From an uncultured Thermoplasmata archaeon (GTDB lineage: Archaea; Thermoplasmatota; Thermoplasmata; RBG-16-68-12): 52,895 nucleotides of DNA. How positions within the stretch are numbered: position 1 is the stretch's first letter; each line of letters starts with the position of its first letter. Below the pieces are notes generated by a model. That model made no database searches, was not told where the DNA came from, and saw only the letters and a list, made by a program, of their open reading frames with translations. Where the stretch lies: the NCBI GenBank assembly GCA_963768855.1, contig CAVYJM010000009.1, forward strand, positions 1-52,895. Reading direction: 5' to 3'. Positions 1 through 52,895 of this stretch are shown here, in pieces. The position numbers were made by a program, and so were the translations under genes.

Positions 1-2401
1 CGAGGACTTCCACCCGCGACTCCTGGTTCGGCGTCATCGTCACCCGCAGGCGGCTCGGGAACCGGTCGGCGACCTCCGCAAGGTGCGTGATCAGGATGAC
101 CTTCTCGAAGAACTCCCCCATCCGGAAGAGCTTTTGCACGAAGAGCTCCCGCGAGACCTCCGTGTCGAGCGACCCGAGATCGCCCTCGTCGATGAAGAGG
201 GTCTTCATCCGGCCGAAGGTCCGCCCCATCTGGGGCAGGGAGGCTAGCTCCCGGGCGATTGCGAAGCGCAGGGCAGCGTTGATCTGCGTCTTCTCGCCGC
301 CGCTGAACTCGCCCACGTCGTGCCAGAGCCCGTCCACGCCCTGCACCTGGATCCGGATGCCGTGGCCGCGACCCTCCTCGAACGTCTCGAGCTTGATCCG
401 GTTGAACCGGCCGTCCGTCAGCTCCGCGAGGTTCTTCGAGGCCTCGATCTCCAGCTCGGGCAGGAGCTGGTCGATCGCGTACATGACGACGCCTCGATTG
501 TGGAAGATGCGGCTCACGAGGACATCCAGGATTTCCGCGCGGACGCGGAGCTCGTCCCGCTGGCGCTCCGCCTCCTTGAGCTTCGCGGCGTCGGCCTCCA
601 GCCCCTCGATCTGGGCCTGTAGCTGCTTCGCCTGGCCCTCGAGGGTATGGAACGCGCGGCGCTCCGCGTCGATCGTCCCCCGCAGCTTCTCCAATTCCTG
701 CTTCGCGGCTTCGTAGGCGGCCTCCAGGGTCTGAAGCATGCGTCCCTCCACCTCCAGGGAGGTCTGTTCGGACTCGACGGCCTCGACCTGGCGAGCGAGG
801 TCCGCGATCAGGGCGGCCGTGTCCCCCAGCTCCTTGATGCGTGCGGCGATCTCGTCGATCTTCTTCCGCTTCGCGGACTTCTCCTGGATCGTCGCGGCGA
901 GCGCCTCGAGGTGCCGTCGGTCCCGTTCGGAGAACCCGTTCGCGTCGAGCCCCCGCAACGCTTCGATCTTGGCGTCGTCGAGGGGCTTGAGCGTCGCGTG
1001 GCTTTCGTCCGCTTCGCGCTTCAGGTCCGTCCGCAGCTCCTCGACCTGCCTTCCGAGCTCCGTGAGCACGAAAGAGTCCTGATCGATCGAGCCGACCTTC
1101 TCGTGGATATGGGCAAGGGCCTTCTCCGTGCGGCTCCGCTCCTCGTGGAGCTGCCTCAGGAGCTCGGGGCGCTCCGCGAGCCATTCCAGCTCGCGTTCGA
1201 TGCGGGCGACGCGCTCCTCGAGCCGCCCCTCGTCCCGGAGGAGGTTGAACGCGGCGTCCCGGTCGAGCTGTGTGCCCAGAGCCGCGATCTTGCGGTGCAG
1301 AGCGTCGATCTTGTCCTTGATCTGGTCGCGCCGGCGCTCATGCTCCCGCTTCGCCTGATCGAACAGTCGCTCCGCCGATTCCGCGGCGAGACGGGCCCGC
1401 TCGTGGCGTTGCTGGCGCTCCTTCTCCCGGTCCAGCTTCTCCCGAACCGCCTCGAGGTCCTCCGCGTCCTTCCTCAGGAGGACGAGCTCCTTCTCGAGCT
1501 GAGCCGCCTGCGCTCCCCGCTGCCGTGTCTCCTCGATGCGCTGCCGCAATCCGTCGATCTGACGACGCCGGTCCTCGAGGGCGGCGTTCGTCCGCACCCA
1601 GGCCTCGTGCTCCGCGTCCCGCTTCCGCAGGTCCTCCTCCCCGGCTCGCAGTCTCGCTTCGAGCGCGGCGAGCTCCAGGCCGGTCGCGGCGAGGTCCTTA
1701 CGCGCCGCCTCGAGTTGCTCTCGTGCGGGCGGGAGCCGCAGGAGGGCCTCCGAGCGTGCGGCGATCGCCGCCTCCCTCGCGCGGAGGTCCGCGGCGAGCG
1801 TCGCCTGCTGCTCCTTCGCCCTCTGCAGGGCCCTCTCGAAGACCTCGAGGCGGAAGAGCTTCTGGAAGACCGCGAGCCGGTCGGCGCCGCGGGCCGCGCC
1901 GAGGTCCTTCATCTCCTCCTGACGGACGAACGTCGAGTTGCGGAAGCCGACGTAGTCGAGCCCGACCACATCCTGGACGGTCTGCTCCTTCTCCCGGATC
2001 GTGCCGGAGACCGTCTCGCCGTCGCGGCTGATCTCGAGGTAGGAGTCCTTCTTCGTCGTGAAGCCACGGCGGACCTCCCATCGGCTGTCCCCTTGGCGGA
2101 ACGCCACCCGGACGTAGCCGCCCGGGCGGCACACGTCCGAGGTCTTGACGGTCTGGATGTCCGTGCGGGTCGTGGAGCCGTACAAGGCGAACGTGATCGC
2201 ATCGAGGATGGTCGACTTCCCCGCGCCCGTGCGGCCCGTGATGACCGTGAACTTCTCCGGGAACCGGATGGGCGGGTCCGTCTTCTCCACGTATCGCATG
2301 AAGCCGCGCATCTCGATTTCTTCGAGGACGAAGCCCTCTCCTGCGGAGGCGGGCTCGAAGGACGCAGGGGCCTCGACGTCGACCTCGTCCGCGCCTCTCA
2401 C
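1..2401 (-). CDS. rad50: DNA double-strand break repair ATPase Rad50/SbcC (C-terminal end runs off the left edge)
   Basis: Manual translation from GTG 2401 (GTGA overlap with the mre11 stop) is open for 800 codons to the edge. Walker A GRTGAGKST, Q-loop FVRQEEM, long coiled coil, signature FSGGEKTQ, Walker B/D-loop LFIDEGDLGSLD, H-loop ITH. Absent from the ORF track because there is no stop in the window. Confidence 0.93.
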   Translation of the reverse strand, partial: MRGADEVDVEAPASFEPASAGEGFVLEEIEMRGFMRYVEKTDPPIRFPEKFTVITGRTGAGKSTILDAITFALYGSTTRTDIQTVKTSDVCRPGGYVRVAFRQGDSRWEVRRGFTTKKDSYLEISRDGETVSGTIREKEQTVQDVVGLDYVGFRNSTFVRQEEMKDLGAARGADRLAVFQKLFRLEVFERALQRAKEQQATLAADLRAREAAIAARSEALLRLPPAREQLEAARKDLAATGLELAALEARLRAGEEDLRKRDAEHEAWVRTNAALEDRRRQIDGLRQRIEETRQRGAQAAQLEKELVLLRKDAEDLEAVREKLDREKERQQRHERARLAAESAERLFDQAKREHERRRDQIKDKIDALHRKIAALGTQLDRDAAFNLLRDEGRLEERVARIERELEWLAERPELLRQLHEERSRTEKALAHIHEKVGSIDQDSFVLTELGRQVEELRTDLKREADESHATLKPLDDAKIEALRGLDANGFSERDRRHLEALAATIQEKSAKRKKIDEIAARIKELGDTAALIADLARQVEAVESEQTSLEVEGRMLQTLEAAYEAAKQELEKLRGTIDAERRAFHTLEGQAKQLQAQIEGLEADAAKLKEAERQRDELRVRAEILDVLVSRIFHNRGVVMYAIDQLLPELEIEASKNLAELTDGRFNRIKLETFEEGRGHGIRIQVQGVDGLWHDVGEFSGGEKTQINAALRFAIARELASLPQMGRTFGRMKTLFIDEGDLGSLDTEVSRELFVQKLFRMGEFFEKVILITHLAEVADRFPSRLRVTMTPNQESRVEVL

Positions 2402-3588
2402 GCGAGCGCCTCCCTCAGGAGCCGCTGGGCCTCCGCCTTGATCGCGTCCTTCCTCGGATGGCCATTGAAGTTCTTGTCCACGTACTCCGCGAGGAGCCGG
2501 GCGGGATCCATCGTGAATTCGTCGGTCGTGAGGCGGGAGCGCTCCGTCGAGACGAGGCGGAGCTCGTAGTGGAACGCATCCTGCAGGCGCTTCTCCAGCC
2601 TCTTCTCATCCAGGGACGGGCGGAGTTCGTCGGGCAGACGGACCTCCACGCGCACGAGCTTCCCGGCGACGTCCTTCGGCAGGGCGGCGAGCACGCGCTC
2701 CGTGACGTCGTCCCCCATCGCCACGGTCACGTCGACCTTCTCCATGGGTCGTGCCGCGAGCTCCACGAACGACCAGGTGCCGTCTGCCCGCAACGCGACG
2801 AATCCCTTCGGGTCCTTCCGCTCGCCCCAGTCCACCCGCTCCGGGGCTCCGGTGTAGATGACCTTGTCGAACAGGGTCTGATGCATGTGGATATGGCCGA
2901 ACACGGCGAGGTCCACGGAGTCGGGGAGCATGTCGCGGGTGAACGTGAAGTCGTGCGGGACGACCTCGGGTGGCGTGGTGCTCGCGTACCGCACGCCTTG
3001 GAACTCGAAGTGGCCGAACAGGATCCGGAGGTCCGCTTCTTTCAGCTCGTCTGCGCGGTTCTGGATCCAGCCCTTCCAAACGCGCCGCGCGGCCTCGTAG
3101 GCCTCCTCCCGCGGGATCTCCTTGCCCAGTTTCTCCCGGACCTGCTCCACGATCTCGTCTGGATGCAGGTAGGGGAGGAGGATGAAACCGATTGCGCGGC
3201 CGTCCACGGTGCGAGTCTCGGCCTTCGGCTCGCGGAAGATGCGGACGTGCGGGTACCCGCGGAAGTCATCGAGAGAGGTGGACCTCGCAGCCCGTCGCGG
3301 CTGGTCATGGTTGCCCGCGAGGATCCAGACCTCGATCCCCGCCTTCCCGAGCGGCTCGATCACGTCGCGGCGCACTAGTTCCCGGAAGACAGGCGCGACG
3401 TGCGTGCGGTCGAACAGGTCGCCGAGGATGCAGAACAAGGACGCCTGGTGCTCGATCGCCCACTGCGCCGCCTTCGCGAAGTTGCCGTGCAGATCGAGAG
3501 CCCGGTCCGAGATTCCGGTGTCCGGGTCGATGCGGAAGTCGAAGGAGAGTCCCTCGTGGACGTCCCCTACGCAGACGATCTCATGCAT
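2398..3588 (-). CDS. mre11: Mre11/SbcD metallophosphoesterase nuclease
   Basis: Motifs GDVHEG, GDLFD, AGNHD, FGHF, GHIH. Directly upstream of and overlapping rad50. Confidence 0.93.
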   Translation of the reverse strand: MHEIVCVGDVHEGLSFDFRIDPDTGISDRALDLHGNFAKAAQWAIEHQASLFCILGDLFDRTHVAPVFRELVRRDVIEPLGKAGIEVWILAGNHDQPRRAARSTSLDDFRGYPHVRIFREPKAETRTVDGRAIGFILLPYLHPDEIVEQVREKLGKEIPREEAYEAARRVWKGWIQNRADELKEADLRILFGHFEFQGVRYASTTPPEVVPHDFTFTRDMLPDSVDLAVFGHIHMHQTLFDKVIYTGAPERVDWGERKDPKGFVALRADGTWSFVELAARPMEKVDVTVAMGDDVTERVLAALPKDVAGKLVRVEVRLPDELRPSLDEKRLEKRLQDAFHYELRLVSTERSRLTTDEFTMDPARLLAEYVDKNFNGHPRKDAIKAEAQRLLREALA

Positions 3589-3677
3589 CCTGGTCGACGC
3601 AACGCGGAGACGCTACTTATATCCTCTAATCGTGGGTGGGTGAAAGTGGTAAACCCCCCGCCCCCTTACGGGCGGTC

Positions 3678-4361
3678 GTGCTCACCCTGGTCCTCGCGGA
3701 CGCAGAACTCGAGCTGGTGCCGGCGCCGCTCCAAGGCCACCCTTCGGTCCGCACCTCCGCGAAGAGGCGGGGTCGAAGTCCCGCGGCGATTCTCCTCGAC
3801 AGCAGCCTCCACCATCCCGCGCTGAAGAAGTTCCCGGAGGGGGAGCGCCGAGGCCGGCCCGACATCGCGCATCTCTTCGTCCTCCTCGCCCTCGACTCCG
3901 TGCTGAACCTGCAGGGTCAGCTCCGGACGATCGTCCACACGCGCAACGACGATGTGATCCACATCGACTCCGCGACCCGCATCCCGAAGAACTATCCGCG
4001 GTTCGTCGGGCTCCTGGAAGATCTGTTCCAGAAGGGCGCGGTCCCCGAAGGCAAGCCGCTGCTCACACTCGAGCGCAACGTGCCGTTGGAGAAGCTCCTT
4101 GCGTCGCTCCCTCATCCCCGGTGGACCTTCTCAGAGCACGGGGAGCGTGTCAACCTCTGGACGGAACTCGCGGCGCTCGAGGGAGACCTGACCGCTGTCG
4201 TGGGCGGCTTCCCGCACGGGGATTTCCGCAGCCCGGTCGCGAAGCTCTGCGACCGCGTCGTGTCGATCCACGAGGAGCCGTTGCGCGCCTGGACGGTCAC
4301 GAGCGAGATCCTGGTTACGTACCGCCAGCGTCCCGCCCCACCATCGAATGGTTCAGGGTAA
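3678..4361 (+). CDS. nep1: 16S rRNA pseudouridine N1-methyltransferase Nep1/Emg1 (SPOUT)
   Basis: LVLADAELELVP...RRGRPDIAHLFVLLALDSVLN...HTRND...RIPKNYPRFVGLLEDLF...VGGFPHGDF. Start placed at GTG 3678; ORF open from 3636. Confidence 0.9.
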   Translation: MLTLVLADAELELVPAPLQGHPSVRTSAKRRGRSPAAILLDSSLHHPALKKFPEGERRGRPDIAHLFVLLALDSVLNLQGQLRTIVHTRNDDVIHIDSATRIPKNYPRFVGLLEDLFQKGAVPEGKPLLTLERNVPLEKLLASLPHPRWTFSEHGERVNLWTELAALEGDLTAVVGGFPHGDFRSPVAKLCDRVVSIHEEPLRAWTVTSEILVTYRQRPAPPSNGSG

Positions 4362-5552
4362 TCGTGGTCCCCTCCGGGCGGGGAAGGGTGCGTTCTCCTT
4401 CACGGGCTCCCCGTCCGCGTACCGGGATGCGCGCAGAGGGGCGAGGTCCGCAGGCCTCGTTCCGCTCCCCACGTACTCCGCCAGGAGCCGGCCGACCTCC
4501 GGGGACAGCTTGAACCCGTGCCCGCTGAAGCCGACCGCGACGAAGAGTCCCTCCGGCCCGACGGCGTCCAGGATGGGGAACGAGTCCGGCGTGACGTCGT
4601 ACACGCCCGCCCATCCGCCGTGGGGCTGCGCGCGGGCCATGTCCGGGAAGCGTCTCGAGAGCCGGGTACGCAGGTCCCGCACGACCGCGCCGGGGATGGA
4701 GTCATCCTTCAGCTCGTGGTCCCGCACGGTCTTGCGCGGATCCGTGTCCATGTAGCCCGCGAGGATGTCCTTGTCTCCCTCGGGCCGGGAGTACGTGTTG
4801 TGGTAGAAGTCGAAGTGGATCTTCGGCGGGCGGCTGAACCCCATGGGCCGTCGGAGGACCGCGACCTGGCCGCGCACGAAGCGGACCGGGAGGCGGACGC
4901 CGAGGTCCTCGGCGAGGGCGGGCGTCCAGTTCCCCGCGGCGAGGAGCACGCGCTCCGACCGGATGGTCCCCCTGCGGATACGGACGCCAGCCACGCGTCC
5001 TCTCTGGACCACGACGGATCGCATCCCGACGCCTTCCAGGATTGTCCCACCTCCGCGCTCCGCCGCAGAGGCGAATCCCGAGGCCGTTGCAATCGGATCG
5101 GCGTAGCCCGCATCCGGGTCGTGGACGAGGGCGACGTAGTCCGACAGGTCCGCGTGAGGCTCGATGCCGTGAGCCTCGTCGGGCGCGAGACGCTCGACCC
5201 GAACGCCCTCGGCCTTGAGGAGTCCGAAGAGCCGGTCGAACGCGGGTTCGTCCCGCGCCCGCGTCCCGGAGAGGAACCCCGTGGTCCGGAAGTCGCACTC
5301 CGATCCCGTCTCGTCCGCGAAACGCTGGAAGAACGCCAGGCTGCGCCGCGCGAGGCGGATCCCCAGTCGGCTCTCGTAATGCTGACGCACGATCGCGCCG
5401 CTGTGGCCGGTCGCCCCGGAGGCCACGTGCCCCTTCTCCAGGAGGACGACCTTCTCCCCGCGGCGCGCGAGGTGGAAGGCAGTGCTCGCGCCCATGCAGC
5501 CGCCTCCGATGATGACCACGTCGGAGCGGGAGGGCGGCGAGGCGGGGACCAT
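4353..5552 (-). CDS. FAD-dependent oxidoreductase, DadA/sarcosine oxidase beta family
   Basis: DVVIIGGGCMGASTAFHLA FAD motif, GATGHSGAI, WAGVYDVTPDSFPILD, GFSGHGFKLSPEVG. True start ATG 5552; the ORF-track extension to 6617 is the antisense shadow of the next gene. Confidence 0.88.
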   Translation of the reverse strand: MVPASPPSRSDVVIIGGGCMGASTAFHLARRGEKVVLLEKGHVASGATGHSGAIVRQHYESRLGIRLARRSLAFFQRFADETGSECDFRTTGFLSGTRARDEPAFDRLFGLLKAEGVRVERLAPDEAHGIEPHADLSDYVALVHDPDAGYADPIATASGFASAAERGGGTILEGVGMRSVVVQRGRVAGVRIRRGTIRSERVLLAAGNWTPALAEDLGVRLPVRFVRGQVAVLRRPMGFSRPPKIHFDFYHNTYSRPEGDKDILAGYMDTDPRKTVRDHELKDDSIPGAVVRDLRTRLSRRFPDMARAQPHGGWAGVYDVTPDSFPILDAVGPEGLFVAVGFSGHGFKLSPEVGRLLAEYVGSGTRPADLAPLRASRYADGEPVKENAPFPARRGPRLP

Positions 5553-5634
5553 GGACCGGCGAATCTCCACAGGCTTATCGAGGTTTCGTCGCGTCTCACA
5601 ACGCTTTATCTGACCGCCTCTCGATTCGCGACGC

Positions 5635-6570
5635 GTGCCCGACACCTGGCGCTTGGGGACCGGGGAGGAGCGAATCCGCGCCGCGGTCGTCGGGTGCGGC
5701 GGGGCCGGGTGCAACACGCTGCGCCATGTGACGCCCCCCATGGGGATCGAGCGCATCGCGGTGAACGATACGCCGCATTCCTCCATGGCGGGCATCCGCC
5801 GTCGCGTCCTCGTCCCCACCGAGCCGCTCCAAGCCATCGCCTCCCTGGAGGAGAAGGCGATTCCCACCCTGGCGACGAACGAGGAGAAGGATTTGTCGAA
5901 CGCCCTCGCGAACCGCGACTTCATCGTCGCGCTCGGCGGTCTCGGGGGCCAGTTCGGCGGCTGGGCGCTGGCCGTGGTCGGCCGCGTGGTCCGCATCCTG
6001 GGCGGCTCGTCTCTCGCCCTCGCCACGCTCCCCTTCACCGCGGAGGGCATGCTACGGCGGCACGTCTCGGAGGCGCAGCTCGCCTCCGTCCAGGGCCACG
6101 CGGACGGGGTCGTGGCCTTCGCCAACGACGCGCTCCTGCGCTCGTACCCGACCCTTCCGCTCGCGAAGGCCTTCGGAGCCATGGGCGCGATCATGGCACG
6201 TCCTGCGGCCGCGCTCCCCAGCGTCCTGTCGCGCTCGGACCTCGTCCCGCTGAAGCGGTTCCTCGCCCGCTCGAAGGACTGGCGGTTCGGGATGGGCGCG
6301 GGCCAGGAGAAGCATCGCTGCTTCTTGGCGGTCGAGGAGGCGTACGCGAGCCCGTGGTTCACGGGCAGGCACGAGGACATCCGCCAGGCGATCGTCCTCA
6401 TCGCCCAGCCGCCCGGGGCCGCGATGGAGGACGAGCTCCTGCGGGAGGTGCGCCTCCGCTCCCCGCGCGCGGACCTGGCGTGGGCCATCCTCCCTGAGCC
6501 GGCGCCCGACGATCGCGTCCAAGTGCAGATCCTCGCGGGCCTGGAGGCGCACGGGGACGCGCCCGTTTGA
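5635..6570 (+). CDS. Divergent FtsZ/tubulin-superfamily protein with degenerate GTPase motifs
   Basis: VVGCGGAGCNT (T1 loop), GLGGQFGGW in place of GLGGGTGTG, TLPFTAEG..R, DGVVAFANDALL, FGMG...AVEEAYASPWF C-terminal domain. No NxDxxD T7 loop. Confidence 0.75.
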   Translation: MPDTWRLGTGEERIRAAVVGCGGAGCNTLRHVTPPMGIERIAVNDTPHSSMAGIRRRVLVPTEPLQAIASLEEKAIPTLATNEEKDLSNALANRDFIVALGGLGGQFGGWALAVVGRVVRILGGSSLALATLPFTAEGMLRRHVSEAQLASVQGHADGVVAFANDALLRSYPTLPLAKAFGAMGAIMARPAAALPSVLSRSDLVPLKRFLARSKDWRFGMGAGQEKHRCFLAVEEAYASPWFTGRHEDIRQAIVLIAQPPGAAMEDELLREVRLRSPRADLAWAILPEPAPDDRVQVQILAGLEAHGDAPV

Positions 6571-6667
6571 CGTGTCGAAATCGTCGTTTTCTGTGCGTCC
6601 CCGGTCAAAGGGTTCAAATACGTCCGCCCTCTACAGGCGTGCTACATCCTCGCACGGCGTGTGTCCC

Positions 6668-7453
6668 ATGTCCTCGATTGGCAAGGAAATCCGGCTCCGG
6701 CGGATCTTCGCGGAAGGCAAGGCCCTCATCGTCGCGATGGACCACGGGGTCTCGAACGGGCCGGTCGCGGGCCTCGAGGACATCCGCAAGGCGGTCGCCC
6801 AAGTGGCGAAGGGCGGAGCGACCGGAGTCGTCCTGCAGAAAGGCGTCGTGCGATTCGCGAAGGAGTACTTCGACGGCCGACTCTCGCTCCTCCTCCATGT
6901 CAACGCCTCGACCAGCCTGAGCACCCACACGAACCGCAAGGTGATCGTCACCCAGGTCGACGAGGCGATCTCCTACGGCGCCGACGCGATCTCGATCCAC
7001 GTGAACATCGGGGGCGAGGAGGACCCTCACATGCTCGAGGATCTCGGCGCGGTCTCGACCGCGTGCGACCGTTTCGGGATGCCGCTCCTCGCGATGATGT
7101 ACCCGCGCGGCGAGAACGTGAAGAATCCCTACGACGTCGAGGCGGTGAAGCATGTGGCCCGGGTCGGCGCGGAGCTCGGAGCCGACGTCGTCAAGACGCT
7201 GTACACCGGATCCCCCGAGACATTCAAGGAGGTCGTGCGCGGCTGCCCCGTCCCGGTCGTCGTGGCGGGCGGGCCGAAGCTCGACTCGGAGAGGGCCGCC
7301 CTCGAGATGGTCGCGGGCTCCCTGGCCGGAGGCGCCGTCGGCGTCTCAATCGGCCGGAACGTGTTCCAGGCGAAGGATCCGATCGGCATGACGCGGGCGA
7401 TCGCCCGCATCCTCTTCGACGGGGCCTCGGTGGAGGACGCATATCGCGGGTGA
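6668..7453 (+). CDS. 2-amino-3,7-dideoxy-D-threo-hept-6-ulosonate (ADH) synthase, class I aldolase family (AroA-prime)
   Basis: IVAMDHG, AISIHVNIG, PLLAMMYPRG, GAELGADVVKT, VVAGGPK, SIGRNVFQ. Immediately precedes DHQ synthase II. Confidence 0.88.
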   Translation: MSSIGKEIRLRRIFAEGKALIVAMDHGVSNGPVAGLEDIRKAVAQVAKGGATGVVLQKGVVRFAKEYFDGRLSLLLHVNASTSLSTHTNRKVIVTQVDEAISYGADAISIHVNIGGEEDPHMLEDLGAVSTACDRFGMPLLAMMYPRGENVKNPYDVEAVKHVARVGAELGADVVKTLYTGSPETFKEVVRGCPVPVVVAGGPKLDSERAALEMVAGSLAGGAVGVSIGRNVFQAKDPIGMTRAIARILFDGASVEDAYRG

Positions 7454-7460
7454 GGCCCCC

Positions 7461-8492
7461 ATGGACCGCCTGGTGTGGGTGGGGGCCTTCCCCTCCGAGG
7501 ATAGAGCGGACATTCGGTCCATCGTGACGGCCTCGCTCGAGGCCGGGTTCGACCAGATCGTGCTCGACCGGGCGGACGAGGGCCTGCGGCGGCTCGGCCG
7601 CTTCTCCCCGATCCTGCTCCATGACGGCCGGTTCGAGTTCGACGGCCAGGAGATCGGGCGGCTCGCGACCATCCGCCAGGGGGCGGACGAGCGCGCGGTG
7701 CGCGCGCTCCGCGGGTCGACGAAGCACGTCGTCGTGCGCACGGAGGACTGGCAGATCATCCCGCTCGAGAACCTCATCGCTGCGTTCCAGGGGAGCGGCA
7801 CGCACCTCCTCGTCGAGGTCCACGATGCCGCCCAGGCGAAACTGTTCTTCGAAACGATGGAGGTCGGGGTCGACGGCATCCTGCTCGTCCCGCGCGCCCC
7901 GCAGGAGGTCCGCGCGGTCCGGGAGCTCCTCGAGTCCCGCGCCGAGGCCGTCCCTCTCCTCCCCGGGACGGTCACCGAGGTGAGGGCCCTGGGCCTCGGG
8001 GATCGCGTCTGCGTCGACACCTGCTCGATCCTGAAAGACGGCGAGGGGATCCTGGTGGGCAACGCCTCCTCGGGGCTCTTCCTCATCCACGCCGAGACGA
8101 TCGAATCGGGCTATGTCGCCCCGCGCCCGTTCCGCGTGAACGCAGGACCCGTGCACGCGTACGTCCTGCTCCCGGACGGGAAGACGACGTACCTGAGCGA
8201 GCTGCGGGCCGGGGACGAGGTCCTCGCCGTCGACGCGCAGGGCCGCGCCCATGCGGTCGTCGTCGGTCGCGTGAAGATCGAGCGTCGTCCCCTGATCCTC
8301 GTGGAGGCGGACGCGGGCGGGGAGAAACTGAGCACGATCGTACAGAACGCCGAGACGATCCGGTTCGTCACGCCGGACGGAGGCGCCACCTCGGTGAGCA
8401 CGCTCCGCGCGGGTGACCAGGTGCTCCTCCACCGCGAGGAAGGAGGCCGGCATTTCGGCATGCGAATCAAGGAGACGATCACGGAGCGGTGA
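7461..8492 (+). CDS. 3-dehydroquinate synthase II (AroB-prime)
   Basis: DWQIIPLENLIA, GDRVCVDTCS, PRPFRVNAGPVHAY, YLSEL, GRVKIERRPL, QNAETIR, GRHFG. Confidence 0.93.
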   Translation: MDRLVWVGAFPSEDRADIRSIVTASLEAGFDQIVLDRADEGLRRLGRFSPILLHDGRFEFDGQEIGRLATIRQGADERAVRALRGSTKHVVVRTEDWQIIPLENLIAAFQGSGTHLLVEVHDAAQAKLFFETMEVGVDGILLVPRAPQEVRAVRELLESRAEAVPLLPGTVTEVRALGLGDRVCVDTCSILKDGEGILVGNASSGLFLIHAETIESGYVAPRPFRVNAGPVHAYVLLPDGKTTYLSELRAGDEVLAVDAQGRAHAVVVGRVKIERRPLILVEADAGGEKLSTIVQNAETIRFVTPDGGATSVSTLRAGDQVLLHREEGGRHFGMRIKETITER

Positions 8493-8496
8493 CTAG

Positions 8497-9972
8497 GTGC
8501 ACGTGGCGGCGGTCATTGCGGCAGGGACCTCGGCGGAGGCGGAACAGCAGGCCCGGGCCTCCCTGCGGCGGGGCGCGGACCTCGTGGAGTTCCGCATCGA
8601 TGCGCTCCGTCATCCGACCGAAGGAGACCTGAAGAAGCTCGCGAGCGCCCTCGGGCCGCGCGCGATCGCCACGCTGCGGTCTCCCAAACAGGGCGGATTC
8701 CGCGGCCTCGAGCGCGGCGCGCGGCACAACCTGCTCCGGGACGCCTGCCACCTTCCGTTCCGGTACGTCGACGTCGAGCTGACGACCGACGCGGAGTACC
8801 TCGGCGAGTATGCGAAGCTCGCGAAGAGCCGAGCGAAGGATCTCATCGTGTCCCATCACTTCGACGTCCCGACGGAGACGGAGCGCGTCGCCGAGATCCT
8901 GGACGCCTGCATCGCCCAAGGCCAGGTCGGGAAGGTCGCGACCCCCGCGGCATCCGTGGACGAGGCCATCGCCCTCGTGGACCTAGCCCGGCAGCGGTCC
9001 AAGGCGCGGTTCGTGCTCATCGGCATGGGCGACGCGGGGATGCTGACCCGGGCCCTCGCCGCGGATACGGGACAGGAGCTGCAGTACGCCTCCGGGAACC
9101 GGGCGACCTCGCCGGGCCAGCTGGGCCTGGAGGCCGCCCTGCGCATCCGCTCGAAGGATGCGTTCCTGCTCGGCCTCCTCGGCCACCCCCTTCTTCACTC
9201 CATCTCCCCCGCGATTCAGGAGGCCGCTCTGCGCGCCTCGGGTCTCAAGGGACTCTACCTCCCGTTCGACGTGCCCGCGTCCTCCGTCGAGACGTTCCTG
9301 CAGTCCGCCGAGGCCCTCCACCTGCGCGGCCTGAACGTCACGATCCCGTACAAGGAGACCGTCGCGGAACTCGTGGACGAGCTGGACGGCGACGCGGACG
9401 TCCTCGAGACGGTGAACACGGTCGTCCTCCACGAGGGCTGGGCGAAGGGCCACAACACGGACGTCTTCGGCTTCCGAATGTCCCTACGGTCGCTCGGGCT
9501 GCGACTCGGGGAGCGGCGCGTGCTCGTCGTGGGGGCGGGAGGCGCGGCGAAGGCGGTGGTCCATGTCCTCCTCCGCGAAGGTGCCCAGGTGGCCGTCGCG
9601 AACCGGACGCCCGCCCGCGCCGAGGCCCTCGCGGACTTCTTCGACGACTCTCTGGACGTCCTCACCCTGGAGGAACTGCCCCGCAAGGGTCCGTGGGACC
9701 TGCTCGTCAACGCGACCCCCGTGGGCACCGCGGGCATGGATGCGGGGCTCCCGGTCCCCGAGGAGGCCGTCGCCCGCACGGCCTACGTCTACGATCTCGT
9801 GTACAATCCCCCCGAGACGCCGCTCCTGGCCGCGGCCAAGCGGCGCAACATCCGCGGGACGAACGGACTCGAGATGCTCCTCCAGCAAGCCGCGAAGTCC
9901 TTCGAGCTCTGGACCGGGCAGTCCGCCTCGTACGAGGCGTTGAGGCGGGCGGCCAAGGAGGTGCCCGCGTGA
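8497..9972 (+). CDS. aroDE: Fused type I 3-dehydroquinate dehydratase / shikimate dehydrogenase
   Basis: N-terminal half: ADLVEFRID, TLRS..QGG, VDVEL, SHH, IGMG, PGQL. C-terminal half: GHPLLHSISP, NVTIPYKE, NTD, GAGGAAKA, NATPVG, DLVYNP, GLEMLLQQA. Confidence 0.9.
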   Translation: MHVAAVIAAGTSAEAEQQARASLRRGADLVEFRIDALRHPTEGDLKKLASALGPRAIATLRSPKQGGFRGLERGARHNLLRDACHLPFRYVDVELTTDAEYLGEYAKLAKSRAKDLIVSHHFDVPTETERVAEILDACIAQGQVGKVATPAASVDEAIALVDLARQRSKARFVLIGMGDAGMLTRALAADTGQELQYASGNRATSPGQLGLEAALRIRSKDAFLLGLLGHPLLHSISPAIQEAALRASGLKGLYLPFDVPASSVETFLQSAEALHLRGLNVTIPYKETVAELVDELDGDADVLETVNTVVLHEGWAKGHNTDVFGFRMSLRSLGLRLGERRVLVVGAGGAAKAVVHVLLREGAQVAVANRTPARAEALADFFDDSLDVLTLEELPRKGPWDLLVNATPVGTAGMDAGLPVPEEAVARTAYVYDLVYNPPETPLLAAAKRRNIRGTNGLEMLLQQAAKSFELWTGQSASYEALRRAAKEVPA

Positions 9973-10826
9973 AGGCCCAGGCCACCTGCTTCGGGGCGGG
10001 CACGATCGTGAACGCCATCGCGACGGGGCAGGGAGCCGCGTTCGGCCTCGCGTTCCGCGCGACCGCGGTCGCCGAGTCGATGCCTCGCAAGGAGGGCGTG
10101 CGGGTCCAGGTCGTCGGCAACGTCGACCCGACCCTCGCGATGGGCTGCGCCAAGCGCGTCATGAGACGGAGCCGCCGCAAGGCCAGCCTCCTCGTCCGCG
10201 TGGATTCGGAGATCCCCGTCTCCCGCGGTCTGAAGAGCAGCTCCGCGGTCGCGAACGCGGTCGTCCTGGCGTCCGCACGGGCCCTCGAGGTGGAGCTCGA
10301 ACCGCTCCAGATCGTGAACATCGGCGTCGACGCGGCGCTCGAGGCGAAGGTCACGGTCACGGGGGCCTTCGACGATGCCTGCGCCTCGTTCTTCGGCGGC
10401 ATCGTGGTCACGGACAACCGGGCGCGCAAGATCGTGAAGGTGGACCGGTTGCCGGAAGGCCTCATGGTGGTCGTCCAGATCCCCCGGAGGATCATCACGA
10501 AGCCGAGCCTCGCATCGAAGGACTTCTCCCCGATCCGCTCGAAGGTGGACGAGGCCTACCGCCTCGCCCTCCATGGAGAGTACTTCCGCGCGCTCGAGGT
10601 GAACAGCGCCGCGTACGCCCCCCTCCTCGACATCGATGAGGCGCCCGCGAGGCGGGCCCGCGCCGCGGGAGCGGTGGCCGCGGGGATCACCGGGGCGGGC
10701 CCCGCCATCCTGGCCCTCGCGAAGCCCGCCCACGTCGAGGACGTCGTGCAGGCGCTCCACGACGGCGAGTCGGAGGTGCGCGTCGCAAGCCTGAACACGC
10801 TCGAATCGCGGGAGGTGGTGATGTGA
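9969..10826 (+). CDS. aroK: Archaeal GHMP-family shikimate kinase
   Basis: GAGTIVNAIATGQGAAFG, SEIPVSRGLKSSSA, VTGAFDDACAS. GTGA overlap at 9969. Confidence 0.92.
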   Translation: MKAQATCFGAGTIVNAIATGQGAAFGLAFRATAVAESMPRKEGVRVQVVGNVDPTLAMGCAKRVMRRSRRKASLLVRVDSEIPVSRGLKSSSAVANAVVLASARALEVELEPLQIVNIGVDAALEAKVTVTGAFDDACASFFGGIVVTDNRARKIVKVDRLPEGLMVVVQIPRRIITKPSLASKDFSPIRSKVDEAYRLALHGEYFRALEVNSAAYAPLLDIDEAPARRARAAGAVAAGITGAGPAILALAKPAHVEDVVQALHDGESEVRVASLNTLESREVVM

Positions 10827-12094
10827 GGCTCCGCGTCCACCCATCGTCCGTCCACGGGACCGTGCGGGCCCCTCCTTCGAAGAGCTACACGCACCGCGCG
10901 TTCCTCCTGGCTGCCCTGTCCGGAGGTCCGTGCCGCGTGGACCGCCCGCTGCTCTCCGAGGACACGGAGGCCACCTTGGCGGGGCTCGAAGCTCTGGGTG
11001 CGACGGTGAGCCGGTCCCACGAAGTGATCCGAATCGCCTGCCCGCGGCTCCTGGTGCCCGCGAAGGCAATCGATGCCCGCAACTCCGGCACGACGCTTCG
11101 GCTGATGAGCGGCGTGGTCGCCCTCTTGGACGGGACTTCCGTGCTCACGGGCGATGCGAGCCTCCGGAAGAGGCCCATGGGCCCGCTCGTCGACGCGCTC
11201 AACGAGCTCGGTGCCCGCGCTCGCGCGCTCGGCGGCGAGGGCCGGCCGCCGGTCGAAGTGACGGGCCCGCTGCAGGGCGGTTCCGTGACCGTCCCCGGGT
11301 CCGTCAGTTCCCAGTTCCTCTCCAGCCTCCTGATCGCCTGCCCCCTCGCCCCGCACGACACGGAGGTGAGCGTGACGCCGCCGATCCTTTCGGAGCCCTA
11401 CGTCGACATCACACGGTCCATGATGCGCCGGTTCGGCGTGGACGTGGAGGGCGAGGGGACCCGTTTCCGAATCCCGGGCGGCCGGCGGTACGTGCCGACG
11501 GACTTCGCCGTCCCCGGGGATTTCTCCTCGGCAGCCTTCCCCCTGGTCGCAGCCGCGGTCGCCGGCGGCCCGGTGACCGTCGATGGCCTCGATCCGTCCA
11601 TGCCCCAGGGGGACCGCCGCATCGTGGAGCTCCTCGGCGGCTTCGGCGCCGACGTCGGGGCTGCGGGGGACGCCGTGCGCGCCGCGGCCCAGGCGATGCA
11701 CGCTCAGACGGTCGACCTGGGGGCGACGCCAGACCTCTTCCCCGTGCTCGCCGTCCTGGCGACCCAGGCCCGGGGCGAGTCGCACTTCGTGAACGGCGCG
11801 CACCTGCGGCTCAAGGAAAGTGACCGGATCGAATCGACCGTCGCGTTCCTGGAGGCCATGGGCGCCGACATCCAGGCCACGCCGGACGGCTGCGTGGTCC
11901 GCGGCCCGACGCGTCTGCGGGGCGCCACCGTGGACGCTCGGGGAGACCACCGCATCCTGATGGCCGCTGCTGTGGCGGGCCTCACCGCGGACCACGCCGT
12001 GGAGATCAGCGACGCGGAGTCCTTTCGGGTTTCCTATCCTGCTTTCCTCGACGACTTCCGTGCCCTCGGCGCGGACCTGGAGGTGATCCCCTGA
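10823..12094 (+). CDS. aroA: 3-phosphoshikimate 1-carboxyvinyltransferase (EPSP synthase)
   Basis: APPSKSYTHRA, NSGTTLR, GDASLRKRPM, SSQFLSSLL, LRLKESDRI, DHRILMA, SYPAF. Confidence 0.95.
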   Translation: MRLRVHPSSVHGTVRAPPSKSYTHRAFLLAALSGGPCRVDRPLLSEDTEATLAGLEALGATVSRSHEVIRIACPRLLVPAKAIDARNSGTTLRLMSGVVALLDGTSVLTGDASLRKRPMGPLVDALNELGARARALGGEGRPPVEVTGPLQGGSVTVPGSVSSQFLSSLLIACPLAPHDTEVSVTPPILSEPYVDITRSMMRRFGVDVEGEGTRFRIPGGRRYVPTDFAVPGDFSSAAFPLVAAAVAGGPVTVDGLDPSMPQGDRRIVELLGGFGADVGAAGDAVRAAAQAMHAQTVDLGATPDLFPVLAVLATQARGESHFVNGAHLRLKESDRIESTVAFLEAMGADIQATPDGCVVRGPTRLRGATVDARGDHRILMAAAVAGLTADHAVEISDAESFRVSYPAFLDDFRALGADLEVIP

Positions 12095-13164
12095 ACACGT
12101 TCGGCAGCCGCTACCGCACGCTGGTCTTCGGCACGAGCCACGGTCCGTTCGTGGGCTGCACGATCGAGGGCCTCCGCGCGGGCACGCCCATCGATGCGGC
12201 CTTCGTCCAGGCCCAGCTGGACCGTCGCCGCCCCGGGCAGAGTCTGATCACGAGCCAGCGGAAGGAGGAGGACCGCGTCGAGTTCGCCGAGGGGTTGCGG
12301 GACGGCGTCGCGACGGGCGAGCCCATCGTCGCGATCCTCCGCAACGAGGACGTGCAGTCTAAGGCCTACGCCGACGTCGCGCGCATCCCCCGTCCGGGCC
12401 ACGGGGACTTCACGGCCCGGATGAAGTATGGCGGCAAGAGCGATCTCCGTGGCGGGGGCCAGCTCTCCGGCCGCATGACGGCTCCTCTCGTCGTGTCCGG
12501 CGCGGTCGCGAGGCAGTTCCTCCTCCGGCAGGGCGTCCGTTTCTACGCGCACGCAGTCCAGATCGCATCGATCGTGAGCCGCCCCGTGACCCCGGAGGAG
12601 ATCGAGGCGAACGTCGACCGGACCCCGGTCCGGTGCGCAGACCTCGAGGCGGCGGACCGCATGATCGCGGAGATCGAGCGGGCCCGGCTGGACCGGGACA
12701 GCGTCGGCGGGATCATCGAGGCCACGATCGCCGGGCTCCCGGTCGGCGTGGGGGAGCCGTTCTTCGATTCCGTAGAGGCGTCCCTCGCCCACCTCCTCTT
12801 CTCCATCCCCGCGGTGAAGGGCGTCGACTTCGGCGCGGGCTTCCGCGCCGCCTCGATGCGCGGGAGCGAGCACAACGATCCCTTCGTCGTCCACGACGGC
12901 CACGTGTCCACGGAAACGAACCACGCGGGCGGAGTCCTCGGAGGCATCTCGGACGGCATGCCCGTCCGCTTCCGGGTCGTCGTGAAGCCGACTGCGTCGA
13001 TCGCGAAGCCCCAGCGCTCCGTGGACCTCGAGGCGATGGCGCCCGCCGAGGTCTCCGTCACGGGCCGCCATGATCCGTGCATCGTGCCGCGCGCGGTCCC
13101 GGTGGTCGAGAACGCCGCCGCGATGTCAATCCTCGATCTGATGTTCCAAGGAGGGTTCGTGTGA
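12091..13164 (+). CDS. aroC: Chorismate synthase; apparent CTG start
   Basis: NTFG...FGTSHG, DRRRPG, PRPGHGD, RGGGQLSGR, IPAVKG, GSEHND, GGISDG, KPTASI, GRHDPC. The conserved N-terminus begins at CTG 12091, overlapping the aroA TGA. Confidence 0.93.
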   Translation: MNTFGSRYRTLVFGTSHGPFVGCTIEGLRAGTPIDAAFVQAQLDRRRPGQSLITSQRKEEDRVEFAEGLRDGVATGEPIVAILRNEDVQSKAYADVARIPRPGHGDFTARMKYGGKSDLRGGGQLSGRMTAPLVVSGAVARQFLLRQGVRFYAHAVQIASIVSRPVTPEEIEANVDRTPVRCADLEAADRMIAEIERARLDRDSVGGIIEATIAGLPVGVGEPFFDSVEASLAHLLFSIPAVKGVDFGAGFRAASMRGSEHNDPFVVHDGHVSTETNHAGGVLGGISDGMPVRFRVVVKPTASIAKPQRSVDLEAMAPAEVSVTGRHDPCIVPRAVPVVENAAAMSILDLMFQGGFV

Positions 13165-14252
13165 GCGAGAAGGAGATTGCGCGCCTCCGCGACGAGGTGG
13201 CGTCCGTCGACCGGGAGATCGTAGCCCTCGTGGCCCGCCGGCTGCACCTCGCGGAGCAGATCGGGTTGGAGAAGAAAGTCGCCGGGCTGCCCCTGCGCCA
13301 CGGCGACGTGGAGGAGCAGGTGCACGTCCGCCTCCTGCGGGAATGCGGCGTCCGCGGGATCAGCGAGGCCTTCGCGGGCTCGCTGGCCCAGGCGCTCATC
13401 GAGGAGAGCGTGCAGCGCCAGGAAGCGCTCCGCCTTCCTGAGCCCGTGCCCCGGCGCGTCCTCGTCGTCGGCGGCGCCGGACAGATGGGGGGCTGGCTCT
13501 GCCGCTACTTCCAGTCCCGCGGCTACGAGGTCGTCGTGAACGATCTCGCGGGGCCTCTGGAAGGCTTCCCCTTCGAGCCGGATCTGGCAAAGGCCGCGTT
13601 GGAGGCCGACGTGACCGTCGTGAGCGTCCCCATGTCCGCGGCTTCCCACGTCCTGGAGCGCCTCGCGGGTCTCCGGCCGAAGGGCCTCGTGTTCGACATC
13701 TGCAGCATCAAGGCCCCGGTCGAGAAGCAGCTGCGCGCGATGGGCGCATCGGGCCTTCGCGTCGCGAGCGTCCATCCGATGTTCGGGCCGAGCCTGTGGC
13801 CCCTCTCCAGCGGGACGATCCTCTACAGCGATTGCGGGAACGGTGTGGCCGTCCTCGACGCAAAGGAGCTCTTCCGGGCCAGCGGCGCGGCCGCGGTCGA
13901 CGTGTCCCTGGACCATCATGACGAGCTGATGGCCTTCCTCCTCGGCGTCAGCCATCTCACCCTGCTTGTCTTCGCCCGCGCGGTCGCCGGGAGCCCGTTC
14001 GACGTGGCGGGACTCCGAAGGCCGGCGGGGACCACGTTCTCTCGTCTCTCCGCTGCGGCCGCGGGCCTCCTCGAAGACCCACCCGAGCTCCTGCGGGACA
14101 TCCAGGCTCTGAACCCCCACACGCCCGCGGTCCACCGGCGGCTCCGCGAGGCCCTGGACGAGTGGGAGCGCGCTTCGCACGATTCCGATGCGAAGGAATT
14201 TGCCACGATGATTCAACAGGCCCGCGCCTACTTGGGAGGCCTCAAGCCATGA
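13161..14252 (+). CDS. tyrA: Chorismate mutase / prephenate dehydrogenase fusion
   Basis: AroQ-like N-terminus LRDEVASVDREIVALVARRL..QIGLEK. PDH motifs VGGAGQMG, DICSIK, HPMFGP, HDELMA...SH. Confidence 0.88.
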   Translation: MSEKEIARLRDEVASVDREIVALVARRLHLAEQIGLEKKVAGLPLRHGDVEEQVHVRLLRECGVRGISEAFAGSLAQALIEESVQRQEALRLPEPVPRRVLVVGGAGQMGGWLCRYFQSRGYEVVVNDLAGPLEGFPFEPDLAKAALEADVTVVSVPMSAASHVLERLAGLRPKGLVFDICSIKAPVEKQLRAMGASGLRVASVHPMFGPSLWPLSSGTILYSDCGNGVAVLDAKELFRASGAAAVDVSLDHHDELMAFLLGVSHLTLLVFARAVAGSPFDVAGLRRPAGTTFSRLSAAAAGLLEDPPELLRDIQALNPHTPAVHRRLREALDEWERASHDSDAKEFATMIQQARAYLGGLKP

Positions 14253-15313
14253 CCCGCATCCCCGTGGCCGTCCTCGGCGCGACTGGGAACATCGGCCAGC
14301 GGTTCGTCAGCCTGCTCCAGGACCACCCCACCTTCGAGCCGACCGTGCTCTGCTCGAGCGACCGCAAGGTCGGAGGCCGGCTCGGCGACCACTGGCGCCT
14401 CGACGACGTCGTCCTCGATCCCGACGTGGCCGCGACGGAGCTCCAGCCCCTCGATTCCCAGGTGCTCGTGCGGTCCGGCATCGTGGCGGCGTTCAGCGCC
14501 CTGCCCACGGAGGTGGCCGGGGACCTCGAGGCGGAGGCCGCCCGCCACGGGATCAAGGTCTTCTCCAACGCCTCCTCGCACCGCATGGAGGCGGACGTGC
14601 CGCTGCTCGTCCCCGAGGTGAACCCCGACCATGTGGCGCTTGTCGAGCGCCAGCGCACCTACCGGGAGGGCGGCTTCCTCACCACGAACCCGAACTGCTC
14701 GATCACCGGGCTCGCGCTTGCGCTCAAACCGCTCGCGGATGGGTTCGACTTCTCCGAGGTCCACGTGTCCACGTACCAGGCCCTATCGGGCGCGGGCTAC
14801 CCGGGTGTGCCATCCCTCGACATCGTCGCCAACGTGGTCCCCTTCATCGAGAACGAGGAGGAGAAGATGCGCCAGGAGGCGAAGAAGATCCTCGGCGCTT
14901 GGTCGGGCGGCGTCGTCCCGAGTCCGATTGACGTGTGGGCGAACTGCGTCCGCGTCGCGGTGCGGGAGGGCCATCTCGAGGCCGTGTCAATCCCCCTGAA
15001 GGAGTCGGTCGATCCCGAAGAGGTCGTCCGGGTCCTCGCCTCGTTCCGCGGCGAGCCGCAACGGCGGAAGCTCCCGACCGCCCCGAAGCAGCCGATCCTC
15101 GTCCGGTCCGAGAAGAACCGGCCGCAGCCCCTGCTCGACGCGAACGCCGGGGAGCCGGAACGGGCCCGGGGCATGGCCGCGACCGTCGGCCGCATCCGCG
15201 TGACGGGCCGCAACCTGCGCTTCTTCGTCCTGTCCCACAACACCCTGCGGGGCGGCGCGGGCGGGAGCATCCTGAACGCGGAGCTGGCGCACCGGAGGGG
15301 CTACCTTGCCTGA
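14249..15313 (+). CDS. asd: Aspartate-semialdehyde dehydrogenase
   Basis: VLGATGNIGQRF, FSALP, SNASSHRM..DVPLLVPEVN, TNPNCS, YQALSGAG, CVRV...GH, HNTLRGGAGG. Confidence 0.95.
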   Translation: MTRIPVAVLGATGNIGQRFVSLLQDHPTFEPTVLCSSDRKVGGRLGDHWRLDDVVLDPDVAATELQPLDSQVLVRSGIVAAFSALPTEVAGDLEAEAARHGIKVFSNASSHRMEADVPLLVPEVNPDHVALVERQRTYREGGFLTTNPNCSITGLALALKPLADGFDFSEVHVSTYQALSGAGYPGVPSLDIVANVVPFIENEEEKMRQEAKKILGAWSGGVVPSPIDVWANCVRVAVREGHLEAVSIPLKESVDPEEVVRVLASFRGEPQRRKLPTAPKQPILVRSEKNRPQPLLDANAGEPERARGMAATVGRIRVTGRNLRFFVLSHNTLRGGAGGSILNAELAHRRGYLA

Positions 15314-16736
15314 GACGGGGAAGGTGTCCAAGTTCGGCGGCGCGTGCGTGAGCAAGCCCGAGATGTACGACCGCGTGGCGAAGATCCTCGCCTCCGACGC
15401 GGGCCGGCGCTTCGTCGTCGTGTCGGCCGTGGCCGGCGTGACGGACTCCCTGGTCCAGACCGTGTCGAGGCCCCGCGAGGAGAAGGAGCTCGACCTGTAC
15501 ATCGCCGACCTGAAGCGGCGGCACCTCGGCCTCCTGCCGGAGAAATCCGGTGATTCCGATCGCACCGTCGAGGCGATCGAGGCCCTCGGCACGAAGCTCG
15601 AGCGCCTCCTGTACGGGATCGCGTACACGGAGGAGATCACCCCGCGGATCCGTGACTTCGTCCTCTCCTTCGGGGAGCGCCTGTCGGCGCAGGTCGTCGC
15701 CGCGAACCTGCGCGCGCGGGACCTCGATGCGGAGGCGTTCGAGGCCGATCAGATCGGCCTGATGACCGACGAGAACTACGGCAACGCTACCGCACTGCTC
15801 GAGGACACGAGGGCCCACCTGGCCCCGGTGCTGCGGCGCCAGGCGGACGCGGGGCACACGTCCGTCATCACGGGATTCTTCGGCCTGTCGCCCGAGGGCA
15901 AGACGGCCACGTTCGGCCGCAGCGGCTCCGATTACAGCGCCGCCGTGGTGGCCCACGCGCTCCAGCTTCAGACGGTCGAGATCTGGAAGGATGTCGGGGG
16001 CTTCATGAGCGCGGACCCGAAGATCGTCCAGGAGGCCTTCCCGCTCTCTGTCCTCTCGTACGACGAGGCGGCGGAGCTCTCCTACTTCGGGGCCAAGGTG
16101 CTCCACCCGCGGGCGGTCCTGCCGGCACGGGCCTGCGGGGCCTCCCTCTACCTGAAGAACGTGTATCGCCCTGAGGACGCGGGCACGCGAATCGGACCCG
16201 ACACGGTGGACAAGAGCGGGGACGTGAAGAGCGTCTCCTACGTCCGCGACCTCGCGACCCTCAAGGTGTACGCGACGGGCCTCGGCTCCGACGAGGTCCT
16301 CCTCTCCCGCAGCTCGACCGCGCTGGCGAACACGGGTGTGAACATCTACAGCGCCGCGACCTCGCAGACCTGCGTCGCCTTCCTGATCGAGTCCGATGCG
16401 GTGAACCGCGCGAAGAAGGCCCTGTCCCACCTGGCCGGCCTCAACCTCGACAAGGTGGAAGCCTCTCCGCATGCTTCCCTAATCTGCTTCGTCGGCGAAG
16501 GGATCGGGAATTCCCACGGCGTCGCAGCTCGGGTGTTCCGCGCGGTCGCGGACCACGGGATCAACGTGCAGTTCATCACGGCGGGCGCGTCGATGGTGGC
16601 GTACCAGTTCACCGTGGAAACGAAGGACCTCGAGGACGCGGTGCGCGCGGTGCATCGAGAATTCTTCGGGTCCGGGGGCAAGCACCCCGGCTCGCCGCCT
16701 TCGGCGGTTCCGCCGGCTTCGTCTCCTGCGTCCTAG
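15306..16736 (+). CDS. lysC: Aspartate kinase with ACT domains
   Basis: VSKFGGACV, VVSAVAGVTD, SFGERLSA, GRSGSDYSAA, WKDVGG.MSADP, SYFGAKVLHP, two C-terminal ACT repeats. Confidence 0.92.
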   Translation: MPETGKVSKFGGACVSKPEMYDRVAKILASDAGRRFVVVSAVAGVTDSLVQTVSRPREEKELDLYIADLKRRHLGLLPEKSGDSDRTVEAIEALGTKLERLLYGIAYTEEITPRIRDFVLSFGERLSAQVVAANLRARDLDAEAFEADQIGLMTDENYGNATALLEDTRAHLAPVLRRQADAGHTSVITGFFGLSPEGKTATFGRSGSDYSAAVVAHALQLQTVEIWKDVGGFMSADPKIVQEAFPLSVLSYDEAAELSYFGAKVLHPRAVLPARACGASLYLKNVYRPEDAGTRIGPDTVDKSGDVKSVSYVRDLATLKVYATGLGSDEVLLSRSSTALANTGVNIYSAATSQTCVAFLIESDAVNRAKKALSHLAGLNLDKVEASPHASLICFVGEGIGNSHGVAARVFRAVADHGINVQFITAGASMVAYQFTVETKDLEDAVRAVHREFFGSGGKHPGSPPSAVPPASSPAS

Positions 16737-17185
16737 TCCGTGACCGCCGAGGTGATCTCGATCTCCTCGGCCAGCTCCGCGGCCGCGGCGAGGCTCCCCC
16801 AGCGTCCGATCGCCTTGACGATGTCGTAGCTGCTCAGGACGCCAACGACCTCGCGGCCATTGAAGACCGCCAGGTGCCTCAGGTTCGCGCGCCTCATCAG
16901 TCGGGCCGCGTAGGCGACCGGCACACCGGGCGTGACGGTGACCAGGGGCGCGCTCGCCACCTCCCCCACCAGACTGGTGCCCGGATCGCGTCCCTCGGCG
17001 AGGGCGTCGACCACGTCGCTCGACGTGATGATGCCGAACGGCTCCTCTCGTCCCTCGGGGCGGACGATCAGGCTGTTCACCTTCGCGTCGGCCATGCGCT
17101 TGGCGGCGGCCTGGAGCGTGGCGTCCTCCGAGATCTCGAAGACCTCCGTGGACATCGCGTCCCGGACCTTCACGTATCGGGCCAT
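16733..17185 (-). CDS. CBS-domain pair protein
   Basis: KVRDAMS...GIITSSDVV...APLVTV...RHLAV..G.EVVGVLSSYDI. Convergent with lysC (4-nt overlap). Confidence 0.85.
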   Translation of the reverse strand: MARYVKVRDAMSTEVFEISEDATLQAAAKRMADAKVNSLIVRPEGREEPFGIITSSDVVDALAEGRDPGTSLVGEVASAPLVTVTPGVPVAYAARLMRRANLRHLAVFNGREVVGVLSSYDIVKAIGRWGSLAAAAELAEEIEITSAVTD

Positions 17186-17301
17186 TGTCCCGCAGAGGTG
17201 TTTCTGAAGGGAAATCCCCTCGGTGCGTACAATACGTTCTGGCGGTAATCCGCGTTCCCCGGGCCGGCGGGCAGGAGCAATGGTTATGCCACAGCCGCCC
17301 C

Positions 17302-17865
17302 ATGGATTACAGGGTTCCCAATCGCATGCGACAGACTCTGACGATCATCGTGGCCCTGGGGATTATCGCCCTCTTCGTGCTGGTGAACGTGAAGGTACCC
17401 CCTACCGCGTCGCCGATTCGGGTCGGAGCCCTCCCGCTCGGGCCGGGCTTCGTTACGTTGCCCAACGACGGAACCTACATCGCGCCGTGCTGGGGCGGCA
17501 CCCTGCCCATGTGGTGGGCCGTCTTCGTCTATCAGTCGAATCGATCGAACGCCACGTTCCATCTCTCGGGCGCCTGGAAGGCGAGCCGCCCGACCGACGT
17601 GGCTTTCGGTTTCTCGGGGAACCTCACCTCGATGGACGACCTCCGGAACTGGATGCCGGTTGCACATTGCAACCCCATGCTCCCCAGCCATCCCCCGCCG
17701 GGGCCCATGCCCACACCGACCCCACCTCTCCTTCCTCTCTCGGGGTCCGTGGACTATGACATCACGACCCAACCTTTCGCGACCCTCTTTGTGCTGACCC
17801 TGCATTCGTTCGCCGGCGGAGATGTCGTCGAGGTCACGCAGCCGTTCGCCGTGACCTTGGTCTAG
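17302..17865 (+). CDS. Hypothetical membrane-anchored extracellular protein
   Basis: Single N-terminal hydrophobic segment TLTIIVALGIIALFVLVNV, then an aromatic/beta-rich domain with a Pro-rich insert. Start may be 17326. Confidence 0.55.
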   Translation: MDYRVPNRMRQTLTIIVALGIIALFVLVNVKVPPTASPIRVGALPLGPGFVTLPNDGTYIAPCWGGTLPMWWAVFVYQSNRSNATFHLSGAWKASRPTDVAFGFSGNLTSMDDLRNWMPVAHCNPMLPSHPPPGPMPTPTPPLLPLSGSVDYDITTQPFATLFVLTLHSFAGGDVVEVTQPFAVTLV

Positions 17866-17974
17866 TCCGATCCGACCGCCTCGTTGGCGAAGACGCATGC
17901 CCGCGCGGGTCTATCACGGCCGATAACCGCCGCAGAAGGGATTAAGCCTCAGAAGCCGACCCCATGCCGGGCCC

Positions 17975-18550
17975 ATGGACCCGGCCAGTTCACCGTCCGA
18001 GGACGTCCATCGGCGTCGCCTCCGGACGGACCTTGCTGCGATGTTCAGCGGCGCGCATCCGTTCCGCCGCGTCGTCGAGCACGTCTACCTGACGTACGAT
18101 GGAGGCACGCCGCTCGTCCACCTCTCCCGCAACTTCGTCCCAGGCCGGGACCCGGACCTGATTGCGTCCATGTTCACCGCGATCCAGAACTTCATGGACG
18201 ACTCGTTCCACGAGATGGGCGTCGGGAACGTCCGAAGCATCGAACTCGGGGACCAGCACCAGGTGGCATTCGGCCGGGGGAGATGGGTCCTGCTCTACGT
18301 GATCTACCGCGGTCGCGAGTCGAACCAGCTGGAGAGGCACGTGATCCACCAGGTTCACACGCTCGAGGAACGCTTCGCCGACTTGCTGAAGGACTGGAGC
18401 GGCGACATGGCCGTTGCGGACGTTGTGCGGGAGTATCTCGCGGAAGCCTGGTTCTTCGACCGGGACGTCTCGTCCCAGGCAGTCGTCCCGTCGCCGACGA
18501 TTCCTCCCCCCGAGGACGAGACCGCCTCCGCCCCTCCCCCCAACCTGTGA
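17975..18550 (+). CDS. Stand-alone longin/roadblock-like domain protein
   Basis: EHVYLTYDGGTPLVH...DPDLIASMFTAIQNFMDDSF...SIELG...GRG...LEERFADLLKDWSGD. Matches my recollection of the longin-like domain pattern of Thermoplasmata and Asgard proteins; not confirmed by a search. Confidence 0.62.
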   Translation: MDPASSPSEDVHRRRLRTDLAAMFSGAHPFRRVVEHVYLTYDGGTPLVHLSRNFVPGRDPDLIASMFTAIQNFMDDSFHEMGVGNVRSIELGDQHQVAFGRGRWVLLYVIYRGRESNQLERHVIHQVHTLEERFADLLKDWSGDMAVADVVREYLAEAWFFDRDVSSQAVVPSPTIPPPEDETASAPPPNL

Positions 18551-18584
18551 GCCCGTATCGGATCGGTTCTTGACCGCGGAACTC

Positions 18585-18635
18585 ATATCCATGTATTAGG
18601 TATAATAATAATCAACAATGTATTAATATAGTACA
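18585..18635. promoter_or_regulatory. AT-rich island with direct repeat ATGTATTA and TATA-like elements
   Basis: ATGTATTA at 18591 and 18618; TATAATAATAAT and TTAATATA in an otherwise about 68% GC background. Confidence 0.5.
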
Positions 18636-18667
18636 CAGCATCCGTAAAAGAACACGCGAGGAAGGCC

Positions 18668-18880
18668 ATGCCGTCCCAGGGTATCTGCCGCCGACTCCGG
18701 AGGCTCCCCGGCCCGGACGACCGCTTCCTGCTCCTCGCCGCGGACCACGTCCGGGCCCTCGCCTCGCTGGGCACTGACGGCGTCGTCTGGAGCACGGTTG
18801 TGAGTCGCGTAGCGGAGTCCCCGGACGCCGCAGCGATTGAGAGCTTCGTCGGCGGACTCGCCGCGAGAGTGCGGCGCTGA
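18668..18880 (+). CDS. Small hypothetical protein (70 aa)
   Basis: ATG just downstream of the AT-rich element, host-like GC3, fills an intergenic gap. No family recognised. Confidence 0.35.
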   Translation: MPSQGICRRLRRLPGPDDRFLLLAADHVRALASLGTDGVVWSTVVSRVAESPDAAAIESFVGGLAARVRR

Positions 18881-18933
18881 CCGTCCTCCGGCTCGCTCGC
18901 CTCGGGCTCGACGGACTCGCGCGTGGAAGTCGC

Positions 18934-21075
18934 TCAGCTCAGGATGCCTGTCGCTTGGACCCACGCTCCCTGCATGACGGCTAAGTCCCCCGAGAGCCAA
19001 GGCGTCAGCTGGTCGGCCGCGATCGCGCGGAGGGAGGCTAGGGCGTCGGCCCGCGTGACGCTCCCGTCCTTGAGCCCGAGATAGATCCCCTGGACGTCCA
19101 CGTAGGATTGCTGCTGCTGGAAGTCGCCGCCCCAGTAGAGGTAGACGTCCATCATCTCCCGCAGGAGCTCCGTGTATGTCGCCCGGCTGTAGTAGCGACC
19201 CCACTCCATCGTGTACACGCCCTCGAGGGCCGCCAGCGCGTTGCCCGTCTGTCCCTTCGACAGCGCCGCGATCGCTTTGTTCACGTACCCGAGGTCATGC
19301 GCGTACTGCGCGGACCGCAGGAACACGTCCCACGATCCCATGAGCCCGCCTTCCCCGAGGGTCCAAGTGGTCACGACCCGTCGCGCGTCGACCAAGACGC
19401 GGTTGAGTGCGTCCGCCTGCGCCTGGATCGCAGCCTTTTCGGCCGGCGTGCTCGCGGTCGCGAACGCGGTCCGGAGCTGGTTCGCATAGGCGTTCGCCGC
19501 CACGGCCTTCTCCCGGAGGGCACGGGCCGCGGCGATTGCCGCATCGAACTCGGCGGCCTGCGCGGGGACCGTCGCCTTCTCGCTCTTCAGGTTCGCCACG
19601 GCCCAGTCCATCGTGTACTGGAGCTCAATCGGCAGGACGAGGGCATGCGTCGCGCGGATCGCCCACAGCCCATGCAGCTTCAGCGTGGTGTCGATCGTCT
19701 CGTGGCTCTGCATCGCCATGTCGTCGAGCTGGGTGTGGTAGTATGCGTCGAACCCGGCCATCCACATGAGTTGGATTGCGGACCCGCCGCCCTTCGCGGC
19801 GTACGACCATGCGTCCGTCCATGACCACACCGGGTTGTAGTAGCCGACCGCGCCTCCGAGGCCCAGGTCGCTGATCCCCTTCGCGACGAGCCCGTTGACC
19901 TCCCACGTGTTCTCGACCCAGTACCGGCCCGAGGTCCGCACGAAGCTCACGCCGTCCATGTTCAGCTCCACGGCGAGGCCAGCGAGGATTTCTGGATGGG
20001 CCTTCACGAACTCGTAGGACCCGACGAGCCAGTTGTACCAGGTGTTGGCGGGTCCGCCCGTCTCCTCCGCCCCGACCGAGGCGAAGACCAGGGTGCGTTC
20101 GTTCGTGAACGTGCCGGCCGCCCGAGCGGTGGAGAACAGCCGGGCTAGCTCGAGCACCGCAGCGATCGACGAGGTGTCGTCATCGGCCCCGGACCACCAG
20201 GTGTCGATGTGCCCGGAGATCACGACGTACTCATCCGGGTGCGTGGTGCCGTACAGGTAGGCCGCGACGTTCACGGACCGGGCGATCTGCTCCGGGACCA
20301 TGTCGGCCCGGCCGGTGATTCGCATCGTGACCGGTCCCTCCGCAAGGAGGTCCTGGAGGTGCCAGGCGGTCCGAGGTGAGATCGAGAACGCAGGGAGCGG
20401 CCCCTTCACGGAATCCTGCTTGATCCCGTCCGCCACCGGATAGCTGCCGTAGTACCCGTAGAAGACGACCGCCGCGGCGTGGTGCAGGGACGCCTCGATC
20501 ACGGGGACGTTCGGCCAGCCTTGCAGGTCGTCGTCCCGGTGAACGAGTGTGATGATCCCCGTCAGGTCGCCGGCCGCGTTGAAGTCCGCGGCGGTCCCGA
20601 AGCCCAGGTCCCTGAGCGGAGCGACGAGCATCTTACCGTGGTCCTCGTTCCCAAAAGAGTACGGCACTCCCGCGTCCTTGCCCCAGATGGAGAAGCAGTC
20701 GCCATAAGTGGTGCCCTCGATGGGCTCGAGGGTCGGCGAGACGATTTGGATTGTTGTCCCGTAGTGGACCCAGCTGGCCACGGGGAAGTTCTCCATGACC
20801 ACCTTGTCCATCGGGAGGTTGCTCAGCTGGTCGTACACGTACTGCTGGGCCGCCCTCTCCTGGTCCGTCCCGGCCACCCGCTCCCCGAACGCGGTGATCG
20901 TCTCCAGCTGGCTCCACGCGTTCGCGTAGTCCAGATGGCCGAGGAGAGTCGTCTCCTCGGCTGTCAGGCCCGAGGAGCTCCCCGATCCAAGCGCCGGCGC
21001 CGCTCGCGTTTGCGGCGCGATTGCCACCAACAAAAACACGATGCCCAGAGTCACGACCACGGTTCGCCAATTCAT
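18934..21075 (-). CDS. Secreted M28 family metallopeptidase with PA domain and helical C-terminal domain
   Basis: Signal peptide MNWRTVVVTLGIVFLLVAIA; FGERVAGT; SGHID, GADDDTSS, AEETG, NMDG, YHTQLD. Alternative start 21096. Confidence 0.88.
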   Translation of the reverse strand: MNWRTVVVTLGIVFLLVAIAPQTRAAPALGSGSSSGLTAEETTLLGHLDYANAWSQLETITAFGERVAGTDQERAAQQYVYDQLSNLPMDKVVMENFPVASWVHYGTTIQIVSPTLEPIEGTTYGDCFSIWGKDAGVPYSFGNEDHGKMLVAPLRDLGFGTAADFNAAGDLTGIITLVHRDDDLQGWPNVPVIEASLHHAAAVVFYGYYGSYPVADGIKQDSVKGPLPAFSISPRTAWHLQDLLAEGPVTMRITGRADMVPEQIARSVNVAAYLYGTTHPDEYVVISGHIDTWWSGADDDTSSIAAVLELARLFSTARAAGTFTNERTLVFASVGAEETGGPANTWYNWLVGSYEFVKAHPEILAGLAVELNMDGVSFVRTSGRYWVENTWEVNGLVAKGISDLGLGGAVGYYNPVWSWTDAWSYAAKGGGSAIQLMWMAGFDAYYHTQLDDMAMQSHETIDTTLKLHGLWAIRATHALVLPIELQYTMDWAVANLKSEKATVPAQAAEFDAAIAAARALREKAVAANAYANQLRTAFATASTPAEKAAIQAQADALNRVLVDARRVVTTWTLGEGGLMGSWDVFLRSAQYAHDLGYVNKAIAALSKGQTGNALAALEGVYTMEWGRYYSRATYTELLREMMDVYLYWGGDFQQQQSYVDVQGIYLGLKDGSVTRADALASLRAIAADQLTPWLSGDLAVMQGAWVQATGILS

Positions 21076-21179
21076 CCCGTCTGCCCCCAACCCCATCCTT
21101 CGATGCGGAGGACCGCCTGCGCGGTCCGGTGGGGCCGCGGAGGCGCCACGAGTCGCCCGGAGGATGGTCGCTGAACGGG

Positions 21180-21202
21180 ACCGAGTTACTTTTAGACTCG
21201 GT
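21180..21202. promoter_or_regulatory. Inverted repeat overlapping the AT-rich promoter of the M28 gene (candidate operator)
   Basis: ACCGAGT-n9-ACTCGGT enclosing TACTTTTAG. Confidence 0.45.
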
Positions 21203-21507
21203 AAGTATTCACATGGGTCCGCTGTCGCCGCGCGGGACGCCGAGGTCGACCCGGTCCGCTCCCGCCACGGATCTCAGCGGACGTTCGCAGTGACGGCTCT
21301 CGCGTCAAGAAACCGAGCGAGATGGGCGTGCTCCCGTCGCCAGAGTCAATCTTTCCGGCTTCCGGGAGCCTGCTCCCACCCTAGCAAGGCGATCCCTGCT
21401 ACTAGAAGCTCGACCTGCTATTCTATGGAGGAACCGGTGGGGACCGTAGGTGACCCCAATCTCAGGTCGGGGTGACGGCGGGGCGGTCCCGACGACGCCG
21501 GGCCCAC

Positions 21508-21912
21508 TCACGCGGAGGTGACAAGACGGATCCTTCGAGTCCGCGCAGCAGTCACGGGCTCAATGACGAGGGAGTGAATCCGCTCGCGGTTGACCTGGAA
21601 CACGCTCCGGTAGACCTTCGGCACGCGGCTCGCCGACGAACTCATGCGCACTCGCACGGTCACCGCGTCCCCCTCATGTTGCAGCTCTTCGATCTCCACC
21701 TTCATGGGCTCTTCGCGACGAGCGAAGGAAGCGGCAATCTCGCGGATTCCGTGCCGCTCACGGCCCAACTCGTCGCGCAAGCGCGCGTCCATGCTGAATG
21801 CATTGAGCGCTTCGAGGAGCTGGCCGTTGTTCAGCGCCATGAGGTAGTGCCTCACGAGTGCCTCGTCAGGCTCTCCACTGCCCGTTGTCTTGGTTTTCAT
21901 CATCCATCCCAT
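21508..21912 (-). CDS. NTF2/SnoaL-like fold protein
   Basis: LVRHYLMALNNGQLLEALNAFSMDARL...G..EI...VEIEEL..EGDAVTVR...F.V...RI. Start may be 21900 or 21903. Confidence 0.75.
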   Translation of the reverse strand: MGWMMKTKTTGSGEPDEALVRHYLMALNNGQLLEALNAFSMDARLRDELGRERHGIREIAASFARREEPMKVEIEELQHEGDAVTVRVRMSSSASRVPKVYRSVFQVNRERIHSLVIEPVTAARTRRIRLVTSA

Positions 21913-21960
21913 CCATCAAGGGCCTCGGGGATACGCATTGTCCCCATAGACTACGGAGGC

Positions 21961-22979
21961 CTACGAGGATTCCGGGTCCTCGAGCACGGCGAGGTTGATC
22001 GCCTGCTCCGCGATGTCTGTGGCGTAGCTGGCCGTGCGGCTGAGGCTATCCACGATCGCCCCGAGGGCGAGGAGCTCCTCGCCCTTCTTCGCGGACACGT
22101 GGTGGGACAGGGCATCGACGAGTTTCTGGTGCTGCGTCCGGGCGTCGATCGCCTCGTTCGCGGTGTCGATGTCGCCCGACATGAGGGCGCTGAATGCTTT
22201 GTCGAGGATGGCCGTCGCGGACGCGTTGGCGGCCTCGAACTCCTTTACGAGCTTCGGGTCCAGGTCCTTCTCCCCAACGAGGACGTCGTACGTGCTCGCG
22301 ATACGCTCCGCATGGTCTCCCACACGTTCGAGGAGCTTCGCCACGAGCCGGTGCGTATGGATCCCAGTTTCCGAAGGACGCTCGGCGGTGCCCGGAGGCG
22401 CCGTGTGGGCGAGGTGGTACTGCTTGGCGACCATCCAGTACAACCGGTCCACATCCTGATCTCGCTGGGCGACGTCGCGTGCGAGGGCCTCGTCTCGGTT
22501 CTTCAGGGCCTGGATTGCGTCCTCCAGCATCGCGCGCACGCTGAGATGCATTCGACGGAGGCACTTCTCCGAGCTGAGCTCCGAGGGGTCCGACAAGTCC
22601 TGGATGCCGATCGTCGTGCGGGTTTCCTCGATGATCTCCGGTCCGATGACGAGGCGGCAAAAGTCGCGGGCCACGCGACGCACGAACGGGCCGTTCTCGG
22701 GTCGGAACCGGATTTCGATGAGCCCGAACCCCGAGATGTAGGCTCCGATGAGCTTGCGGAGCAGGTGCTCACGAACCTCTCCGTCCTTTTCGTCGAAGAT
22801 CTTCGCGGCGGGCGGCGGCCTTCTCCGCTGGATGAGGCCTCACGTTCACGGATCCATCCGCGGCGATTTCCAGGAACACGGTGTCGCCTGCCTTGAGGCC
22901 TGCATCGACTACCCACCGTTTCGGCAGGGACACGACGTAGGTCGAACCTCCTGTGAGTTGCAGCTTCCTGCCCTTCCAT
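21961..22979 (-). pseudogene. AbrB/MazE-PhoU phosphate uptake regulator, split by two +1 frameshifts (possibly sequencing errors)
   Basis: ATG GAA GG(G)C AGG AAG gives ME/GRKLQLTGGSTYVVSLPKRW (AbrB domain, frame of ORF 22769-23005). A second shift near 22802-22825 leads to AKIFDEKD..LLRKLIGAYISG and the PhoU repeats of ORF 21961-22683. Confidence 0.82.
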
Positions 22980-23004
22980 GTACGGTCTCCCTCGGGGTGT
23001 CTCA

Positions 23005-23075
23005 TCGACTATAGAGACTTAAAGACTTGGCACCATAGTCTATATAGGCCTCCGTCCGACACTTGTTGACACCCG
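23005..23075. promoter_or_regulatory. Divergent regulator/pstS promoter region with CTATAG and CTATATAG palindromes and a GACAC direct repeat
   Basis: CTATAG 23009, TTTAAG on the minus strand 23018-23023, CTATATAG 23040, GACAC at 23058 and 23068. Confidence 0.5.
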
Positions 23076-23237
23076 AGATTCCATCGATAACGGGGATAGA
23101 TGACAGGTGTCTCCGTGGAATCGGGAAGTCCATGGGAACATCGGGCATGTGGCCGGCGACGCCTGGGGAAACCGGGGGAGTCCGAGGCCGCCTTCGTTCT
23201 CACGGATGTGAACCCAAGGTGAAGGAGTGAATCGAGC

Positions 23238-24401
23238 ATGGCAAATGCGAAGGAGAATGAAACAACGATCCAGCCGTCCAAGAGCCGACGCGGACTCTGG
23301 GCCGCCATCGCCGTCATCGCGGTCGTGGTCGTGATCGTGGCCGCGGGATTGATGACGAACTGGTTCGGCCTGAGTGGATCGTCGACGGCACCGACGATTA
23401 CCCTGAACGGTGGCGGATCGACGTTCGCGCTCCCGATCATCAGCGCGTGGTCGACCCAGTACAAGACCCTCACGGGCGTCCAGATCAACTACCAAGGAAC
23501 GGGAAGCGGCGCAGGCATCAACGCGATCATCGCGAAGAGCCTGGACTTCGGCGCGACGGACGCGCCCCTGAACGCGACCCAGCACTCGCAGAACCCGAGT
23601 CTCCTGACGATTCCTGAGAGCCTCGGTGCTGTGACGATGGCGTACAACGTTCCCGGCGTCCCGACCCACATCAACATCACCGGGGCGATCATCGCGAACA
23701 TCTACCTCCGAGTGATTACGAACTGGAACGACGCAAACATCAGCGCCATCAACCCCGGCGTCACGTTCCCGAACCTAGCGATTATCCCGGCGCACCGCTC
23801 GGACGGGAGTGGCACGACCTACTGCTTCACGGACTACCTGAGCAAAGTCAGCTCGCAGTGGGCTTCCCAGATTGGGACGGCAAAGTCGGTCTCCTGGCCG
23901 TCCGGAGAGATCGGCGCCCAGGGGAACCCGGGCGTCGCTGCGGTGGTTCAAGGCCAGAGCGGCGCGATCGGATACGTCGAGCTTGCCTACTCGTTGTCGA
24001 ACAATCTGGCCTACGCGAAGGTCAAGAACGCCGCAGGGAGCTACATCCTGCCCACGCTGAACTCGACGTCTGCAGCCGCTGCGAACACAGCGGGGGCCTT
24101 GCCCGCGGGCGACGCAGACTGGTCCCACGTGTCTATCGTGAACGCGACCGGGGCGGACAGCTACCCCATCTCCACGTTCACGTACCTCCTGGTCTACAAG
24201 GAGCTCAACGTCTATGCGAGCGGCGTGATGACCCAGGCGAGGGCCCAGGCCCTGGTCTCGTTCCTGTGGTGGGCGGTCCACGACGGGCAGAACACGTCGG
24301 GCACCCTTTCCTACGTCCCGCTGCCGTCGACCGTCGTGAGCGGCGACGCGACCACCATCCAGTCCATCACCTTTGACGGGCAGGCCCTGTCTACCCCGTG
24401 A
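23238..24401 (+). CDS. pstS: Phosphate ABC transporter substrate-binding protein, N-terminally membrane anchored
   Basis: LNGGGSTFALP, YQGTGSGAG, DFGATD, HRSDGSGTT, AIGYVELAY, YPISTFTY. SD GGAGTGA. Confidence 0.95.
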   Translation: MANAKENETTIQPSKSRRGLWAAIAVIAVVVVIVAAGLMTNWFGLSGSSTAPTITLNGGGSTFALPIISAWSTQYKTLTGVQINYQGTGSGAGINAIIAKSLDFGATDAPLNATQHSQNPSLLTIPESLGAVTMAYNVPGVPTHINITGAIIANIYLRVITNWNDANISAINPGVTFPNLAIIPAHRSDGSGTTYCFTDYLSKVSSQWASQIGTAKSVSWPSGEIGAQGNPGVAAVVQGQSGAIGYVELAYSLSNNLAYAKVKNAAGSYILPTLNSTSAAAANTAGALPAGDADWSHVSIVNATGADSYPISTFTYLLVYKELNVYASGVMTQARAQALVSFLWWAVHDGQNTSGTLSYVPLPSTVVSGDATTIQSITFDGQALSTP

Positions 24402-24420
24402 ACTCGGGACTGGATCGTTC

Positions 24421-25389
24421 ATGGCGTTCCCCTCTCGGCGCGGTACCCGCAGGGTTCGCACGAACCCGACCGCGTCGTCCCTGGGGGACGCCCTTTTCCG
24501 CCTTGGCTCCGGAGCCGCTGGCGTCGCACTGCTCGTGATTCTGGGGCTCATCGTCCTCGTCCTGACGTGGAACGCCGCGTCGTCCATGCAGACGTCCGGC
24601 CTTGGATTCCTCGGTAGCACCATCTGGGACCCGAACACGAACCAGTACGGGGCCCTGCCGTTCATCTACGGAACCCTCGTGTCCTCCGCAATTGCGCTCA
24701 TCCTCGGCGTCCCGGTCAGCCTTGGAATCGCGATCTTCCTCGTGGAGCTCGCGCCGGCCTCCGTCCGCACGCCCCTGACGTACGTCGTCGAGTTGCTCGC
24801 CGCAATTCCCTCGGTGATCTATGGGCTCTGGGGGATCTTCGTCCTGCGGCCCGTGATGACGAGCTACGTGGATCCCGCACTCCAGAGCACGCTCGGATTT
24901 CTCCCAATCTTCCAGGGGCCCATCTACGGCTATGGGCTCCTGACGGCGGGGGTGATCCTCGCCATCATGATCATCCCGACGGTCGCCGCCATCAGCCGCG
25001 ACGCGCTCCTTGCGGTCCCCCAGAGCCAGAGGGAGGCCGCCCTCAGCCTCGGGGCGACCCGCTGGGAGTCGACCCGCATGGCAAGCCTGACCTACGCCCG
25101 CTCGGGGATCTTCGGCGCGGTGATCCTGGGCCTCGGCCGCGCCTTCGGCGAGACGATTGCCGTGACCATGGTCATCGGGAACGCGAACGAAATCCCGCTG
25201 TCGTGGTTTGCGCCAGCTCAGACCCTCTCGAGCTTGATTGCGAGCAATGTCCGGGAGGCGTTCGGGCTCCAGGCGAGCGCCATCATCGAACTCGCCCTCG
25301 TCCTCCTGCTCGTGACCTTGCTCATCAACATCTTCGCGCGGATCATGGTCTGGCGCGTGTTCGGCGAGCGCGGGGAGGCGACCACCTGA
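24421..25389 (+). CDS. pstC: Phosphate ABC transporter permease
   Basis: YGALPFIYGTL, ELLAAIPSVIYGLWG, MIIPT, REAALSLGATRWE, GRAFGETIAV. Confidence 0.95.
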   Translation: MAFPSRRGTRRVRTNPTASSLGDALFRLGSGAAGVALLVILGLIVLVLTWNAASSMQTSGLGFLGSTIWDPNTNQYGALPFIYGTLVSSAIALILGVPVSLGIAIFLVELAPASVRTPLTYVVELLAAIPSVIYGLWGIFVLRPVMTSYVDPALQSTLGFLPIFQGPIYGYGLLTAGVILAIMIIPTVAAISRDALLAVPQSQREAALSLGATRWESTRMASLTYARSGIFGAVILGLGRAFGETIAVTMVIGNANEIPLSWFAPAQTLSSLIASNVREAFGLQASAIIELALVLLLVTLLINIFARIMVWRVFGERGEATT

Positions 25390-26276
25390 TGCGGTTCGGT
25401 CGGGACTCCCGGCGCCAGATCAAGAACGTGATCATGATGAGCCTCACGGTCGTCTGCATCGGCCTCGCGCTCATTCCGTTGGGGAGTATCCTGTATTCTG
25501 TCACGGTTCAGGGAGCGTCCGTCATCAACGGGGAGTTCTTTACGGCAGTCCAGCCCAGCCCCTGCACATCGGGCCCGAGCACGACATGTCCCCAGGGTGG
25601 TATCGCGCATGCCATCGTGGGCACTCTGCTGCTCCTTGCCCTCTCATGCCTCATCGCCATCCCTCTCGGGATTCTCACGGGCATCTACCTTGCGGAGTAC
25701 GGAAAGGGGCCCCTCGTTGTGGGGGTGCGTTTCTTCGCCGACGTCATGACGGGTTTTCCGTCCATCGTCATGGGGATGTTCATCTACGCTGGCTTCCAAC
25801 TAATCGCCCCGGGGATCGTGTTCAGCGCCCTCGCAGGGGCCCTGGCCCTTGCGGTCCTGGTGCTCCCCTTCGTGGCTCGGACCACGGAGGAAGCGCTCCG
25901 GCTGGTCCCCAACTCTCTGCGGGAGGCGGCTTTGGCCCTGGGCGTACCCAAGTACCGAGTGACGGGGCGCGTCGCCCTGAGCTCTGCGCGGGAGGGCGTC
26001 GTCACGGGCGCCATCTTGGCGATGGGCCGGGTCGGAGGGGAGACGGCGCCGTTGATCATGACGGCCTTCGGGAACACTTTCATGTCCACCCGCCTCGATC
26101 AGCCGATTGACGCGATGTCCCTGCTCATCTTCAATTTCGCCTCCTCGCCCTACTCGAACTGGAACGCTCTCGCGTGGGGCACCGCCCTGATTCTCGCGCT
26201 CATGATGCTCGGGCTCAGCATCGCAGTCCGAGTCTTGCTCCGGCGCCGGTTCCGGGAACGGAGGATCGGCGCATGA
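25389..26276 (+). CDS. pstA: Phosphate ABC transporter permease
   Basis: [43 protein letters not shown]. Confidence 0.95.
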
Positions 26277-27025
26277 CGAGCAAGATGACGGTTGCGGGGC
26301 TCAGCGCATGGTACGGTCCCAAGAAAGCAATCGAAGACGTTTCCCTCGACTTCGAGGAGCACGCGACCACGGCCATCATCGGTCCTTCAGGTTGCGGCAA
26401 GTCGACCCTCATCCGTTGCCTGAACCGCATGCACGAGACGGTGCCGAAGGCCCGCGTGGAGGGCAAGGTGCTCCTGGACGGGAAGGACGTCTACGACCAA
26501 GACCCCGTGTCCGTCCGGCGCCGGGTCGGCATGGTGTTCCAGAAGGCGAACCCGTTCCCGACCATGTCCGTGTATGACAATGTCGCGGCGGGGCTGCGAC
26601 TCAACGGCACTCGGGACCGGAAGGTCCTCGACCACGCGGTGAAGGGAAGCCTCGAGAAGGCTGCACTCTGGGACGAGGTCAAGGACTCCTTGGGTAAGCC
26701 GGGGATCGGGCTCTCCGGCGGCCAGCAGCAGCGGCTGTGCATTGCGCGCGCCCTTACCGTGGAGCCGGAGGTCCTCCTGATGGACGAGCCCTGCTCCGCG
26801 CTCGATCCAATCGCAACCGCCAAGATCGAGGACCTCATCTTTGACCTCAAGAAGGAGTACACCGTGGTCATCGTCACGCACAACATGCAGCAGGCTGCGC
26901 GGGTCGCGGATTACACCGCCTTCATGTATCTGGGGAAGCTCATCGAGTTCAACCGCACCCGGGAACTCTTCGAGAAACCTCAAGAGGAACTCACCGAGAA
27001 ATACATCACTGGGAGGTTCGGCTGA
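26273..27025 (+). CDS. pstB: Phosphate ABC transporter ATPase
   Basis: [56 protein letters not shown]. Confidence 0.97.
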
Positions 27026-27729
27026 TGCCAGAAAGGGCGGAGCGCAAGGCGTTCGAGAAGAGTCTCAACGAGCTGAATGAGAACATGGTCACCATGGCCG
27101 AGCTGAGCGAGCTCGCGATCCGGAAGGCGATCGATGGCCTCTCCCGCGGCGACCGATCGATCTCCGAGGAGGTCTTCACCCTGGACCAGGAGATCTACGG
27201 TCTCCAGGAGGCGATCGAAGGCACGTGCGTGGATCTGATTGCCCTGCACGCTCCCGTGGCCCGGGACCTCCGCACCGTCACAACGTCGCTCAAGATTACG
27301 ACAGACCTGGACCGGATTGGGCGCTACGCGAAGGACATCTCCGAAGTCGCCCTCCAGTTCGAAGGCGGCCCGCCGCCCGGGCTCGCGGACCTCGTGAAGA
27401 TCCCGCAGATGGCGGAGCACACAATCCGGATGGTTGACACCGCGATTGACGCGTTCGTGAAACGGAATGCGGATTCGGTTCGCAACATCATGCAAGTGGA
27501 TGACGAGGTCGATCGACTCCACGACGAAGTCTTCCGAGAGGTAGTGGCCCACATGGAAACGGGACGTCTCCCGATTGCGGCCGGGGCCCGCTACATCCTG
27601 GTGGCCCGCCACCTGGAACGCATCGCGGACCATGCGGTGAACATCGGCCTCCGCGTGGTCTACATGGTCACCGGCGAGACGATGCCGCGGATCCGCGCGG
27701 CCGATCGTAGCAAGCGGTCCCGCGGGTAG
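27025..27729 (+). CDS. phoU: Phosphate signalling protein PhoU
   Basis: Two PhoU repeats: PVARDLR...DLDRIGRYA and DDEVD...RHLERIADHAVNI. Confidence 0.95.
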   Translation: MPERAERKAFEKSLNELNENMVTMAELSELAIRKAIDGLSRGDRSISEEVFTLDQEIYGLQEAIEGTCVDLIALHAPVARDLRTVTTSLKITTDLDRIGRYAKDISEVALQFEGGPPPGLADLVKIPQMAEHTIRMVDTAIDAFVKRNADSVRNIMQVDDEVDRLHDEVFREVVAHMETGRLPIAAGARYILVARHLERIADHAVNIGLRVVYMVTGETMPRIRAADRSKRSRG

Positions 27730-27749
27730 GTCCTCAATAGTTATGGAGA

Positions 27750-27780
27750 AATCTATAGATTCCGGAGATTATCTATATAG
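27750..27780 (+). promoter_or_regulatory. Palindromic TATA-like promoter of the 34-aa ORF
   Basis: Perfect palindrome AATCTATAGATT (27750-27761) and CTATATAG (27773-27780), about 25 nt upstream of ATG 27805. Confidence 0.5.
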
Positions 27781-27804
27781 TCCAGGGACGCGCTGGGTCC
27801 CCCG

Positions 27805-27909
27805 ATGGAACGCAAGAACGAGACCCAGACCTGGGATGACTTCGAGGACTGGAAGCTCGACCGGGGTGCGTACGAAGAGACGCACCAGACCGAGTTCGCC
27901 TTGAAGTGA
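27805..27909 (+). CDS. Putative 34-aa acidic small protein MERKNETQTWDDFEDWKLDRGAYEETHQTEFALK
   Basis: Leaderless spacing from the TATA element, GC3-rich codons, followed by hairpin GCCGC-GAC-GCGGC and T tracts. Below the ORF-track length cutoff. Confidence 0.5.
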   Translation: MERKNETQTWDDFEDWKLDRGAYEETHQTEFALK

Positions 27910-28084
27910 GCATGGCCCGCCGCGACGCGGCGGCCCCTTTCGACGTTTTTCGGTCTGGGATTCACTCGGCGCGCCCGCCGCGCCTCCCTTCGAGCGGCCA
28001 ACCGGCCTCGGTTCCGGTTTTACGTATTCTGCATACCCACAGTCCATACGCGTTCTGCCGCCCTTCGTGGTCGAAGGGAGAGAT

Positions 28085-29173
28085 ATGCCCACGGTTGGTG
28101 AGTCGGCCCTGAACCCCTCTCGAACGGATGGGGCGTGTGTGGCCTGCGGCGGAACCCTACAGCGGATCGACGAGTACGCGTTGGACATCGCTGGCGAGGA
28201 AGTCGTCTTCTATGCAGACCGATGCCAATCCTGCGGCAACGAGTTCGTGAACGCGCCGAAGATCCTTCGGCCCGATTCGGGGATGATCAAGGAATTCCAG
28301 CCGGAGAAGTCCCCCCTCGGATCGTACTACCGCGTCCAGAACCTCTCGAGCCGCGATCGCGAGTTCCGGCAACACCCCGGCTACCGGGTGGCGGGAACCC
28401 TGCTGTGGTACCTCCTCGAGGAGGACATGGCCGACGTCGTCTTCCTGGCCCATCAGAGCGTCACGGAGGAGCCCGTGATGGCCTTCACGAAGAAGGATCT
28501 CTACCGCGCGTGGCAGCTCCGCATGGGCGCGGGGCGGGCCGTCGTCACGGGCAACGGGCTCCGCGCGAACCTCCTGAGCCTCACCCAGCTGAAGCGTTTC
28601 ACGGAGACGGACCGGGGTCTGCACCCGCGGATCGCGGTGATGGGCCGGCCCTGTCAGATCTACACGATGCGCAAGCTGCTCTGGGACCAGTTCGCCCCGG
28701 GGTACGAGTTCGCCTTCGGCATGGGAACCTTCTGCTACGGCAATTTCTCGCCCGGCGCATGGGGTGGCCAGAAGCTCCGGGAGATCCTCGGGTTCGATCC
28801 CACGGACATCCGTCAGGTCGGCTACGTCGGCGAGGAGCTCGAGTTCACTCCCGCGGACGGCGAGCCGAAGAAGGTCGGCCAGCAGGACGTCGCGGGCCTC
28901 GTGAACGCGAACTGCCTCCAGTGCTACGACTTCACCGCTCGCTTCAGCGACGTCAGCGTGGGCCACGTCGGGAGCGAGGAGCTCTTCGAGGCGGTGATCA
29001 TCCGCACCGAGAAGGGTGGTGTCGTCGTCGACCAGGCGGTGCGGGACGGCTTCCTAGCGCCTTCCGCCCAGCTCTACGGCAAGGTCGACGTCACGGAGGA
29101 AGAGCAGCGCACCCTCTCCTACCTCACCGCCATGGTGGGGATCAAGAAGGAGCTCACCGGCAAGCTGCGCTGA
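28085..29173 (+). CDS. Coenzyme F420 hydrogenase/dehydrogenase beta-subunit (FrhB) family protein with N-terminal CxxC..CxxC ribbon
   Basis: MGRPCQ, GTFCYGNF, CLQCYDFTARFSDVSVG, VIIRTEKG. N-terminal CVAC...CQSC. Confidence 0.85.
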   Translation: MPTVGESALNPSRTDGACVACGGTLQRIDEYALDIAGEEVVFYADRCQSCGNEFVNAPKILRPDSGMIKEFQPEKSPLGSYYRVQNLSSRDREFRQHPGYRVAGTLLWYLLEEDMADVVFLAHQSVTEEPVMAFTKKDLYRAWQLRMGAGRAVVTGNGLRANLLSLTQLKRFTETDRGLHPRIAVMGRPCQIYTMRKLLWDQFAPGYEFAFGMGTFCYGNFSPGAWGGQKLREILGFDPTDIRQVGYVGEELEFTPADGEPKKVGQQDVAGLVNANCLQCYDFTARFSDVSVGHVGSEELFEAVIIRTEKGGVVVDQAVRDGFLAPSAQLYGKVDVTEEEQRTLSYLTAMVGIKKELTGKLR

Positions 29174-29220
29174 TCGGGCTTCCGCTGAAGCTCTGAGCAA
29201 TGCAGACGGGCCGTCCTCGT

Positions 29221-29616
29221 CTAGTGCGAGTGCGCGTGGGCGTGCTCGTGATGGCCTTCCTGCGCGTCGGGAGCTTCCTCGCCTTTCCGGTTGAAGCTCT
29301 GCCCGCAGCCGCAGCTGGACCAGTTGTTCGGGTTGCTGACCATGAATCCGCTGCCCGCGACGCTCTCCACGTAATCGATGCTCGACCCATCGAGGTACTC
29401 GCGGCTGTTCGGATCGATGACGATCTTCACGCCGTTCGCTTGGACAGTCTCGTCGCCCTCGTGGACCTTGTTGTCCAGGGCGAGGCCGTACCGGAAGCCG
29501 GAGCATCCGCCGCCGGCCACGTACATGCGGAGGTAGGTGTCCTCTGCCGTGCCGTTCTTCGTGATGAGTTCTTTGAGCTTTCCGACGGCATTTTCTGAGA
29601 GTGTGACTTGGAACAT
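29221..29616 (-). CDS. erpA: A-type Fe-S carrier (ErpA/IscA/HesB family) with His-rich tail
   Basis: LRMYVAGGGCSGFRYGL, YLDGSSIDY, NPN..SSCGCGQSF. Tail HHEHAHAHSH. Confidence 0.92.
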   Translation of the reverse strand: MFQVTLSENAVGKLKELITKNGTAEDTYLRMYVAGGGCSGFRYGLALDNKVHEGDETVQANGVKIVIDPNSREYLDGSSIDYVESVAGSGFMVSNPNNWSSCGCGQSFNRKGEEAPDAQEGHHEHAHAHSH

Positions 29617-29702
29617 CGCTTCACCTCGCAGGAGTTGATACAACCATGGGCCCGTTATTTAACCCTTTGGAGCGCAGCCCCGCGACAACGCCACAGATTC
29701 GG

Positions 29703-30173
29703 TCACCCTAAGTCCTTGCCCATGTAGTGCCGCTCGTAACGGAACCCGAGCTCCTCGTAGATGTGCCGGGCGCGGCCGTTCGGGTCGGCGACCTCGAGCT
29801 TGATCTTGTGATAGCCCTTGGACCGCGCCCAGTCCGTCGCCCATTCGACGAGGTGCTTCCCGATGCCCTCCCCGCGGTGCTCGGGCGTGACCCACACGTC
29901 GAAGATGAACCCGTGCGGCTCGGGCGTCAGCCAGCCGCTCTCGCCGAGGAGCAGGTAGCCGAGGAACGCGCCGCCGGCGTCCTCCGCGATCCACGACTCG
30001 GTCCGGCCTCCCTCCACATAGGGGACGAGCTTGCGCCGGAAGTCCTTCTCCCACACCGTCCGGTCCAGCCGCGCCCGCTCGTCGCCCGGGAGGTCGTCCC
30101 ATACGGTCTGCAGCGTCGCCGTCCAAATCATCTTGACATCGGCCCGGCGACCGCGGCGCATCCGGATGTCCAC
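29703..30173 (-). CDS. GNAT family N-acetyltransferase
   Basis: IFDVWVTPEHRGEGIGKHLV...KIKLEV...N.RARHIYEELGF. Start uncertain (30161, 30173 or 30236). Confidence 0.88.
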   Translation of the reverse strand: MDIRMRRGRRADVKMIWTATLQTVWDDLPGDERARLDRTVWEKDFRRKLVPYVEGGRTESWIAEDAGGAFLGYLLLGESGWLTPEPHGFIFDVWVTPEHRGEGIGKHLVEWATDWARSKGYHKIKLEVADPNGRARHIYEELGFRYERHYMGKDLG

Positions 30174-30279
30174 GCGTTTCCCGCGCCGAGGAACGTCCCG
30201 CTGGGCGATGAAGGTGTCGGCCCTCCGGGAAGACAATCCGCGACCAGCCTTTATATCGTGCGTCTCCGTTCCGACGTCC

Positions 30280-32788
30280 GTGCTCCCTTCGCGCTGCCTC
30301 CGGTGCGGCGCCGTGGGTCGCGAACCGCTCTGCGCGTCCTGCGTCGACTTCCTCGTGGCCTATCGCCCTCTCTGGCTCGATCCTTCCCTCCTCCCCGGCC
30401 CCTCCCTCCTCGACCTCCTCGCGCCGCACGAGGTCGCGATCCTTTCCGCGGACGGGGACCAGATTGAATGGAGGTCCCTCCCCCACGAGCCTTCCGCGGG
30501 GGATGCGGTCCACCTGATCGAGCTCCTCGACCTCCGCTCGAACCCGAGCCCCGTCGTGAGCGTGGGGGATGCGGAAGTCCTCCACACGTTCCTGTCGGAA
30601 GGCCGCCGCTCGCCTCCGTCCGACCCGGTGCAGCGTTCCGCGCTGGCCGACCTCTATCGCTACCTTGCGGCGCGGGAATGGATCCCGCCCCATCTCTCCC
30701 AGGAGTACGCGCTCCGGGCCCGGACCCTGAGGCCCCTGCCTGCGGAAGAGCCGGAAGAGGATCCCCGCCGCGGTCACCCGGGCCCCCGAACCCCCCTCGT
30801 TCGAATCCGAGGAGCTCCCTCCGGAGGTCTCCGAGGAGCTGGAGGAGGCGGAGCGGGCGCCCGAGGAGCTGCCCCCGGAGCCGTCCGAGGCGACCGAGCC
30901 GGCCTCGCCGGGGCCGCTTCCCGAGCCCATGCCGGAACCCGAGCCGCCCCTTCCGCTCCCGGAACCGGGTCCGCCGCCCGAGCCGCAGCCTGAGCCCGAA
31001 CCCGAACCGGAGGAGCGTCCTGCGGAGCCGTCCCCTCCGTCGCCCCCCTCGCCCGCACCCGCGGAGACCCTGACGTCCTTCTCTGCGGAGATCGCGGGAA
31101 TGAAGGAGGAGCTCCGCGAAGAAATCGCGAAGCAACGGGAGAGCGTCCAGGCGTGGATTCGCGATCACGCCGGCGCCCTTGAATCGAAGGAGAAAGACCT
31201 CCTGGAGAAAGAGCGATCCCTCGAGCGGGCCGCGCAGGCGATCGAGGAGGAGAAGCGGTCCGTCACGGAGCGCCTCCAGTCCCTCGAGAAGGATGAGAAC
31301 CGCCTCGCCGTCCTGAAATCCCTGGGGAGCGTCCCGGGCATGACGGAGGACGTGGCCCAAGTCCTCGTGGCGGCGTTCCCCGACATGGCCGCCCTGCGTT
31401 CCGCCGATGCGAAGGCCCTTGAGCAATGCCAAGGCGTGACGCCCGCCCTGGCGAAGGCGATCCGTTTCGACCTCGTCCCCGGCGAGGTGGAAGAGGAGGC
31501 GCGGACGATCGACCTGCGCGAGGAGGCGCAGGCGTTCCTCGAGGAGGGGGACTACCGCGCCGCCCTCCAGTGCTACAACCGCCTCCTGGCGGAGCATCCC
31601 GAGGACAAGGTCTTCTGGTTCGACAAGGCGGAGATCCACGTCCTCCTGGATGAGACGGAGGAGGCACTCCAGTGCTACACCCGGGTCCTCGACCTCGACC
31701 GCGGGAACCGCCAGGCGTGGTTCGAGCGGGCGAACCTCCTCTTCGGGATGGGCCGCCTCGCGGACGCCGTCGATGCGCTGCGCGAAGCCCTCCGGATCGC
31801 GCCGCGCAAGTCCGGGGACGTGGTCCTGAAAGCGGAGCAGCTCCGCCGGGACGGGAACGCGAACGAGGCCGCGATCCTCTATCAGGCCGTCCTCGACGTG
31901 GACCCGGACAACGGCCGGGCCGTCCTCGGCCTCGGGGACACGTTCATCGACCTCGGGGACGTCGACGCGGCAGAGGGTCTCTTCACCCGCGCGCTCGGGA
32001 AGGAAGGGAAGGATCCCGAGCTCCTCTTCCGCAAGGGCGACCTCCTCCGGCGGAAGGGCCGGTGGGGCGCCGCGATCCAGTTCTTCAACCGCGCCCTGGC
32101 CCTGAGGTGGGATCTCTCCGAGGCCTGGCTGGCGAAGGGGCAGGTCCTCCTCGCTCACGACCGGCCGCAGGAGGCGCTCGAGTGTTTCGAGAAGGTCCTG
32201 TCGTTCCATCCGGACGAGGCGGGCGCTCTCGCCGGGAAGCGGGACGCCGAGGAGTTCCTGCGTCCCCTCCATCTTCCCCCTCGAAAGGCCTCGCGACCCG
32301 GACCCCCGGAGGAAACGGTCCGTTCCGAACCCGCGGCGCCACCGGCCGGCGAGACGGAGGAGGAGCGGGCGGAGCCGCCGGAGTCCGAGGAACCCTCCTT
32401 CGCGGAGGAGTTCCGCCGGGCCGGAGGCGAGGCCAGCGAGAAGGAGACTCCCGAGGAGGTCCCCGGGATCCCCGCGGACTTCAAGACCTTCGTGGAGTCC
32501 GTCGAGCCGGAACGGGAAGACACCCATGTCCTGCTCCAGCTCGCCGAACTCGCCCTCGAAGGCGGCGACCCGGACATGGCCCTCCTGCGGTACGACGAGG
32601 CCCTGGAGCAGGATCCGAAGAGCGCGAAGGCCTGGACGGGAAAGGGGACGGCCCTTCAGCAGCTTGAGCGGTACGACGAGGCGCTCGCCGCGTATGACCG
32701 GGCCCTGGAGCTCGATCCGGACGACGAGATCGCGGAGCGCTGGCGGGAGACCTGCCTGCGTCACGTGCGCCGAGGCGAGGACGGATGA
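30280..32788 (+). CDS. Large Zn-finger / Pro-Glu linker / HhH / TPR protein; +1 frameshift in the CCCC run at 30763-30766
   Basis: GTG 30280 lies 24 nt after TTTATAT. CLRC..LCASC; continuity with the E/P-rich frame of ORF 30929-32788 is restored by dropping one C. HhH pair SVPGMTEDVAQ / QCQGVTPALAKAI. About 10 TPR repeats (W..KG..L, A...Y..AL..DP). Confidence 0.8.
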
Positions 32789-33705
32789 GCTCCCCGCCGG
32801 AGGAGGTCGGGGAGCGGTTCCTGCCGAGCGTGGACCGGCTCGAGGCTGCCGTCCATGCGGGGCGCAAGGCGCTCGAGGGCGGCCGCTACGACGACGCCCT
32901 CCGCCAGTTCAACGAGGCCCTCCGCCTCAAGCCGGAGTACGATGTCGCGTGGCTCCTGCGGGGGCACGCCCTCCGGCGGATGGGCGACTTCGACGGCGCA
33001 TTGCAGAGCTTCGCGCAGACCCTGCGGCACAACGAGGAGTCGGAAGAGGGCTGGATGGGCCTCGCAGCGTCCCTCCACGAGCTCCGGCGCTACAAGGAGG
33101 AGGCGGAGGCCTACGACCAGCTCACGAAAATTCATCCCCGGCTCGTCGAGGCGTGGCTCAACAAAGGCGCCGCCCTGCATGACCTGAAGGATTACAAAGG
33201 CGCGATCGCGTGCTACGATAAGGTCCTCTCCCTGCGGCCCGAGCACGCGGCCGCGTGGAACAACAAGGGTGCGGCCCTGCTCCGCCTCGGCGACGAGGCC
33301 GGCGCGGCCGGATGCTTCGACGAGGCCCTCCATTTCAACCCGGACTTCTTCGACGCGATGGTCAACCGCATCTTCCTCTCCCAGAGGCAGGGCCACCACG
33401 GCGACGTGGCCTTCTGGGCGGACCGCGCCCTGCGCGTCCGCGACGTGGCCTGGCTGTGGTACGCGAAAGGCCTCGCCCACCTCGGCCTCCTGGAGTCCAC
33501 GATGGCCCTCAAGGCGTTCGAGCGAACCCTGGAACTGGATCCCACCTTGAAGGAGGCCCGCGCGGGGGCGCGCCGTGCCAAGACGCTCCGGGAGAAGGTC
33601 GACTTCTACCGCGGCGTCTACGAGTGCTTCGGCACCCATCTCGCGGGGGACCCCGGCTGCGCCGAGTGCGAGATCGCCGCACGGTGCCGGGAGGTGACCC
33701 GGTGA
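32785..33705 (+). CDS. TPR-repeat protein with C-terminal C-x10-C-x2-C-x5-C motif
   Basis: Repeats AWLNKGAAL, AWNNKGAAL, LWYAKGLA. Tail CFGTHLAGDPGCAECEIAARC. ATGA overlap with the upstream gene. Confidence 0.88.
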   Translation: MSSPPEEVGERFLPSVDRLEAAVHAGRKALEGGRYDDALRQFNEALRLKPEYDVAWLLRGHALRRMGDFDGALQSFAQTLRHNEESEEGWMGLAASLHELRRYKEEAEAYDQLTKIHPRLVEAWLNKGAALHDLKDYKGAIACYDKVLSLRPEHAAAWNNKGAALLRLGDEAGAAGCFDEALHFNPDFFDAMVNRIFLSQRQGHHGDVAFWADRALRVRDVAWLWYAKGLAHLGLLESTMALKAFERTLELDPTLKEARAGARRAKTLREKVDFYRGVYECFGTHLAGDPGCAECEIAARCREVTR

Positions 33706-34922
33706 GCCTCCCGTCCCTGGCCGAGGTCGAGCACGCGGACTGGGCCACGCTCGAACGGATCGCCGCACGCCTCGGCCTCAACCCGAAGGGTCGCAGCGGC
33801 GTGGTGCGGATGCGGGTCCTCGACCACCTCCGTCATCGCGTTCGCCTCGAGTCGTGGCGTCCCGGGGTCCAGCAGCAGGCCGCCCTCCTCACGCGACTCG
33901 GCCATCCGGACAGTGCGGCCCGGCTCTGGGAGTCGACGATTCAGCTCGACGAGCCGGCCCCGTGGGTCGGTCTGGGAAGGGCCCAGCTCGGTGCGGGGGA
34001 GCTGATCGAAGCCACGAAAGCCTTCGACCGCGCGGCCCAGATGGGGGACGCGTCCGCGAACCTCCACAGGGCCGAGTCCCTCGCCGCCTCGGGGAACTAC
34101 GAGGAGGCCGCTCGCGCCTGCGACGCCTACCTCACGGCCCGGCCGCGGGACCTCCGTGCGATGCTCCTGAAAGCGGGCTTCCTCGCCCATGGCGGATGGA
34201 CGGACGAGGCTGCAACCGTCATGCGGGACGCCTTCGAGACGCACCCGAATCTGCGGGAGCTGTGGCGGGGCCTCGGGACCCTCCTCCTCAAGGGGAACCG
34301 GGTCGAGGCCGCTGCGGAGGCTTATCGCGAGGCCCTCCGGGCGGACGCCAAGGATGAGGCGAGCTGGATCAACCGCGGGGCGGCCCTCCTTCTCGGCGGG
34401 CGTACCCGGGAGGCGATCGGCGCCTTCCGCGAGGTCCTCGAGGCGAATCCCCGCCAGGCGATCGCCCTGAACGATCTCGGCGTGGCATACCTCCGCGATG
34501 GGCAGGCAAAGTCTGCCGCGGTCAACCTCGAGCGGGCCGCCAAGCACATGGAGACGCCGCAGATTCTCCTGAACGTCGCGAAGGTGCAGGAGGCGACCCA
34601 TCAGCGGTCCGCGGCCCTCGAGTCCTACTCGCGCATCCTCGCCTTGAAACCGCGTGACGCGGACGCTGTGGCCGCCCGGAAGCGGCTTCAACCCTCGAAG
34701 GCTCCACGGCGTCCCGCTCCGCGGAAGGTGCGGCGACCGCTGAAGAAGAGACGGGTTCCGAGGAAGAAGAAGGCCAAGCCGACGCGGAGGAAGTCGCGTC
34801 CCCCTCCGCGCGCCGCTCGGAAGTCTCGCCCGCGCGGTCCGCGAAAGGCCCGTCGCACCCGCTCAACCTCCAAGCCGAGGACGAGGGCGAAGCCGAAACG
34901 CTCCCGATCTCGCTCCCGATGA
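33702..34922 (+). CDS. TPR-repeat protein with N-terminal SAP-like motif and Lys/Arg/Pro-rich C-terminal tail
   Basis: DWATLERIAARLGLNPKGRSGVVRMRVL; TPRs (SWINRGAAL, ALNDLGVAY); about 75-aa tail ending KRSRSRSR. GTGA overlap at 33702. Confidence 0.85.
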   Translation: MSLPSLAEVEHADWATLERIAARLGLNPKGRSGVVRMRVLDHLRHRVRLESWRPGVQQQAALLTRLGHPDSAARLWESTIQLDEPAPWVGLGRAQLGAGELIEATKAFDRAAQMGDASANLHRAESLAASGNYEEAARACDAYLTARPRDLRAMLLKAGFLAHGGWTDEAATVMRDAFETHPNLRELWRGLGTLLLKGNRVEAAAEAYREALRADAKDEASWINRGAALLLGGRTREAIGAFREVLEANPRQAIALNDLGVAYLRDGQAKSAAVNLERAAKHMETPQILLNVAKVQEATHQRSAALESYSRILALKPRDADAVAARKRLQPSKAPRRPAPRKVRRPLKKRRVPRKKKAKPTRRKSRPPPRAARKSRPRGPRKARRTRSTSKPRTRAKPKRSRSRSR

Positions 34923-35635
34923 GCCGCAGCGTCCCGCATAACCCTCAAGTCGGTGCGCCGCATCGCTCCCTCGTGCCCATCCGACCCACTGCGCACGCAG
35001 GCGTCTTCACGGACGGCTCATGGCTCTTCACGCGGAATCTCGTCCCTGGGAAGGCCGTCTACGGGGAAGGTCTCTTGACCGAGGAGGGCATCGAGTACCG
35101 CAAGTGGGATGCGACCCGGAGCAAGCTGGCCGCTTACCTGAAGCGCGGCGGCCGCACGTGGCCGTTCGGTGACACCCTCTCCGTCCTCTACCTAGGCGCG
35201 GGCAGCGGCACCACGGTGAGCCACATCTCCGATGTCTGCGCCCGGGGGACGATCGTCGCGATCGAGATCTCCCCGCGGGTCTTCCGGGACCTCGTTTCCG
35301 TGGCGGAGGCGCGTCCCAACCTGATTCCCATCCTTGCGGACGCGGCCCGGCCCGAGACCTATCGCAGTCATGTTGGGACCGTCGACGTGCTGTACCAGGA
35401 CGTGGCCCAGCGGGACCAGGTGGACATCTTCCTGCGGAACCTGGAGTTCCTGCGGTCTGGAGGGGCCGGTCTCCTGATGCTCAAAGCGCGTTCCGTCGAC
35501 GTGGCGGCGCGTCCTGAGGATATCTACGATCAAGCGCGCGCGGCGATCGGACACGCAGGTCTCGAGGTCGTGGACGTCCGTCCCCTCGACCCATTCCAGG
35601 CGGATCACGCGGCGGTCGTGATCCGCAGACGCTGA
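34919..35635 (+). CDS. flpA: Fibrillarin-like rRNA/tRNA 2'-O-methyltransferase
   Basis: TRNLVPGKAVYGE, EYRKWDATRSKLAA, VLYLGAGSGTTVSHISD, DVLYQDVAQRDQ, MLKARSVD. Confidence 0.96.
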   Translation: MSRSVPHNPQVGAPHRSLVPIRPTAHAGVFTDGSWLFTRNLVPGKAVYGEGLLTEEGIEYRKWDATRSKLAAYLKRGGRTWPFGDTLSVLYLGAGSGTTVSHISDVCARGTIVAIEISPRVFRDLVSVAEARPNLIPILADAARPETYRSHVGTVDVLYQDVAQRDQVDIFLRNLEFLRSGGAGLLMLKARSVDVAARPEDIYDQARAAIGHAGLEVVDVRPLDPFQADHAAVVIRRR

Positions 35636-35862
35636 CCGGTTCGGGGAAACCCACACGGTGCGCACGTTCACGGTCCCGGAGATGCGGGGGATTCTCCGGC
35701 GGTTTCGATCTTCTCGTCACATACGCCGCCACCCCGAAGAAGAAGTCCTTCCGGCCCGTCACCCCGGACACGTTCCGCATCATGGCGGTGGGCCTCCGCG
35801 CGGGCCCAATCAATCTTAAATACCGGCACGCGGTATGCGAGCTTCCCCTCCGAGGAAATTCG

Positions 35863-36318
35863 ATGGCACGCCTCCATGCAAAGCGCAAGGGCAAGAGCGG
35901 CTCGACCCGCCCCTTCCTGAAGACGAATCCCGAGTGGGTTTCGATGGAAAAGGCCGAGATCGAGGAGACCATCGTCCGGCTTCATCAGGAGGGCCTACCC
36001 GCGGCCGGGATCGGCCTCCGCCTCCGAGACGCGTACGGCGTCCCGAACGTCCAGCTCGCGACGGGCAAGAGCGTGACGCAGGTCCTCGCCGAGAAGAACG
36101 TGAAGCCCGCGCTTCCCGAGGACCTTGCGAGCCTCATCAAGCGCGCTGCCTCCCTGCAGGTCCATCTCAAGGACCACAAAAAGGACCTGAGCAACAAGCG
36201 GGGGCTTCAGCTCATCGAGTCCCGGATTCGCCGCCTCTCGAAGTACTACAAAGCGGAGGGCGTCCTTCCCTCGGACTGGGACTACTCGGCGAAGCTCGCG
36301 GAGCTCCAAGTGAAGTAG
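35863..36318 (+). CDS. rps15: 30S ribosomal protein S15 (uS15, archaeal type)
   Basis: MARLHAKRKGKSGSTRP, IGLRLRDAYGVP, LPEDL, HKKDLSNKRGLQLIESRIRRL..YYK. Confidence 0.97.
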   Translation: MARLHAKRKGKSGSTRPFLKTNPEWVSMEKAEIEETIVRLHQEGLPAAGIGLRLRDAYGVPNVQLATGKSVTQVLAEKNVKPALPEDLASLIKRAASLQVHLKDHKKDLSNKRGLQLIESRIRRLSKYYKAEGVLPSDWDYSAKLAELQVK

Positions 36319-36326
36319 GTGCACCG

Positions 36327-37703
36327 ATGGCCAAGCGCCTGGAGGACCTGGCGCCTCAAGGCCTGCTCGACCGCGCTCGCCGTGCGGGCGTCCTCGTGGA
36401 CGGCATCTCCCGGGTGCGCATCCTTTGCCACTACGACCCCGACGGCACGACGTCTGCCGCGATCCTTGCCCGCGCCCTGATGCGCCGGGGGAAGCGGGTT
36501 CACGCGACGATGTCCCACGCCCTCGATTCGGCCACCGTCGAGCTGATCAAGGCGGAGCCTAACGAGCTCCTCCTCGTGAGCGACATGGGGTCCGCCCAGC
36601 TCGACCAGCTCGAAGCCTTCCCGTACCCCGTCGTCGTCCTCGACCACCATAAGCCCCTGCGCGACTCGGACCGGGTTGTCCACGTGAACCCACATCTGTT
36701 CGGAGTCGACGGGGCGCGCGAGATGTGCGGGGCCACGACCTCGTGGCTGTTCACGCTCACCCTCGATGACGCGAACTGGGATCTCGCGGGGATGGCCGCG
36801 GCCGGCGCAATCGGAGACAAGCAAGACCTCGGCGGCTTCGTCGGCGTGAACGCAGCGCTCATCGGCGAGGCCGTCGAACGGAAAATCCTCGTCCCTGAAC
36901 GGAGGCTCGCCCTCCGCGATCGGCCGCTGGGACAGGCCCTCGCGCTCTCCATCTCACCCTATTTCCGCGGCATCGGCGGGCGCCCGGACGCCGCTGAGAC
37001 CTTCTTGCGGTCAGCGGGGATTGATCCCGCCTCGGCCCTTCGCCAGCTCGACGCCACGCAGCGGCGTCGCCTGGCGTCCGTCCTCGCGACTCGGCTCGTC
37101 GAGCAGGGAGCCGCGCCGGAGGCGCTCGAGGTCCTCGTGGAGGACCGTTACTGGGTCGAGCCCGATCAGATCTACGCCCAGGATCTCGAGGCGTATGTGA
37201 ACAGCTGCGACCGCCTCGAGCAAATGGGCCTCGGCATGTCGGTCTGCCTCGGGGATCGCGAAGCCATCGTGAAGGCGGAGGCCCTCCTGGACCAATACAC
37301 GAGCCGCGTCCTCGAGCATCTCCGTACGCTGGAGACGGAGGGCATGTTCACGAAGAAGCACGTCCAGTTCTTCTACTGCGAGGAGCCGAGCCTCGCCGGC
37401 TCCGTGGCCGGAGCGGGCATCCAGTTCTACTTCGATCAGTCCAAGCCCGTCTTCGGGCTCTCCGTCATGGAAAAGCAGACGAAGATCTCGGCGCGCGGGA
37501 CCCGCAGTCAGATTGCCAGCGGCATCGACCTCGCGGCGGCCTGTCGTGAGGCCGCGGGATCCCTCGGGGGCGACGGGGGCGGACACAACATCGCCTCGGG
37601 CGCGACGATCCCGAAGGGGAAGGAGGAGAAGTTCGTGGCCCTCGTCGACGAGATCGTGGGTCGTCAGAGCTCCCGTGCCGCGAAGCCCCCCGCGGCCGGC
37701 TGA
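36327..37703 (+). CDS. RecJ/GAN-like DHH phosphoesterase
   Basis: HYDPDG, SDMGS, LDHH, HVNPH, AIGDKQD, DHHA1 domain SARG...GGGHNIASGA. Lies directly downstream of rps15, a context I recall from other euryarchaea. Confidence 0.9.
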   Translation: MAKRLEDLAPQGLLDRARRAGVLVDGISRVRILCHYDPDGTTSAAILARALMRRGKRVHATMSHALDSATVELIKAEPNELLLVSDMGSAQLDQLEAFPYPVVVLDHHKPLRDSDRVVHVNPHLFGVDGAREMCGATTSWLFTLTLDDANWDLAGMAAAGAIGDKQDLGGFVGVNAALIGEAVERKILVPERRLALRDRPLGQALALSISPYFRGIGGRPDAAETFLRSAGIDPASALRQLDATQRRRLASVLATRLVEQGAAPEALEVLVEDRYWVEPDQIYAQDLEAYVNSCDRLEQMGLGMSVCLGDREAIVKAEALLDQYTSRVLEHLRTLETEGMFTKKHVQFFYCEEPSLAGSVAGAGIQFYFDQSKPVFGLSVMEKQTKISARGTRSQIASGIDLAAACREAAGSLGGDGGGHNIASGATIPKGKEEKFVALVDEIVGRQSSRAAKPPAAG

Positions 37704-37711
37704 CCGCGGTC

Positions 37712-38251
37712 CTACTCCTCGGTGCCCGAGGGCCCCCGGAGATCCGATATGTCCAACGTCTCCATGAAGCGCTCGAACCTCGCGACCTCCTTGGGTTCGT
37801 AGCACTCCGGGTCCATCGGGACGAGGACCGTCAGGCGGCGCGTCATCGCGTACTCGTTGAGATGTTCGATGAAGAAGATGCTCTTCGTGAACCCGATGTT
37901 CATGGAGATGTACTCGATGCCGTCGAGGAGGATGATGCATCCCTCGGGGTGGGCTTCGGAGAACGCCTCAAGGGAGCTGGCCAAGGTCCCGACCGCCGTC
38001 GGATCGTAGTGGCTTTCGCCCGGGCTCTGCGAGAGCCACCAGATCGGGATGCCCTGGAGCCCGAACCTCGTGCGGATCCGATCCGGATGGAGACGGCTGA
38101 TGACGAGCGCGGGCGTCCCATCGTCGTGCCGGCGTTCGACGAACCGATAGGCAGCCCCGACGGATTTGCCCCTCACCAGGTAGCAGGTGCCCTCCTCGAG
38201 TCGGACAGGATTCCCGATGCGGACTTGGCGGTCGGGGTCGGCTTGGGGCAT
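37712..38251 (-). CDS. DUF835 (inactive KaiC-like) domain protein
   Basis: LVISRLHPDRIR, IWWLS, PTAVGTL, IILLDGIEYI...GF, LVPMDP. Confidence 0.85.
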   Translation of the reverse strand: MPQADPDRQVRIGNPVRLEEGTCYLVRGKSVGAAYRFVERRHDDGTPALVISRLHPDRIRTRFGLQGIPIWWLSQSPGESHYDPTAVGTLASSLEAFSEAHPEGCIILLDGIEYISMNIGFTKSIFFIEHLNEYAMTRRLTVLVPMDPECYEPKEVARFERFMETLDISDLRGPSGTEE

Positions 38252-38416
38252 ACGCGCAGTCCGCCCGGTGCAATGGGCCGATTGGGTCCTTCACGCTTGG
38301 CCCACAATTATCAAATCGCGTTGGTCGAACTCGACAAACTCAAGAGGATTCGGATCGGGGCAGCCGCCCTCCCAACGAGCGAATCTGGCGTGCCGAGCAG
38401 GATCGGGCCGGAGTCC

Positions 38417-39004
38417 TCAGTACGTGTCGAGGAGCTTGCTGACCTCGCGCGTCTCCAGGTCCGTCCTCAGGGCGGGTGACTCGAGCACCTTGACGTTCCG
38501 CTCGAGGAGCGCGAGCTCCTTCTCCTCCAGCGTCTCGGGGCTCACGGGAAGGAGGAGGATCGCACGATGCTGCATGATGAACTCGTTCACGTGCTCCACG
38601 AACATCAGCGTCTGGAGGAATCCGTTGTTGATGATCAGGAACTCGAGTCCGTCGAGGAGGATGACGCCCTCGCCGCCGTTGTCCTCAATGAACTTCTGGA
38701 GGACCTTCGCGAGCGTGCCAATTGCGGTCGGGTTGTGGAAGTCCTCGCCCGGCGTGTGGCTCAGCCAAACGATCCGGACGTCCATCAGCCCGCGCTCGCG
38801 CCGCACCCGCTCGGGGTACTGCCGCGTCACGACGAGTCCCGGGATCTTCTGCTCCAGGAGGACCTCGAACAGGCGGTAGCTCACCTCGGGCTTCTTCTCT
38901 TTCACGAGGTAGCAGACGCCTTTCTCGATGTCCATAGGTAGCCCAGTTCTCACGTAGTCGTCCTCGGACCCGTAGATGTGGTCCTGTGCGTGCACCCATC
39001 CCAT
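38417..39004 (-). CDS. DUF835 (inactive KaiC-like) domain protein
   Basis: LVVTRQYPERVR, IVWLS, PTAIGTL, VILLDGLEFLIINNGF, LLPVSPETL..KELALLER. Own TTTAAA element at 39031-39037. Confidence 0.88.
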   Translation of the reverse strand: MGWVHAQDHIYGSEDDYVRTGLPMDIEKGVCYLVKEKKPEVSYRLFEVLLEQKIPGLVVTRQYPERVRRERGLMDVRIVWLSHTPGEDFHNPTAIGTLAKVLQKFIEDNGGEGVILLDGLEFLIINNGFLQTLMFVEHVNEFIMQHRAILLLPVSPETLEEKELALLERNVKVLESPALRTDLETREVSKLLDTY

Positions 39005-39021
39005 GCTTCACGCAAAATCGG

Positions 39022-40191
39022 TCATCGCCTCTTTAAACCTCTTTCGAGATTATCAGCTAGGATTTTGGACTGGATCTCGGGGAGGGAGATGAGCGTGGTC
39101 TTCCCGACGACGCCCTCGCCGCTCAGTTTCGTGTCGATCAGACCGAGCGCGTCGAGGTCGCCGACGTACTTCCAGAACTGCGTGTGGGCGCGGCGCTTCT
39201 CGCCGTATTCCTCGCAGACGAGCTTGTAGGCCTCCTCGGCCTCGCCCATCGTGATGTACGCCTTCCTGCGGCTCTTGCGCGCAATCGCCAGGAGGACGAG
39301 CTTCTTGGGCGTGTCGAGGAGGGACAGGCGCTCCTCGAGGCCCGTGGGATGGACCTGGGACTTCGCGCCGCGCACATGTTCCGCGGTGACGACCTCGGAG
39401 GTCTCCTCATCCGCGAGCATCCCGGCCTTGTCAAGTAGCTCGATCGCGTACCGCGCATCGCCCAGCTCGGATGCGATGTCGGCGATCAGGTCCACGAGGT
39501 CGTCGTCCACGGTCCCCGGATGCAACGCGAGCCGAACGCGGTCCGTCACGATGTCCCCGAGCTCCTTCATGTCGTACCTGGGGAACTCGACGACGTTGGA
39601 CCGGCGGAACGTGCTGAGGGCGGCGGCGTCCATGTAGTCGAGGGCGTTGTCCCGCTGGGAGATCAGCATCATCGAGATGTTGCCTTTCGCGGAGCTGCTC
39701 TCCTCCGCGATCCGCGCAAACGAGTAGATCAGGTCGGCCCCGCTCTTCTTCAGGAGGGCGTCGACCTCGTCCAGGATGACGATGAAGTGCAACTTGTTCT
39801 TCTCCAGATGCCGCCGCAGGGTCTCGAGCTTCTCCGAGAGGGAGAAGCCGCGGTCCGGGAAGTGCGCATCAAAGTGACGGACCAGGGTCAGGAGGACCGC
39901 GTCGTCCCCCAGGTTCTTGCGGCAGTTCACGGGCATGTAGTCGAGCGCGCGCCCCTTCTCCTCCGCGTACTTGCGGAAGTCCGTGCAGAAGCGCTTCGCG
40001 CTGTGCGTCTTCCCGGTGCCGACAGGCCCGTAGATGAAGGCGTTGCTCGAGATGCCCGCGTCGACGATCGGGCGGAAGTAGCTGAAGAGTCGCTGCATCT
40101 GCGCCTCGCGGTGGAGCATCTTCTCGGGCACGTAGTCGAAGGAGAGCTTGGCCTGGTCTTTGAATACGGAGGGCCCGGCCCGGAACGACAC
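39022..40191 (-). CDS. cdc6: Orc1/Cdc6 replication initiator
   Basis: VFKD..KLSFDYVPEKMLHRE, GPVGTGKT, VNCR, ILDEVD, FPRYD..EL..I..DR, GDARYAI, C-terminal winged helix. GTG 40191 sits about 29 nt after TTTATTGA. Confidence 0.95.
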   Translation of the reverse strand: MSFRAGPSVFKDQAKLSFDYVPEKMLHREAQMQRLFSYFRPIVDAGISSNAFIYGPVGTGKTHSAKRFCTDFRKYAEEKGRALDYMPVNCRKNLGDDAVLLTLVRHFDAHFPDRGFSLSEKLETLRRHLEKNKLHFIVILDEVDALLKKSGADLIYSFARIAEESSSAKGNISMMLISQRDNALDYMDAAALSTFRRSNVVEFPRYDMKELGDIVTDRVRLALHPGTVDDDLVDLIADIASELGDARYAIELLDKAGMLADEETSEVVTAEHVRGAKSQVHPTGLEERLSLLDTPKKLVLLAIARKSRRKAYITMGEAEEAYKLVCEEYGEKRRAHTQFWKYVGDLDALGLIDTKLSGEGVVGKTTLISLPEIQSKILADNLERGLKRR

Positions 40192-40279
40192 GGACGCTCC
40201 ATCGCGGCTCCGTTCAATAAACCCTTTGCCCTCCCCGCCGGAAGCCAAACCCCATGAGGGTCCGCGGACATCCGGCCCC

Positions 40280-40645
40280 GTGGCGGACCGTTATTTCTGC
40301 TTCGCCTGCGGCCGGGATCACTTCGCGGGCTCCGCCGTCGGCGAGGGTCACCGTCGGTACAGCATCGAGGGAGGTCACGAGTCCGGCGGGCTCTTCGACC
40401 AGCTCCGAGAATTCTACCTCCAGACGAAGGGCATCGATGCCGCGTTCCGGATTCTGGGCTTCGAGTCGGTCCGCATTCAGCCCCCTCGCTTCGGCCACGG
40501 ATGGCCGACGCGCGACGCGGTCGAGAAGGCCTTCCGCGAGCGGGCGAAACGCCTCCATCCGGACGCGGGGGGTGATCCCCACGAGTTCCGCAAGGTGCAG
40601 TGGGCCGTAGAGGTCCTCCGCCGCTACCGGCCGAGGGACGCGTGA
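40280..40645 (+). CDS. Small J-domain (DnaJ-like) protein with N-terminal CxxC-x3-H motif
   Basis: YFCFACGRDH...GH; C-terminal VEKAFRERAKRLHPDAGGDPHEFRKVQWAVEVL containing the HPD motif. Confidence 0.82.
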   Translation: MADRYFCFACGRDHFAGSAVGEGHRRYSIEGGHESGGLFDQLREFYLQTKGIDAAFRILGFESVRIQPPRFGHGWPTRDAVEKAFRERAKRLHPDAGGDPHEFRKVQWAVEVLRRYRPRDA

Positions 40646-40685
40646 GGCCGTTCCCCGCAACGTTTATCGCGGCCCGGGAGGTTCG

Positions 40686-41696
40686 ATGCCCCGAGGTGGA
40701 CCGATTCCCTCCGAGTCCGACGCGGACGTCCTCCGCCGGCTGCGGTGGAAGGATCTGCGGGAACTGGCCGACCGCCATGGGGTCGCCGTGCGCGGGCTGC
40801 GGTCGAAGGCCGAGGTCGCGGACGCCCTCCTGTCGAGTCCCTCCGGCCCCGCCATCCTGGGGGAGGTCAACGCGCGCACCGGAACAGGGCCCGAGGCCGA
40901 CCGGACTCGGGACCGTCTCGCCGTGACTCGAGACGCGATCCGGGAGGCCGCGAACCTGGGGTCCGGAGTCGGCGCGGCGGAGGACGCGTGGAAGGCGGCG
41001 ACCCGCGCGCTGGAGCAGGGCAAGCTCCGTCAGGCGGAGGACGACCTGGACCGGGCGTCCCAGCTCGCCGCGGAGGCCCGAGAGCGCCGCATCAAGGAGA
41101 TCGAGGCATCCCTCGTATCCGTCGCGGATCACATCGAGGCGGCGCACAAGGTGGGCGCGGACGTCGCGGACGCCGAGGAGATCCGCTCCCGCGCCCAGGA
41201 TGCCGTCGCCTCGCGCGAGTACGTCCAGGCGGGGGAACTGGTCAAGCAGGCCGAGCGGGTTGCGATCCAGGCGCAGCAACGCCAGATCGATCAGGCGATC
41301 CGGCTCCAGGAGAGCCAGATCGAGCGGGCCCGCGCGATCATCGCCGGGTGCGAGCCGATCCTGCAGGAGGCGGAGTCCTACGACCTCAACGCGGCCGACG
41401 TCCGGACCCTGCTCCGCCAGGCGCGGGACGTCCTCGCCAAGGGAGACTACCTGGCCGGGCTCACGTTCGCCCACAACGCGGAGGAGGCGGCCTACCGCCT
41501 GTCCTCCCGGGTTGAGGAGGAGCGGAAGCACCGCGGCATCGTGCGGCCCGCCCTCGGGGTCTGCGGCGTGTGCGGCTCGGACCACCTGATCTTCTACGAG
41601 GACGGATGGGGTCGCTGCTCGGGTTGCGACGGAGAGTTCCGCTGGCGGGGGTCGCTCGGCCTCCGGGAACGGCTCAGAGGACTCCTTGGTACTTAG
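40686..41696 (+). CDS. Hypothetical protein: SAP/Rho-N-like N-terminus, helical repeats, C-terminal Zn ribbon
   Basis: LRRLRWKDLRELADRHGVAVRGLRSKAEVADALL; repeated three-helix units; CGVCGS...RCSGCDGEFRW. Confidence 0.75.
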   Translation: MPRGGPIPSESDADVLRRLRWKDLRELADRHGVAVRGLRSKAEVADALLSSPSGPAILGEVNARTGTGPEADRTRDRLAVTRDAIREAANLGSGVGAAEDAWKAATRALEQGKLRQAEDDLDRASQLAAEARERRIKEIEASLVSVADHIEAAHKVGADVADAEEIRSRAQDAVASREYVQAGELVKQAERVAIQAQQRQIDQAIRLQESQIERARAIIAGCEPILQEAESYDLNAADVRTLLRQARDVLAKGDYLAGLTFAHNAEEAAYRLSSRVEEERKHRGIVRPALGVCGVCGSDHLIFYEDGWGRCSGCDGEFRWRGSLGLRERLRGLLGT

Positions 41697-42177
41697 GCTG
41701 GCCGACCTGCCGGAAGAAGCCCCGGAGGACGTCCCCCCGCGTCACGATCCCTACGAGGCGGTTGCCCTCCACCACAGGGATGCGGTGGATCTTGTGCTGG
41801 ACCATCAGGCGGATCGCGCGCTCGACGGAGTCGTCCGGCATGACGGCGTGGACCTCCTTGGTCATGATGTCCCGGACGAGGCGGTTCTCGACCTCCTTGA
41901 AGGCGGCGAGGGCCTCGCGCTCCTTGATGATTTCGACGAAGGAGATGCCGAACGTGATCTCGGGCGGCATGAGCATGCGAAGCTCCTTGTGTTGGGTCTT
42001 CAGGGCGTCGAGGATGTCGACCTCGCTGAGCATGCCGATGATCGCGCCCTGATCGTCCACGACCGGGCAGCCGCCCACGCTCTCGTCCGCGAGGGTGATC
42101 GCCGCCTCGCGCAACGTGGCCGTGGGCTTGAGGGCGATCGGATCCTTCGACATCACGTCCCGGATCTTCAGAGCCAT
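41674..42177 (-). CDS. CBS-domain pair protein
   Basis: KIRDVMSKDP, GCPVVDDQG.IIGMLSEVDI, VRDIMTKEV, HRIPVVE.NRLVGIVTRGDV. Confidence 0.9.
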   Translation of the reverse strand: MALKIRDVMSKDPIALKPTATLREAAITLADESVGGCPVVDDQGAIIGMLSEVDILDALKTQHKELRMLMPPEITFGISFVEIIKEREALAAFKEVENRLVRDIMTKEVHAVMPDDSVERAIRLMVQHKIHRIPVVEGNRLVGIVTRGDVLRGFFRQVGQPKYQGVL

Positions 42178-42253
42178 GGCGCCGTTCTGATGAGCTTTCG
42201 GGCTATTAGTAACTCGCCATAGGTTTTTACCGCGTCCGCGGAATCCCCGCGGG

Positions 42254-43207
42254 ATGGCCCGCTCGAAATTGCTCCGCCGCAAGGTGGAGGACATCGACCT
42301 CTCCCGGGCCGCCACGCTCGACACCCTCGTGGAGCAGATGGAGGCCGCCGGCGGATTCACCGCGAAGAAGGTCGCGGACGGGGTCGACATCCTCCGGACC
42401 ATGTTCCGGCGGCGGGATTGCCGCACGTTCCTCTCCTTTCCCGCGGCCCTCATGGCCACGGGCGTCCGCGGCGTCCTCCGCACCCTCGTCGAGAAGCGCC
42501 TCGTGGACGTCATCATCACGACCTGCGGGACGGCAGATCACGACCTCGCGCGGGTATGGCGGCCCTACTACCACGGGGACTTCGAGATGGACGACGTTGC
42601 CCTGCACCGCCAGGGCGTGAACCGTCTCGGCAACATCCTCGTCCCGAACGAATCCTACGGCATCATCCTGGAGCAGAAGGTCCAGCCGATGCTCCAGGAC
42701 CTGTACGACTCGGGCAAGAGGAATCTGTCCACGAAGGAACTCCTGTGGGAGCTCGGCCGGAAAACCGAATCGAAGGAGTCCCTCCTGTGGTGGGCCTGGA
42801 AGAACAAGGTGCCCGTGTACGTGCCCGCGCCGTTCGACGGTTCCGTCGGGTACCAGCTTTGGTCGTTCTGGCAGGAGCACAAGGACTTCAGGCTCGACCT
42901 GTTCCGCGATGAGCAGGACCTCATGGACCTCGTCTTCACCGCGAAGGAGGCCGGCGCTTTGATGATCGGCGGCGGGGTGTCCAAGCACCACACGATCTGG
43001 TGGAACCAGTTCCGCGGCGGCCTCGATTACGCGGTGTACATCACGACCGCGCCGGAGTGGGACGGGAGCCTGAGCGGCGCGCGCGTCCGCGAAGGGATTT
43101 CCTGGGGCAAGGTGAAGGAGGACGCCCGCCAGCTCACGATCGAGGGCGACGCCTCGGCCCTTTTGCCGCTGATGATCGGGGCCGCGATGGCCCCGCGTCG
43201 CCGCTGA
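42254..43207 (+). CDS. dys: Deoxyhypusine synthase
   Basis: AGGFTA, TFLSFPAALMATG, NRLGNILVPN, IGGGVSKHH, DGSLSGA...EGISWGK, EGDAS. Confidence 0.95.
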   Translation: MARSKLLRRKVEDIDLSRAATLDTLVEQMEAAGGFTAKKVADGVDILRTMFRRRDCRTFLSFPAALMATGVRGVLRTLVEKRLVDVIITTCGTADHDLARVWRPYYHGDFEMDDVALHRQGVNRLGNILVPNESYGIILEQKVQPMLQDLYDSGKRNLSTKELLWELGRKTESKESLLWWAWKNKVPVYVPAPFDGSVGYQLWSFWQEHKDFRLDLFRDEQDLMDLVFTAKEAGALMIGGGVSKHHTIWWNQFRGGLDYAVYITTAPEWDGSLSGARVREGISWGKVKEDARQLTIEGDASALLPLMIGAAMAPRRR

Positions 43208-43213
43208 GCCGCT

Positions 43214-43435
43214 TCACCGGACGAGATAGTAGCCGGCGGCCTTCTCTCGCGCCCGCCGCTTCGCGTAGCCCTTGGACTCGAGCTCCTGGAGCGCGGACAG
43301 GACCATCCCTTTGGGCAGCTTGGCCATTTTGGTGATTGCGTCCGCATCCCGCATCTTGTCTTCCGATGTCGCGCCCGCGGCCTTCATGACATCGTAGACT
43401 TTGTTCGCTCGATCCGAAACGTCTTCCAGGGGCAT
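43214..43435 (-). CDS. Small (73 aa) basic winged-helix-like protein
   Basis: MPLEDVSDRANKVYDVMK...DADAITKMAKLPKGMVLSALQELESKGYAKRR...YYLVR fits a helix-turn-helix plus beta-wing pattern. Upstream TTATTTAAT element. Confidence 0.72.
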   Translation of the reverse strand: MPLEDVSDRANKVYDVMKAAGATSEDKMRDADAITKMAKLPKGMVLSALQELESKGYAKRRAREKAAGYYLVR

Positions 43436-43504
43436 CCGCCCATCTCCCTTGGGTTCGCGGGTAGTCGGCCCTGCATTAAATAAGCTTGCTACCTTTCTGT
43501 AACG

Positions 43505-44032
43505 ATGGCTCGCGTCGGCGTCTGCAAGGATCGGCTCGCGGAGGCCTTCGAGCATTTCGGTCGCGTGCCGATCGTCAAGAAGACCGAGAAAGTCCCGCCG
43601 GAGCATCCGATCTTCCGGCTCGACGAATCCGTCCCGTGGTGGGCGTCCGGCGGTCTCCTCCACGACGGACGCGGGCGGATCCTGCTCCTGCGGCACGTGC
43701 CTTCGAAGGGCTGGGGCGACGTCTGGCTCACCCCGGGCGGCAAGCTCGAAGAGGGCGAGACCGTCCTCGAGGGATTCGAGCGCGAGGTGCGAGAGGAGGT
43801 CGGCGTCGAGGTCGTGGACGCGGTCCTCACGCGGATCCTCCAGCAGAACCTGACGGACGGGTCGCGGGTACGACACGGATACTTCGCCCAGTTCCTCGCA
43901 CGGGTGGCGAACCCTGCGATCCGGCCGGGTGTCGATGTGCTCGAGGTGCGGTGGTTCGACGCACTCCCCGCGGACATGGCATTCCGGGAGGACTACGTCG
44001 AGGACGTCCGTCGCGTCCCGGGGCACCGATGA
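43505..44032 (+). CDS. NUDIX hydrolase
   Basis: Nudix box GGKLEEGETVLEGFEREVREEVGV. Confidence 0.9.
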   Translation: MARVGVCKDRLAEAFEHFGRVPIVKKTEKVPPEHPIFRLDESVPWWASGGLLHDGRGRILLLRHVPSKGWGDVWLTPGGKLEEGETVLEGFEREVREEVGVEVVDAVLTRILQQNLTDGSRVRHGYFAQFLARVANPAIRPGVDVLEVRWFDALPADMAFREDYVEDVRRVPGHR

Positions 44033-44083
44033 ACCGGGCGAACGCAAATATCTATTGCGCCGCCCTCGTTACGGCGCCTCGAT

Positions 44084-44686
44084 ATGTCCCGGAAGCCCGC
44101 GCTCCTGCTCGTGGATCTCCAGAACGACTTCTGCCCTGGCGGTGCGCTAGGCGTTCCGGACGGCGACCAAATCGTCCCGCGCATCAACCGGATGATCGAG
44201 CTGTTCGAACGCCGTGGCCTCCCGGTCCTGGCGACCCGGGACTGGCATCCCGCCGTCACGAAGCACTTCAAGGAGTTTGGCGGTGCCTGGCCGCCGCACT
44301 GCATCCAGGGGACGAAGGGCGCGCGGTTCCATCCGGACCTCAAGTTGCCGAAGGAGGCCGTCCTCCTGTCGAAGGGGATGGACCCCGAGCAGGATTCGTA
44401 CTCCGGCTTCCAGGCGTTGAGTGCGCAGGGCCGGGACCTCGAGTCCGTCATCCGCGACCTCGCCATCGATGAAATCTACGTATGCGGGCTCGCAACGGAC
44501 TACTGCGTCCGGGCGACCGCGCTCGACGCGGTGCGCCGCGGCCTCCGCGTCCGGGTGCTCAAGGACGCGATCAAGGGCGTCGATTTGAAACCGGGAGACT
44601 CGAGGGCCGCGATTTCGGAGATGCGAACTGCGGGTGTCCCCTTCTTGGCGACGAGAGGGATCGCGAAGGTCCTCCCACCGGTCTGA
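44084..44686 (+). CDS. pncA: Nicotinamidase/pyrazinamidase
   Basis: LLVDLQNDFCPGGAL, TRDWHP, WPPHCIQGT.GA, SKG...YSGF, GLATDYCV.ATALDA. Confidence 0.94.
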   Translation: MSRKPALLLVDLQNDFCPGGALGVPDGDQIVPRINRMIELFERRGLPVLATRDWHPAVTKHFKEFGGAWPPHCIQGTKGARFHPDLKLPKEAVLLSKGMDPEQDSYSGFQALSAQGRDLESVIRDLAIDEIYVCGLATDYCVRATALDAVRRGLRVRVLKDAIKGVDLKPGDSRAAISEMRTAGVPFLATRGIAKVLPPV

Positions 44687-44848
44687 GAGTACCTCAGCTT
44701 CTCGCTTCCCGGTTCCGCCAACCTGAGGGTGATGCCAGCACATCCTCGCCGCGCCGTATCCTGGCTTTACATACGCTTAAATAGCGTCACTGCCATACGA
44801 ATGTCAGACAAAAGCGTCGAGTCCGTCGGACACAGGCCAGGGACCTTC

Positions 44849-45166
44849 ATGCCCCAGGAATCCGAGCGCGTCACCATTCGTATCCCGCCCGAGAAGATCC
44901 AAGCTCTCCAGTCGCTCGTCAAGAGCGGGAGCTACCCGACGATCTCGGACGCCATCCGCGCCGCGATCGACCGCTTCATCGACGTTCAATTCGCACCCGA
45001 TTACATTCGCAAGCTGATGATCGAGCTGCCCAAGGGGAATGTGGTGGATCTCCAGCAGCTCGTGAAGTCGGGCGACTCCGTGTCCGTGGAGGACGCGGTC
45101 CGCAACGCGGTCCGCGAATACGTCCGACGGCGGCTCCACAAGGCCATCGAGGGAGCCGACCGCTAG
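44849..45166 (+). CDS. Tandem ribbon-helix-helix protein upstream of ftsZ (CdrS-like)
   Basis: ERVTIRIP..LVKSGSYPTISDAIRAAI and LMIELP..LVKSGDSVSVEDAVRNAV. Alternative leaderless start ATG 44801. Confidence 0.85.
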   Translation: MPQESERVTIRIPPEKIQALQSLVKSGSYPTISDAIRAAIDRFIDVQFAPDYIRKLMIELPKGNVVDLQQLVKSGDSVSVEDAVRNAVREYVRRRLHKAIEGADR

Positions 45167-45236
45167 GCACGATGGCGCACCCGCAGGAGCGGGTGCCGCA
45201 CGACCGACCGCCACCGGTCCGGGATGGGAACCAGGG

Positions 45237-46319
45237 ATGGGAATCGAGACGGTCCAGCGGGCGGGGAACCAGGCCTTCCTCGACACCTTCGACTTCGGCA
45301 AGCCGAAGGTCCTCATCATCGGATGCGGCGGGGGCGGCGGCAATTCCGTGGCGCGGCTGCACCGCCTCGGGATCCACGGCGCGCGGACCGTCGTCGTGAA
45401 CACGGACGCGGTCCACCTGGATTCCATCACGTGCGACCGCAAGCTCCTCATCGGTGCCGGCGTGACGCGCGGCATGGGTGCGGGCGGGAAGCCTGAGATC
45501 GGGGAGCGGTGCGCGGAAATCGCGGAGCAGGAGCTCCGCAATCTCATTGGCGACGCAGATCTCACCTTCGTAACCGTGGGCTTAGGCGGAGGGACGGGGA
45601 CCGGCGTCGCCCCTTATATTGCGGAACTCGCGCAGGCCGCAGGCAGCGTGGTCATCACGATGGCCACGACGCCGTTCAAGGCGGAGCGCGGCCGCATGGT
45701 GAACGCGCTGGCGGGGATCCAGCGCCTCAAGGCCGTGTCGGACAGCCTGATCGTCCTGGACAACAACCGGCTCCTGGACCTCGTCCCGAACCTGCCCGTC
45801 GAGCAAGCCTTCGCCGTGATGGACCACCTCATCAGCGAGGTGATCAAGGGCGTCACGGAGTCGATCACGCTGCCCTCCCTGATCAACCTCGACTTCAACG
45901 ACGTCCGCACGATCCTCCAGGGCGGAGGCACGTCTACGATCTTCTACGGCGAGAACGCGGAGGAGGATCCGGCGAAGCTGGTCGCCGAGACCCTCGAGAA
46001 TCCCCTCTTCGACGTGGACTACCGCGGCGCGCGGGGCGCGTTGATTCACATCAGCGCCGGGCCCGGGATGCGCCTCCGGACGGCCCACGAGATCGTCGAG
46101 GGCCTCACTGCCCAGATGCGTCCCGAGGCCAACGTCATCTTCGGCGTGCGCGTGGACCGGAAGTACGAGGGCATCGTCCGGGTCCTCGCGATCATGACGG
46201 GGGTGCGTTCACCCCTCCTCGAGTCCGTCGATCCGACCGTGGCCTTTGCCGACGATCCCAGCCTCGCCCTGGTGTCGGAGGTCGTGCCCCTCGCGTCCTC
46301 CGTTTCTCGGCGGCGCTGA
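45237..46319 (+). CDS. ftsZ: Cell division protein FtsZ
   Basis: IGCGGGGGNS, NTDAVHL, GMGAGG.PE.G, GLGGGTGTG, PF..E, DNNRL, INLDFNDV. Confidence 0.96.
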   Translation: MGIETVQRAGNQAFLDTFDFGKPKVLIIGCGGGGGNSVARLHRLGIHGARTVVVNTDAVHLDSITCDRKLLIGAGVTRGMGAGGKPEIGERCAEIAEQELRNLIGDADLTFVTVGLGGGTGTGVAPYIAELAQAAGSVVITMATTPFKAERGRMVNALAGIQRLKAVSDSLIVLDNNRLLDLVPNLPVEQAFAVMDHLISEVIKGVTESITLPSLINLDFNDVRTILQGGGTSTIFYGENAEEDPAKLVAETLENPLFDVDYRGARGALIHISAGPGMRLRTAHEIVEGLTAQMRPEANVIFGVRVDRKYEGIVRVLAIMTGVRSPLLESVDPTVAFADDPSLALVSEVVPLASSVSRRR

Positions 46320-46391
46320 GCCTCCTGCCTTGAGGGCGCGCAGGGGAGGGCCTAGCCCGGATGCCGGCTTCTCCAAACTCGGATGCTCGGA

Positions 46392-47096
46392 TCACTGAGG
46401 CGGCGGCGGGGGCGGCGCGGACATCTGGACCGGAGCGGGCTGCGGGGCCGCATCGGCCTCGATGGCCTGGGTCAGGTCTGCCGGCTTCAGGCGCACGCGG
46501 ACGGTCTCGGGCTTCGGCTTGATGAGGTTCCAGCCCGCCTTCGTGATCATCCCTCCCGCCACGGCCATCGCGAGGAGCATGCCGGTCGTCAGGAGCACCA
46601 CCGCGAGGGGCAGGAGCGCGCTCCCGAGATCGAGATTCACGTTGAGCTGCGAGCTCGGGTCGCCCGCGCTCACGCCGGAGCGCGTCCCGGTCGCGTTGAC
46701 CTCGACCTGGGCGAACGCGCGGCTCTGGTGGTTGTCGGCATCGTGGACGATGAGGCTCACCTGATAGCCTCCGGGGCTGGCGTAGTTGTGCGGGCCGGGG
46801 TTCTGCCCGGACGCGCCCTGTCCGTCTCCGTAGTCCCAATTCCAGGATGTGATGGAGGCCGCGCCGGCCTGGGAGTTGTCCTGGGTGTTGAGCGTGAGGG
46901 CGTCGCTGTTCCAGTTGAACGACGCCGTGGGAGGCGTCGCCTGCTGGCTTGCGGGCACCTGCCCTTGGACGAAGCTCCCCGGGCTCTGGGCGAGCGCGTA
47001 CGCCTGGGTGAACGTGAACAGGAGGAGGACGAGGCCGAGGGCCAGAACGCCGATTCCGAGGAGAAGGTCGATCGTGTCGCGTTTCAGATGACTCAC
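46392..47096 (-). CDS. Two-TM membrane protein with extracellular PKD domain and Pro-rich tail
   Basis: TM1 LLLGIGVLALGLVLLLFTF; PKD motif ITSWNWDYGDG...HNYASPGGYQVSLIV.D; TM2 LLPLAVVLLTTGMLLAMAV. GTG 47096 lies 31 nt after TTTAAG. Confidence 0.8.
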   Translation of the reverse strand: MSHLKRDTIDLLLGIGVLALGLVLLLFTFTQAYALAQSPGSFVQGQVPASQQATPPTASFNWNSDALTLNTQDNSQAGAASITSWNWDYGDGQGASGQNPGPHNYASPGGYQVSLIVHDADNHQSRAFAQVEVNATGTRSGVSAGDPSSQLNVNLDLGSALLPLAVVLLTTGMLLAMAVAGGMITKAGWNLIKPKPETVRVRLKPADLTQAIEADAAPQPAPVQMSAPPPPPPQ

Positions 47097-47173
47097 CGCG
47101 CGTTCCACGTCGGGAAGCCTGCTTAAAGAAGAGCAGGCGATTTTCACGACTGAGAATAGGATTCTTGCGGCGG

Positions 47174-49084
47174 TCAGCCACGGAACGTCGGGCGGGCGCT
47201 GACGAGCACGTTCTCGGCGAGCGAGCGGAACGGCCGTCCCGCGGTCTGCGCCAGGACGACCTCGTGGAGCTCCTCCACGGCCATCTCCTTCTGTTCCTTC
47301 GTGGCCCGAACGCGCACGTTGAGCTTCCCCGACTCGATCTCCTTCTTGCCCACGACGACGATGAACGGGACCCAGTCCTTCTCCGCGCGGCGGATCTTCT
47401 TGCCCAGGGTGTCGTTCGTGTCGTCCAGGTCCGCCCGCACCCCGTCGAACGCGGCGAGGAGCTTCCGCGCATGGTCGAGCTGGTCCTCGCTCACCGGGAT
47501 GATCCGGACCTGGGTGGGCGAGAGCCAGAGGGGGAGCATCGGCGGCTTCCCCGCCTTGATGTCGGCCGCGGCCTTCTCGAGGAGCGCGTACAGCACGCGT
47601 TCGATCGCGCCGCTCGGCGAAAGGTGGAGGATGAGCGGGTGCCGCTTCGCGCCCTTCTCGTCCACGTAAGTGATTCCGAAGCGCTCCGCGTTCTCCGTGT
47701 CGATCTGGTCCGTCGTGAGCGCTGCGGCCTTGTCGTTCGCGTCGACGAAGTTCCACTCGTACTTCAGGATGAAGTAGAAGAACTGATCGGACCACATTTC
47801 GACGAGCAGCGGCTTGCCCCAGCGCCTCGCGTACGCCTTCACGAAGTCGCCATGCTCCTTCCAGAACGGCTCCGTGACGCGCATCCCGACCTCGAAATCG
47901 TCGGGCAGGGTGAAGCCGCAGTCCTGGAGGAGCTTCCAGGCGACCTCGAGGCGGACCATCATGTGCTCCTTGGCCATCGCGACATCCGCCACGAGCGCGT
48001 GGCAGTCCGGCATCGTGAAGGCCCGCAGCCGGCGGAGGCCCGCGAGCTCGCCACGCTGCTCCGCGCGGAACGAGTAGCGGGTGAGCTCGTACAGCGGGAG
48101 GGGGAGCTGCTTGTACGACAGGACCATGTCCTTCATGATGAGGAACTGGCCGAAGCACGCGCTGAACCGGAGGAAGGCTTTCTTGTTCGGGGTCTGGACG
48201 ACGTACTGACGAGCCGGGAAGCGGTTCAGATAGGACTTCAGCGCGGGGTGCTCGAAGTCGTACATGACGGGGCACTCGACCTCCATGGCCCCGTACTCCC
48301 GCACCCGCTTGGAGACGAACTCCTCCAGGAGCGCTTTGATGAGCCGGCCGCGCGGATAGTACCTCAGGTTCCCCGGGTCCGACCCAGGCTCGTAGTCCAC
48401 GAGCTCGAGCTCCTGCATGAGGCGGACGTGGGGCGGCTCCTCCTTCACCTCGCGGGACTTCGCCATCTCGTACTGCGCGAAGCGCCGCAGGCGGTCGTGG
48501 CCCTTGAAATCGAACCCCGCGACCCTTCCTTCCTGGATGGCGAGCGGATGGAGTTCACCGTTCAGGTCGAGGATGTACCAGTGCGAGACCAGTTTCTGCT
48601 CTGCTTTGAGCGCCTCGTTCGCCATCTCCTTGGGCTCCTCGCTCGCTGCCGGAACGGCTTCCGCGACGATCTCGCGGGAGAGTTCGCTGAGCGGGTGGCC
48701 CTTCACGCTGACCTGGAAGGACTTGTAGTAGCCGAAGGGGGAGGCGTGGACCTCGTATCCTCGCTTCACGAGTTCGGCCTCGAGGGCCGCGAGGACGGCC
48801 TGCGCGGGCTCGGGTGCGGCGAGGTCGGAGCTCAGATGGGCATACGGATACAGGGCGATGCGCTTCGTGTGGACCTGGCCCGCGACGTCCTCGACGTTCT
48901 TGGCGGCCGCGAGGGCGGCCGCCTTCGGGTCCTTCTCGTCGCGCTTCTCCGCGCTGATGAAGCACACGAGGGCTTCGTCCACGCGACCGTGCTTGCGCTC
49001 CTGCGGGATCTCGCCGATGGACTTGAGCGCCTTGCCCGTCACCTCGTACTCGAGGTAGTCCACGTGGAGGAAGAGGACGCGCAT
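47174..49084 (-). CDS. thrS: Threonyl-tRNA synthetase, archaeal type with N-terminal editing domain
   Basis: MRVLFLHVDYLEY, LYPYAHLSSDL, PFGYYKSF, LRFSACFGQF, EQRGELAGLRRLRAFTMPDCH, SGAIER, LWLSPTQVR. Confidence 0.97.
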   Translation of the reverse strand: MRVLFLHVDYLEYEVTGKALKSIGEIPQERKHGRVDEALVCFISAEKRDEKDPKAAALAAAKNVEDVAGQVHTKRIALYPYAHLSSDLAAPEPAQAVLAALEAELVKRGYEVHASPFGYYKSFQVSVKGHPLSELSREIVAEAVPAASEEPKEMANEALKAEQKLVSHWYILDLNGELHPLAIQEGRVAGFDFKGHDRLRRFAQYEMAKSREVKEEPPHVRLMQELELVDYEPGSDPGNLRYYPRGRLIKALLEEFVSKRVREYGAMEVECPVMYDFEHPALKSYLNRFPARQYVVQTPNKKAFLRFSACFGQFLIMKDMVLSYKQLPLPLYELTRYSFRAEQRGELAGLRRLRAFTMPDCHALVADVAMAKEHMMVRLEVAWKLLQDCGFTLPDDFEVGMRVTEPFWKEHGDFVKAYARRWGKPLLVEMWSDQFFYFILKYEWNFVDANDKAAALTTDQIDTENAERFGITYVDEKGAKRHPLILHLSPSGAIERVLYALLEKAAADIKAGKPPMLPLWLSPTQVRIIPVSEDQLDHARKLLAAFDGVRADLDDTNDTLGKKIRRAEKDWVPFIVVVGKKEIESGKLNVRVRATKEQKEMAVEELHEVVLAQTAGRPFRSLAENVLVSARPTFRG

Positions 49085-49169
49085 GCCTCGGGGCCTATTC
49101 CTTGAAGGTATAAAGTTCCTGCGCGGAGACCGCCTACGCTGAAATAGGCCGCCGCCGTTGGCTCTTCGC

Positions 49170-50035
49170 ATGGCCGGCCCCGCGAAGGTCTGGCGCCACC
49201 GGACCGGGGAGATCGTCCTCGACCGGACTCGGGTCATGGGTGTCCTGAACGTCACGCCGGACTCGTTCTCCGACGCGGGCGTCCACTACGAATACGACGC
49301 GGCAGTCCGGCGGGGGCTCGAGATCGCCGATCAGGGGGCCGACCTGATCGACATCGGTGGGGAATCGACACGGCCAGGGTCCGATTCGGTCTCCGCGGAG
49401 GAGGAATGGCGGCGCGTGGGCCGCGTGATCGAGACCCTCGCCCGGAAGGTCGACGTCCCCCTCTCGATCGACACGATGAAGATCGAGGTGGCCGGGAAGG
49501 CCGTCGACGCGGGCGCATCCGTCGTCAATGACGTGTCCGGGATGCGGGACCCTGCGTTCATACGTCTGATCGCTTCGCGTCAGGTCGGCGTCGTGGCGAT
49601 GCACATGCTCGGCAACCCGAAGACGATGCAGCAGAACCCGCAGTATGCGGACGTCGTCGGTGAGGTCCGGGGATTCCTGGCCGCGCGCATCGGCGCCCTG
49701 GAGGCCGCAGGGGTTCCCGCCGACGCTATTGCGGTGGATCCAGGCATCGGCTTCGGGAAATCCATGGATCACAACCTCGCCTTGTTGCTGGCCTCCCCGA
49801 TCTCGCCGCCCTGGGGCATCCCGTGGTTATCGGCGTCTCGCGCAAGTCCTTCATCGGGAAGCTGGGAGCGGGCGAGCCGGGGGAGCGCCTTCCCGGGAGC
49901 CTGGCCGCCGCGACCCTCGCGGTTGCCCGTGGAGCCCAAGTGGTCCGGGCCCACGACGTCCTCGAGACCGTCCGCGCGATGCGGGTCGCGGATGCCCTCG
50001 TCGCGCGTGGGGGACCTCGCTCGCCAAACCTTTAA
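49170..50035 (+). pseudogene. folP: Dihydropteroate synthase, split by a -1 frameshift near 49782-49787 (possibly a sequencing error)
   Basis: VMGVLNVTPDSFSD, IDIGGESTRPG, SIDT, NDVSG, DPGIGFGK, then in the next frame VIGVSRKSF...VRAHDV. Confidence 0.88.
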
Positions 50036-50059
50036 TCTCGGGGTGACATTCGGTCGATA

Positions 50060-50416
50060 ATGGTAACCCGCAAGGCGATCGGGTCGGTAGCGGAAGACTA
50101 CCGGGACATCGTCGTCGCCACGGTCTGTTCTCATTCCTCCCTCCAGATCTTCCACGGTGCGCGCCAGGAAGGTTTCAAGACCCTCGGCATCGCCATCGGG
50201 AAGCAGCCTCGCTTCTATGACGCCTTCCCGCTCGCAAGGCCGGACGAGTTCCTCCTCGTAGACTCCTACAAGGAGATCGCGGATCACGCGGACGATCTCA
50301 TCGCCCGCCAGGTCGTCACGGTCCCCCACGGCTCGTTCGTGGAGTACATGGGGGCCGACACGTTCGCGAAGCTTCGCGTTCCGACATTCGGCAACCGGAG
50401 CGTCTTGGCGTGGGAG
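50060..50416 (+). pseudogene. purP: 5' part (119 codons) of FAICAR synthetase PurP, interrupted by foreign sequence
   Basis: ATVCSHSSLQIFHGARQEGF, VPHGSFVEYMG, PTFGNRSVLAWE. Recognisable homology stops at WE (expected continuation WESDR) and the ATP-grasp domain is absent. Confidence 0.85.
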
Positions 50417-50453
50417 TGTCAGGAAAGACGGGACCCGCGTCCGGTGACCTATG

Positions 50454-50473
50454 CCCCAGGCTCACAGCTGGGG
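50454..50473 (-). terminator. GC-rich hairpin downstream of the last foreign gene
   Basis: CCCCAG-n8-CTGGGG, 13 nt past the stop at 50487. No U tract. Confidence 0.4.
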
Positions 50474-50486
50474 GAGCAGGCGTCGG

Positions 50487-51061
50487 TCAAACGCGAGCGA
50501 CCGTGGCTTCGGTGGCAATGGCATCGAACATCTGAGAGAGCTCGTCGAGGTACGGAAGCGAGAGTGTTTCGAAGTGGAAGAAGTGCCACCGTGGAGGTGT
50601 CGACGCCGAAGGCATAGCGATAACTAGCCAGGTAGGGCCAAAGGCCGTTCTCGTCGGCGAGGCGGGTCCTCGCCTCGTAGCGACGCGGCCCGCGCGAGGT
50701 GACCGTCGGGTCTGCGCATCATGGTGATTGCGGTCTCGAGCGTCTCGAATGGACTGTCTGCTACAAGATCGCGGAGGGCGCCGGGCCCTGTACCTGTTTC
50801 GGTCAGGAGGGCGACCGCGCACCAGGCCTGGACGCTTCCGGATGGATCTTCGCCAGGGATAAACAGGGAAGCGAACGCATGGATTCCGAGGTCTTCGAGG
50901 TAGGCCGCCAGCTCAACGAGGCTGGTACTCATTGCCGTGGCGAAATCAGGGCTCAACTGGGCTGCTGAGTCAGTGATGTCCTGTAGAGCTGCGGCGTTAT
51001 CGGCGCCGGTCAGGATGACGCCCCAGGGCTCGGGGAAAGGCAGGCTCAAGGAGACAGTCAT
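50487..51061 (-). CDS. Hypothetical protein reconstructed across two +1 frameshifts
   Basis: MTVSLSLPFPEPWG...SLRGEDP / LADENGLWPYLASYRYAFGVDTSTVALL / HFETLSLPYLDELSQMFDAIATEA, joined by removing one C at each of two CC sites. Confidence 0.5.
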
Positions 51062-51642
51062 CGCTTCACCTGGGCATTGATGTTCACAAGGTGGTCTTCC
51101 TCGGGACGTTTGAAATACTCCTCCACCTTGTCCTCGACTGCATCGAGCACCGCCTCGGGAAGCGCTACGACGGCGTCCGATTCAGCGCTCGCCTGCACGA
51201 CATCCCGGACAGCATGATCGGCCAGGTGGGCCGGATCGGCTGCCGGCATTCCGCTGTTTCCCGGAAGCCACCCCCCTGGTGGGATGTTCGAGCCTTTGAG
51301 GATCGACTGGGTGACGCGGCAGCCGTTCTTGTCCACGAGCTTGGATCCCGAGTCTTCGGCCTCACGGACGGCCCGGCTGATGTCACGCAGCTTCGTCTGA
51401 GTCTTTGGGTCCTTGTCCAGCTTGGTCATGGCCGACCGCAATGCGGGCCCCCAACCTTGTCCACCCTCGGAGGCCTGCTCCTCCGGTGGGCAGTGGGATG
51501 TCGCCGTGCCCGTTATCGCCAGCACCTTCTTCTCGGTACTCATACCGCACTCGGGCACCGGCATACGTCCAGCTTCGCACCACCGCCAGCGTAACGCCCA
51601 GCTCTGTCGTCTGTACCCGTCCCGCCAGTATCCGCACTTCAT
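51058..51642 (-). CDS. Hypothetical protein; the 5' part is probably frameshifted
   Basis: The C-terminal half reads well (AMTKLDKDPK...DAVEDKVEEYFKRPEEDHLVNINAQVKR) and ends in an ATGA overlap with the next gene. The N-terminal frame is ambiguous. Confidence 0.45.
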   Translation of the reverse strand: MKCGYWRDGYRRQSWALRWRWCEAGRMPVPECGMSTEKKVLAITGTATSHCPPEEQASEGGQGWGPALRSAMTKLDKDPKTQTKLRDISRAVREAEDSGSKLVDKNGCRVTQSILKGSNIPPGGWLPGNSGMPAADPAHLADHAVRDVVQASAESDAVVALPEAVLDAVEDKVEEYFKRPEEDHLVNINAQVKR

Positions 51643-51682
51643 GCCTGCCTCCCGTAGACCCGCGTCTTCTCGTCCGTGTCGG

Positions 51683-51810
51683 TTATGGTCCTGACGTCAC
51701 ACGTACAGCTCGAACATTGTCATCCCGCACCACCACCTTGATGCCCTTGGTCCGGCGTAACACCGTCACCATCCCCCTGCGTAGTTGATGTCGACTAATT
51801 CCTTCTTCAT
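51683..51810 (-). CDS. Tiny ORF, about 42 aa after adding one G in the G5 run (51773-51777)
   Basis: MKKELVDINYAG / GMVTVLRRTKGIKVVVRDDNVRAVRVTSGP. Confidence 0.3.
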
Positions 51811-51826
51811 GCTCGCATAGCCTCGA

Positions 51827-51931
51827 TTACGCCATGACGTAATCGCCCTCGGATATGACCTCGACGCGGTCATCATGTCTACGGTGTCGTCGGTGGTCCA
51901 TCCAGACTTCGATTTCAGGGTCTATCTTCAT
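51827..51931 (-). CDS. Tiny ORF, 34 aa
   Basis: MKIDPEIEVWMDHRRHRRHDDRVEVISEGDYVMA, directly upstream of the previous ORF. Confidence 0.25.
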   Translation of the reverse strand: MKIDPEIEVWMDHRRHRRHDDRVEVISEGDYVMA

Positions 51932-52376
51932 TCAGCTTAGTTACGAGTTACGTACACGCGTGGTCTCGCGCCGTTACCCGGTCTATCCGTTGACGCTACC
52001 CAAGCCGCTGCATGTGGGGGTGCCTGCCGACGCATTGACATGGCGGCCCTTCCTTCTATATTTGAGAACGGTCTGGGTTCTTCCTATATATCTCTCCATC
52101 TCTTAGGGTACTAACGTATTCGCATAGTTATTACCCTCCGCCGTCATCCGGTTTATACTGCAAATAGGGCAACCGCTTCCACCTTCCCGCCAACCGCTTC
52201 GCCTCTGCATTACGAGTGCTTGGCCTGCGCCTCTCCACGCAGCATGGGGGGTGCTCTCGCAGGACCCGTCCATAAACCTGACCCTCTCCCTCAGTACGCC
52301 CAGGGGCTGGACGTCGTATCGAGCCTAGATCCATTGGGAACATGAGGCAGCACGCGCTTCGCCTGTGCCCATACAT

Positions 52377-52895
52377 TTATGTACCGTCTAACCTCGGCCT
52401 GTTTGTAGGGCTGACGAACAAGTGCCTGTATTTCTCGTATAGGCGTGCACCGGAGAAGTCCGAGACCTTGTCGCAGGCGATCATATAGGCCTTGCCGTTC
52501 TTGATGGTCTCCTGGCTGGGCGTGGTCCACCCGACTTTGGACAGCGTAGGCCCCGCGCTGTTCGTGCCCCCCACTGTATAGACGGAGAGGGTCGACATGT
52601 CGAAGCCCGCGCCGGCGAGGAACGGGCCAAACTTGGCCGTGCCATCCGTCCGGAATCCCACCAGCGCATGCACGTTGGTGCCGGTGGAGCCGGGCACCCA
52701 CTCGATGCGGGGCGCGGTCGGCGGTCCGTGACCGTGCGCGTGAATGCATTCGTTGCATAGAAAAGATAGGCTTTGCCCGCCATCACCGAATTGAGGCTGT
52801 TGGCTCCCGGCTTCTGATTCGGTTGCCAGGTCAGGTATTCGGTTTCGACCTGGACATCGCCATTCGTTGTCGGCGAGCTGGCGCTGCCCGACCCG
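52377..52895 (-). CDS. C-terminal part of a hypothetical Gly/Thr-rich protein entering from the right edge; -1 frameshift near 52722-52727
   Basis: Open frame from the edge GSGSASSPTTNGDVQVETEYLTWQPNQKPGANSLNSVMAGKAYLFYATNAFTRTVTD / PPTAPRIEWVPGSTGTNVHALVGF...YEKYRHLF. Confidence 0.5.
   Translation of the reverse strand, partial: RVGQRQLADNEWRCPGRNRIPDLATESEAGSQQPQFGDGGQSLSFLCNECIHAHGHGPPTAPRIEWVPGSTGTNVHALVGFRTDGTAKFGPFLAGAGFDMSTLSVYTVGGTNSAGPTLSKVGWTTPSQETIKNGKAYMIACDKVSDFSGARLYEKYRHLFVSPTNRPRLDGT

Follow-up and report, generated by a model that had tools for sequence, protein, structure and literature searches.

What do three overlapping genes for tetratricopeptide repeat (TPR) proteins do directly upstream of the fibrillarin gene flpA of an uncultured Thermoplasmata archaeon, and which of their neighbours do they work with? 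In the window, by which we mean the whole 52,895-nucleotide stretch of DNA that was analysed, and in its relatives, we find that the three genes, joined by 4-nt stop/start overlaps, form an operon conserved in one order of uncultured soil Thermoplasmata, and that the constant partner of this trio is a divergent GNAT acetyltransferase gene, not fibrillarin. We tentatively read the locus as encoding a GNAT together with a nucleic-acid-tethered scaffold of three TPR proteins, and put the probability of this reading as a whole at roughly 0.45.

Layout of the locus

29703..30236, minus strand: GNAT acetyltransferase, divergent from gene 1 (Pfam Acetyltransf_1, 1e-21)
30250..30256, plus strand: TATA box TTTATAT of the gene-1 promoter
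30280..30759, plus strand: gene 1 in frame 1, N-terminal domain with a CxxC-x8-CxxC zinc ribbon and a small beta/helical domain
30751..30765, plus strand: gene-1 frameshift site, in or beside a CCCC run, with one extra base compared with every relative
30770..32788, plus strand: remainder of gene 1 in frame 2 (Pfam TPR_2 1.4e-46, HHH_5 9.6e-5)
to about 31070, plus strand: acidic Pro/Glu linker of gene 1 (approximate)
about 31075-31320, plus strand: long helix of gene 1 (approximate; from the AF2 model of the G009 ortholog)
about 31319-31471, plus strand: (HhH)2 of gene 1 (approximate)
about 31526-32290, plus strand: TPR block of gene 1, followed by a second acidic linker (approximate)
about 32528-32785, plus strand: three C-terminal TPRs of gene 1 (approximate)
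32785..33705, plus strand: gene 2, seven TPRs and a C-terminal Cys4 cluster (33625-33687; Pfam TPR_1 2.5e-36)
33702..34922, plus strand: gene 3, SAP-like motif, TPRs and Lys/Arg/Pro-rich tail
about 33711-33836, plus strand: SAP-like motif of gene 3
about 33879-34691, plus strand: TPRs of gene 3 (Pfam TPR_2, 77 bits against a cut-off of about 27)
about 34692-34919, plus strand: Lys/Arg/Pro-rich basic tail of gene 3, about 75 aa
34935..34950, plus strand: BRE/TATA-like motif CGCATAACCCTCAAGT, aligned in 13 relatives
34973..35635, plus strand: flpA (fibrillarin) from its conserved GTG (Pfam Fibrillarin 9.2e-70)
35863..36318, plus strand: rps15 (Pfam Ribosomal_S13_N, Ribosomal_S15)
about 36330-37703: DHH/RecJ-like gene after rps15 (Pfam DHH, DHHA1, DHH_CID)

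The preliminary description placed one TATA box in front of the trio, and this box, TTTATAT at 30250, is invariant in 12 relatives together with the GTG start of gene 1 at 30280; it sits 30 nt before that GTG, which implies a leaderless gene-1 transcript. A scan of the plus strand from 29500 to 38500 for AT-rich or TTTAWA sites returned two matches, the box at 30250 and then the TATA-like CTTAAAT at 35815 that belongs to rps15. The 622-aa ORF initially annotated after flpA was corrected to rps15 and the RecJ-like gene, and an 837-aa antisense ORF at 30251..32764 was set aside as a high-GC shadow frame on the basis of the plus-strand TPR matches and orthologs.

The junctions read ATGA at 32785, between genes 1 and 2, and GTGA at 33702, where the GTG start of gene 3 comes after GGAGGTGA and overlaps the gene-2 stop. 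Both 4-nt overlaps are kept in all relatives with split genes, and the order of the three genes is the same in 12 of 12 fetched relatives and at further loci. Coupling of four genes by overlaps had been described; it is demonstrable for three, at 32785 and 33702, and not for the fourth at 34919, as the conserved start of flpA is the GTG at 34973.

Of the seven families sampled in one Thermoplasmata order, six have the trio, with gene-2 orthologs in 15/16 genomes of f1 (the family of the window), 5/5 of f2, 7/7 of f3, 2/2 of f4, 1/1 of f5, 3/3 of f6 and 0/7 of f7. Outside the order, the gene-2 search gave partial TPR matches only, and in the genomes compared for gene position none of these was linked with flpA. 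At the level of sequence, the data support the trio as a conserved TPR unit of three uncharacterised, translationally coupled genes with modules of nucleic-acid-binding type; conservation extends to its promoter and to every accessory module.

Modules of the three proteins

The modules ascribed earlier to the gene-1 protein, a Cys4 ribbon, an acidic linker, a long helix, an (HhH)2 and TPRs, were borne out. The ribbon cysteines C6, C9, C18 and C21 are invariant. The N-terminal domain that contains them (AF2 model, pLDDT 85.7) has only 33 representatives among 1.84 billion proteins; it has no match in Pfam, its profile matched none of the PDB sequences, Foldseek with the model found nothing in the PDB at E up to 0.001, and a wide VIA-align search reached a best Z of 5.4 with merely generic helical-repeat matches. 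The AF2 model of the G009 ortholog contains two disordered acidic linkers, an 89-residue helix and the paired helices of the TPRs; in the window, the gene-1 TPRs score 153 bits with Pfam TPR_2 (cut-off about 27).

HHH_5 reaches 23.2 bits in gene 1 of the window, under the Pfam cut-off of 27. A profile of this middle domain from nine orthologs, searched against the PDB, aligns to the C-terminal (HhH)2 of ERCC1 (1.1e-5) and matches DisA, FAAP24, Hef, XPF and many other (HhH)2 chains, as well as the rRNA-bound N-terminal extension of Haloarcula L32e (1.2e-4). By these profile matches the domain is classed as an (HhH)2 of the ERCC1/XPF type. Domains of the ERCC1/XPF/Hef/FAAP24 type pair and bind DNA; here the ligand could instead be rRNA, or the domain could mediate dimerisation.

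Gene 1 had been taken for one open frame in the window. One extra base near 30761 splits it into a frame-1 part (30280..30993) and a frame-2 part that runs to 32788, whereas in more than 20 relatives it is a single ORF of 780-880 aa. The 1-nt insertion reflects an assembly error or else a recent mutation; the closest DNA, in contigs with near-identical gene-2 proteins, has no more than about 82-83% identity across gene 1. A programmed frameshift was rejected, since no relative shifts at that site.

The description of the gene-2 protein as TPRs with a Cys4 tail agrees with our data: TPR_1 scores 122 bits against a Pfam cut-off of about 27, and the four cysteines of the tail (C281-x10-C292-x2-C295-x5-C301, at the extreme C-terminus) are invariant across 13 orthologs with identity down to 38%. 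The spacing fits the C-xn-C-x2-C-x5-C arrangement of the [4Fe-4S] sites in EndoIII/MutY (C-x6-C-x2-C-x5-C) and WhiB-like proteins (C-x14-22-C-x2-C-x5-C; PMC11722440, PMC5462746). The tail likewise has four cysteines and the C-x2-C-x5-C end, but its first spacer counts 10 residues and there is no homology to the glycosylases or WhiB. Such a tail may bind a [4Fe-4S] cluster or, equally possibly, zinc.

For gene 3, the TPRs and the very basic tail of the earlier account stand, and the SAP-like motif is a weak assignment: a profile of 14 N-termini had as its best PDB match the Hcc-1 SAP domain (E 0.018), the Ku70 SAP chain 1jjr and 2rno (a 'putative DNA-binding protein') also matched weakly, and Pfam gave no SAP (PF02037) or other match to this N-terminus at E up to 0.1. 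An (HhH)2 replaces the basic tail in gene 3 of f2 and f3 and in the f4 fusion (HHH_5 5.5e-12 and 1.6e-11), scoring 46.4 and 44.9 bits, over the Pfam cut-off. A single ORF spans genes 2 and 3 in f4 and f6, which fits joint action; since the Cys tail and the SAP motif are both missing from these fusions, neither is indispensable. A complex prediction that paired residues 1-335 of gene 3 with gene 2, with an alignment for each, gave 0.01 (mark 0.32) and was counted neither way.

The start of flpA and its linkage to the trio

Is fibrillarin part of this unit? The genome encodes no true fibrillarin other than the flpA product (Pfam Fibrillarin 234.8 bits, cut-off 27, profile positions 8-224 of 227). 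Its start common to 13 relatives is the GTG at 34973, 50 nt past the gene-3 stop; the in-frame ATG at 34919, which overlaps that stop (ATGA), is not conserved as coding sequence, and the overlap there is probably not real. The BRE/TATA-like motif CGCATAACCCTCAAGT lies 29 nt before the GTG, at a spacing equal to that at the gene-1 promoter, and appears as CTCATTA or ATCAATA in several of the 13 relatives. The reading frame across it differs between the window and G009, which points to conservation at the DNA level, and the motif is the probable promoter of flpA. The preliminary description had flpA translationally coupled to gene 3 and lacking a promoter of its own; the downstream start and the conserved promoter-like motif in between speak against both. 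Since no T-run terminator separates gene 3 from flpA, the two could still be co-transcribed in the family of the window.

Synteny of trio and flpA, which the earlier account named as a check, was not conserved in strict form. The trio directly adjoins flpA only in f1 and in one f6 genome. In f2, f3, f4 and the remaining f6 genomes they are separated by two opposite-strand genes or by 2-9 kb, and two trio loci have no flpA within 6 kb, although a looser neighbourhood of 0-9 kb persists across the order. The two genes that intervene elsewhere are on contig C17 in the genome of the window. The flpA-rps15-DHH (recJ) block is older than the trio module, and outside the order it occurs without the trio.

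The trio had further been thought to occupy the usual place of nop5 beside flpA. In most Thermoplasmata families, however, nop5 and flpA are unlinked, so nothing has taken the place of nop5; their separation characterises the class Thermoplasmata as a whole and is no peculiarity of this locus. Family f7 has both flpA and nop5 and lacks the trio. A literature search found no paper on Thermoplasmata tetratricopeptide proteins together with fibrillarin. The tie of the trio to rRNA-methylation particles is weak.

The neighbouring acetyltransferase

The GNAT gene, whose start is probably near 30191, adjoins gene 1 on the opposite strand at 27 of 27 loci tested. This constant neighbour had been missed in the first reading. 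Its orthologs are present in all genomes tested of f1 (12/12), f2 (6/6), f3 (8/8), f4 (2/2), f5 (1/1) and f6 (4/4) and in 0/12 of f7, a phyletic pattern equal to that of the trio. As the relatives are not independent, this shared presence and absence may reflect a single gain or loss.

No specific family could be assigned to the GNAT. It is closer to SpeG and streptothricin acetyltransferases than to N-terminal acetyltransferases, with weak similarity to Naa30, Naa20, Naa10 and RimI (8e-6 to 1.7e-4). On the RimI model TIGR01575 it scores 42 bits, below the cut-off of 86.4, and two other GNATs in the genome outscore it there, also below the cut-off.

Discussion

How might these proteins work together? 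The locus carries a conserved, lineage-specific module in which a GNAT gene diverges from the operon of three translationally coupled TPR genes. We propose that the three TPR proteins work jointly as a scaffold anchored to nucleic acid, most probably DNA. Anchoring would be provided in gene 1 by the ERCC1/XPF-type (HhH)2 and in gene 3 by the SAP-like motif and basic tail (or its (HhH)2 in other families). Client proteins may be recruited through the TPR surfaces, the acidic linkers and the long helix, with the GNAT as the likeliest partner or effector. The position before fibrillarin would be secondary: the module sits beside the older flpA-rps15-recJ block, and in the family of the window the two intervening genes seem to have moved away, while flpA probably keeps its own start and promoter.

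Known systems resemble parts of this arrangement. FAN1 (UBZ zinc finger, SAP, TPR, VRR_nuc) also combines a zinc finger, a SAP motif and TPRs, and its SAP and TPR domains alike touch DNA phosphates in the PaFAN1-DNA structure (PMC4201288). In FAN1, however, one protein carries what the trio spreads over three, homology beyond generic repeats is not detectable, and Pfam and NCBIfam found neither the VRR_nuc domain nor any other nuclease family in the three TPR proteins, which additionally carry (HhH)2, a Cys4 tail and a basic tail. With ERCC1, XPF, Hef and FAAP24 the trio shares an (HhH)2, in gene 1 and a second time in gene-3 orthologs of other families, but it has no ERCC4 nuclease or helicase domain, and in gene 1 the (HhH)2 lies between a long helix and a TPR array.

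In eukaryotic NatA, the GNAT Naa10 is paired with the TPR subunit Naa15, which docks on the ribosome. The trio might likewise consist of auxiliary subunits of the GNAT, its (HhH)2, SAP-like and basic modules docking on rRNA in the manner of Naa15. The invariable adjacency and identical phyletic pattern of the GNAT, the L32e match, the ribosome-related flpA and rps15 nearby, the weak similarity to Naa and RimI enzymes and a weak NatA_aux_su match in the fused f4 protein (3.7e-4) all fit such a ribosome-tethered acetyltransferase. Nonetheless we consider it unlikely: the association at the locus is known from gene neighbourhood only, the GNAT is by score no Naa10 or RimI ortholog, resembling SpeG and streptothricin acetyltransferases more and being surpassed on the RimI model by two others in its genome, the f4 match reaches 20 bits against a cut-off of 33.3, the TPR proteins of the window show no NatA_aux_su at E up to 0.01, and SAP and ERCC1-type (HhH)2 modules mostly bind DNA. 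Less likely still would be an undescribed, order-specific holo-complex of the GNAT and the three TPR proteins, tethered to chromatin or the ribosome, in which an EndoIII/WhiB-type [4Fe-4S] cluster on the gene-2 tail makes tethering or activity redox-sensitive.

The three proteins might also be co-expressed adaptors that form no common complex, each with its own clients and generic accessory modules. TPR proteins are indeed plentiful, with about 30-75 candidate regions per genome in our searches, and in NCBIfam the three matched generic TPR models below threshold and no specific family; but gene order and overlaps are strictly kept in every split family and two families have genes 2 and 3 as a fusion, and we regard separate adaptors as rather unlikely. 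Highly improbable, in our view, is the original proposal of an undescribed hetero-oligomeric TPR complex coupled to fibrillarin, for instance as a box C/D RNP assembly chaperone. The conserved, coupled trio with nucleic-acid-type modules survives from it, and in the window's family the same-strand position directly upstream of flpA with no T-run between, the neighbourhood kept across the order and the basic tail of gene 3 would suit it. The link to fibrillarin itself is contradicted by the downstream flpA start and its promoter-like motif, the opposite-strand genes that part trio and flpA in f2, f3, f4 and most of f6, the loci without flpA nearby, flpA-rps15-DHH without the trio outside the order, the unlinked nop5, and f7. 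The analogy drawn earlier was with TPR co-chaperones of eukaryotic box C/D snoRNP assembly, such as RPAP3/Tah1 in R2TP: the trio, too, consists of TPR proteins, encoded near a box C/D component, yet it has no conserved linkage to flpA or nop5, its locus contains no RuvBL- or Hsp90-related partners, and its accessory modules are of DNA-binding type.

In conclusion, if the trio and the GNAT of our scaffold reading cooperate, they would constitute a lineage-specific machine for protein modification or nucleic-acid organisation in uncultured soil archaea of a widespread group. Such a machine would draw on modules (SAP, ERCC1-type HhH, a possible Fe-S knuckle and TPR arrays) that are better known from eukaryotic DNA-repair and acetyltransferase complexes.

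Results

Gene 1 and the junctions of the TPR genes

In the preliminary description, this locus was read as a translationally coupled four-gene operon of three TPR genes and fibrillarin (flpA), perhaps encoding a complex that acts on DNA/RNA or as a chaperone of RNP assembly, loosely as in box C/D biogenesis. The three TPR genes (the trio) and the acetyltransferase (GNAT) gene upstream of them are arranged as follows.

29703..30236, minus strand: GNAT gene, divergent to gene 1
30280 (GTG) to 30993, plus strand: gene 1, frame 1
30929 at the latest to 32788, plus strand: gene 1, frame 2
32785..33705, plus strand: gene 2, 306 aa; its ATG start overlaps the gene 1 stop (ATGA)
33702..34922, plus strand: gene 3, 406 aa; its GTG start overlaps the gene 2 stop (GTGA)

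As judged from homologs, the N-terminal 160 residues of gene 1 (frame 1) and the remainder (frame 2) are halves of a single protein. More than 20 genomes from the same genus carry the N-terminal domain in one open frame, mostly of 720-1100 aa, and for eight orthologs of 781-882 aa the alignment runs over the full length. Aligned with each of four sequences that are among the closest available (81.8-83% identity), the window DNA carries a single additional base at about 30761, within or next to a CCCC run. This base is either an error of the assembly or a genuine mutation; a mutation would split off a 238-aa N-terminal fragment (30280..30993), with a C-terminal product possibly started at ATG 30929. 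The continuous gene 1 described previously, with the frame break overlooked, is thus found in the relatives and not in the window itself. The two overlaps joining genes 1-3 were correctly described and are both kept in every relative in which the genes are separate, even at 38% protein identity; GGAGGTGA precedes the gene 3 start. An antisense 837-aa ORF (30251-32764, minus strand) shadows gene 1 and was set aside as a gene, as the TPR matches and orthologs lie on the plus strand; long antisense shadow ORFs are typical of 68% G+C DNA, and the window has a G+C content of about 68%.

Distribution of the trio and its GNAT neighbor

The window corresponds to contig C9 of a MAG of 2.87 Mb in 24 contigs (completeness 93.6%, contamination 7.7%). 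Its named relatives are uncultured MAGs, listed as "Thermoplasmata archaeon" or "Methanobacteriota archaeon", with isolate names that suggest soil and sediment. Database homologs bear nothing more specific than generic names, for example "tetratricopeptide repeat protein". Counting full-length or fused gene 2 orthologs with E below 1e-44, we found gene 2 in all but one of seven families sampled within the order, and the GNAT orthologs show the same pattern of presence and absence as the trio.

Table. Orthologs in families f1-f7 of the order (found/sampled)
f1: gene 2, 15/16; GNAT, 12/12
f2: gene 2, 5/5; GNAT, 6/6
f3: gene 2, 7/7; GNAT, 8/8
f4: gene 2, 2/2; GNAT, 2/2
f5: gene 2, 1/1; GNAT, 1/1
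f6: gene 2, 3/3; GNAT, 4/4
f7: gene 2, 0/7; GNAT, 0/12

Outside the order, gene 2 gives only partial TPR matches within other large proteins, none of them near flpA in the genomes compared by position. The GNAT gene divergently adjoins gene 1 in 27 of 27 loci tested, covering all families sampled there, and this arrangement has been retained while identity has dropped to about 35%; the co-occurrence may reflect a single evolutionary event. At an f4 locus (L023), where the GNAT is likewise divergent to gene 1, the GNAT match begins at the end of an ftsZ-like ORF (684-1634), in which a tubulin-type GGAGCN motif was recognized by eye. The upstream context of the window differs from this one, with pst/phoU and a FrhB-like gene.

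Neighborhood and start of flpA

How closely is the trio tied to fibrillarin? Direct adjacency of the trio to flpA is seen in f1 and in a single f6 genome. In f3, f4, and the other f6 genomes, the two are separated by a pair of small genes on the opposite strand; in f2 the gap holds this pair and a further 4-6 kb, and at two loci flpA is absent within 6 kb of the trio. The small gene pair (L023 6668-7524, minus strand) is conserved, and in other families, also outside the order, it is located upstream of flpA in divergent orientation. For instance, G077, a complete genome of another family with no trio at the locus, has the same pair upstream of flpA-rps15-DHH; the flpA-rps15 adjacency is found in G096 as well. 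The 120-aa member of the pair has no Pfam match, and the 165-aa member combines a coiled coil with a weak winged-helix/DUF7342 match. The window's genome carries the 165-aa gene on contig C17 (145088-145567), where the match spans one TAG. Its location there, together with the position of the pair upstream of flpA elsewhere, indicates that the tight trio-flpA arrangement in the window is a family-level rearrangement.

The genes relevant to this neighborhood are the following.

Contig C6, about 318000-319150 (L001 1322..2464), minus strand: nop5, 380 aa, intact, on a contig other than that of flpA
35863 (ATG)..36318, plus strand: rps15, with its own TATA-like CTTAAAT at 35815
Near 36330 to 37703, plus strand: DHH/DHHA1/DHH_CID (RecJ/GAN-like) gene, start corrected

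A single 622-aa ORF at 35835..37703 was rejected as an over-extension, its first ~160 codons overlapping rps15 in another frame. One close metagenomic relative carries a 264-aa class I SAM methyltransferase gene between flpA and rps15 (L114 6889-7683), which is missing from the window. Among 120 genomes surveyed from the class, nop5 adjoins flpA only in f8 and in additional paralog pairs of f17, and in all 11 single-contig genomes compared the two lie far apart. They are unlinked in most Thermoplasmata families sampled; the f17 sample includes an unpublished genome (G131), on which no claim depends alone.

A TTTATAT box at 30250 lies 30 nt 5' of GTG 30280, in a promoter region confined to about 44 nt by the divergent GNAT gene; box and GTG are invariant in 12 relatives, and their geometry matches that of a leaderless archaeal transcript. 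In an AT-rich/TTTAWA scan, which degenerate boxes would escape, the next plus-strand match occurs only at 35815, the box serving rps15. Alignment with 13 relatives shows the conserved fibrillarin N-terminus x-I-R-P-T preceded by an invariant RTG codon, GTG 34973 in the window, with a conserved motif 28-29 nt upstream (GGAA-nn-CTCATTA or ATCAATA in several relatives, CGCATAA-CC-CTCAAGT in the window). Between the window and G009, a relative with intact gene 1, the distance of this motif from the flpA start changes by a single base. The motif therefore lies in different frames relative to flpA and is conserved as DNA rather than protein. Given the invariant codon and this motif, ATG 34919, which overlaps the gene 3 stop as ATGA and had been taken to couple flpA to gene 3, is very probably not the flpA start. 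The gene probably has a promoter of its own, with a degenerate sequence in the window's subclade, and read-through from gene 3 is possible, since a T-run is absent between them.

Domains of the trio proteins

The gene 1 N-terminus contains a CxxC-x8-CxxC ribbon with all four Cys invariant, within a confidently folded 150-residue domain (predicted model, pLDDT 85.7). Neither sequence nor fold searches gave a PDB match for this domain, which is represented just 33 times among 1.84 billion proteins, at or near the protein N-terminus wherever that is present. Beyond this domain, the AF2 model of the G009 ortholog shows the following.

155-262: disordered Pro/Glu-rich acidic linker
262-350: single 89-residue helix
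357-399: compact helical domain
401-661: 14 TPR-type helices
664-741: second acidic stretch, disordered
C-terminal to these: six further TPR helices

In profile searches the compact domain matches the ERCC1 C-terminal (HhH)2 at 1.1e-5, and the same profile also matches Haloarcula L32e, DisA, FAAP24, Hef, XPF, and LigA.

Gene 2 encodes a seven-TPR protein ending in Y-x-C-x-G-x7-G-C-x2-C-x5-C, with four of four Cys invariant. MutY/EndoIII and WhiB use the spacing C-xn-C-x2-C-x5-C in their [4Fe-4S] sites (PMC11722440, PMC5462746), and the gene 2 tail is a candidate Fe-S or zinc site. An A-type Fe-S carrier gene (HesB/IscA-like; 29221-29643, minus strand; Pfam Fe-S_biosyn in relatives) adjoins the GNAT gene, conserved in f1 and f6, and could matter here should the tail turn out to bind Fe-S.

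For the gene 3 N-terminal profile, the best PDB match, a weak one, is the Hcc-1 SAP domain (E 0.018), and a Ku70 SAP chain soon follows among other weak matches; as Pfam detects nothing here, "SAP-like" is a weak assignment. The tail comprises ~75 residues rich in Lys/Arg/Pro/Ser, and its position is taken by an (HhH)2 above the Pfam cut-off in f2, f3, and the fused f4 form, which suggests that the conserved theme of gene 3 is a C-terminus of nucleic-acid-binding type. Genes 2 and 3 are one ORF in f4 and f6, without the Cys tail and the SAP-like motif and with (HhH)2 at the end.

Discussion

The comparisons establish a conserved module of a GNAT and three coupled TPR genes with modules of predicted nucleic-acid-binding type. 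The role in box C/D assembly proposed in the preliminary description could draw on the direct adjacency to flpA, and seems unlikely: the adjacency is limited to f1 and one f6 genome, f7 has flpA and nop5 without the trio, and flpA has its own conserved start. Most of the observations that the description had itself named as speaking against the fibrillarin link were made here.

The main rival is a ribosome-bound complex resembling an N-terminal acetyltransferase complex. The GNAT has weaker PDB matches to Naa30, Naa20, Naa10, and RimI; its best are to SpeG-like and streptothricin acetyltransferases, it clears none of the NCBIfam cut-offs, and two other GNATs of the same genome fit RimI better. 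By these searches it is a generic GNAT.

We favor a scaffold formed by the trio proteins, which would be tethered to nucleic acid and cooperate with the GNAT. As to its ligand, we lean towards DNA, in view of the ERCC1-type (HhH)2 and SAP-like modules and by analogy with FAN1, in which SAP and TPR domains both touch DNA (PMC4201288). In these Thermoplasmata families, the trio may provide a DNA-bound scaffold working together with its acetyltransferase neighbor.
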